A stretch of DNA of 58,102 nt from Chiloscyllium plagiosum (taxonomy: Eukaryota), in contig NC_057718.1 in assembly GCF_004010195.1 (NCBI RefSeq), forward strand, positions 57,007,147 through 57,065,248, given 5' to 3'. Under the pieces are notes generated by a model that was given only the letters and a program-made list of their open reading frames with translations, did no database searches and was not told the DNA's origin. Both the position numbers and the translations under genes were made by a program. The number at the start of each line of letters is the position of its first letter. Positions within the stretch are counted from its first letter, which is position 1. Below are positions 1-58,102 of the stretch, piece by piece.

Positions 1-1202
1 TTCTTGCGGTTGCAGGGGAAGGTGCCGGGAGTGGAGGTTGGGTTGGTTGGGGGTGTGGACCTGACGAGGGAGTCACGGAGGGAGTGGTCTTTTCGGAACG
101 CTGATAGGGGAGGGGAGGTAAATATATCACTGGTGGTGGGGTCCGTTTGGAGGTGGCGGAAATGGCGGCGGATGATACACTGTACATGGAGGACCAGTGG
201 GGTTCTGTCCTGGTGGCGGTTGGAGGGGCTGGGCTCAAGGGTGGAGGAGCAGGAAGTGGAAGAGATGCGGTGGAGGGCATCGTCGACTACGTCTGGCGGG
301 AAATTTCGGTCCTTGAAGGAGGCCATCTGGGTTGTATGGTTTTGGAACTGGTCCTCCTCGGAGCAGATGCGGCGGAGACGAAGGAATTGGGAATATGGGA
401 TGGCGTTTTTACAAGGGGCAGGGTGGGAGGAGGTGTAGTCTAGGTAGCTGTGGGAATCGGTCGGTTTATAGTAAGTGTCCGTTTCGATTTGGTCATCCGA
501 GATAGAAATGGAAAGGTCTAGGAAGGGGAGGGAGGAATCTGAGACGGTCCAGGTGAATTTGAGGTCATGGTGGAAGGTGTTGGTAAAGTGGATGAACTGT
601 TCAACCTCCTCGTGGGAGCACGAGGCAGCGCCGATACAGTCATCGATGTAGCGGAGGAAAAGGTGGGGGGTGGGGTCAGTGTAGCTGCAGAAGATGGACT
701 GTTCCACATATCCTACGAAGAGGCAGGCATAGCTGGGGCCCATGGCTACTCCTTTGGTTTGAAGGAAGTGGGAGGATTGGAAAGAGAAGTTGTTCAGGGT
801 GAGGACCAGTTCAGTCAGTCGGAGGGTGTCAGTAGAAGGGTACTGGTTGGTACGGCGGGAAAGGAAGAAGCGGAGGGCTTTACGTCCTTTGTGATGGGGG
901 ATGGAGGTGTACAGGGATTGGTGTCGATGGTGAAGATAAGGCATTGGAGACCAGGGAAGCAAAAATCATGGAGGAGGTGGAGGGCGTGGGTGGTGTCCAG
1001 AACGTAGGTGGGGAGTTCTTGGACTAAGGGGGACAGGACCGTGTCGAGATATGCAGAGATGAGTTCGGTGGGGCAGGAGCAGGCTGAGACAATGGGTCGA
1101 CCGGGGCAGTCAGGTTTGTGGATTTTGGGCAGGAGGCAGAAGCGGGCGGTGCGGGGTTGTGGGACTATGAGGTTGGAGGCGGTGGATGGGAGATCCCCTG
1201 AG
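1..1202 (-). mobile_element. Penelope-like element, RT region (decayed)
   Basis: Minus translation [31 protein letters not shown] plus the RYIDD region and IPYSQFLRLRRIC; runs into a gap. Confidence 0.9.
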
Positions 1203-1971
1203 NNNNNNNNNNNNNNNNNNNNNNNNNNNNNNNNNNNNNNNNNNNNNNNNNNNNNNNNNNNNNNNNNNNNNNNNNNNNNNNNNNNNNNNNNNNNNNNNNN
1301 NNNNNNNNNNNNNNNNNNNNNNNNNNNNNNNNNNNNNNNNNNNNNNNNNNNNNNNNNNNNNNNNNNNNNNNNNNNNNNNNNNNNNNNNNNNNNNNNNNNN
1401 NNNNNNNNNNNNNNNNNNNNNNNNNNNNNNNNNNNNNNNNNNNNNNNNNNNNNNNNNNNNNNNNNNNNNNNNNNNNNNNNNNNNNNNNNNNNNNNNNNNN
1501 NNNNNNNNNNNNNNNNNNNNNNNNNNNNNNNNNNNNNNNNNNNNNNNNNNNNNNNNNNNNNNNNNNNNNNNNNNNNNNNNNNNNNNNNNNNNNNNNNNNN
1601 NNNNNNNNNNNNNNNNNNNNNNNNNNNNNNNNNNNNNNNNNNNNNNNNNNNNNNNNNNNNNNNNNNNNNNNNNNNNNNNNNNNNNNNNNNNNNNNNNNNN
1701 NNNNNNNNNNNNNNNNNNNNNNNNNNNNNNNNNNNNNNNNNNNNNNNNNNNNNNNNNNNNNNNNNNNNNNNNNNNNNNNNNNNNNNNNNNNNNNNNNNNN
1801 NNNNNNNNNNNNNNNNNNNNNNNNNNNNNNNNNNNNNNNNNNNNNNNNNNNNNNNNNNNNNNNNNNNNNNNNNNNNNNNNNNNNNNNNNNNNNNNNNNNN
1901 NNNNNNNNNNNNNNNNNNNNNNNNNNNNNNNNNNNNNNNNNNNNNNNNNNNNNNNNNNNNNNNNNNNNNNN
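1203..1971. other. Assembly gap
   Basis: N run; other gaps at 16751-17631 and 25579-25601. Confidence 1.
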
Positions 1972-2368
1972 TGGCAACATGACGGTTGGAGGAAGAGCGC
2001 CTCATCTTCTGCCTGGGAACCCTCCAACCACAAGGGATGAACTCGGATTTCTCCAGTTTCCTCATTTCCCCTACCCCCACCTTGTCTCAGTCAAATCCCT
2101 CGAACTCAGCACTGCCTTCCTAACCTGCAATCGTCTTCCTGACCTCTCCGCCCCCACTCCACTCCGGCCTATCACCCTCACCTTCACCTCCCTCCACCTA
2201 TCGCATTTCCAAAGCCCATCCTCCAAGTCCCTCTTCCCTACCTTTTATCTCAGCCTGCTGGGCACACTTTCCTCATTCCTGAAGAAGGGCTTATGCCCGA
2301 AACATCGATTCTCCTGTTCCTTGGATGCTGCCTGACCTGCTGCGCTTTTCCAGCAACACATTTTCAGC
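1972..2368 (+). mobile_element. Penelope-like 3' end (GIY-YIG C-terminus plus pLTR tail), inverted relative to 1-1202
   Basis: RLEEERLIFCLGTLQPQGMNSDFSSF followed by a C-rich tail and CTGAAGA-AGGGC-TTAT-GCCC-GAAA. Confidence 0.85.
2275..2311 (+). ncRNA. Minimal type I hammerhead ribozyme-like motif
   Basis: CUGAAGA (2279-2285), stem II GGGC/GCCC, GAAA (2299-2302), then CAUC; stem I imperfect. Confidence 0.55.
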
Positions 2369-3217
2369 TGTGTTTTTTTTTTAAAAAGGCAGAGCGTTCA
2401 CAAAAAGACAAGTGCATTTTAATTTTGATGTTTAGTTAAGATGTTAGAGAATATTAGAACTTGAGACTGAGCTATTTAAGTTCTGTCAATTATTATTAAG
2501 GCTTCATTGGCTCCCTTCATATTGGAAATTCAAAGAATGCTGATCTCTACCAAAGTTACTGGTCTGTAACCACTGTAATTCTGATTGTTTTATTTGGGAA
2601 GTTTCATTCGGAGAACATATTCTAATATATTCTGCATTTGTTTCTCACTAATATTTGAGATTTTAAATCTGAACTGAAACTGCCTCTTCAGTGGCTAAAG
2701 CACAGGAAAGGACTGGAAACATTTTGTTGTTTTCTTGCTGTTCCAGATTTTGGAAATACTTTTCCTGACAGCTTTCACATTAGCCAAGTATTAATTTGTT
2801 CAAGGAAAATAATTTTTGAATAACCCAAATAGGGTCCCCTGAGGGTTTGATTTAAGGACCACTGATTGTTGTTTATAATTGACTGAATGGTTTAGGCAGT
2901 ACAATTTAGAAGTTTATGCATTTTATAAAATTTGATAATGTCATAAATAGTGAACAGAGTAACAGACGTCAAGATGACGGAGAATGTTGAAATAGGCAAA
3001 CACAATTTAGTGTAGTTAAATGTATGGCTGTTTTCACACTGATAACCACCATGGCAAGGAAGAAATGAGAGAGGAAATGCAGAGATACTTTCAGCAGTTA
3101 TCATCTCTAGAGTTTCACCATTCACAGGTAAAGCATGCCTTCAGACCACCGTCCACTCCTCCACAGCCTGATCCAACAGATTCAATTAGCTTCTACACTT
3201 TTTGTGCTCATGACTGA

Positions 3218-3504
3218 GGAGCTAACAACAGTGAAGAGGAGGTCTGCATGCTTTTGTCAGTGGCTTTCCTATGGATAACAAACCATGAGCTTTACCTTCT
3301 CTTGTGATCATTTAAGAGATATGAAGGTTCACTGATCAAGCTGACAACAAAACAGCCAGTTGGCTTTGTTACATTTGACAGCAGAGCAGGAGCAGAAGCA
3401 GCAAAGAATACTGCATTCATCTACCCTGCTGCTGCACTCAGATGCGCTGGTATCCTCCATCTGAAGCAACTCCAGAAAGATGAAAGCCTCATCAGTTTTG
3501 TTAA
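3218..3504 (+). pseudogene. RBPMS2: Processed RBPMS2 (Hermes) retrocopy with internal deletion, frameshifts and stops
   Basis: Reads [86 protein letters not shown]. Intronless across positions where the parent gene is spliced. [11 protein letters not shown] and RWYP favour RBPMS2 over RBPMS. Confidence 0.9.
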
Positions 3505-3509
3505 GTATT

Positions 3510-4965
3510 TAACTGCCCTTATTCAAGAATCCAGATTTCTCCATGGATCGGTGAGAAGGGCAGACTGGATTTTGTTTTCAGGTTGGACTTTACTGAAAGA
3601 GATTTTGAATAACTGGTTCATTACCACTCACCTTGGAGTGGGTGGATTGGTCACTATGGACTGTGGATTTAAGAACTTTACTGGTGAACCTTTTTTTCCC
3701 CCCCATGTGGGAGGATCCTGGGGATCCTATCTACTGCATGGACTAGTAATTTAATAATCATTGCATGTGTGTCAATAACTTGTTTAAATACTGGCAGTAA
3801 GATTTTTCTGAAGAAGGTGGTAGTGCCATCTAGGTGGTTATCATGGAATGATAAAAAAGAGGAAATGTGATAATAATGAGTTAATTTACTCTGCTGACCT
3901 GCAGGAAATTGGATGTCCCGAGGCTAGGGTGGTATACCTCTGACTTGCAGGTACCTTGTAAGAAATTTACATTCCCATCCCTTGCCATTCAGAGCCATTT
4001 ATATGGCCATCTCCTATTATTCCGAGATAATGATGCAAATGTAAATTATCATATTCAAAATCAAAAAAAATATTGCAGTTAGAATTCTGACTATTCCCTG
4101 TAGTTAAGAAATTATTCACAACAGATTTGACCATTTAAGGAATGATTTACATTACACTTTTTCCGGAGACGATTAGATCACTACATTATCTTGAGTGGCA
4201 TGTGACTATGAGGGAATGGATGTGGGTAGTCTTGTGGGCATTACTGACTGAGGAAAGTTTGTACTGTACAGTGCTTACTAAAATTTTGATTGTTCACAGA
4301 AGTTGGTGTATTGCAGCTGCATCAAGTACGTAAGAATGTCAGGACAAAAAGAATCTAACACTTGGACATTGAAAGTATCAATTACGATTTGCACCAAGAG
4401 TTGAATGGGAGGTTCACTCCAATAGTGCTAGTTGATGAAGTAGAGTTTTACATATCTTGATGATTTGATTAATACCCAGATTAGCAGATGAAACTATTTG
4501 CCTGGCATCAATATTAAGTTAAATGAGCAGAAATAAACTGAGTATGGTCAAACATATATCCAATTGTGCATCTTGTGGAATAATCACTTAGGTGTCTTTG
4601 AAAAGCCCTAATTCTTCTCTGAAAAAGTAGAAGAAATGAGCTTGCTCAGGGATCTGGTAAACTTGTTTGGGCCATCTGCTCAGCATGACCTTCTTGAGAT
4701 GTTACAGCTGGATATCAGACAGCTTGCTGAATCTGCTCTATGCTTCTGTTGGAGAACCTGCCTGAGATGACTGAGGACTTCAGAATCATGCATAATAATC
4801 TTGTCCTGTAATAGATTTGCTCTGTGATCTAAGACACATCCACTTTCAATATGGTTAGATTGAAGGATTCATAAGTTTTGAAGAATACTTTTGCCAGAAG
4901 ATAAAGCATTTTTGAGACTGAAAGACATTTTGATGATCGTCCTGCCATACATATGGTGTATCTTT
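3510..4965 (+). pseudogene. Candidate endogenous viral element: decayed Mononegavirales (paramyxovirus-like) L protein, methyltransferase and C-terminal region
   Basis: Ordered motifs across frameshifts: [10 protein letters not shown] (3712-3741), IFL-x-EGGSAI (3802-3830), TTDLT (4118-4132), LS*VACDYEGMD (4189-4221), VLTKILI (4271-4291), SNSAS (4418-4432). Followed by a long, sparsely stopped helical-looking frame (about 4296-4740). Confidence 0.5.
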
Positions 4966-5250
4966 CATAGAATCATACAGTAGAGAAAAGGCCCTTCAGC
5001 CCATCAAGTCTACACCAACAAAAATCTACATTTGTCCCACTTTCGAGCATGTGGCTCATATATTGAATGTTACGACATTTCAAGTGCTCCCGTTTTAATT
5101 TCTCTGCCAGGCAAGGCATTTCAGATTCCTACCATCTTCTGGGTCAAAAACAAATTTCCTCCAATCTCTTCTAAACCACCTACCTTTCTTCTTAAAATTA
5201 TGCACGCTTGTTATTGACCCTTCAACTAAAGGGAGCAGTTACTTTCTATG
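4966..5250 (-). mobile_element. CR1 LINE 3' end (old)
   Basis: Begins with catagaatc tail and ggcccttcagcccatc, the reverse complement of the shark CR1 3' end. Confidence 0.7.
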
Positions 5251-5439
5251 TACAAGTAAAAACTGCAGATGGTGACAACCTGAAAACTAAAACTGAAACT
5301 GCTGGGAGAAACTCAGCAGTTCTGATAGCATCTGTGGAGAGAAAGCAGAGTTAGCATTGAGTCACTGGGTCACTGAGTGTTTCCAGCAATTTCTTCTTTC
5401 ATCAACCAAACCAACCTCTGAACACAGGTAAAGAGTTTC

Positions 5440-5900
5440 CATTTCTGGTCTGCCTGCTATAGGAAGGATGTTGTGAAACTTAAAAAGGGTTCAAAAAAGA
5501 TTTACAAGAATGTTGCCAGGAGGGTTTGAGCTACAGACAGAGGCTGAATAGGCCAAAACTATTTTCACCTTTCTCGGAGGCTGAGGTGTGATCTCAGAGG
5601 TTTATTTAATCATGAGACAGGATTAGCGGAGTCCAAAACTGGACGGCATAGGTTTAAGGTGAAGGGGGTATGATTTAAAAAGGGACCGAAGGGGCAACTT
5701 TTTCATGTAGAGAATGATGTGTGGATGGAATGAGCTGCCAGAGAAAGGCTGGTACAATTACAACATTTAAAAGGCATCTGGATGGCTACATGAATAAGAA
5801 GGGTTTAGAGGGATATGAGCCAAGTGCTGACAAATCGGACTAGATTCGTTTACGAGTTGGGCCGAAGAGTCTGTTTCCATTCTATACATCTCTATGGCTA
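5440..5900 (+). mobile_element. CR1/HER1 LINE 3' end
   Basis: FWS.CYRKDVVKLKRVQKRFTRMLPG C-terminus; tail gttgggccgaag..ctgtttcc. Confidence 0.85.
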
Positions 5901-5904
5901 TTTG

Positions 5905-6265
5905 GCCCTTCATCTAGCCACTAAAACACAACAACCAGCTATCCTTAGTATCTATTCACAGACGACAAGGACCACAAATTCGACTGGGACAACACAACAA
6001 TAATAGGACAAGCCAACAGAGGACAGCCAGAGAATTGCTAGAGGTTTAGCACTCATCCACAGACTCCATCAATAAACACAGTGATCCAATATGCTGATCA
6101 CTACAACAAACCAGAAGCAACAGGAACTAAAGCGAATAGATTCCAAATGACAGTACAGCAGCACTTCACAGGAGATAACACAGCACGGAGGATGTCCCCT
6201 AGAAAGGGGACAAAACTTCTGCAAACCAAATTCACAGCAAGGCGAACATACCCACAACAACTGCA
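5905..6265 (+). mobile_element. Penelope-like 3' end of a second subfamily, with degenerate hammerhead
   Basis: ARELLE..HSSTDSINKH-type GIY-YIG end; CGGAGGA-T-GTCCCC-TAGAAA-GGGGAC-AAAA near 6186-6215 (mutated core). Confidence 0.6.
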
Positions 6266-8157
6266 GGTTCAAGATTCTTGCTCAGTGTGTGGCAGAGAGA
6301 GGGGACTATAGGGTAGAAGGGCTAACTGACCACACTATCATGGTACAGAAGCCATTTAAGTGGGCGGGAAAAAGGATAAATATAGTCATAATCAGGAATA
6401 TAGTTAGGGGATAGACATTGTTCTCTGTAGCTAATGTTGGTGCCTGTTTAAGCCCAACAGCCGTCAGCTGCATCTGCTGGTGTATACAGAGAGAAGAGTC
6501 AATGCTTATAACTTCACAAGTTACTTTAATAATGTATGTTTTATTTCAAACTAGAGCTTATATATTCCCACAAACTGAACTAAAACCTATATATGCACCC
6601 ACTCAAGATCTCCGACACTCCCAGACTAGTCACAGAATATACATGGTAATAAGTGATCTGGATAACTGTTTTGCTGCTGCTGCTGAGAGCTGATGTTGGC
6701 CAGACGCTGCTCTCTCTCACCCATAATGTCATCACATTCTGGATATGGGGTTTGCTTCTGTGATACTAGGTCTCCGGAGTTTGTTCCTGCATGCCCAGAG
6801 AGTCTTCCTTTCTCTCGCTCTCTCCAGAGTAGGGGCCTCAGTATATTACTTCATTGCCCCTCATCCAAATAAGCCTTCTGCATACCTCATCTTTCTTACT
6901 TCTTTCTGCAGAATATAGTTGGTACCAAACAGTACCTGGACTCCAGTTATTCTCTGTTCACAAGTAGTTTTCCCCTGCATGTCAGCAGTTTTTATTTACA
7001 CGGAGCATTCCTAGCCCGTCAGCAACTGGTACCTCTGTCTCTCTGCAGCCTTCTGGCTATCTCATTTTCAGGATAATGTTGCTGACTGGTAGAATAAGGG
7101 AAGAGGTTCTGCTGAGGGAATATAAGCAATAAGATGCTAAGTTTTAAAAAGAAAAAACGACAAAGGTAATAATCTCCAGGTTACTACTAGATTGATGAGT
7201 TAATGGGCACAAGATCAACAAGGTTAAAGTATTAAATTCCTATCTCAAAGATTGAGGCAGGGGAAATGGGTTCAAATTCATCAGACATTGATACCTGTAC
7301 TAGGGAAAGAGGTAGGTTTTCCATTTGGCCAGCCTCCACTTGAATCATGCTAGGACTAGAAACCAGGGCAAGGGAGTTTAGCTGCATGGAAAACTAAGTT
7401 AAAAGGAGAAGGTCAGAGTGCAAGTCAGAAAGGAGGCAAATTTATTACCAGAAAAGAAAAGTGAGAACAGTAGGGACAGTTGATAATAGGAGACACTTAA
7501 AAGGCTTTGTATCTGAATATGCATAGAATTTGGAATAAAATTCATGGAGTTAACAGTGCAAATGGAAACAAACAGGTATGATTTGCTGATCTCAGATGGG
7601 ATTACAGGTCTGGGAATAGAATATCCAAGGATACCCAATGTTTTAGAAGGGTAGATGAGAAGGAAAAGGAGGTGGTGTATTTGTTAGTAAATGATGATAT
7701 CAGTGCTGCAGTGAAGTTATTATTTTGGAAATGGAGATCATGATGTAGAATTAATCTGGATAAAAATAAATAGCAATGAAAGAGGTGCCTGATGGGGGTG
7801 ACCTATAGGTCCTCAAACAGTAGTTTCCACAGGAAACTATATAAACTAGGAAATACCAGGGGATTGTAAGAAAGGGACAAAATTAATCAAGGGTGATTTT
7901 TAATATACGCACAGACTGAATTAAATCAAACTGGCAAGGGTAGTCTGGAAGCAAAGTTCATTGAACATATTAAAGACTGTTTCTTAGAACAATATTTTGA
8001 AACCAGCCAGGGAGCAGGCAATCTTGGATTGAGTATTTATAAACAAGATGGGATTAACGATTGCATAGTAAAGGATCTTCTCGGAAATAGTCATCATAGC
8101 ATGCTAGAATTTCAAATTCAGTTTAAAAAAAAGACAAGAAAAACATTTTGATGTTAA

Positions 8158-8490
8158 ATAGAGTCATAGAGATGTACAGCACAGAAACTGACCCCGCTGT
8201 CCAACTCATCCATGCCGACCAGATATCCCAACCCAATCTAGTCCCACCTGCCAGCACCTGGCCCATATCCCTCCAAACCCTTCCTATTCCATATACCCAT
8301 CCAAATGCCTTTTAAATGTTGCAATTGTACCAGCCTCCACCACTTCCTCTGGCAGCTCATTCCATACACGTACCACCCTCTGCATGAAAAAGTTGCCTCT
8401 TAGTCTCTTATTTTTCCCCTTTCACCCTAAATCTATGCCCTCTAGATCTGAACACCCCGACTCCAGGGAAAAGACTTTGTCTATTTATCC
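8158..8490 (-). mobile_element. Young CR1/HER1 3' fragment
   Basis: Near-identical to 51440-51770. Confidence 0.9.
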
Positions 8491-8511
8491 TTAAATAAAA
8501 GCAATTATGCT

Positions 8512-8845
8512 GGCATGGTAGCACTGTGGTTATTACTGCTGCCTCACACCACCAGAGACCAGGTTCATTTTGAGCCTTGGACAATTGTGAGAAATGTTCA
8601 CGTTCTTCCTGTGTCTGCATGGGTTTCGTCCAAGTCCTGTTTCCTCCTACAGTCCAAAGACATGAAGGTGAGCTGGATTGGCCATGCTAAGTTAGCCCGT
8701 AGTGTCCGGGGATTTGCAGACTACATAGATTACCCACGATGGTTTATGGGACATGGTCAGGAGTTAGTTCTGGGTGGATGCTCTTTTCACAGTCAGTTCA
8801 GATTTCATGGGCAGAATGTCTTCCCACTGTAGGGGATTCTATGAC
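8512..8845 (+). mobile_element. Older HE1/V-SINE
   Basis: tRNA-like head, V-domain-like core, CR1-type tail ending attctatga. Confidence 0.75.
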
Positions 8846-9263
8846 TGAGAAAAAACATGGTCTAGTAAAATGGTAGAAAGGCTAAAAAGGAGGTTTGATT
8901 AAGTGGCAGACATTCAAGGAGAAATTCAAATTCCTCCAACTAAAAAGATTTCCTAGAGGACAGAAGATTGTGGGGAAAGCATCCACAGTTGAGCAAGGAG
9001 GATTAAGATAACTAAAGCATACCATATTGCAAAGGTCAGTGGCAGGCGTGGTGCACGCGTGTGTATGGTGTGTGTGACATTTTTGTTTACAAACCTAGAA
9101 AAGCAAAAAAGGTAAATGATCCAGTTGGCAAGTTCACCCCAAATCCCATCTGATCTAATTTTCATCTACGATGCAGAACTGTATCAAAGACTTTACAAAG
9201 GTTCAAGTAAACAAAGTTAAAAATCATAACACCAGGTTATAGTCCAACAGGTTTAATTGGAAG

Positions 9264-9300
9264 CACACTAGCTTTCGGAGCATTGCTCTTCATCAGGTGG
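9264..9300 (-). ncRNA. Minimal hammerhead ribozyme-like motif (inverted partner)
   Basis: Reverse complement ccacCUGAUGAaGAGCaauGCUCcGAAAgcUAgugug. Confidence 0.6.
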
Positions 9301-9310
9301 TAGTTGACTA

Positions 9311-9346
9311 CCACCTGATGAAGGAGCGACGCTCCGAAAGCTAGTC
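9311..9346 (+). ncRNA. Minimal hammerhead ribozyme-like motif
   Basis: CUGAUGA-A-GGAGC-GAC-GCUCC-GAAA-GC-UA; palindromic AGCU in stem III. Confidence 0.65.
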
Positions 9347-9639
9347 TGCTTCCAATTAAACCTGTTGGACTATAATCTAGTGTGAGATTTTTAACTTTGC
9401 ACACCCCAGTCCAACACCGGCATCTCCAAATCAAGTAAACATGGTCTACTGTTCTACCCCGAACAATCCTGGAGTTTGAGGAAGTAATGAAATCAAGTTT
9501 GACACGATTTCCCTCACACAAAATTATGCTGATTACCTTAGTATTCTTTGCCTCTCCAAAGCATTTAAATCCGATCTTTCAGAGTCACTTCCAACAACTG
9601 ACTCATAGTTCAAAGTTCCTAGGCATCGCCTTCCATCGT

Positions 9640-9960
9640 GGGCGGCACGGTGGCACAGTGATTAGCACTGCTGTCTCACAGCGCCAGAGACACGGGTTCA
9701 ATTCCCGACTCAGGTGACTGACTGTGTGGAGTTTGCACATTCTCCCCGTGCCTGCGTGGGTTTCCTCCGGGTGTTCCGGTTTCCTCCCACAGTCACAAAG
9801 ATGTGCGGGTTAGGTGAATTGGCCATGCTAATTTGCCCGTAGTGTTAGGTTAAAAGGGGTAAATATAGGGGTATGGGTGGGTTGCGCTTCGGCGGGTCAG
9901 TGTGGACTTGTTGGGCCGAAGGGCCTGTTTCCACACTAAGTAATCTAATCTAATCTAATC
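9640..9960 (+). mobile_element. HE1 SINE (V-SINE)
   Basis: GGGCGGCACGGTGGCACAGTG A-box, GGTTCAATTCC B-box, V domain, HER1-like tail and (TAATC)n. Confidence 0.93.
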
Positions 9961-12579
9961 CCTTCTTAAAGGTACATTAGCCACTCTCCAGTCATTCAAC
10001 ACCTCACCTGTAACTCTATAGATGATAGAAATATTTCTGCAAGAGGCCCTGCAATTTGCTTCCTAAGTTCCCACAGTGATATATAATACACTACATCAGG
10101 TCTCAGAGCTTTATCCATCTTTGTTGACTGAAGACCTCCAGCACTTTCTCTTTTGTAATGTGAAGATTTTCCCAGCGTTCTCTAGCCTTCATTTCTTTCT
10201 CCATAGTAAAAACTTACAAAATATTCATTTGATATCTTGCCCATCTCCAGAGATTCAACACAAGGACAACCTCTTTGATCTTTAAAGGGGCCCTACTTTC
10301 TCTCTAGTTGCTCTCTTGCTATTAATATACCTGCAGAATCTCTGGATTATCCTTAACCTTATTTGCCAAGGCTATCCCATATCCTCTTCTTGCATTCCTG
10401 ATTTCCCCCTTAAGAATGCCCTTCCACTCTTTACGTTCTTCAAGAGATTCATTTGAACTCAGTTGTCTCTATCTAATACGTTTTTTATTTGACTGTTATC
10501 TCAATATCTTTATTCATCCATTGTTCTCTAATTCTACCAGCCTTACCTTTCACTCTAAACAGGAACATAATGACTCTGAACTCATCATCACACTTACAAA
10601 AGCTTCCCACTGGTCAGATATCTCTTTACCTGCAAATAGTCTACCCCAATCAACTTTTGAAAGTTCTTGTCTCACACCATAAAAATTAATTTTAAGGCAA
10701 AATTTTAATCCTTTTGTTTTAAAATAATTGTGAAAAAGGATTAAAATTAATTTTTAATTTTATTATTTTATACAAATAAAAATTGTGAAAAATCATTAAA
10801 CCAAAATAAAGTATTGTCTTCAGTCACTTACCCTGTCTTATTACCCAAGAGAAGGAATATTTACAAATTGATAAATGTAGTCAAGAAAATCATCTTGAAC
10901 AAATTCTTCACCATCCAAACCTTTAAACACTATGATAGTCCCAGTCAATGTTTAGAAAATTAAAGTCACTTATAATAAGTTTATTGTTCTTACATATATC
11001 AGATTTCTCTACTTATTCGTTTCTCAATTTTCCTCTGACTATGGGGGGGGGGGGTTCTGTAATACAATCTCATCAAGATGATTTTTTTATTCCTAAATTT
11101 CAAATAATTTTCTCAGGATGATTTTTCAATAATATCTTGTTACAATAGTAATGCTTTCCTTTATCAAAAGCCACTCCCCCTCTTCTTTTACCTCTCCTTA
11201 TCCTTCTCATAGCATCTGAAACCCAGGTCATTGAGTTGCCAGTCCCGTCCATCCTCAACCAATTTTCTGTAATAGCTGTGGCACCCCAATCCCATGTTCA
11301 CAAACACGCTTCACCTCACCTCCAAGAACCTTTTTCATTTAAGTAAATGCAATTTAATTCTTCAGGAGTTACTTTGTTATGACCAGTCTTTTATAACTGA
11401 ATTGTTCTTTTTAGATTCAAAACCATCTTCAATCTATTTACTCTGCTACTTAGGCTCCCCGCCCAAACACAAACAACCCCCACACCTTTTTATTCTTTCC
11501 CTCTTTCAAGCTTAGCTCTGGGAGGAGGCCAGAGATTTCCATTTTTGAGAATTTGCGTTTTAAATTTTCTACCTAACCTCTTTCACTCAGTTAAGAAAAA
11601 GATTGTAAATCCTTAATATCATTCCTACCAATATATACAATAAGTTCCAGTTTTTCTGTTCTCCCCTTAGTAATATGCTTCAACATTGAGATGTCCTTAA
11701 ATCCTGGCACCAGGAAAACAACATACTATCCTAGGTCCACACTCACTACCACAATCTCCTGTCTATGCCCTTGACAGAAGTCTAAAATAACGATTCTTTC
11801 AAATTTTGTTAAACCCTGTCTAACATGAGATTATTCTTAGTGTCCAAAACCTGACCATCTTTTTCAACAGTATCCAATACTGAATATCTGTTTGAGGGGA
11901 ATACCTACAGGAGATTTCTGGACTACCTTGCTTTTCGTGACAGTCACCCATCTGACTGATCCTGCTGTGTAATCATTTCTCTAAACATATAGGCATCTAA
12001 CTCTGTCTCTCAATAACACCTTGTATATAAATTAAACTACTTTTCCTGATCATAAGAATATCAAGATGCAAAATTTTTATTAAAAAACCAAAACTTATAA
12101 ACTTTAAATACACTTAGCTGAACAACTGATTTTAAAAAAATGACAGCTTCCAATCTTCAATATTAAAACAATACACAATCCAGAGCCATCTATTTGTAGG
12201 ACTCTCCAAAAGCTCTGTAAACAACTCCATTTAAAAACTCATGATTTTAAAAATTTCTTTGGCGATGTTCAAAAATGAAAATCTCTTCTACAAATATAAT
12301 TTTGCAGAGAGAAAAAAAAAAAAGAGTTGTCCACATGTAGGCCTCTCTCAAAAGTCCATTAACACAACTGTTTGAAAAAAAAATCCTTTTGGGGTTTCTG
12401 ACTATAAAAGAACCAAAAACAGAATCAAAATAAAAATCTTGTACTACTGAAATATACTAACTAAGAAATCCAGAAGTAAATCTAGCAATAAGCCTACAAT
12501 CTCAGGAGCAGCTGCAAGATCCACACTAGTCTCAGTCCACCATTTTAGAATTCCTATTCCTCATGTTGAACTTGCATAC

Positions 12580-12890
12580 TAAAGTTCTTTGAAAATGTAA
12601 CAAGTGGTGGGTAATGGGGATCCCATAAATACAGCATATCTGAATTCCAGAAGGCATTTGATAAGGTTCCTCACAAAAGATTAATATCCAAGGTAAGATC
12701 ACATGGGGTTTGAGGAAATATATTCTTTTGGATAGAAGTTTAGCTAACCAACAGAAAGTAAAGTCAGGATAAATGGGTCTTTTTCTGTTTGGCAAATGTA
12801 ACTAGTGGGATGCTACAGGGTACAGTCCTCAGTACCCAACTATTTGCAATTCATACACATTATCTGAATAGAGAATGTACCACAGCCAGA
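12580..12890 (+). mobile_element. CR1 RT fragment
   Basis: FQKAFDKVPHKRL and VTSGMLQGTVLS motifs. Confidence 0.75.
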
Positions 12891-12902
12891 CCTAGTGCAA
12901 TG

Positions 12903-13280
12903 ATGATGTGGAGTTGCCAGTGATAGATTGGGGTAGATAAGTCAAAAATCACATCACATCACACCAGGCTTTAGTCCAGCAGGTTTATTTGCAATTGCAA
13001 ACTTTTGAAGCCTCTGCTCCTTCCTTAGGCAGCTAGAGAGAATACATTGGACATAGAATTTATAAACAAAAAGATCAAAGGGTCATATAACTTATGCAAG
13101 TGTAATGAATAAACTTAGTTGGCAATTAAGTCTTTACATCAGTTAGAATAAAGATGCAGGTTTTGATTAATACATAAATCCCAGAATTTCTTTGGTCACT
13201 GCCCCAAGGTAGCTTCAGGTTTTATCAGAATAAAAGGTGACATCTCATGTTAGACAATACTTTTTAGATATGAGGCCATG
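12903..13280 (-). mobile_element. Decayed Penelope terminus (same family as 9214-9430)
   Basis: gatgtggagttgccagtg..aaaaatcac..caccagg..agtccagcaggtttatttg matches the 9.2-9.4 kb arms. Confidence 0.6.
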
Positions 13281-14039
13281 TTTCAACTCATGGGCATTTA
13301 TTGCCCATCCGCAATTAAGTTGACTGGCATTTCCAAGTGCAGTTAAAAGTCAACCATATTGCTGTTGGTCTGGAGTTAAAATGTAGACCAGACCAGGCAA
13401 GGACAACAAATTTCCTTCCCTATAAATTGACACTGGATTTCTGAAAAATTTACAATGCTTACATAACACTTTTAGCTAGCTTTGAAATCCAGCTTTTCAC
13501 ACATCCAAATATTCAATGCCCAGAGTATTAGCCTGGCTCTTAGGATTATTAGTCTATACCACTTCCTTATTTTGCCTTTACTTGGGATTTCTCCAAGCAA
13601 TGAAAAAAGTTGTTTAAATTTATTATATCAATGTATAATTCAAAATTTCCAAGTTAGTGAAAGTGGAGCCTTCAAATTAGGTGGGAAACTGATGGAACCT
13701 AGGTAATTTCAACATTCAAACAAAAAACACTTTTCCAAATAATTATTAATTTGCTGCACCTTAAGTGTCTAATCAACCAGCTGCATTTGACCAATGAACA
13801 GATTGCTAGCTGTCCACTTATGTAATATGATAACATCATTGGAGAACTAGACCAGTAACATTTTTGGTGTACAGCTCTGATCCATAAAACTGTCCCCTTT
13901 ATTTTCAGCATTTTATGGAGCTCTTTGGAGTAGGGGAACATTCTAATAAACATGCAAGAGATATTGTGCCAATTCATTTTTATATACACAAGTCTTACAG
14001 CTAACTAGTATATCCAATTCTGTGACTTAATACTCTCCA

Positions 14040-14592
14040 TACCAAGGCCATCTACTTTCAACTCCTATAATGTCCATCTCCACTGCACAGCATATTCATC
14101 CATGCATTTATTATCTCTATTTTGGATATTCTTATGCTCTCCTGGTTGGCCTTTGATCTTGTGTAAATTCTACTAGCGTAATCTGAACTCATAACTCATT
14201 ATCTAATGCTGATAGGCATTCTTTGAATGCCTTTACTGATCATGCTGGAGACCAGATTCATCAATGTCTTCACTTCCACACCCAATTCTAAGATCTTTCT
14301 ACTCTACAAACCTCCAACAGCTTTATTCTTTCAATTCTGGTCTCCTGAATCCTTGACATTCTTTATTCCACCACTGATAGCCAGGGCCTCTCAGCTGTCC
14401 AAACTTTCCACTCAAAGATTCCATCCCTAAAGCTCTTCACCTCTTGCCTTCTTTAAAATGTCCTTTAAGATCTACCTCACTGAAAGTTGTGTGTATGCTT
14501 TTGTTGGATCACTATCAAATTGTTGTTAGATTGTGCCCATGAAGCACTTTGGGACATTAAGCTATTGGTACCATGTAAATTTAAGCTGTTGT
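14040..14592 (+). mobile_element. L2 LINE 3' fragment
   Basis: IHAFIISILDY..ALLVG-like segment and L2 tail gaagcactttgggac..taaatttaagctgttgt. Confidence 0.6.
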
Positions 14593-14961
14593 ATACAACT
14601 TTGCTTTGTCTATTGCTCCACTCAAATTGCCAATCAGCAGGGTGGTAATATTATAACACAGGGAAAGAGGCTTCTAGCATGGTAAGATATGGTTTATTAG
14701 TTGACTATAGTGCTTGCTCCTACCATTTTGCTATAGGTAGAAATCTACTACATGTGACTTTGGAATCAATCTGCTGCAAGCACACAGTCTGTCAGCTGTG
14801 TCCTAATGATCTTAGCCAGCTTGCTCATATTTTGGTACCTCCAAATCATTTTCGCAACCCTGAAATTCCCAATCCCAAGTAATTTTATAATCACACTGCC
14901 TTCAAGTGGTGTTCAATGGGTCTTAAAAGTTATTCAACAGTGGGAGAGGATATTCAACAGT

Positions 14962-15288
14962 GGGCGGCATGGTGGCACAGTGGTTAGCACTGTTGCCTCA
15001 CAGCGCCAGAGATCCGGGTTCAATTCCCACCTCAGGCGACTGACTGTGTGGAGTTTGCACGTTCTCCCAGTGTCTGCGTGGATTTCCTCCGGGTGCTCCG
15101 GTTTCCTCCCACAGTCCAAAGATGTGCAGGTCAGGTGAATTGGCCATGCTAAATTGCCCGTAGTGTTAGGTAAGGGGTAAATGTAAGGGTATGGGTAGGT
15201 TGCGCTTCGGCGGGGTGGTGTGGACTTGTTGGGCCGAAGGGCCTGTTTCCACACTAAGTAATCTAATCTAAAGTAATCTAATCTAATC
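14962..15288 (+). mobile_element. HE1 SINE
   Basis: Near-identical to 9640-9960. Confidence 0.93.
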
Positions 15289-16372
15289 ATTGGTGATCTG
15301 GATGTCTCTTTGTTCAAGTTTGACTCCATACAACATGATTCAGGGCAAAGTTAATAATTTTCAGGCTAATTTGCCCAAATGTAAACCATTATGTACCCAC
15401 CTTTGCTGGGTTATCCTAAAAAAAAAACATAGCCAGATTTGGAGGAGGAACTGGAGGCATTATATCCATTTTCTTTACAAAACCTTTGCAGGCCTAGTAA
15501 TCCTGGCCTGAAACCAAACAAATTAGTTCCATATGCCCTTAACACTATGCTATCATACTTGTTAAGAACTTCTAATTGAACCTTTACGAAAATTACCTGG
15601 GAAAAAAAATTACAAATCTGAAGTTGTGTTTATCTAGAAAATACACAGCAAGAGCCCAAGGTATTTAAAGAACAGAACAATGTTTTCCTCATGTAACTGC
15701 CAAAATTTTCCAGGATGTATAGGATTAACAATTTAATGGAGATCCTAACATCACACTCCCGAGATGGTCACTCAAATTGAATACAATGGTGCACAGATGT
15801 TGCTGTAATTCAAACGCACACCAGACCTCTTTTACTCAGCTACTGTAATTTCAATGGCAAAATTACTTCTAGTTGAAGAGCATCTGCACATCACATCAAG
15901 AGAGTGCGAAGAGGAGATACAGAGAACTGAAATGCAGAGTTGGTGGTACAAGAAATAGGTTTAAGGGCTTGCCAAAATTAAAAGAATTATCAGGACTAAA
16001 AGATTGAGTAAGATAATGTGACAGATCAGGTGCATGATACTAATGTAACTGCAGTGAAGAGGGAAGTGAAATACAAAATCAACCAAAGCAAAGCAGTGAT
16101 GGCTTACAAAGCTCAAATGTTGAAGACCAAGATTGAAGCAAATCCAGTGATTTGTAAATAATGTAAGCAATTTTGAAAACATCTGGATTCACAGTCAAGA
16201 TTGCCAATTCACAGCAGAACACAATATGAGATCTGAAGGATGCAGAGGGATTCCATTCAGATGGTGTTTCTGGAATATTGGAAAAGCTATGAAACAGAAA
16301 CAAATTGCTGGAGAACCACAGGACTGGTAGCATCTGTGGAGAAAATGCTGAGTCAACATTTAAAGTTCAGTG

Positions 16373-17987
16373 GAGAAAGTGAGGACTGCAGATGCTGGAG
16401 ATCAAAGTTGAAACTTTATTGCTGGAACAGCACAGCAGGTCAGGCAGCATCCAGGGAACAGGAGATTCGACGTTTCGGGCACAGGCCCTTCTTCAGGAAT
16501 GAGCAGAGAGTGTTCAGCAGGAGAAGATAAAAGGTAGGGAGGAGGGACTTGGAGGAGGGGAGTTGGCAGAGGAGATGACCTGGGGTGTGCAGTGAGAGAG
16601 GGACTCACTGAAATCTTTGTAGAGAGAGGCAGAGAGCTTCTTCAAGGAAGGCATCCTTGTAAGAGGATTCGCAGTAGGTTGAAATCTTCGAGGAGAAAGT
16701 GAGATCTGCAGATGCTGGAGATCAAAGTTGAAACTTTATTGCTGGAAAAGNNNNNNNNNNNNNNNNNNNNNNNNNNNNNNNNNNNNNNNNNNNNNNNNNN
16801 NNNNNNNNNNNNNNNNNNNNNNNNNNNNNNNNNNNNNNNNNNNNNNNNNNNNNNNNNNNNNNNNNNNNNNNNNNNNNNNNNNNNNNNNNNNNNNNNNNNN
16901 NNNNNNNNNNNNNNNNNNNNNNNNNNNNNNNNNNNNNNNNNNNNNNNNNNNNNNNNNNNNNNNNNNNNNNNNNNNNNNNNNNNNNNNNNNNNNNNNNNNN
17001 NNNNNNNNNNNNNNNNNNNNNNNNNNNNNNNNNNNNNNNNNNNNNNNNNNNNNNNNNNNNNNNNNNNNNNNNNNNNNNNNNNNNNNNNNNNNNNNNNNNN
17101 NNNNNNNNNNNNNNNNNNNNNNNNNNNNNNNNNNNNNNNNNNNNNNNNNNNNNNNNNNNNNNNNNNNNNNNNNNNNNNNNNNNNNNNNNNNNNNNNNNNN
17201 NNNNNNNNNNNNNNNNNNNNNNNNNNNNNNNNNNNNNNNNNNNNNNNNNNNNNNNNNNNNNNNNNNNNNNNNNNNNNNNNNNNNNNNNNNNNNNNNNNNN
17301 NNNNNNNNNNNNNNNNNNNNNNNNNNNNNNNNNNNNNNNNNNNNNNNNNNNNNNNNNNNNNNNNNNNNNNNNNNNNNNNNNNNNNNNNNNNNNNNNNNNN
17401 NNNNNNNNNNNNNNNNNNNNNNNNNNNNNNNNNNNNNNNNNNNNNNNNNNNNNNNNNNNNNNNNNNNNNNNNNNNNNNNNNNNNNNNNNNNNNNNNNNNN
17501 NNNNNNNNNNNNNNNNNNNNNNNNNNNNNNNNNNNNNNNNNNNNNNNNNNNNNNNNNNNNNNNNNNNNNNNNNNNNNNNNNNNNNNNNNNNNNNNNNNNN
17601 NNNNNNNNNNNNNNNNNNNNNNNNNNNNNNNCCATGCGGGTGCCTATGGCTACTCCTTTTGTTTGGAGAAAGTGGGAGGATTGGAAAGAAAAGTTGTTCA
17701 GGGTGAGGACCAGTTCGGTCAGTCGAAGGAGGGTGTCGGTGGAAGGGTACTGGGTGGTACGGCGGGAAAGGCAGAAGCGGAGTGCTTTGAGTCCTTCGTG
17801 ATGGGGGATGGAGGTGTACAGGGACTGGGTGTCCATGGTGAAGATGAGGCGTTGGGGACCGGGGAAGCGGAAATCCTGGAGGAGGTGGAGGGCGTGGGTG
17901 GTGTCACGAACGTAGGTGGGGAGTTCTTGGACTAATGGGGACAGGACCGTGTCGAGGTATGCCGAGATGAGTTCGGTTGGGCAGGAG
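16373..17987 (-). mobile_element. Young Penelope-like element with tandem pLTR (spans a gap)
   Basis: [53 protein letters not shown]; terminal direct repeat at 16372-16428 and 16692-16748. Confidence 0.85.
16465..16500 (-). ncRNA. Best-preserved minimal type I hammerhead motif
   Basis: AUUC-CUGAAGA-A-GGGC-CUGU-GCCC-GAAA-CG-UC-GAAU: perfect 4-bp stems I and II, palindromic ACGU stem III. Confidence 0.72.
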
Positions 17988-20267
17988 CAGTGACTCTTCC
18001 TCAAAATGATAGAAGATAGGAAAAGGTGAGAGGGTGAAGGGTAAAGCAAGTGAGCTGATAGGTGGAGACAGAAAAACTTAAGCAGAGAAAAGGATTGTGG
18101 ATAGTAAGCCAGGCAAGGAGATAAAGCTGGTAATGGGAACAAGTGGGTAAGGTTGGTTGGGTGGCTGAAAGCAGCCCATGTTATGACAGGGCCTGGGGTG
18201 TGGAGGTGGATAAAGGACATGGAAGTATTTTGGCTCTAATATTGAACTGTATAGAGATTCAAAGGCTTAGATTCTCAAGTGGATGAGGAGATGCTATTCT
18301 TCCAGCTTGGAGTAAGCCTCAAGTGGATCATTCCTGCAGGCATGAGGCAAATATGATGTGAAGTGGCAGGAAACTGGAAGCTCGATCATCTTTATCAAAT
18401 GAGCTTGGATGCCCTGTAAAGCAGGCATCCAGCCTGTAATTCATGTCTCCAATGTAGAGGAAAGCACATTGAGCAGCAAATACAGTTGACTAGCTTCAGT
18501 GAAGTAGTGGTGAATCACTAATTTCACCTGGAAAGGGAGTCTAGAGCCTTAGATAAAGAAGAGGTAAACAGCAAGTGGTGCATCTTCTGTAATTACACGG
18601 GAATGTGCTGTGAGGAAGTGCTGGGAATGGACGAAAGAATCAGGGTGTCCCAAAGGAAACAGTCCATGAAATGTTGACAAGGGAGGGGAAAGTGTGTCTG
18701 GAGTTGACAGAAATGACAGTCTATGATCCTTTGGATGCAGACGTTGGTAGGATGGAAGTGAAGATTGGGGGATTGTATTGGTGTTCTGGGAGCAAAGGAA
18801 AAGGGGTGTGGACAAAAGGATGGAAAAATGGTCAGAACACAGCCTGGGGCCCCATTAACCACGGTGATAGGGGATCCTTGGTTGAGGAAAATGGTGGATG
18901 TTAGCAATCCCACCCGTTGGAGAATGAGTCATCACCCAAACAGATGCAATAGAGAAACTGGGAGAACAGAATGGAGTCCTTACAGGAAGCAGGGCATGAA
19001 GATGCATAACGAAGGTAACTGTGGGAATTAGTGGTTTGCAGTGGATATCAGTGGTCAGCCATGGATATCAGTGGTCAGCCTATCCCCAGAAATACAAAGA
19101 TAGCATATGGGAGCAGTCAGGTCGACCAGATGAAAGAGAGCAGGATGGAATTCAATGGAATCAAAAAGATTTAAAGAAGAGGCACCCATGTCATCAATGC
19201 ACCGAAGCAAGATTGTGGGGAAGGACCAGAGTAGGATTGGAACAAGGAATATTCCATGCACCCCACAAAGAGAGGGGCATAACTGGGGCCCATGCAGGTA
19301 GTCAGAGCCACATCCTTCGTTTTTGTAAAATCAAGGGAGTGAAAGGAGACCATTTTTTTTTTTAAAACTGAAAAATTGTCTAACAGGGTTTAGACGCCAC
19401 TTGGATTGGAAGCAAGCAGTGGCCCAGTGATGTTACCACTGAGTTAATAATCCAGAGTTCCAGATTAATATTCAATAACACTATGGCAGCTGGTGAAATT
19501 TAAATTTAATTAAGAGATATAGACTCTCAAAAGCCAGTTTGTGATCATACCACAGAGCTACCATTGAATATTGTTAAAAACAAACTCATCTTTGGAGTTC
19601 CAATTCAAAGTGTTGCCATCCCAAAAACAAGCACATGCTAAGTGCAATATTAATAACATAAAAAGTAAGTGGTCTGTGATGGAAGAACTGTGGAGACTCA
19701 AACTGAGTTTCATGTCAAGATCACATATCACTGGATTCAAGCAAGCAGCTAAAAATTAAAAAAAAGAGAATTAGCATCCTACAAACAACACTTTTGTTGC
19801 AACGATAAAAAAATTCCTAGCCGAGTTTGAGGAGAAGCTATTATATCACTGGAAAAGAAGGTTACGAGGGAAAGATGATAGAAATTATGAAAAGCTAGAA
19901 AAGAAAAGTGTGTCTCTGGTTGATGCATTTGCAAAGAGCAAAGTAAAGTTTAATCACCATAAAATTGAGAAGTTCGAAGAAGCCACAATCTTAACACCAA
20001 TTTAAACAATGAAGTAAGTCTTGGAGTAATGTGCCAAGAATGTGACAGCAAATCAGGTTATTTTTACTTCCCCAATTTTCTTTTGGGCAGAAAGCTTTAT
20101 CCCAAGAGGAGACAGATATTGTAGGAGTTTTAAAAATTGAATACCGTTTGCATAGTTCCAAATACGTACATGATTGGTAAAATGGATAAAACACTAGCAA
20201 TGGAAGGAGACCCAAAAATAAGATACATTTGAATGAAAGCAGAAGATTTGCTTAAATTACCACTTAC

Positions 20268-20376
20268 CTGATAATACAATTTAATATGATGCACCAAACT
20301 AGATAAATTTTGAATTCGGAGTGACAAATCATTGTTTATTTCCTTGTTTAGTCTTTGATTTTCTGATTTAGGGTTA
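20268..20376 (-). CDS. CCDC88A: Girdin coding exon 3 (T + [36 protein letters not shown])
   Basis: CAG acceptor, 109 nt, phase consistent with exon 2 (AT+T = Ile), GTAAGT donor at 20267-20262. Matches [36 protein letters not shown]. Exon 4 was not found (it may lie in a gap or beyond position 1). Confidence 0.92.
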
Positions 20377-21302
20377 CTGAAAGACAAAATAACACAAAAT
20401 TAAGGTTAAATATTCTGCTTGGACAGAAAACACTAAACACGGCCAGCCATCATACTTCCTTGATAGTTTTTAAAAACAGGAACAAATTAGAATTGCCAGA
20501 GAAAGTAAGAGTGTGGATAGAATATTGACAATACAAAACTGCTAAAACACTGGAAGAATTAATTCCAATCACATTTGAAAAATCATAATCTAATCATGCA
20601 CATTCAGAATCACTTCATGAAAAGATGGAGGGTCTTGACTAATTTAGCATTTTAAAAGAATGTCTCAACCTGCATGGATAGAGGGGAACCAATGGGCATT
20701 TTGTTTTCGGGTTTCCAGGAGGAATTTGACAAGGTACCTCAAAAAAGGTTGTCATAAATCGGAGCCCATCATAGTGGAAACACAGATGGAGAATTCACTA
20801 ATGGGTAGGAAACAGAATGAGGATGAAGTGTTCTTTTTCCAAGTTACTGACCTGTAACCAGTGGGGTTCAACAAGGACGAGTGTTGGGACTACAACTGTT
20901 TACAATACATACATGAATTTAGAGAAAGAAGTGTACTGTAGCCAAATTTGAACACAACACGAATATGGAAATGCAAATCTCCCATCTTGTCTAATTGAGA
21001 GTTTTAAAGAAAAGAAACCACTACCTTTTCCCCTTCATTCATTACTGACCCATTCCATTTCTATCAATTTCCAAATATGATGAAAGACCATTAATCCGTC
21101 AAAGTTAACTTTGTTTTTGCTCCACATATAGACCTGCTGGGAATTCCCAACATTTGTTTCAGATACAACAGATATCAAATGTCATTATTATTGGAGTACA
21201 ATATCATCCAATACCATAAAGCTTAAATAACACAGTTTAGTACAATAGTTGAGATAATATAAAATTTACCACACGACGTGACAGTTTTTAAAAAAAAAAA
21301 TT

Positions 21303-22288
21303 TAGAGGAACCTCAATTATCCTAACATCAGATTATCCAAAGGGGATCTCAAGGTCCCGACAGAAAAATATCAAAGAGCGGTTTCATCCCTGATCGCATC
21401 TTTTGTTTACATGTACCATGATTAGAAATGAACACGGCTCACTAAAATGCTGCCAAGAATAATCTTGGACAGTCCAGGCACAGTCTCTAAATGATGTCTG
21501 TCTGTGTCTCTCTCTCTCTCTCTCTCTCTCTCGGCATGGTGGCACAGTGGTTAGCATTGCTACTTCATAGTGCCAGAGATCCAGGTTCAAATCTGGCCTC
21601 TGGCAACTGTGTGGAGTTTGCACATTCTCCCTGTGTCTGCGTGTGTTTCCACCGGGTGCTCCGGTTTCCTCCCATAGTCCAAAAATGTGTAGGTTAGGTG
21701 ATTTGACCATGCTAAGTTGCCCGTAGAGTTAGGTGAAGGGCTAAGTGTAGGGGAATGGGTCTGGGTGGGTTGCTTGCTCTTCGGAGGGTCGGTGTGGGCT
21801 TGTTGGGCCGAAGGGCCTATTTCCACACTAAGTAATCTAATCTAATCTCTCTTGATTTCTACGCAGGGGTGAACCCTGAATCCCCCTTCCCCAGATAATC
21901 TCTCCAACATTGCCCTTATAGGGCAGAGGTGGAACCTGTCAAAATGTCATGTGCATGCGGGCTCTATGGAAACTTACCCCGCAGAGGCAGCAACTCTGGC
22001 TGCCGTGGGGGAACGGGGTGGACAGGGGTGCAGGCGGTGGAGTTGGATAGGGTTGGAGCAGATGGTAGGTGGGGATGGATGGTGGGATGGAGGGATGGTG
22101 GGGTGGAGGGGTGGAGGGTGGGGGGGGTGGGGCAGGGTCTCACATGCATTGTGCTTTTGCCGAGTCTCCTAAAATGGGGAGCAGAAAACTCCGAGCCCCA
22201 GAGGAAATCAATTAACCGAATAATCAATTATCAAAACGAAAAATAGTGCCACCCCCCCACCAACTCATTCAGATAAGAGGTTCCTCTG
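21303..22288. mobile_element. pogo/Tigger-like non-autonomous DNA transposon (MITE)
   Basis: TIRs (c/t)AGAGGAACCTC..TTATC at 21303-21322 and its reverse complement at about 22270-22288, followed by TA; contains an HE1. Confidence 0.65.
21532..21847 (+). mobile_element. HE1 SINE inserted next to a (CT)n microsatellite
   Basis: HE1 head, V domain and tail; (CT)n at about 21508-21532. Confidence 0.9.
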
Positions 22289-22907
22289 TATACTGCTGAG
22301 TCTAAATTACTGAATTGTCTGATTATTAATACATTTATTATTAAATGAATGTTTTCAACCATTAATGCTTTAACTGTTACTATAGGCCTAAAAGGCTTTT
22401 ACTTTAAAAGGAAATTCTTGCAAGCTGAACAGTGGATTCCTTGGAGGATGATTCGATTTTAACTAACTTCTTTTGTACAGTCATTACAAACTCCCAGTGG
22501 TTTCCCTCATCTCAAAACTACAAAATATCGTACATTGATCAAAAGGTTCCCTAGCAACTACACTGCAGTTAACAAAGAGGAAGCCTAAACTAACCAATTT
22601 AAAAATGGACAGTGAAGTCATAACATTGATGAGGAAAGTCAACACTTCATTACCTTGAAGTGGTATTTCAGTGTTAGACATGTAATAGAACAAGGATATT
22701 TGGTAGAGCAAAGTATTGACCTTCTTAAAATTGCTAAACTAATCTATGTTTGTAAACTTGAAGTATATTATCCATGAAATATATTTCAAAGGGATTTAGT
22801 AACAAAACTAGGCATCAACAGGGCAACATGACCGTTATATTCAACTACAATCTGTAACCTCATGGCCTGGCATATTACCTACTCCACCATCAAGCCAGGG
22901 GATCAAT

Positions 22908-24320
22908 TCAGTAGGTCTGGCAGCATCTGTGGAGAGGCAGAGTTAACATTCAGTGAGCCTTCTTCAGAACTGATGGCAACTAGGGAAAAAAAATAGTTTT
23001 TATGCAGAAAATAGGTTGGAGTGTTGGGGGATAAAAGAGCCAGAGAGGAAAAATAATTGGACAGAAAGGAAGAGTGGATAACAAATCAGCTTAGGAGAAT
23101 GAATGGCTAACAATGGATTGTGGGTAGTAGCAGATCGTGTGATAACAAGGCCTGGTGTGTGGGGGTTGGGATAAGGACACAGAATGTGCCTCAAGCCCTA
23201 AAATTGTTGAACTCTATGTTAAGTCCAAAAGGCTGCAAAGTTCCCAAGCATAAAATGAGCTGCTTCATCCAGCTAGCGCCAAGCTTTGCTGGAGCACCGT
23301 AGCAAGCCACAGACAGTAATATTGGTCAGCGAACGAGGTGATGTGTTGAAGACAACCAGAGTGTTTTTTTGCAGACAGAACATAGGTCTTCTGCAAAGCA
23401 GTCACCCAATCTACACTTAAACTCGTCTACTGCAATGTGGTCTCCTATAACATTGCGGAAATTGAGGTGCAGGAAAGGCACAGCTTCGCCTGAAGTGCGT
23501 ATCTGTATATGTGTCCAGGTGAGATGTGTTGGGAGTGAAGAAGTGGACCAGGGTGACCTAGAGGTCCCTGTGAAAGGCTGACAATGGTAGGGAGGTGAAT
23601 GTGTGTCTGATGATGGCATCCTGTTGGAGGTAGTGGAATGACAGCTAACGATCTTTTGGATGTGGATGCTGGTCAGACGGTGTGTGAGGACAAGGGAGAC
23701 CCTAATGCAGTTGTGGGAGGGAAGGGGTGGGGGCTGAGGGCTGAAGTGCAGAAGATGGGTTGGACTCGGCTGAGGGCCTTGTCAGTTACAGGGCATGGAA
23801 ATCATTGGTTGAGCAACAGGTGGACATTTCAGAAGTCCCCTTTTTAAAGCTGACATCATCAGAACAGATGCGACAGAAAAACGGGAAAAATGGAACAGGA
23901 AGCAGGATGTGAGAATGTATAGTTAAACAGTAACTGTGGGAGTTGGTTGCTTTGTATTGGATATTGGTGGCCAGCCTATCCCCAAAAATGAAATCAGATG
24001 TCGAGGAAGGGAATGGAGGAGTCAGAGATGGACCAGGTAAAAATGAGAGCGCAGGGTGGAAATTGGTGGTAAAATTGATAAACTCTGCCAATTCTGAACA
24101 GGTGAGGGAAGCAACACTAGAGAAAGTGTTATCAGTGATAGCCAGAAAAGGACTGGAACAAGGAATGTTGCATATAACCCACAAAGAGGCAAGCATAATT
24201 GGAGACCATGTGGCTATCCATGGCCACCCCTTTAACCTGAAGGAAGTGACAGGAATTAAAAGAAAAGCTGTTCAGGGCAAGGATAAGCTTGGCCAGGTGA
24301 AGGGTGGTGGCGGACAGGAT
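22908..24320 (-). mobile_element. Older Penelope-like element
   Basis: EFINFTTNFHPALSF, GDRLATNIQYKATNSHSY and GIY-YIG remnants. Confidence 0.8.
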
Positions 24321-24719
24321 GGTTCACCAGATCAAGTAATGTTAGTGACCATAACGGACTCAATGGTTTGATGTTCCATGGAGGGGTCATGGTTCAAGGA
24401 GAAAGTACCTGTGAGCTGCGATCAGCCTCTGCAATGTAGAGGTCAGTCCACAAGACAAAAAACTGTACCACTCTTGTCAGCAAACTTAAATCACCAAGTC
24501 AGAGTTGGATTTGTTGGCAGCGTACAGTCAATTCAGAGAGATATGTTGGAATGGGTGAAGCAGGCAGAGAAATTGAGGTGACCAATGCCATGTCAACAGT
24601 TCTCAAAGAAAAGGTAAAGTGCAGTAAAATGCCAAAGGGAGGGAGAGCGTTGGAGCTGGGTGAAGGGATCTGTAGGACAGGGAGAGGACTCTTGTCCAAA
24701 GAAAATGGGCATGGAGGCA

Positions 24720-26010
24720 AAGGTATCAAAAGAGGGAGATCATGCCTCACAAATTTGTTAGAATTCTTTGAAGAAGTAGTGACCAGGAAGGTTGACAAGT
24801 GCAGGGCAGTATACTTGGCCTATATGGATTGCAGTAAAGCCTTAAGGTTCCACTTGGAGGCTGTTCTGGAAGGTTAGATCACATGGAATCCAGGACGAGC
24901 TGGTAAATTGGATACACAATTGGCTTGATGTTAGGAAGCAGAGGGTAATAGTGGACAGACTTATCAAACTAGAGACATGTGACTAGTGAAGTGCCTCTGG
25001 GTTTGGTGCTAGGCTCATTGCTGTTTGTTGTCAATATCAACGATTTGGATGAGAATATACAAGGCACGATTAATAAGTTTGCAGATGACACTAAACTAGG
25101 TGGTATCACAGTTAGTGAGGAAGGTTATCAAATTGCAGCAGGACCTTGATCACCTGGGGAAGCAGGCTGAGAAGTGGCAAATGAAGTTTAATATAGATAA
25201 ATATTTGCATTTTGAATAGTCAAATCAAGGTAGGAGTTTCATGGTGAACAGTAGGGCCTTAAGGAGTGCCGTGGAACAGAGATCTTGGAGTTCAGGTGCA
25301 TGGTTCTCAGAAAGTGGAGTCATTGCAGGGTAGTGAAGAAAGCTTTTGGCACACTGACCTTCATCAGTCAGGCAAAATAGAGAAGTTGGGAAGTTATGTT
25401 GCAGTTGTACAGGACATTGAGGCCGCACTTGGAGTATTGTGTTCAGTTTTGGTCACCTTGCTACAGGAAGGATGTCATCACACTGGAAAGAGTGCAGAAG
25501 AAATATAAAACAATGTTGCCAGGACTCAATGGTCTGAGTTATAGGGAGAGGTTGAACAAGCTAGGACATTTTTTTTTTNNNNNNNNNNNNNNNNNNNNNN
25601 NGGGGGGGGGGGGGGGGGGGGGGGAAGGAAGAGATCTTAAGAGAAGTGTAGAAGATCATGAGAGGAATGTATAGGGTGAATGCAATCAATGTTTTCCCAG
25701 GGTTGGGGAAATTGAGGACCAGTTTAAAAAAAGGTTAGAGGAGGGAAAGAACAACAAAAAAAAAAGAACATGAGGAACAATTCCTTTTAAAAAAAAGAAA
25801 GAGGGTGGTTGGAACGAGTTCCCAGTAGAAGTGGTTGAAGCAGATACATTACCAACATTTAAAAGGCACTTGGACAAATACATGGATAGAAAACAGGTTT
25901 AGGAGGATTTGGGCCAAGTGCAGGGAAATGGGTTAGTGTGGATGGACATTTTAGTTAGCATGGACCAGTTTGGGCCAAAAAGGGCCTGTCTCCCTGCTGT
26001 AGGACTCTGC
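24720..26010 (+). mobile_element. CR1 LINE, RT to 3' end
   Basis: GRSCLTNLLEFFEEV, KFADDTKLGG, LYRTLRPHLEYCVQFWSP. Confidence 0.9.
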
Positions 26011-26909
26011 CAAGAATAGAACGTCACATGCTGGAATTTCATTAAGGTAGAGTTGCAGAGGGATACAACAGAGACCTTTGAGTACAGAGCATTCAGCATC
26101 AGAGTGGAAAGTGAGAAGTAGTAGTAAATACACAACAGAAGGTGGGATTGAGGGGGCAGTTGGAATCAAAGGGAAGGGGAGGGGAGCAAGGTTCTAGAGG
26201 ACCATGGGCAACTTGTTGTTGCAACTTGTGTTCCTTGATGTCTTAAAAAGAGACAAATTTTTTTTAAAAAAAAGTGTGCTCGGAGCTAGTGTGAAGCGGT
26301 ACTGTCTGTGGAACATTGAACATTATGGAGATACCTGGATGATCCTGGGATGATTCAAAACAAAGGATGAAACTTGAGTTTGAATCCACGTGGCAAGAGC
26401 TTGAGCCAAAGGCAGTCACTAAGGAATGTAATATGGCTATCGAAAGGAGTTTTAGCAAACACCTGGTCAAACATCAGTACTAAGAGTGAAGTTAATAACT
26501 ATGGACAAGAAAAAAAAAGTTAGGAATGGAAATTCTGTCAGATATGACCAGAACTTCAAAATGGGCCCATGTGGAAGAGATGCGACAATGAGTTAAATAC
26601 TAAAATAATAAAAGTGGTAGCTAGGATTTTTATCTTTCTTTTTTAAAAACCATCAGCGTTTTCCTAATTACCATGTCTGAAAAGGGTCACTGGACCAGAA
26701 ACATTAACTTTGATTTCTCTTCACAGATGTTGCCGATCCTGTTGAGCTTTTCCAACAATTTGTTTCAGAATTCCAGCATCTGCAATTCTTTCAGTTGTTA
26801 AGCCAGGTAATCAACACTGGATGAAAGAAGAATTCAGGAGGACTGACTAGGAGTCGCTCCAATACCTAAGAAAATAAGTTATCTGCCGAAGCTACAAGAC
26901 TACGTCAGA

Positions 26910-27955
26910 GTCAGAGTCATTGTCACTCAGCATTGAAACAGGCCCTTCATCCAACAAGTTCATACCAACCATGTTCCCAAACTAAGTTAGTCCCACTTAC
27001 CTGCATTTAGCCCATTTCCCTCTAAACCGTTCCTGTTCATGTACTTATCCAAATGTCTTTTAAAATGGTCTAATGTACCTGTATCCACCACTTCCTCCGA
27101 CAGTTCATTCCACACTGGAACAGTGTAAAAAAGTTGCTTCCGTGTCCTTTTTAAAATCTCTTCTTACCTTAAAAAGATGCCCCCTAGTTTTGAACTCCCT
27201 CATCCTAGGGAAGAGACTTTTGCTATTCACCTTATCTATGCCCCTCATGACTTTATAAACCTCTAGTATCATCCCTCAACTTTCTACGCTAGTGAGAAAA
27301 GACCCAGCCTACCCTTATAACTCAAACCCTCCATTCCCGACAACATTATGGCAAATCTTTTCTGAACCTTCTCCAATTTACTAAGATCTTTCTTTGATAA
27401 GATGGCCAGAACTGCACACAGTACTCCAGAAGTGGCCTCACCAATGTCATGTACAACCTCAACCTAACATCCCAACTCCTACTCTCAGTGTGCTAAGTGC
27501 CTTCTTAAATTGCCCCATCTACCAGTGATGCAAATTTCAAAAGACTTATGTATCTGGACTCAAGGCTTCTGTTCTACAACACTACCCAGGGTCCTACTGT
27601 TAATTGTTTAAGTCCTGCCCTAGTTTGTTTTACCAAAATACAAAATCTCACATTTATCTAAATTAAAGTTCATCAGCCACTCCTCAGCCCATTGACCTAA
27701 ATAATCTCTTATAGCCTTCTTCATTGTCAAGTATACCATTAATTTTGGGGTGATCCACAAACCTACTAACCATGCCTCCTATATGCACATCCAAATCATT
27801 TAAGTGATAAACAAAAATGGACCCAGTACAGATCCTTGTGGAATACTGCTGGTCACAGGCCTCCACTCCAAAAAAAATAACCCTCCACCACGTCTCCTAC
27901 CATCAAGCCAATTTTGTATCGAATTGTTAAACTCACTGATTCCCATGTGATCTAA
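26910..27955 (-). mobile_element. CR1 LINE, RT to 3' end
   Basis: NDLDVHIGGMVSRFVDHPKINGI and a CR1 tail. Confidence 0.85.
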
Positions 27956-27979
27956 ACCAGCAAATCAGATTAAATCTCT

Positions 27980-29090
27980 GTAACAGCCACATATGGTGAT
28001 AGACAGTTAAATAAAAGATTATCTTTATGAATGGGGGTGCCCAGGATACCAGTATAAAGGACAGGGTTGACATTTGCTAACACCTTCACTCATAAGTGCC
28101 AAATTGATGACCTATCTTGCATTGAGGTTCCCAGCTTAGTTAGTTGCAAGTCTCCAAATTCACTCCATGTGATAAAAGAAATGGTTGAAGGTCTGGATAC
28201 TACAAAAAGATTATGGTCCCCTGAAAACATTCCATCAATGGTAGTGAAGACTTGTGCTCCAGAACCAGACATCCCCTTAGACTTTCACTATAGCTACAAC
28301 ATTTCATCTGTCAGATAGATGCCAAACTCCCCAGTTTGTCCAGTCCACAAAAAAAGGACAAAATTTCCTGTGGTAACTAGCTAGTCTCTAACATCAAATG
28401 TGATTAATGTATTTAGGTTCTCCCAGGGTCACCTAGCTCCTGACCACATTACAGCTTTGGCCGAAAAATGGACAAAAATTCACAGGCAATGAGACAGTGA
28501 CTGCCCTTGACACCAGGTTGCATTATGCAACCTCAAATGGAGGTAATGGGCAAGTGTGGCTCTGTGGTGTGAAGAGACACCCCTCTTGGGAGTCACACTT
28601 ATTATAGAAATGGTTGCTCCCAGCAGATTGTTCCAGGGACTTCCTCAGAGAATTGCCATGGATTCATCCACTTTCAGTTGCTTTAATGGTCTTCCGATCA
28701 CAAAATCAGAAGTTGGGATATTTGTTGCTGACTGCGCAAACTTCAGCGCCGTTCACCATAGATATTAAAGCATTTGGTACCCATATGCAACAAGATTTGT
28801 TCGAAATCCAGGTTCGTATATATGTGGCAAGTGATAAGATATAGGTCACGCAACAGCAAGACAATGATCATCTGCAACAGAAAAGCTAAGCAACTCCTCT
28901 TCACATTCAAAAAGGTATTACGGGTCACTAAATCCATCACTAACCAATATCCTAAGAGTTGTTATTGACCAGAGACTGAACGTGACCCATAGCTACAAAA
29001 GTGGGTCAAACGCTGTGAACTCTGTCAAATGTAACTCACCTTCAGACTCCAAAGCCTATACACCATGTCAACCACAAGGCACAAGGCAGG
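27980..29090 (+). mobile_element. CR1/L2-group LINE fragment (same family as 50600-54565)
   Basis: PENIPSMVVKTCAPE and KSEVGIFVADC motifs. Confidence 0.7.
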
Positions 29091-30796
29091 ATTCAACTTC
29101 AAGTATTCCCTTTGACAGCTAAAATCTTTAATTTCCTTTTACAACCTCCCCTCTTATATCCCAGGTGTTCCCTCTGTACAACCTCACTCTTGCTTTACCC
29201 CTCATTGTGCAGCCTCCATCTCCTCCAGCCAGCCCAGTGATCCCCACACATGCAGCATTATTTCTTTTTACTATGTCCACTATCTCTCTTCCTCCCATCC
29301 AAACGGTACCCTATGAACCAACCACCACAAAGCCTTCCTGTCTCCATTACCCCTGAAATTCCTTGCAACCTCCAAGTCTTGATTAGTCCCCCAACTTCCT
29401 TGCAACTTCTCCATCCTCACCACCTGCTCCCTCTCCTCTAAGATTCATCCTGGACTCAGATCATGTTTGTAATTGAGATTTCACTGGGAAAAAAAAAACT
29501 ATTTATCCAATCGAATAATATAGTGCTGAAAGTTAACTCCATTGTCAGTATGCAGATGCTTTCCAGGACAGTAGGCATACTACAGATGAATGGATTTCTT
29601 TGTAAACCAGAAAATTAGAATGCTTCACTGACAAGATGCCAAGTGAAATAGGCCAATTCCCAACAAAGTCAATAGACAGCACAGTACAAAGAATGACCTA
29701 CAGCTCTTTGCATTTTTGAGTAACCTACTTATGACAACTGACATCAATTTCATTTGAACTACAAGAAACTAGTCGTCCAGTCCTTCTCCATTATAAATAC
29801 AAATTTAATATTTTAAACAAATAAAAAAAAGCAGTCAACCTCACTTAAGCTCCTTCCCCGCACAAGAAGTAATGATTTCATACAGTTAACCATTAGAAAT
29901 CAATGACACATTGACCAGAACTCATTGGATCTGAAATTTGATAACTTAATGGAAGCTCCAGCAGAGCTTAAAACTAGACTCCAATCAACCAACAAATATC
30001 TGACCATCTGTCAATGACTGGATTTGAACTATTAGTTTCTGGTGCACCAGGAGCAAGTTGTGTGCAATGCGATATTCAATGAAGCATTTCATGTTAAACT
30101 ACAAAATTTGGTGGAGGATATAGCTTTAGCCACTAAAGCTATTTTTAAAATTGAAATACCGCTGACTTAGCATGACTGTTCAAAGTAGTAAAATATTAAG
30201 ACTGAATTGAGCTATCCATAAAACACTGATGAGACAAAGATCTGAAATTGAATTGAAAATGAGTTACCAAAATAATATTTTGTATCATACAGGATGCACA
30301 GGAATGTCAGCTTATAATTTTTTTTAAGTGTACTTTGGTCCAGAATTAAACTTCAGATTTAGGAAAAAGGGGCTACTTCATGATCAACTGGTACACAGAA
30401 CAAAATAAATCTGTTTCACGTTATGATTTGTGTGTAAAATGGCCCCAAAGAAAACAAGAATTAAAATGCATGTACAGATAGTAATTCCTCAACTGGAAAC
30501 AGCAAAGCTTTCAATGGGCAGCATTAATCTTTGGCAAACAAATATGAAACGTAATGAGCCCCTAGAATTCAAGAAAATTAGTTTGAGGTAAAATAAATTT
30601 AAATTCTGAAGAATGCCATATTGTGTTTGCCCACCAAGTTGATAACATTTTGGTAACTGCTCAAAATGTTTTAGGAAAGAGGCAAAATATTTAATTATTT
30701 ATTCTTTATTTTTAAGTAATACAAATTGAAAAGCCCACCACCCAGAAAATGAAATTTGCATCACCTAATGGTTTCAACCTTCTTTTTTAGAGGCAA

Positions 30797-31228
30797 TAAA
30801 CAAGCTGCAGATGCTGGAATCCAAAACAGACAGGCAGGAAGCTGGAAGAACATAGCAAGCCAGGCAGCATCATGAGATAGAGAAGTCAACGTTTTGTGTA
30901 TAACCCTTCTTCAGGACTGGGGATGTGTGTAGGGGGAGCTGCAGATAAAGGGGGTGGTGGGGGCAGGGTGGTGAAGTGGGGATAGGTGAAGACAGGTAGA
31001 GGGTAGCTTCCCTGTCACCAACCTGATTCATTCCTCCCCTGGACCAACCAAGTCATACCCTCGGCCTGTCTTCACTATCCCCACTTCACCTTGCCCCCGT
31101 CATCCCCTTTATCTGCAGCTCCTCTTACACCCACCCCCAGTCCTGAAGGGTTACACCCAAAACATCAACTTCACCTCCTGATGCTGACTGGCTTGCTGTG
31201 TTCTTCCAGCCTCCTGCTGGTCTATTTC
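30797..31228. mobile_element. Inverted pair of Penelope 3' termini
   Basis: Arms of about 180 bp are reverse-complementary (gctggaagaac..gcagcatc..cttcttcaggactgggg versus ccccagtcctgaaggg..gatgctg..gttcttccagc). Confidence 0.8.
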
Positions 31229-32074
31229 AGCCTTATTACTGGCATTTCCACTCATTTTTTTTGCTGTTAAATCAACAATTACTATTCAGTATAACAAATA
31301 CACCTTTTAACATTTGTCAAATCCAATTGTAATCAGCTGAGATATAAGAAATAATTAAAATGTTTTCAATGTAACTTTGCAAAAATCACCCCATCCAAGC
31401 ATCTTTACAGTTTCATTTTTAAAAGAAAACATGTCACACTTCTAATCCATGTATTTTCTACATCAACTAGTTTGGAGACATTACACACAACTGGAGGTGG
31501 TGGGATTTGAACTCTGGCCTCCTGACTCAAAGAGACACTACCAATGTGCTCAGTCACCTCTAATTCCAAGAGAGTCGATTAATTGTGAGATTCCTGGGTG
31601 ATCCTTGCAATTATGAAAATTGAACATTTCCCTTTCTCAGGGGAAGATATCAAGCCTTGAATCCAAAACTCTAATCAATTAATCAACATAACTCAGAACT
31701 AAAACTATTATCTCACATTATAGTGACCCAAGGTACAGTGACAACAAAAATTACATGAAATTAACCATGCTAACTTCATTGTTGCCAACTATTCAGTGAT
31801 AAAATTATACAACCATGAATCTTCAAAACTAGTTATTCTTTTGAAGTTAGCAATATCTTGCAAAATTATGCAATAGAATATAGACATCTTTTGGCATATC
31901 ACTTAGTTCTAAGTTACTCATTTAATCTCCATTCCTGATTGATTCCCACACTGTCTGGAACTACCAACAAGATTGGTCAATCCTTTGTGTATCTCTGCAA
32001 CTCCCTTAAATGCAATGGTTCTATAAATCACAACCACTCATATGTTAACAAAGTCCCACATTTTAACTATTCTG

Positions 32075-32300
32075 CCATAGAGTGATACAGCACAGAAACA
32101 GACCTTTTGGTCCATGTAGCCAAATTTCCCCAAACTAAATTGGCCCCACTTGCCAGCACTTGGCCAATATGCCTCCAAACTGTTCCCATTTGTGTACCTA
32201 TTCAAATATTGTTTAGATGTTGTATGTAACTATCAGCATCCACCACTTCCTCTGGCAGTTCATTCCCATTACAAACCACTGAGGAAAAACAAACTTACCC
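32075..32300 (-). mobile_element. CR1 3' fragment
   Basis: catagagtgatacagcacagaaacagacc tail. Confidence 0.75.
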
Positions 32301-32504
32301 CTGAGGTTCGACTGAATTATTCAATACAGTAAATTACTATCTTTCAATGAACTCCAATGCATTTTTAAAATAATTCAGAGCCTATTTCAACTGCCGTAAC
32401 AGAAATTACACACTTATCAACCCTTGGGAAACTTGTTTTTTCAAAAAAAAATTGATTTTACACTACCTGGTATCTCCATATCACTTTTTCAAAAATATGT
32501 TCAT

Positions 32505-32837
32505 TTACAGGTTGTGGGCATCACTGGTTGGATAAGCATTTTATTGCCTATGCTTAATTGCCCAGAAGGCAGTTACGAGGCAACCATATTGCTGTGGATC
32601 TTGAGTCACATGTAGGTCAGACCAAGCAAGAATGGTTATTCCCTTCCCTTTGGGATATTAGAAGACCAGAATAGGTTTTACTGACAATTGACAATCAATT
32701 CATGGCTATCATTAGACTCTTACCTCTCAATTAATGAATTCAAATTCCACTGTCTTCCATGGCGAAATTCAAACCAGAGTTTCCAGAACATTATCTTGGT
32801 CTCTCCATCAATAATATCAGGAGGCCACTGCCTCGCC
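32505..32837 (-). mobile_element. Bipartite tRNA-headed SINE matching both ends of the 50.6-54.6 kb LINE
   Basis: Left part matches the LINE 3' tail (about 50605-50645); right part matches the LINE 5' head (about 54320-54565). A similar copy is at about 13290-13565. Confidence 0.6.
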
Positions 32838-33477
32838 TAATGATACTGTACATGCTTAACTGGCACAAAATAAATGCTCATCCTCATTTAAATTCCCAAT
32901 CTACACTTATTTCCTGTTAAAGTATGTCATATTAGTATGGCACACAATTGAATCACTTAGAACATGAAAAGCTTGATAAAAATGCTGTGAAGTTACACAA
33001 TATACAGATTCACATCAGTTTACATTACAAAATAGGTTCAGGGGACCAGAAAAATGTTTATCTTTATAGTCTATTACATATAATAATCCGTAGGCTGGGA
33101 AAGGGCTAGTTTCCACGGAAGAAAATCCAGAATCCTAAATTATTAATCCTCTTATTTGTGAACTCGATAAAATGCTGCAGCTTGATCTGATTTTGTTACC
33201 TATTCGAAATCAGAGAACGAGAGTGCGACGCTTGGAAACAGTAGACAAAAAGCAAAACTAGACCTCCGCCCGTAGGGGATATCTTTCCATTGAAACATAA
33301 TTCAGTAATTCTCTACGGAATATCTGTCTCATCGAGACGATCCAGGGTAATTGGATGTGTAAGCCTTTCACAATCTCACATGGAGTTTAAATGCGCAATA
33401 TACAAAAGAAATGCAAACACGTTTTTTTCCCCCGAAAAACGAGTCTGTAACTCTACTCTTAGAATAAGCATACTTAC

Positions 33478-33578
33478 ATTTGAACCATGATGTTACTAAG
33501 AAAGATGCCGTCAACCAACTCCATGTATTCCAAAAGTGCTCCTCCATTTGCTGGAGCTAACGCCCCGAAAGTCTTCAC
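33478..33578 (-). CDS. CCDC88A: Girdin coding exon 2 (VKTFGALAPANGGALLEYMELVDGIFLSNIMVQ + AT)
   Basis: AG acceptor at 33580-33579, 101 nt, GTAAGT donor at 33477-33472. Matches the Hook-related domain [34 protein letters not shown]. Intron 1 is 129 nt. Confidence 0.93.
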
Positions 33579-33707
33579 CTAAAGGGGTGGAGATTGACAG
33601 TATTTTTTAAAATCATGTCAACGTAAGTATATATTATGTGTAACTGCCACCTTCGGTTGCAATTACTGATTTAGGTGGTCTGAAAGAAACACTCAAGAAG
33701 TACTTAC

Positions 33708-33767
33708 CCAAGTTACTAAAGGATCAGACATAAACTGCTCAAGAATCGTTGCAAAATCGGTCTCCAT
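33708..33767 (-). CDS. CCDC88A: Girdin coding exon 1 (METDFATILEQFMSDPLVTW)
   Basis: Reverse-strand ATG at 33767-33765, 20 codons, then GTAAGT donor (33707-33702). Matches the vertebrate Girdin N-terminus as I recall it (MENEIFTPLLEQFMTSPLVTW). Confidence 0.93.
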
Positions 33768-34800
33768 TTTCAAAAAAAGACTAAAAATAAAGAGAGTTTA
33801 TTTTAAACTGTAAAATCCACCGTTGTTGCCAGTAGTTGTATTCCCACTTTCAGCATCCTAAAGAGAGGTGAAATCCGTTTTCAAAGTATCCACAGTAAGT
33901 TGAGGTGCTTAAATCTTGATCATTTGCAATGCGACCGAGACGTCACCAAGTTCATTTTCAGCACAAAATTTTGATTTTAATTACAGCACCTACATCATTT
34001 TAGGAAAACCGCCTTCTTCCTGCAGCAGACTCGAATTCCTATGGAAAGCCCTCAGACCACAACCATCTTCCCTCATGACAAATTAACACAAAACTCGATA
34101 TTAGAAAAAAATGAATACTCATTTCCCATCGACGCCGTGTAATCGTCTACCTCTTGTTTTAAAGGGATAGATTAAAATGAGAGGGAAGATTGAAATTTGA
34201 GGTTTCATAAATAAATGCCAACATCTCTAACGGTATTTCAAATATCACCACACGCGTTTCCTCAGATATACTGCGCTTTAGCACGAGCCGACTAACGGCT
34301 ATGAAACATCATTCACCAAAGCCGCATCACCACCCTACACGAGATCCCTTCATCCATACAGCTAGCTCTAAATCCAGATATAAAACCGCCACGCCCCGCC
34401 CAGCATGTATCGTTCCGCCGTGTTGTTCTGCAGGAGGCTCGGATAGGAAAAATAAGTCCTCCATCCATGAGCATTTTTATAGATTAGACAAAGATTGAGT
34501 GATATTCGCCATTTATGTAAAGGATTATTTGTATTGTACCAAATATATAGCAAAATGTTCGAATATTTATCAGTGATAAAATGTTCTACTTTATGCTCCA
34601 TCGATTTAATTCGATTATAAACTAGCGATTTTCAGAATTTGTATTTTGTGCAACTGATTACTTGGATTTATAGTTATTTGAATGATATTTTTCGAGAAAA
34701 GATTACGATGAAAAGTTACATAGATCGAACATAATGCACGCTCCAAAAACAAAGAAAGATCAATAATGACGCCTGACGGGGCGCAAAACGTAACATTCAT
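33768..34800 (-). promoter_or_regulatory. Putative CCDC88A 5'UTR/promoter, CpG-retaining
   Basis: CpG is visibly frequent compared with the rest of the window; no recognisable repeats; GC/KLF box CCACGCCCCGCCC at 34389-34401; CRE-like TGACGTCT (minus strand) at 33938-33945. TSS cannot be determined from sequence. Confidence 0.6.
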
Positions 34801-36149
34801 TACCAGGGAAACTTTCCATGTGTGATCATTATTATAATATTCATATTAATAAACCTTCAAATATGTTATTAATTGTAATCAATTCAATTGAATTAACTTC
34901 ACCACACAGATTTGTGAAGACGGAGGAAGACATAAATACAAGGAGTAGGGCAAGTGTTCTTTCCTTTGAAGCGGAAATACTAAACAAAACCATTGGAACA
35001 AATCTGTTGTAATCAAGTTTATTAGCCAGTGCTATTATTCTGGGCGCCATACCACCTTTCATAAATATATACAGACATAAGCATATATCTGTTGTAGTGC
35101 TGCACATCATAATCAGGAATAGGTACGGGAGTGAGATTATAATGCATACTAATGCGGTATATCATGTGACTGGAGACTAACTGTACCGCAGCTTTAAAGA
35201 TATTGAAACAATTTATAATTATTCGTAACCGACTAACAAAATTTGAGTGCAAAAAAATTCATCTTTGCTAAAACCTTTTAAAAATAATTATTTGCATTAA
35301 TTAAACATTTTTGCATAACAAAGAATTCACATGAAATTTACTGCTCAGAAACGGGCTATTCAACCCAACTGGTTTACGAAAATATTTATGTCTCAAGCAA
35401 ACCTCCTTTCCCACTTAAATCACCTCAAGCTGTCAATATATCTTCCTATCCCTTTTCCCTCTTGTATTAATTTGGCTTTTAAATGTATCAATGCTATTTG
35501 CCATAATTATGCGTACCACAGCCATAGAGAAATTACAGCACAGAGGAGAATTTAAAATCAGCTGTAGTTCCCCATGCTATCTCCATAGCCCTTCAGACTC
35601 GTGTTAATCTCATTCCCTTTCTATATCATTGATCATCTTCCATTTATCCTTGTAGGCCACAGGTCATCATCTCTTGTTACACTAAAGGCCCTTCCCCGTA
35701 TCCATACCTAATGCATGTGCTTTTAGAAGAAAGATTTACATTCATGCAGTGCCTTTCACACAAATCATCTCAATAAATTACTTCTCATTGGAATCACTGT
35801 TGTAATCTGCAATGTACAAAGTGTAGCAGCTAACTTTTGCTTCGCAAACTCCCATAAACTGCATTTGGGAGAGAAAGGTATTCAATGTCTGTAGTGTACA
35901 CTACTGTTTACACATCTTGATTTGCATTGCATATATGTTTACCGTAGTCTCAATGCACTGCCATGTGACGAGGTTGGCTGAAAGGAAGGTTTGGAATATT
36001 TTCTCCCATCAAAATGTTGTAACAGCCTCATGGCTGATAAAACACAAGTAGATTGCCAACTTGGCCAAAGGGATGCAGGGTATGAGATATTTTGGTGAAG
36101 TAAGGCTTTGCAAATTGCAAAACAGTAACTGGACAAACACAGCAGCCAG

Positions 36150-37206
36150 GTGCTAATGACATTAGCATAGGATCAAAGGACATATCTCGTCAACAGTTAC
36201 CTTGTACAGAAATATCCCCAACAAAATATCAACCAGACAAAGGAGGAATGCATATTTTCAATCAAAATCAGACAGAAAGGCACCCAGGTCCTGCTACACA
36301 AAGAAACAAATATTAGGAAGCCACCCAAACAATTGACAATGTTTCAAACCATTAAGCGAGTCTCCCCGATTGGTCAGAATGATAGAAAGTTCCAGGAAAC
36401 CATCTAATAAGGTATAAAAACAAGGCTTTCCAGCAGATCAATCTTAGACCTTCTGGAGATAAAGAGGAAGTGTCCAGCAGGCAAAGGTGAAGACCTTTGG
36501 AGTGAGACAGAAAGAGAACAATGACTTTGCAAACTTGACCAAAGTTACAACAGATTCTAGGAAGTATTTTAACAACTAAGAGGATCAGGCAGGATTAGGA
36601 ATAACATTGTAATATACTGTAGGAATAGAGTTGTACAGCACAGAAACAGACCCTTTGGGTCATTCCAACCAGATATGCTAAATTAATCTAGTCCCATTTG
36701 CCAGAATTTGGCCCATATCCCTCTAAACTCTTCCTATCAGCTACCCATCCAGATGCCTTTTAAATGTTGTAATTGTATCAGCCTCTGCAACTTCCTCTGG
36801 AAACTCATTCCATACAGGCACCACCCTCTGCGAGAAAAGGTTGCCCCTTAGGTCCCTTTTCTATCTTTCCCCCTCACCTTAAATGTATGCCCTCTAGTTT
36901 TGAAAATTTGTAAGAATTTGTACCTGCAGCAAATATCACTGCTCTGTTTGCCTGGTTCTCCCTATTTAAAAGAAAGTGAGGACTCCAGATGCTGGAGATC
37001 AGAGTCATAGTGTGGTGCTGGAAAAATGCAGCAGGTGAGGCAGCATCCGAGGAGCAGGAGAATCAACATTTCAGGCATAAGTCCTTCATCAGGAATCACA
37101 AAATCCTGGGGTTTTCAGAATAGAGCATCAGTGACCTCCTGTATAAATTTGTGACTAGCCAATTGGCTAGTTCTGCTGAGGTCCTCAGTGGATCTCAGGG
37201 TATTGA
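36150..37206 (+). mobile_element. Possible solo LTR, interrupted by CR1 (36625-36900) and a Penelope terminus (36970-37096)
   Basis: ATTGG (36369) and TATAAAA (36413) in U3-like order; boundaries and TSD not established. Confidence 0.3.
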
Positions 37207-38019
37207 GCCATTTGCTAAGAACTTCAGGGCCACTGTTATGTTCAAGGCAATCAACATAGGGTTGCATCACAGTCATTGAGGGTGCAAGTCTTTATCTAAC
37301 AGCTGGCATATGTAGGACATCATAACTAAATATATCCTGAGATGCCTTCTGTATTCTTTCTGTCTCTGTTGATTGAAGATAGACACAGTGCACCTGTTGA
37401 ATCGGTTTCAAGCCAGCGCTTATCATCACAGTGGCCCCTGGTTCCTTGAATCTTGCACTTTGGCAAGCTGATCGATATTTATGTAAACAATATTACTTGA
37501 GTTGAGATTACTCTCTAAAACTGCACCACGAAATCCCTAGTTAAGCCCTTCACTCAACATTTTCTCTCCCCAGCCTCCAATCTACTACAATGAGACCACC
37601 CTCTAAATCCTATGGACAGCTCCTTATGACAAAACATTGAAAGTGCACAAAGACATTGAATATTGCCAATGGTACTTGAAGATGTCAATGCAGTTTCTTG
37701 TACACCAGAGTCAGCTTCCTTTCAGTGACGTTGGAGCACAACCATTTGCCTTAACATAATGACAGCTCCATCACCAAACTTTCCCAAACTTCTGCTCCCA
37801 CCACACTGTAACTGCATCTATACCTCTGACATCATACAATGCTAATCAGCTGACATGAGATCTCATTGGAATGTGATCCAATGACTTCTAGAGCAATGCT
37901 GGTTCATTGGGAATGGAACTTAGTTTAGTTCGGCCCTCCACTAAAGCCTTGATAGTTAATTAAAAATTCCAAACATCAATTAGGCTCACCAAAAAAAAAC
38001 TTCCTCTCACTTTGGGTAT

Positions 38020-40050
38020 TGCCTTTTCACAACACCTGTGACTATGACTTCCTTTGGAAAATATGGGATATTTTGTTTTTGTGGGCTCCAGCTGCCTCCT
38101 CTTCATCAAGGACGTGCAATTTCATTACACATCCTTTCCCCATCAGGATGGTGTCAGTGTTCTCTGCTTCTTTCTGGAAAAAAGACCTGAAATCTACCTG
38201 GCCCAAGTTTATCCTCAGGAGAAAGTGAGGACTGCAGATGCTGGAGATCAGAGTCAAAAAGTGTGGCGCTGGAAAAGTACAGCAGGTCAGGCAGCATCCA
38301 AGGAGCAGGAGAGTCAACATTTCAGGCATAAGTCCTTCACCAGGAATGTGAGGTGGGGAAGGGGGCTGAGAGATAAATAGGAGGGTGCCCCCAGCCCCTT
38401 CCCCACCTCCACGTTCCTGATGAAAGCTCATGCCTGAAACTCCAACTCTCTCCTGCTCCTCGGATGTTGCCTGACCTGCTGTGCTTTTCCAATGCCACAC
38501 TTTTCAAGTTTGTCCTCATCCTGAACTATTTCTCTTTAACTTCATTCATTCTCTTCAGGTCAAAGAAGTGGCCATGGGCTTTGGATATGTCTGTCTTATT
38601 GTGAGGTACACGGAACATTCCTTGTTCCAGTTTTACTCTGGCTCCGCCCACAACTCTTCCTCCAGTACATCCCTCTCTCATCTGGAATTTGAAAAGTCTA
38701 ACCATTTCGCTTCCAATTTCCCACTCTCACCTTTAACTGATCCATCTCTGACTTCTCCCTTCCTCAACATCTCTTTTTCCATTTCTGGGGAATAGGCTAC
38801 CAATATCCAGCACAAAGACCACTGACTCCCACAGTTACCTTGACTATACATCCTCACATCCTGCTTCCTGTGAAGACTCTATTCCATTCTCCCAGTTCCT
38901 ACGTCACCGACACATCTGTTCTGATGAGGCCAATTTCGACAAGGGGGCCTCCGAAATGTCCACCTTCTTCCTCAACCAAGCACCATGTTTGACAGGGCCC
39001 ACGGCCGGTCCGACCTATCTCCTGCACTTCAACCCTCACTCACTCTCTTTCCTCCCATATCAGTCATAGGGTCCCACTTGTCCTCACCTACCATCCAACC
39101 AGCATCCAAATCCAGAGGATCATTAGCCACCATTTTCACCACCTCCAGCAGGATGCCACCACCAGACACACATTCCCCTCCTCTCTCTTATCAGCCTTCC
39201 GCAAGGACCGTTCCTATCAGGACATCTTAGTCCACTCTTCAACTTCTAATACGTCCCCACACCTCAAGGCACCTTCCTCTGCAATCGCAGAATCTCTAAC
39301 ACCTGCCTGTTTGCTAACTCGCTCCTCACTATCCAAGCTCTCAAACACATCTTTCAGGTGAAACAGTGCTTCACCAGCTTGTTCCCAATATGGTCTCCTC
39401 TACATTGGGGAAATGAAGTACAGACTGGGTGGCCATTTCGCAAAACATCTATATTCTGTCCGCAAAAAAGACCCTGAGCTTCCAGTTGCTTGCCAATTCA
39501 CTACACCACTCATATTCTCTGGCCAACATCTCTGTCTCAAGTTTGCTGCAGTATTTCATTGAAATTCTGCACACGCTGGAAGAGCAGCATCTCATTTTCC
39601 ATTTGGGAACCCTGCAGCCTTCTGATCATAATACTGAGTTCAACAGTTTTATGGCTTGAGCACCTGTCCTACTTTCCCCCACTCCCACATACTAGGCCTT
39701 CTCATTACATATACTGTTACCACACACGACCCATTGTCAGCCACAAACATACCCATTGTCAACTTTTCATTTCCCCAAACTGACCTTTAGCTGCTCCTTT
39801 GTCTGTCCAACTGTGTTTCTCTCTCTTTGAATTCTTTCTCCACCTATTGCTTACTCACCTTCCTTACCCACCCCATCTTCTGTATAAAAATCATTCTTCT
39901 CTGAGCTACCATCAGTTCTGAAGAAGGGCCACTGGACTCGAAACATTAAATCTGATTCGTCTCCACAGATGCTGTCAGACATGCTGAGATTTTCCATCAA
40001 TTTCTGTTTGTTTTTATCAGATTTCTAGCATCTGCAATTCTTTTGGTTTG
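38020..40050 (+). mobile_element. Older Penelope-like element with hammerhead-like tail
   Basis: RT/GIY-YIG remnants (LEEQHLIFHLGTLQP); CTGAAGA-AGGG..CTC-GAAA at about 39918-39943. Confidence 0.82.
38218..38504. mobile_element. Inverted Penelope-terminus mini-element with 14-bp TSD
   Basis: CAAGTTT(A/G)TCCTCA at 38204-38217 and 38505-38518; the two arms are reverse-complementary. Confidence 0.85.
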
Positions 40051-41347
40051 TTTATCCAATATATTTGACCCTCCCCTTGTCACCCATAAATATTCCAAAA
40101 TATTAACTTTTACCCACACTATCTTATGATTTCTGTTACCCCTGTTACCCTTGAACTTTTCTCCATTTCCATGGATCTCATTCCTTGTTTTGACTGGCTT
40201 TCCTACACTTTTCCAAGCCTCTATCTATCCAGACCCCAATACCCTTCTTTTCCCTGGTCTCTTTCATTCTTAACTCTACCTTTAGCTTTACTTTTGGTAA
40301 CCCTCCACTCTTTGGATCCTTACAATCCTAACCCATAGTCTTTTAACTTCCATCCACTATGAATGCACTTTTGACACACAATACCAATATATCATGCCCT
40401 CGGCATCTGGACCTCTGTGATACACCCTTGCCAACCATCACCCCAAATAATCCAGGACAGACAGAAACATGGTGTGATATCTACTGTTCATCCTACTCTT
40501 GCCTTGCCATTGTACTTCCCTGCCCCAATTATCCTCCCTGTCCTGTGCCATTTTTGCTCCATTCTTTCTGAGCCATAGCCATAGCCCTAACCTGTGCCAC
40601 TTTTAGTCCACCCTACACTGTAACCACAGCTACCCTAATCCCATGTGCTACTTTCACTCCAATCTGTCCTTCAGCCATAGTCACCCTAATCCCCTGTGCC
40701 ACTTTGTTTTACATTGCCCTGTAGCCTCAACCAATCTCCTTCCCTATACTTCATTTGTTCAACCTTGAGAATGTTTACCTCAACATAATCATTCACAGAA
40801 TTAAAACCATTTGACAATAAGGAGAACATAGCACATACTCAATCCAAAGTTCAAAAAGAAATCAAGCTTACCAGTTACACATATGCAGTTAGAAGAATCT
40901 GAAGGTACCAACTTTGCAATTGGAGAACTTAATTAGGAACAAAAACAAAATTCCAGCAATTAGCGTTTTTTAATAAGATGCATACCTATTTTCTAATTAA
41001 TCTGTTCAGACGTGTTTTTATACACCTCTGAATCAGTGGGACTTGAACTTGGGCCTCTCAGTCCAGGGGTGGGGAACACAACCACTGCATCACGAATGCT
41101 GATTGGCTTCATGACACCTGCAGACAGGAAGATCAACGTGCTTTTCAAGGTCAAAGAACTTAATTGGTAAAGTTTATCCCAGCGTCAACATTCTGAATTT
41201 TGGACTTTTGCCCAATTGTTCTCCTGCCTGTTATTCTTCTAAACTCTTCCAGAACTGGAAGATTGTGTCCATTATTTTCTTAAAGCAGCATTTTTTTTAA
41301 AAAACTCATCCCTTTTAAACCACTGTTTATATTTAATATAAATACAT

Positions 41348-43113
41348 TGCAAGGCTATCAGAAACACCAAAAGACAAAACTAAACTAAGCTTGAGACTCA
41401 GGCTAACCACATGGATATCCGTCATTTGTGGCAAGGCTTACACAATACGATGTGTTACAAAAAGAAGTCGAACAGAATTGCAGGCAACAATACATCCCTA
41501 CCTGAAGAGCTCAATGCATTCTACGCTCACTTTATCAGAAGGTCAGTGAAACGATGTCACCTGTCTGAACAGCCTCAGATACACCTGAAGCCACAGTCAC
41601 TGCTACAGATGTTAGATCAGTCTTCTTGAGTGTGAACTCACAGAAAGCAACTGGCCCGTTTGGAGCCCCTGGCCATACACATAGATTCTGTGCAGACCAG
41701 CTGGCAGGAGTATTCGCTGACATCTTTAACCTCTCCTTACTACAGTCTGAAGTCCCCACCTGCTTTCAGAAGATGACCATTATCCTGATGCCAAAGTAAA
41801 TCAGGCAGCGTGCTTCAATAACTACTACTCAGTAGCGCTGACCTTCATAATTATGAGTGCTTCATGAGGTTAATCAATTCCAGCCTATCAGTTGGCCTTG
41901 ATCCTTTGCAATTTGCCTACCATTGCAACAGTTCAACGGTGGAAGCCATCTTCCTTGCCCTATACTCATCCCTGAAACCTCTGGAAATAAGGATACCCAC
42001 ATCACGCTCCTGCTTAATGACTATAGCTCCATCTTCAAAGCCATAATTCCAAACAAACTAATCTCCAAACTCTAAGACCTCAGTCTCAGCTCCCCCCTCT
42101 TTAATTGAATCCTTGACTTCCTGACCCGTAGACTACAAGCTGTAAGAATAGATAACAACACAACAATCCTCAACACCGGTGCCCTTCAAGGCTGTGTACT
42201 CAGCTCCCTATTACACTCCTTATATACTCATGACGGTGAGTATAAATTCTGCCGCATCTCTATGGACAAGTTTGCTGACAACTCCATCGTTGTAGGCCGG
42301 ATCTCACACATCGAAACAGAATACATTAAAGAGATTGAGTGCTGAGCAGTATAGTGTAACAATCTCTCCACCAACATCAGCAAAACAAAAGAGCTGGTCA
42401 TTGACTTCAGGAGCTGGTCATTGACATAAGGAAGTACAGTGGAGGGTATGCCCCTGCATCAATAGTGCTTAGGTGGAGATTGTCGAGACCATCAAGTTCC
42501 TGGGAGTGATGACCGGCAACAATCTGTCCTAGTTCACCTATATTGACACGACAGTCAAGAAAGCACAACAACACCTCTAATTCCTCAGGAGACTAAGGAA
42601 ATTCATTATGTCTACAAAGACTCATCAATAGTTGCACCATAGGAAACATCCTATTTGGATGCATCAGTGTGGTATGGCAACTGCTACTCCCAAGACTACA
42701 AAAACTATTGGGAGTTGTGAACACAATCCAATCCATCATGAAAACCAGCCTTCCATCCATTAACTCCATCTATACTTGCCGCTGCCTTGGGAAAAAGCAA
42801 CCAACATAAACAAAGACCTCTAACCTCTTCTGCTTTCTCCCATCGGGCAGAAGGTATGAAAGTTTGAATATACGTAGAAATAGATTCAAGAACAGCCTCT
42901 TTCCCACTATTATCAGAGTTTTGAACAGACATCTCAAATGTTAATGTTGAGATCTCTCTCTTTACCTTTTCTGCAGCTGTAACACTGTATTCTGCTCTCT
43001 GTTCTGCTACCCTGATACACTTTGTATGGTACAATTTGCGTGTATAGTACGCAAAACAACACTTTTCACGGTATGACAGTACATGTGTCAACAATAAATC
43101 AAATCAAATCAAA
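41348..43113 (+). mobile_element. Rex1/Babar non-LTR retrotransposon (5' truncated, decayed)
   Basis: LPEELNAFYAHF, LAGVFADIFNLSL, LDPLQFAY, TGALQGCVLSSLL; ends AATAAA(TCAAA)n. Confidence 0.88.
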
Positions 43114-43589
43114 TAATATAAACAGTGTAAAAATCTTGAAAAGTTACATCTTTTTATTTGTTTATACTGCTGGTGCTTTTCAGTCAATAATTGTTAATTT
43201 ACTGCTTGATTGTGTATATTGACAGACAAATGTCTCTGAGATTCATTGCAGAAGAGTTCCAGCTTATGTTTAAAAAGGAATTCTAGCTTGAAAGCTGACC
43301 ACACAAATATTGAATTTAGCTGTTGATCTAAAAGCTGAGAAAAGACCTGAAATGATGTTATTAGTTATTTAAAGCAATGGAAGAGCCACAAGTAATTAAA
43401 GCTGTAAGATTCTATAATTCTTAGGCTAATTGCACCAGGGACAATTGTGTTTAAATATAGACATCCCTATGAGTATGAAAAGCCATTTTCCTGACTAAAA
43501 CCACTTAACTAGTACTTAACAGATCATAAAGCTGTCACCTCTCACCATTTTTGTCGAAAAAAGTTCTCAAGATTAACAGCAAATGGATT

Positions 43590-45324
43590 CTTGACATTTT
43601 GGGCAAACACCCTTCATCAGGAATGAGGCTGGGAGCCTTGGGGAGTGGAGAGATAAATGGAAGGGGATTGGGGCTGGGGAGAAGGTAGCTGAAAGTGCAG
43701 TAGGTAGATGGAGGTGGGGTTGAAGGGGATAGCTCAGAGAGGAGGGTGGAGTGGATAGGTGGGAAGGAAGATTGACAGGTGGGAAAGGTCATGAGGACGG
43801 TGCTGAGCTGGAAGGTAAGATGGGGAGAGGGGAAATGAGGAAACTGGTGAAGCCCACATTGATGCCATGGGGTTGAAGTGTCCTGAGGCGGAAGATGAGG
43901 TGTTCTTCCTCCAGGCGTCGGGTAGTGAGGGAGTGGCGGTGGAGGAGGCCCAGGACCTGCATGACCTCAGCAGAGTAGGAGGGGGATTTGAAATGTTTGG
44001 CCATAGGGCGGTGGGGTTGATTGGTGCAGGTGTCCTGGAGATGTTCTCTGAAGCACTCTGAGAAGGTGTCTTCCGGAGTTACACTGACACCACTCACCAC
44101 CTTTTCCTCGGCTACATTGATGACTGCATCGGCACCAACACGTGGTCCCACAAGGAGGTTGAACAATTCATCAACTTCACCAACTCATTCCACCCCAACC
44201 TTAACTTCACCTGGACCATCTCTGACACCTCCCTCCCCTTCCTGGTTCTCTCCATCTCCATCAACAATGACTGACATTTTTTACATACGCACCAACTCCC
44301 ACAATTACCTGGATTACACCTCCTCCCACCTTACTTCCTGCAAAAATGCTATCCCGTATTCCCAATTCCTCCGCCTCCACTGCATCTGCTCCCTGGAGAA
44401 CCAGTTCTACCACAGAACACGCCACATGGCCTCCTTCTTTAAGGACTGCAATTTCCCCTCCCACGTGGTTGAAGATGCCCTCCAACAGCACATCTCATCC
44501 ATGACCTTCTCCCCTGCCCTTGAACCCCACCCCTCCAACTGCAACAAGGACAGAGCTCCCCTTGTCCTCACCTTCCACCCCACCAAGCTCTGCATAAATT
44601 GCATCAGCCGCCAACATTTCCACCACCTCCAAACGGACCCCACCCCCCCCCCCCACTACAACCCACCCTCCCTTCCTAGCACCTTCCCCTGCCACCGCAG
44701 GAATTGCAAAGCATGCGCCTACACCTCCCCCCTCACCTCCGTCCAAGGCCACAAAGGAGCCTTCCATAGCCATCAAAGTTTCACCTGCACTTCTACACGT
44801 GTATTGTATCCATTTCTCCCGATGCGGTCTCCTCTACACTGGGGAGACCGGACGCCTTCTCGCAGAGCGCTTCAGAGAACATTTCTGGGACACCCACACC
44901 AATCAATCCCACCACCCCGTGGCCGAACATTTCAACTCCCCCGCCCACTCTGCTGAAGACATGCAGGTCCTGGGCCTCCTCCACCGCCATTCCCTCACCA
45001 CCCAACGCCTGGAGGAAGAACGCCTCATCTTCCGCCTCAGGACACTTCAACCCCACGGCATTAATGTGGACTTCACCAGTTTCCTCATTTCCCCTCTCCC
45101 CATCTTACCCTAGACCCAACCTTCCAGCTCAGCACCGTCCTCATGACCTGTCCTACCTGTCAATCTTCCTTCCCACCTATCCACTCCACCCTCCTCTCCG
45201 ACTTATCACCTTCACCCCCACCTCCATCCACCTATTGCACTCTCAGCTACCTTCTCCGCAGCCCCACCCCTCTCACATTTATCCCTCCAACCCCGAGGCT
45301 CCCAGCCTCATTTCTGATGAAGGG
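43590..45324. mobile_element. Penelope-like element with inverted 3' duplication
   Basis: 43590-44060 (minus) mirrors about 44865-45324 (plus); plus strand has YIDD, LLYTGETGRLLAERFREH (GIY-YIG). Confidence 0.88.
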
Positions 45325-45425
45325 CATTTGATGATCCTGAACCTAAAGTGTGACATTCTATGTATTTTATACACTTTTAATTCACTTAGAATCTTTTTTG
45401 TTCTGTAGGAATGTTTATCTGGAAT

Positions 45426-45732
45426 GGGCGGCACGGTGGCACAGTGGTTAGCACTGTTGCCTCACAGCGCCAGAGACCCGGGTTCAATTCCCGCCTCAGG
45501 CGATTGACTGTGTGGAGTTTGCACATTCTCCCCGTGTCTGCGTGGGTTTCCTCCGGGTGCTCCGGTTTCCTCCCACAGTTCAAAGATATGCAGGTCAGGT
45601 GAATTGGCCATGCTAAATTGCCCATAGTGTTAGGTAAGGGGTAAATGTAGGGGTATGGGTGGGTTACGCGTCGGTGTGGACTTGTTGGGCCGAAGGGCCT
45701 GTTTCCACACTGTAATGTAATCTAATCTAATC
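45426..45732 (+). mobile_element. HE1 SINE
   Basis: Full head, V domain and tail. Confidence 0.93.
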
Positions 45733-46094
45733 ACTGAATTACAGAGTTGTTGCGGTCAGAAGGAGGCCATTTGGCCTATACTTATCTATACCCACTTTCC
45801 AAATGAGCATTATGGCTTACTGTCTTTTTCCCGTACCTACAATTGTAGTTTCTATTCAAATAATCATCTAATGTCTTCTTGAATGCCTCAATTGAATTTA
45901 CCTCAACCACAATTCCAGGCAATGCATTCCAGACTTGAACCTTCACTCTGTGAATAAGTTCATTCACACATGACTTTTGTATATTTTGTAAGTTACTTTA
46001 AATCTATGTCTTCTCATTCTCAAATATTTTCCAAGCAGAAACAGTTTCTGTTATTTGTACTGCTTTAGCATTCTCCTCTCCAAGGGAAAAGGTT

Positions 46095-46435
46095 CATAGA
46101 ATCCTTACAGTGTGGAAACAGGCCTTTGGCACAACTAGTCCACACTAACCCTCCGAAGAGTATCCCACCCAGACCTGTTCACCTACCCCTATTACACTAC
46201 ATTTCCCCTGAATAATGCACCTAACCTACACATCCCTGAACAATATGGACAATTTAGCATGGCCAATTCACCTAACCTGAACATCTTTGGATTGTGGGAA
46301 GAAACCGGAGCACCTGGAGCAAACACAGACACAGGGAGAAAGTTCAAACTCCACACAGACAGTCACCCAAGACGGAAATCAAACCCAGGTCCCTGGCTCT
46401 GAGACAGTAGTGCTAACTACTGAGCCACCATGCTG
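46095..46435 (-). mobile_element. HE1 SINE (older)
   Basis: Reverse complement of HE1. Confidence 0.85.
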
Positions 46436-46794
46436 CGGTTATCCCAACACATTCACATCATTCCTAAAGTGTGATGTACAGAACTACACTTTTTACAAGC
46501 TGATGTCTAATTAGTGACTTACACAAATTCAGCATTACATTTTTGTTCTTGTATTCCATATGTCCTTACTAATAAAACCAGGATACTGTTGACTTTATTA
46601 ATCGCTCTCTCCAACTATCCTGCATCCTGAATGACTTATGCACCTATTCAATCAGGTTCATCGACTCTCCATCCCTTTCAGAATTGTATCCCTTTTTTAT
46701 ATTATCTCTACATGTTCTTCTGTCCAAAATGAATCACCTCATATTTTTCTGTATTGAACTTTGTCTGTCACCTATCTGCCTACTCTCCAACTTG

Positions 46795-47704
46795 GAGAAA
46801 GTGAGGACTGCAGATGCTGGAGAATCAGTCAAAAATTGTGGTCCTGGAAAAAGCGCAGCAGGTCGGGCAATATTTGAGCAGGAGAGTCGACGTTTCAGGC
46901 ATAAGTCCTTCATCAGGAATGTGTATGGGAAAGGGGGAGGGGGGGGGTGGAGAGAACTAAGTGGGGGTTGGGAGTGGGGCTGGGAGGAAGGTAGGTGGGA
47001 TGGATGGTGGTAGATGGATGCAGGTAGGAGGTGATTGTGATAGGTTGGTGGGGAGGGTGGAGCAAATAGATGGGAAGGAAGATGAATAGGTAGGTCAGCT
47101 CATGAGGGTGGTGCCGAGTTGGACGGTTGAATCTGGGATGAGGTGGAAACTGGTGAAGTCAATTGTTGATACCTTGTGATTTTAAGGTTCTGAGGGAGAA
47201 GATGAGGTGTTCTTCCTTTAGTTGGTGGGTGACTTTGATTTGGCAGTTGAGGAGGCCCAGGATTTGCAGGTCCTTGGGAAATAGTGAGGGGGGCTGAAGT
47301 GGTTGGCGACAGGGGAGTGAAGTTGTTTGATGCATGCAGACCAGAGATGTTCTCTCAACTGCTTCGTGAGTTGGCGTTCGGTCTCTGCGATGTAGAGGAG
47401 AACAAATCGAGAGCAACAGATATAGTAAATGAGGTGGGAGAATGTGCAGAAAAATCTCTGCTGGATTTGAAATGATCCTTTAGGGCCTTGGAAGGAGGTG
47501 AGGGGGGAGGTGTGGGTGCAGGTTTTGCACCTCGTGTGGTGGCAGGGGAAGGTGCCCACCTCCACATCCCCCCACTTATTTCTCAACCCCTTTCCCCCTC
47601 CACATTTTTGATGAAGGGCTTATGCCTGAAACATTGACTCTCCTGTTTTTCAGATGCTGCCTGACCTGTTGTGCTTTTTCCAGCGTCACACTTTTTGACT
47701 ATTC
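46795..47704. mobile_element. 5'-truncated Penelope-like element with inverted short tail and 10-bp TSD
   Basis: CTCCAACTTG at 46785-46794 and 47705-47714; minus GIY-YIG (LIYYICCSRFVLLYIAETERQL); plus-strand tail at about 47556-47700. Confidence 0.85.
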
Positions 47705-48734
47705 CTCCAACTTGTCAATGTCCTTTTAAAGTTTTGCACTAGCCCCTTAAAGTGTGTAATACTTCCAAGTTTTCAATTGTCCGCAAACTTTGAAGTATCC
47801 CCTGCACAGTTGGATCTTGATCATTAATATGTAAGGAAAAACAGTGGTTTCCTCAACCCTAAGGATCTCTGCAACACATTTTCCTTCAGCCTGAAGAATG
47901 TCCATTAACCATTGTCGTCTGTTTCCTATTACTTAGCCATTTTTATATTTACGCTGTGTTGTATTACTAAATCTGTCTATAATTACCATCTGTTACAAAA
48001 ATCCATATATACCATATCAACAGCATTACCCTTATCAAGCCTCTTTGTTACCTCTTCAAAAAACTCCGGCAAGCTCATTAAACATGATTTTCTTTACGAA
48101 ATTAAGAATTGCACTTCCTAATAAACCCATATTACTCCATGTGAATATTAATTCTGTCTGAACTAATTGTTTCCATATGTTTCCCCACCACCAAAGTTAA
48201 ATTGACATGTCTATTATTGCTGATCTTATCCTTACAAATGTTTTTGATCAAGGTGTGATGTTTGCAATTCTCAGTCCTGCCCTGCATCTAGGGAAGTCTA
48301 AAAGATTATGGTCCATTCCTCCACAATTTCCATTTCACTTCTTTCAATATATTCGGATGCATCACATCTGTGCCATGTCAACTTTAAATACCAACAGTTT
48401 ATTCATACTCCTCGAGACCTCGTTTCCTCCTCTGTCATCGTGGCCTGGTTGCATCTGCCTCCTTGGTTTAGATAGTTGTAAAATATTTATTTAACACATA
48501 AAACATGTGCTCTGCCTCCATGCATAAATCCCGTTTTGGTCCCTATTCCTCCTTTCACCACTCTTTTATTGTTTTTGTACCTACAGAAGACTTTTGTTGA
48601 ATGTCAGTCTTTCCTCATGATTCGTCAATGCTGAACTCCTTGCTGATCCTTTTGTATTCAGCTTGTTTTACAATATTGTTTTTTACCACCTGACAACTGT
48701 CATAAGCACAATTTTCTTCTCTATCTTATTTCTT

Positions 48735-50575
48735 GATGGTTGAGGATGGGGGTGAGTTATATGGTGGCAGAATAGTCCAATCCGGGAGTTGCAGATTCTG
48801 CCAAATGTGGGGCAGGTAATGTTTGATGCAACAGGTGGGTGGGCTTTATGTAAGCTTTTTCTGTTGCTGGCCTTTCCATGCCCTGCTCGGTAACACTCAA
48901 AGCAGTTGGTGCCTTCACAAATTCTTCTCTAATTCATACTGGATTTTGTGAAAGCAACTCTAATGGTAACTGTCTGAACAGTTGAGATGTCTGCTGTATG
49001 TGGACCCGGTTTGTGATGCATGCAGGAGGCTAAGGACTACACTGCTCTGTTGACCATGAGCTTGATGCTGGTTTTGAGGTCTCAGACCTCAAACACTCCG
49101 TTTTTCAGGCATCCAAAGGCTGCATTGGTGTATTTGGGTTGATGTTTGGTTTATCATGAATGTCTGCTCAAACCAAGGGAAGGTTACTGAGATATGTGAA
49201 ATGATCCATGTTGTCCAGGGTTTGTCATGGATTTTGACAATCGGGGGCAATGTTGTGTGGCAGGAGTGGACTGGCAGAGAAACTTTAATTTCTAAATGAT
49301 TACATGATGCCCATTATCTTGTATATTTCTGTGAATGCATTGACAATGGCTTGAAACTTAGCCTTTGATGCGCACATGCGCACTTGCATTGTCTGCGCAC
49401 TTGCATTGTCTGCATACTGCAGCTTGATGTCAAAAGTTAGAGTCGTCTTCGTTCTGGCCCAGAGGTGTCAAAGGTTGAACAGTTTCCCACTCATCCAATA
49501 GGTTAACTCCATTCCAGTGGGGAGCTTCATGGAGATGAGGTGGAATGTTGCAATGAGGAAGTTGGAGAAGAGTATTGGTACAATAATGCAGCCCTACTTG
49601 ACCCCAGTTTGCATTCATATTGGGTATGTGGATCAATTGGTGAGAAACATGGCTTGCATGTCATTGTGAAGCAGGTGTAGGATGGTGATGAATTTCCATG
49701 GGCCGACAGATTTGAGGAGGATATGCTCATAGTTGACAGCGTCAAAGCCCTTTGTGAGATCAAGGAAGGTCATCTATGGACTTTAGTGCTGTACCTTGTA
49801 CTTTTCATGGATTTGACACACACTGAAAAATATGTCCATTGTGCCTTTTGATGGGCAGAAGTTGCATTGTGATTTGGAACGGAGCTCTTCAGGCACTGGG
49901 AGGAGGCAGTTGAGGATTCCTGTGATGACCTTTCATGTGGAAGACAGCAGGGAAATCCTTCTGTAACTTTCACATTTGGACCTGTCTCATTTCTTAAAGA
50001 TGGTCACTTATATGGCATTTCTAAGATCACCCAGCATGCTATTTTCATTCCAAACATGGGCGTTGAGGTCGTGGAGTCATGTCAAGAGTGTATCTCCATC
50101 ATCTGTGCTGGAAGCCTTGATCTTCAACTGTCGGATGGCTTTTTGACCTCACAACAGGTTGGAGGTGTCCTGATACGGCGACAGGTAACATGTTGCAGAC
50201 TGGTGACAAAAGCACTTACATTGAAGACTGCATCTTTGTTGAGAATGCCCTTGAAGTACTCTCGACATAATGACTGGTTCTCAACCTTTGATAAGCAACT
50301 TCATTTTTGGCTCTCAGTGGAGTAATTTCCTGGGTACTCGGACCATAGATGGCTTTCATTGTGCTGAAGAAGCTGTGCACATTGTGATTGTCAGCCTGTT
50401 GCTAACTCTCTTGTGCTCTTTCTACCCACCATATAGTCTTTAGTTAATGGATTTTTTGCTGTACTTTGGCCTTCAGTTGCCTGAGGGTTATTTCCTCTCC
50501 CTTAAGTTTTGGTGTAGCTGCCAGTAAAGGAATGCCTTGCATTTACAGTAATGGAGAGCCTGGATTTCCTGATCA
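48735..50575 (-). mobile_element. RTE-clade LINE (decayed)
   Basis: FFSTMKAIYGP, FLDLTKGFDAVN and LQYADNA motifs on the minus strand. Confidence 0.8.
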
Positions 50576-51423
50576 TGCAGATGCTGGCATTTTTAAATTT
50601 TCTCATGGGATGTGAGCATCACAGGTGGCCAACATTTATTATCCTTGAGAAGGTGGTGTTGAGCTGCCTTCTTGAACCTCTGCAGTCCATGTGCTGTAGG
50701 TAGACCCACAATGCCATTATGGAGCAATTTCAAGGATTTGACCCAGAAGAAATGGTAACATATTTTCAAGTCAGGATAGTGAGTGGCTTGGAGGGAAACT
50801 TGCAGGTGCTCTCATGTACCTGTTGTTGCTGTCCTTCTAGATGGAAGTGATTGTGGGTTTAGAAGGTGTTGCTTAAGGATCTTTGGAAACTTTCTGCAGT
50901 GCATCTTGTAGATTCTACACACTACTGCAACTCAGCATTGTTGGTGGAGAGACCGGACCCTTGTGGATATGATGCCAAGCAAGCATGCTGCTTTGTCCTG
51001 GATTGTCCTACTTCTTGAGTGTTATTGGAGCTGTATTCGTCCAGGCAAGTTGGGAGTATTCCATCACACTCCTGATTTTTCCTTGTGAGTGGTGCATTAG
51101 CTTTGGGGACTCAGGAGGTGAGTTACTCACTGGAGTATTCCTAGATTCTGACCTGCTCTTAGCCACTGTATTTATATGACAATCCAGTTGAATTTCTAGT
51201 CAATGGTAACCCCCAGGGTATTGATAGAATTAAATGTCAATGAATGGTGGTCACATTGTCTCCAATTTGAGGTGGTCATTGCCTGGCATTCATATAGTAC
51301 AATTGTTACTTGCCACTTGTCTAGGTCTTGTAGCATTTGAAAATGGACGACTTCGGTTTATGAAGAGTTGCAAATGCTTTGAACATTGTGAAATCATCAG
51401 CAAACATCATACTTCTGAACTTA

Positions 51424-52203
51424 TAGAATCATAGAATCATAGATATGTACAGCATGGAAACAGACCCTTCGGTCCAACCCGTCCATGCCGACCAGATATT
51501 CCAACCCAATCTAGTCCCACCTGCCAGCACCCGGCCCATATCCCTCCAAACCCTTCCTATTCATATACCCATCCAAATGCCTCTTAAATGTTGCAATTGT
51601 ACCAGCCTCCACCACATCCTCTGGCAGCTCATTCCATACACGTACCACCCTCTGCGTGAAAACCTTGGCCCGGAGGTCTCTTTACTATCTTTCCCCTCTC
51701 ACCCTAAACCTATGCCTTCTAGTTCTGGATTCCCCGAACCCAGGGAAAAGACTTTGTCTATTTATTCTATCCATGCCCCTCATAATTTTGTAAACCTCTA
51801 TAAGGCCACCCCTCAGTCTTCGACGCTCCAGGGAAAACAGCCCAAGCCTGTTCAGCCTCTCCCTGTAGCTCAGATCCTCCAACCCTGGCAACATCCTTGT
51901 AAATCTTTTCTGAACCATTTCAAGTTTCACAACATCTTTCCGATAAGAAGGAGACCAGAATTGCATGCAATATTCCAACACTGGCCTAACCAATGTCCTG
52001 TACAGCTGCAACATGACCTTCCAACTCCTGTACTCAATACTCTGACCAATAAAGGAAAGCATTCCAAATGCCTTCTTCACTATCCTATCTACCTGCGACT
52101 CGACTTTCAGGGAGCTATGAACCTGCTCTCCAAGGTCTCTTTGTTCAGCAACACTCCCTAGGACCTTACCATTAAGTATATAAGTCCTGCTAAGATTTGC
52201 TTT
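51424..52203 (-). mobile_element. Young CR1/HER1 3' fragment
   Basis: KKAFGMLSFIGQSIEYRSWKVMLQLYRTLVRPVLEYCMQFWSP; (ATTCTATG)n tail. Confidence 0.93.
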
Positions 52204-53202
52204 GTGGAAGGAATACCACTGATGAAGCAGCTTTGGATGTCAAGCCTAGGACACTAACATGGGGATCTCCTATAGCTGTTTGCTGAAGCTGAGATAATTG
52301 ACCTTTAACAATCATAGCCATCTTCCTTTGTACCAGGTATGACTTCAAGCAGCAACTTCAAAAGAGTTTCCCCTCTGATTCCCATTGGGTCCAGTTTTGT
52401 AGGGCTCCATGATGCCACATTCAGTCATATGAGGCCTTAATGTCAAGGCTGCCACTCTCACCTCACTACTGGAATTCAGCTCTTTTGTTCATGTTTAAGC
52501 TAAGGCTGGAATTTTTGGCTAGAAGTATGTTGGGTTCTGATACACAGGCTTTCAGAACTATGCTGGAAAGTTGTCGGGGTCCTTAGCCTTTTCAGTATCC
52601 AATGCCTCCAACCGTTTCTTTATATCACATTGATTCAAATTGGTTGAAGATTGGCATCTGGGATGCTGGGGCCTCTGAAGTAGGCCAAGATGGATCATCC
52701 ACTTGGCACTTCTGGCTAAAGATTGTTGTGATTCCTTCAGCTGATCTTTTCCACTGATATGCTGGGCTCTCTCATTGTTGAGGATGAGCATATTTGTAAA
52801 GTCACCTTGACCCATGAGGAAAGGTCACTGGACCCAAAATGTTAGCTCTGATTTCTCTTACAGATGCTGCCAGACCTGCTGAGCTTTTCCAACAACTTCT
52901 GATCTTGTGTCTGATTTACAGCATCTGCAGTTATTTTGGTTTTTATTGACCAGTGCATTACTTGATTGACTACAACCAATCATGACTGAATGTGACAGAA
53001 TTGGATCTGATCTGACCTGTTGGTTCTGTGAATATTTAAGTTAGTGTTTCACTTGCTGCTTATGCTATTTGGTGTGTAAGTAGTTCTTTTCTGTAGCTTA
53101 ACACCTCATCTTTAGATATGCCTGGTGCTGCTCCTGGCATGCCCTCCTGCATTCTCCATTGAACCAGGATTGATCCCCTGGCTTGATAGTAATGGTCTAG
53201 TA

Positions 53203-53422
53203 GGGGTCAGTTAGTTCAGTTGGCTGGATGACTGGTTTGCAATGCAGTGTAACACCAATAGCGTAGGTTCAATTCCTGCTACTGGCTCAGGTTACAATGA
53301 AGTACTTTCCTTCTCAATGTCTGCACTCACCTGAAGCATGGTAACCTTCAGGTTAAACTACCACAAGTCATCCCTCTCCAATGAGAAAGCAGCCCTATGG
53401 TGCAGTAGGACCATGATAACTT
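53203..53422 (+). mobile_element. tRNA-derived SINE
   Basis: TAGTTCAGTTGG A-box-like and GGTTCAATTCC B-box. Confidence 0.65.
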
Positions 53423-54640
53423 TTAGTTGTGGAGTGGAGGATGTGATGGACTACAAGTTTGCAGATTATGTTGGAGTATGATTCTGCTGTTGTCGATGGC
53501 CCACAGCACCTCATAGATGCCCAGTCTTGAGTAGTTAGATCTGTTTGAACTCTGTCCCATTTAGCATGGTGATCGTGCCAAGCATCACAAAGCAAAGTAT
53601 TATCAATGTGAAGGGAGGACTTTATCTCCACAAGGACCATATGATGGTAAGATACCATCATGGACAAATGCATCTGCAGCAGTCAGATTTATGAGGATGA
53701 GGTCAAGTATATTTTTCTATTTTGTCGGTTCCCTCACCACCTGCCACAGACTTAGCCTAGCAGCAATATCAGTGGTGCAGCTGTTGAGTCATTCTTGATA
53801 GTGGACATTGAAATCCGTATCCAGAGAGCATTCTGCACCCTTGCTATCATCAGTGTTTCCTCCAAATGTTGCTCAACTTGGAAGACCACAGGGTTGTTAG
53901 CTGAGGGAGGATAGTATGTGGTGATCAGCAGGAGATTTCCTTGTCTATGTTTGCTCCGATTGTATCTGGAGTCAAAGTTGAAGACTTCCAGGATAATTCC
54001 CACCCAACTCTATACCACTGTTCTACCACTCCTGCTGGGTCAGTCCTGCCAGTGTGACAGAACACATCCAGGGATGGTGATAGTGGCATTTGGGACATTG
54101 TCTTTAAAGCATAATTCCATGCGTATGACAATGTCAGGCTGTTGATTGACTAGTCTGTGAGACAGTGCTCCCAATTTTGGCAACAGCTCCCAGATGTTAA
54201 TAAGGATGACTTTGCAATATCAACGGGCGATTTTGCCGTTGTTGTTTCCAGGGCTTACGTTGACATCAGGCAATCCAGCTGGTTTCATTTCTTTTTTAAG
54301 ACTTCATAGTGATTGTTAAGACTGTGTGGTGTGGTAAGTTTCAGAGGTCAGTTGAGAATCAGACCAGGAAAGGATGGTAGATTTCATTCCCTGAAACTGA
54401 TGAGTACTACCTGGTAATAGTTTCACAGTCATCATTAGATTCTTAATTCCAGATATTTATTGAATTCAAATTCCATCATCAGCTACTTCAAACTTCAAAC
54501 CCAGAACATTACCTGAGTTTCAGGATTAATAGTCGAGTGATAATGGCATTTAGACATCGCCTCCTCCGTTCCAAAGGGCAGGATACAAATATACATTGTT
54601 TTATTATAAAGCGTGTTTTGTCAACATGAATTTGCTGTAA

Positions 54641-54971
54641 TCATAGAATTCCTTCAGTGTGGAAAAAGGGCCTTTAGCCCAACAAGTCCACACTAACGCT
54701 TTGTACTGGGTCAGTCCCGCCTAAATGCATTTCCCTACACTATTAATCTAAATTTACCCCGGACTAATGCACCTAACCTCCACATCCCTGAATACTATGG
54801 GCAATTCACCTAACCTGCACATCTTGGATTGTGGGACAAAACCGGAGCACCTGATGGAAGCCCACGCAGATGGGGGAGAATGTGCAAACTCCACACAGAC
54901 AGTCACCCAAGGCAGGAATTGAACTCGCATCCCTGATACTGTGAGGTAGTAATGCTAACCACTGAGCCATC
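54641..54971 (-). mobile_element. HE1 SINE (older)
   Basis: Reverse complement of the HE1 V domain and tail. Confidence 0.85.
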
Positions 54972-55599
54972 AACAGGAAGCTCAGGGGAGATTTAATTTT
55001 TATGTGAAAATCATTTGGGGCCTAGATAGATATTTTACAAAGTACTTATCGGGCTAAAATTATCCAGCACAAGTGTGTAATATAAGAGGCATAACAGGAC
55101 CCTTTGGAAGTCCTAACAGGCTGACGTAGGTGGGAATTGTGGGAAGTTTAAATTTGTAATGGACAATTCTCCTGTTCCCCAGGAGCACCACAAATGCCTT
55201 CGGCTCTGAGGTTGAGTTGGAGACTTTGGACAGGTCTGTGGTCCTTACCTGGCTACTTACCCAGTTAGCTGGGCAGATAAAAACTAATCTATTGCCTGAG
55301 TAATTCCACAGCTATTTGCTCAATCAAGACTTTAATTCCCCAAGCCTGGATCATGCTCCTAATCACTTGAGTATCCCTTGACCTAACCTACCTATCATCC
55401 CCCAGACTTTACCCAACTAGCCCACCAACTACAGCTTTGATCAACCAGATTCCACTGCCTTAATCATCTGACTTGACACCACCCATCCCACCCGCCCTAC
55501 TACCCCTTGATCACCTGACTACCTCTCTTCCTCCTGACTGCATCCATTGACCAAAATGAACTGCCCCCAACATGACCATGCTCCTCAACAACTTGATTG

Positions 55600-56271
55600 G
55601 GTGCCCTATACAAGCAGACCACCAACAAACTGGCTATCACTATTTCAAACAGGTATGCTGTTCTGGAAAATGTAGGGTGTGATCGATTCACAGGCGAACT
55701 TAGCACGAACAGCTAAGTTTCTGATATTGAGACTGGCTCTAATGCAACGAAGTGTTCGTCAGGTTCCAAGAGATTAATTGTTTTAGGGGACTCTCTAGTC
55801 CGAGGTACAGACAGACGTTTCTGTGACCAGCAGTGAAAATTCAGAATGGTGTGTTGCTTCCCTGGTGCCAGATCAAGATGTCTCAGACAGAGTGCAGAAT
55901 ATTCTCAAGGTGGAGATGGACCAGCAGGAGGTCATTATCCACATTGGAACCAATGACATAGGAAGGGAAAAGGTTGAGATTCTGAAGGGAGATTACAGAG
56001 AATTAAGCAGAAATTTGAAAAGGAAATCCTTGAGAGTAATAATATCTGGATTACTCCTGGTGTTACAAGCTAGTGAGGGCAGGAATAGGAGAATAGAGCA
56101 GATGAATGCATGGCTGAGGAGCTGCAGTATGGGCGAAGGATTCACATTTTTGGATAATTGGAATCTCTTTTGGGGTAGAAATGACCTGTACAAGAAGGAC
56201 AGATTGCACCTACATTTGAAGGGGAATAATATACTGGCAGAGAGATTTGCTAGAGTTGCTCAGGAGGATTT

Positions 56272-56315
<44 letters not shown>

Positions 56316-58102
56316 TTATGGTGAGCGGTCGTTTGACCCAGGGAGATAGCGAGGGAAGACATCAATCTGAGACTGGTACAGTTGACAACAGAAGCGAGTC
56401 AAACAGTCAGGGCAGGCAGGGACAAGTTAGGACTAATAAATTAAATTGCATTTATTTCAATGCAAGGGGTCTAACAGGGAAGGCAGATGAACTCAGGGCA
56501 TGGTTAGGAACATGGGACTGGGATATCATAGCAATGACAGAAACATGGCTCAGGATGGCCAGGATTGGCAGATGAATGTTCCAGGATACAAATGCAGCAA
56601 GAAGGATAGAAAGGGAGGCAAGAGAGGAGGGGGAGTTGCATTTTTGATAAGAGATAGCATTACAGCTGTACTGAGGGAGGATATTCCTGGAATTACACCC
56701 AGGGAAGTTATTTGGGTGGAACTGAGAGATACGAAAGGGATGATCACCTTGGGATTGTATTATAGACCCCCTAATAGTCAGAGGGAAATTGAGAAACAAA
56801 CTTGTAAGGAGATCTCAGCTGTCTGTAAGAATGATAGGGTGGTTATGGCAGGGGATTTTAATTTTCCAAACATAGACTGGGACTGCCATAGTGTTAAGGG
56901 TTTAGATGGAGGGGAATTTGTTAAATGAGTACAAGAAAATTTTCTGATTCAGTACGTGGATGTACCTACTAGAGAAGGTGCAAAACTTGACCTACTCTTG
57001 GGAAATAAGGCAGGGTAGGTGACTGAGGAGTCAGTGGGCGAGCACTTTGGGGCCAGCGACTGTAATTCTATTAGTTTTAAAATAATGATGGAAAAGGATA
57101 GACCAGATCTAAAAGTTGAAGTTCTAAATTGGAGAAAGGCCAATTTTGACGGTATTAGGCAAGAACTTTCGAAAGCTGATTGTGGGCAGATGTTCGCAGG
57201 TAATGGGACGGCTGGAAAATGGGAAGCCTTCAGAAATGAGATAACAAGAATCCAGAGGAAGTATATTCCTGTTTGGGTGAAAGGAAAGGCTGGTAGGTAC
57301 AGGGAATGCTGGATGAATAAAGAAATTGAGCGTTCGGTTAAGGCAAAGAAGGAAGCATATGTCAGGTATAGGCAGGATAGATCGAGTGAACTTAAGAGTA
57401 TACTTAAGAGGGAAGTCAGGAGGCCAAAAAGGGGACATGAGCTGGCTTTGGCAAATAGAATTAAGGAGAATCCAAAGGGTTTTTACAAATACATTAAGGA
57501 CAAAAGGGTAAACTAGGGAGAGAATAGGACCCCTTAAAGATCAGCAAAATGGCCTTTGTGTGGAGCCGCAGAAAATGGGGGAGATACTAAATGAGTATTT
57601 TGCATCAGTATTTACTGTGGAAAAGGATATGGAAGATATAGAATGTAGGGAAATAGATGGTGGCACCTTAAAAAATGACCATATTACAGAGGAGGAAGTG
57701 CTGGATGTCTTGAAGTGCATAAAGGTGGATAAATCCACAGGACCTGATCAGGTGTACCCTAGAACTCTGTGAGAAGCTAGAGAAGTGATTGCTGAGATAT
57801 TTGTATCATTAATAGTCATAGGTGAGGTGCCAGAAGACTGGAGGTTGGCAAACGTGGTGCCACTGTTTAAGAAGGGTGGTAAGGACAAGCCAGGGAATTA
57901 TATACCAGTGAGCCTGACTTTAGTGGTGGGCAAGTTGTTGGAGGGAATCCTGAGCGACAGGATGTACATGTATTTGGAAAGGCAAGGACTGATAAGGGAT
58001 AGTCAACATGGCTTTGTGCATGGGAAATCATGTCTCACAAACTTGATTGAGTTTTTTGAAGAAGTAACAAAGAGGATTGATGAGATCTATATGGACTTCA
58101 GA
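55600..58102 (+). mobile_element. CR1 LINE: ORF1 GDSL/SGNH esterase, ORF2 APE and start of RT (stops and frameshifts)
   Basis: LGDSLVRG, IHIGTNDIG, CIYFNARGL, YYRPPNS, GDFNFPNIDW, GKSCLTNLIEFFEEV. Confidence 0.93.
56274..56312. repeat. (GT)n microsatellite
   Basis: Direct reading. Confidence 0.95.

Follow-up and report, generated by a model that had tools for sequence, protein, structure and literature searches.

Evidence for a Non-Autonomous Class I Endogenous Retrovirus Family Carrying a Spliced RBPMS2 mRNA in Chiloscyllium plagiosum

Introduction

A decayed block in the genome of Chiloscyllium plagiosum is very probably the 3′ part of one non-autonomous copy of a class I endogenous retrovirus (ERV), in which a spliced RBPMS2 mRNA replaces most of env. 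The block lies in a window of 58,102 nucleotides (contig NC_057718.1, forward strand), the whole stretch of DNA analyzed and the one to which positions refer; L, C and G000 numbers are our labels for loci, contigs and the genome. A single likely capture, through two template switches by a retroviral reverse transcriptase (RT), and a likely spread in trans with helper enzymes are parts of the best explanation. Our confidence is equally high in the mechanism taken as a whole: a class I retrovirus would have packaged RBPMS2 mRNA, RT would have switched templates, helper enzymes would have copied the product, and the copies would have been trimmed and passed on to a second ERV family. The parts of the block are not independent insertions.

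Anatomy of the Window Copy

A first-pass annotation, made from the sequence alone, had treated 3020-4965 as one chimeric retro-insertion of RBPMS2 mRNA and virus-like L sequence. The segment is not a single unit: the element ends sharply at 4360 and reaches left past 2373 (Table 1). Similarity stops at 4360 in 20 copies, and none aligns to 4380-4965.

Table 1. Features of the window copy and its right flank.
Feature	Positions	Strand	Evidence
3′ half of the ~1.3-kb AT-rich insert, typical of form III	2373..3024	+	Common to copies; absent from helper ERVs and forms I/II
Integrase N-terminal remnant (zinc-finger H-x3-H)	3025..3069	+	80-86% to 5 helper ERV loci, where it lies directly before the integrase core
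Integrase post-core remnant	3065..3150	+	73-85% to 10 helper loci; joined to the N-terminal piece after core loss
Remainder of a ~70-nt bridge found in all forms	3151..3176	+	Weakly similar (E 0.05) to gag-region sequence in one helper
RBPMS2 exon 1 (5′UTR end and first codons)	3177..3243	+	Matches G000:C40:25026153-25026207
RBPMS2 exons 2, 3 and most of 4, spliced (incomplete RRM)	3244..3409	+	87-93% to three separate GT-AG-bordered C40 exons
RBPMS2 exon 6 end and exon 7	3408..3511	+	93% and 91% to C40 exons
RBPMS2 exon 8, 3′UTR	3512..3715	+	175/208 identical (84%) to C40:25131898-25132105, E 9e-56; starts at AG acceptor
ERV env-region 3′ end and polypurine tract (3853-3865)	3708..3865	+	Helper loci L164, L165, L167, L170 and L171 align from 3708
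3′ LTR, type A (TG...CA)	3866..4360	+	Present twice as direct repeats in other copies; also on helper ERVs
Flank outside the element: decayed pol remnant of an LTR retrotransposon (RT-RNase H region)	4361..4965	-	No cover by element copies

The RBPMS2 retrocopy that had been annotated as ending at 3504 stands: it is intronless, matches the PDB RBPMS2 RRM over 3308-3412 (E 7e-12), and has its stop codon at 3502-3504 with no poly(A). The ORF-like segment at 3020-3217 is likewise confirmed as a 65-aa frame, inside which 3025-3150 is the integrase remnant. The core missing between the two integrase pieces is kept in L123, L124, L126 and L129 (Pfam rve E 6.7e-9 for L124). Within exon 1, the segment 3186-3222 is locally inverted in the window copy; against the host interval, the inverted match is 92% and the direct match 96%. 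Ahead of 3408-3511, mRNA positions 293-543 have been lost in frame, and the identical deletion is found in form III copies. The 3′ LTR is ~100 nt shorter than in other copies.

A virus-like frame had been proposed just downstream of the stop. The 19-residue peptide in question is indeed encoded from 3512 on the same strand, but its likeness to L is not upheld, the segment being host exon 8: 3512-3715 aligns to the RBPMS2 3′UTR from the splice site at 84%, an outcome that the first-pass annotation had itself listed as refuting its reading, and the 7 nt between the stop and the residues TAL are the end of exon 7. Nor is 3505-4965 virus-like throughout, since it includes this 3′UTR and, at 4361-4965, the flank. 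A negative-strand virus L gene was therefore rejected; none of the six frames of 3505-4965 matches a Pfam family at E<=10, and each part has another source (3′UTR, env end, LTR, flank). A genome search with profile PF00946, run without a positive control, gave no match and is given no weight. Endogenous elements of negative-strand viruses resemble the present stretch in being reverse-transcribed sequence, and in nothing more; they differ in that the stretch has no L homology.

The leader of the window copy and the 5′ half of its AT-rich insert lie 6.7-8.0 kb upstream of the window, split off by ~9 kb of later inserts. In the 40 kb upstream, DNA that has two gaps, the copy's own 5′ LTR and target site duplication (TSD) were not found. 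Window 3-1202 on the minus strand and 1972-2372, with a 321-aa open frame and a GIY-YIG-like end, are part of the later inserts. They read as what we take to be a Penelope-type retrotransposon, rather than the CR1 remnant first assigned to the left flank; this Penelope-like flank has no Pfam match. High-copy repeats at window 4966-5100 and 5440-5900 are presumably the 3′ ends of CR1-type LINEs. The right flank (4361-4965) has 27 weak relatives, one of which, L044, contains Pfam RT_RNaseH_2 (E 8e-14) and matches the stretch at E 1e-8; we assume that this pol remnant is Ty3/Gypsy-like. Continuity of the pol remnant across the insertion was considered and not used, as the sole upstream match is in the wrong orientation.

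Contigs of three organisms bridge the junction of LTR end and flank, with 0/733, 6/345 and 28/688 differences. Thus, the window insertion is real and older than the split of these organisms.

The Captured mRNA and Its Junctions

The host RBPMS2 gene has eight exons with GT-AG borders at C40:25.026-25.132 Mb, in agreement with the annotated Chiloscyllium plagiosum RBPMS2, isoform ends aside. The host exons match end to end in element copies, and in the least deleted copies, form I, all seven introns are absent. The captured mRNA extends from 77 nt of 5′UTR to 208 nt of exon 8. In the window, the spliced cargo consists of exons 1-4, the end of exon 6, exon 7 and 204 nt of exon 8, and it sits between pol remnants and the end of env.

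On the 5′ side, the junction of RT-coding sequence and RBPMS2 5′UTR spans 6-7 bases common to both. At the 3′ junction, the 3′UTR meets env with 8 bases in common; this microhomology of host 3′UTR and ERV occupies window 3708-3715. Both junctions are identical across the deletion forms. In 200,000 random joins, the chance of such microhomology was 0.0005 for >=7 nt and 0.00014 for >=8 nt. The RT jump between viral RNA and RBPMS2 mRNA proposed by the first-pass annotation is retained as a jump, with a class I ERV as the virus and, likely, a retroviral rather than a LINE RT as the enzyme.

These junctions suggest the following course. RBPMS2 mRNA would have been co-packaged by a class I retrovirus, and the RT would have switched onto this mRNA and then back to viral RNA. 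The mRNA may have been at hand through germ-cell activity, by analogy with zebrafish, where an excerpt of PMC6049948 describes Rbpms2 as needed for oocyte fate (protein data). Somatic capture followed by germline entry may be an alternative as to the place of capture. The earlier notion that viral RNA was in the oocyte is not sustained, as nothing in the data shows RNA-virus RNA there. Forms I and II are already rearranged, with an RT piece after the integrase; because of this, two switches do not suffice, and the initial product is unseen.

Classic transduction would place a provirus at or upstream of RBPMS2, yielding a read-through, spliced RNA, so that only the 3′ junction is made by RT recombination. 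It is the textbook route of v-onc capture (PMC4299795, in the portion consulted), and the replacement of env by cargo is seen in many such viruses. However, the 5′ junction runs from RT-coding sequence into the middle of exon 1 at 6-7 nt of microhomology, not at a splice site, and no helper pol or LTR match is present in the 280 kb around RBPMS2 (with five small gaps), a common repeat in the probe aside. We reckon this route quite improbable and favor template switching at both junctions.

Copy Number and LTR Anatomy of the Family

Four genome searches, pooled, give a family of at least 215 distinct loci on 47 contigs. Overlap among searches puts the total at 272 to 512 loci, estimates that lean low in that all queries favor similar copies. 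Of 638 candidates, the 39 other loci that were scored all cover window 2850-3510 nearly whole, at 81-86%; 3500-4250 is likewise matched across genome loci, and the 35-aa RRM piece is found in 150/150 scored matches (492 candidates). The window copy is one of hundreds of later copies, and the capture event is not to be placed at the present locus, as had been supposed.

The copies have the anatomy of LTR elements. Direct repeats ~2.9-3.5 kb apart in other copies have TG...CA ends, with a primer-binding site (PBS) after the 5′ repeat; the polypurine tract (PPT) precedes the 3′ LTR in the window and in other copies. Among copies with >=250 aligned bases, LTR pairs were found in 35/79 of form III and 9/13 of forms I/II. 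All four LTR ends could be resolved for 12 copies; among these, the 4-bp TSD is exact in six, has one mismatch in two, and is poor in four, and a TSD of 5 or 6 bp was found in none. The Leu-type PBS of copies with LTR types A, D and E complements the 3′ end of tRNA-Leu(AAG/TAG) genes, two of four tRNA loci being called Leu. Two other PBS types are presumably Ser and Arg; a pattern search for the Ser PBS gave 0 hits.

Because of the LTRs, PBS, PPT, 4-bp TSDs and lack of poly(A), a retroviral RT is likelier than a LINE RT. A LINE-made chimeric retrocopy was rejected on the missing poly(A), the end at an LTR, and the hundreds of loci. The first-pass reading, in which a LINE RT joined a negative-strand L mRNA to RBPMS2 mRNA here, or in which independent insertions came to lie side by side, has next to no chance of being correct: all that speaks for it is that the pieces follow one another on one strand and that poly(A) is missing, while the frame it calls viral is host 3′UTR, Pfam matches none of the six frames, and hundreds of LTR-enclosed loci repeat the identical order of parts.

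If a single chimeric locus had been multiplied by segmental duplication at the DNA level, this would account for a few near pairs, such as two hits 23 kb apart on C43, and for the common long branch of L065 and L070 (see below). Similarity ends at the LTR ends, though, with unrelated flanks, and each copy has its own TSD on one or another of 47 contigs; such a spread is accordingly rated as extremely improbable, and retrotransposition is preferred.

In one RNA run, of which 2% of reads were examined, element depth was 0-2, from mixed copies. Single copies show further features. L195/L262 (C11:3282216-3285382) has a leader with a long tandem array of a 26-nt unit, and shorter arrays of this unit occur in other leaders of the B/C type (L055, L064, L081). 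L095/L097 (C32:16430236-16430486) carries a local inverted duplication of the RRM-coding piece. In L123, an exon at oriented positions 3881-4309 is 1.5 kb away from a form II copy, which probably sits in an intron; we presume that the exon encodes a p120-catenin family N-terminal coiled coil. Three RefSeq "RBPMS2-like" proteins, XP_043545055.1, XP_043546817.1 and XP_043563611.1, start with the integrase remnant and carry the form III deletion; these models are element copies annotated as genes. RBPMS2 reads and probes can cross-map to element copies.

The Helper Retrovirus

Helpers were sought with the integrase core as query, and cargo status was judged within 10 kb per locus. The close integrase relatives examined (L161-L171, L173), 12 in all, are longer proviruses, and none has RBPMS2 within its 10 kb. 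Helper loci hold protease, RT with YVDD (L163, L168), RNase H, integrase and a match to env HR1-HR2; Pfam gives the order protease, RT_RNaseH, RNase_H, rve and env HR1-HR2 over L168, L171, L124 and L173. The PDB hits of L168 pol are all "RT/RNase H p80" or Gag-Pol chains (best E 4e-38), which we take to be those of MLV/XMRV, i.e., gammaretroviral. By its sequence, the helper reads as a class I (gamma/epsilon-like) ERV. Some cargo copies keep RNase H and the integrase core upstream of the cargo. Of 150 integrase hits, 18 reach >=61% and count as close helper loci, with cargo forms among them. Remoter class I ERV families, ~48-54% alike in integrase, are represented by L172, L174 and L176-L180, several of which have LTR pairs and env remnants.

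Deletion Forms and the LTR Switch

The 92 natural copies compared, a sample biased by the queries used, fall into three forms. Form I (3/92) has the whole captured mRNA, 1-877; form II (10/92) lacks 538-719; and form III (79/92, the window copy included) keeps 52-292 and 544-877. Exon 5 is kept at 38 loci genome-wide. The AT-rich 1.3-kb insert occurs in 62 of the 79 form III copies and is absent from helpers and from forms I and II. Three genome searches for its source led, at all loci inspected (20 of the 39 other hits in the first search; 30 loci in each of the other two, the query copy included), to copies of the element, whole or truncated. Pfam was blank on 12 frames of the insert, Rfam gave sub-threshold matches only, and the 280 kb around RBPMS2 held no match.

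Forms I and II have LTR type E. Among form III copies, the types are A (25), D (7), E (1), B (36) and C (7), with 3 uncalled; the probe for D holds a common repeat at 340-470, so that some of the 7 D calls are possibly soft. Types A/E and D are also found on helper loci, and B/C on L175. The L175 provirus is ~64% alike to the helper in integrase DNA and has in common with it ~30 nt just before the LTR, a stretch also seen in L172. Form III has acquired LTRs of a second ERV family, and crossover in the ~30-nt pre-LTR stretch would be the simplest route. L175 also holds, at 4304-5796, a form III copy reversed inside an ERV at ~6000-9135 of this second, B/C-type family.

The forms probably arose in the order of the full form and then the trimmed forms, and helper enzymes would have amplified them in the germline. 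The order rests on the nested deletions, because the tree resolves neither forms nor LTR types. The tree, built from the 77/92 copies with an LTR call and enough aligned columns, is star-like, with the host on the shortest branch and four small supported clades. L065 and L070, both on C4, have a long, fully supported cargo branch in common and yet differ in LTR type (A and C), a case of late recombination or conversion. LTR pairs have a median K2P distance of 0.133 (range 0.067-0.210) over the 35 form III pairs and of 0.143 over the 8 form II pairs, values that are low as they come from local alignments. No per-year rate was found in the portion of PMC10587355 consulted, and no absolute age is given.

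Single residues bear on the time of capture. At residue 157, T is found in form I copies (3/3), the host and the whale shark, and A in five other sharks, two skates and a chimaera. Host RBPMS2 has C62 and V64; the residues at these two sites are S and A in the whale shark, the white shark, five further sharks and a skate, and S and T in the chimaera. Scored element copies keep S62 in 76 cases and A64 in 57. A64V is a CpG transition, in host exon 4 (G000:C40:25088016-25088078). These residues suggest that the host changes S62C and A64V postdate capture, and that capture would have taken place within the carpet sharks, before the host S62 change. Dating by residue 157 in form III was set aside, the codon lying on the deletion junction; a "host changed" call at 157 is an artefact.

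The Cargo as a Passenger

With changes scored against the commonest codon per column and CpG sites left out, pN/pS is 1.18 over 79 form III copies (432 synonymous, 1381 non-synonymous and 57 stop changes) and 1.01 over 13 form I/II copies (10 stop changes). Shared variants give the same ratio, which is ~1 in every frequency class. Neither value shows purifying selection on the captured ORF. Because pN/pS is ~1, the RBPMS2 cargo is probably carried along as a passenger. The coding part has fewer frameshifting indels per kb (5.0) than the 3′UTR (13.3). Such a deficit could hint at constraint, but homopolymer runs in the UTR confound the comparison. Across the joins of form III, a single reading frame runs from the integrase remnant through to the native stop; by pattern it is still open in 2/79 copies, and it is seen in a third copy. 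Neither the open frame nor the indel deficit overrides the substitution test.

Non-autonomous elements commonly outnumber their helpers. This bears on the proposal that the cargo was kept for helping the element, either early as protein or as RNA (germline localisation, stability, small-RNA shelter). RBPMS2 pieces are kept in all forms, the form III frame is open in a few copies, cargo loci (at least 215) exceed close helper loci (18/150 integrase hits at >=61%), and zebrafish oocyte fate depends on Rbpms2 (PMC6049948, excerpt). However, no frequency class departs from a pN/pS ratio of about 1, form III has lost the end of the RRM and form II the C-terminus and stop, and an excess over helpers is what non-autonomous forms commonly display. 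A helpful cargo is thus a minor possibility, and the passenger reading is preferred. Somewhat less probable still is the specific idea that RBPMS2 sequence acts as RNA for the element, in that small-RNA silencing would be impossible without hitting the oocyte-fate gene. If this were true, RNA-level shelter would have allowed hundreds of copies and the hop between two ERV families, and the host changes S62C and A64V, in a near-invariant RRM stretch, would be traces of conflict.

Relation to Known Systems

Captures of this type are already known; what is unusual is the copy number, the surviving intermediates and the helper switch. The comparisons below draw on excerpts of the papers cited. In crocodilians, CrocERV29 carries KIT-ligand (nine copies) and CrocERV31 carries nectin3 (six), the captured ORFs being under purifying selection (PMC4299795). 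Like the shark family, these are germline ERV lineages with a whole host mRNA and deletion derivatives, and nectin3 replaces env. They differ in copy number (6-9), in purifying selection and, for the nectin3 case, in being of the ERV4 class; the shark family is class I, has at least 215 loci, decays neutrally, and was transferred to the LTRs of a second ERV family.

LTR-mediated retroposition, for which HERV-K/FAM8A1 and maize Bs1 are cited as cases, yields microsimilarity at junctions with a median of 6 bp (Tan et al. 2016, PMC5131818). It resembles our case in the partial mRNA within a discontinuous LTR element, the microsimilarity at both junctions, the lack of poly(A), the further rounds as a non-autonomous element and the multi-source chimeras. 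The shark element has several of the marks by which LTR-mediated retrocopies are recognized: an intronless mRNA segment replacing an internal region, two-point microsimilarity and no poly(A). In contrast, the cases of PMC5131818 have one or a few insertion sites, against hundreds and a helper switch here.

Acutely transforming retroviruses, such as those with v-src and v-sis (PMC13297096), also have a defective, helper-dependent genome in which a spliced host gene replaces viral genes. They are somatic and selected for the cargo protein, whereas the shark family is germline-fixed and ancient, with a cargo not selected as protein among copies. Other acutely transforming cases include v-mos. No report of an RBPMS2-carrying ERV was found in the literature searched, whose scope ended short of repeat libraries such as Repbase, and RBPMS is absent from the main text of a vertebrate retrocopy survey (10.64898/2026.06.26.734816, seen in part).

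Implications

Reassignment of the window block removes a false RNA-virus element. In its place stands a fossil record of gene capture by a retrovirus that is unusually full for a vertebrate germline: the donor gene and the helper virus are preserved in one genome, together with both junctions, as are the three trimmed forms and the move to a second virus family. At no fewer than 215 loci, its scale is well above the 6-9 copies of the crocodilian cases. Through this family, it can be tested whether an element gains shelter from silencing by carrying sequence captured from a germline gene, or whether such sequence exposes the host gene to silencing.
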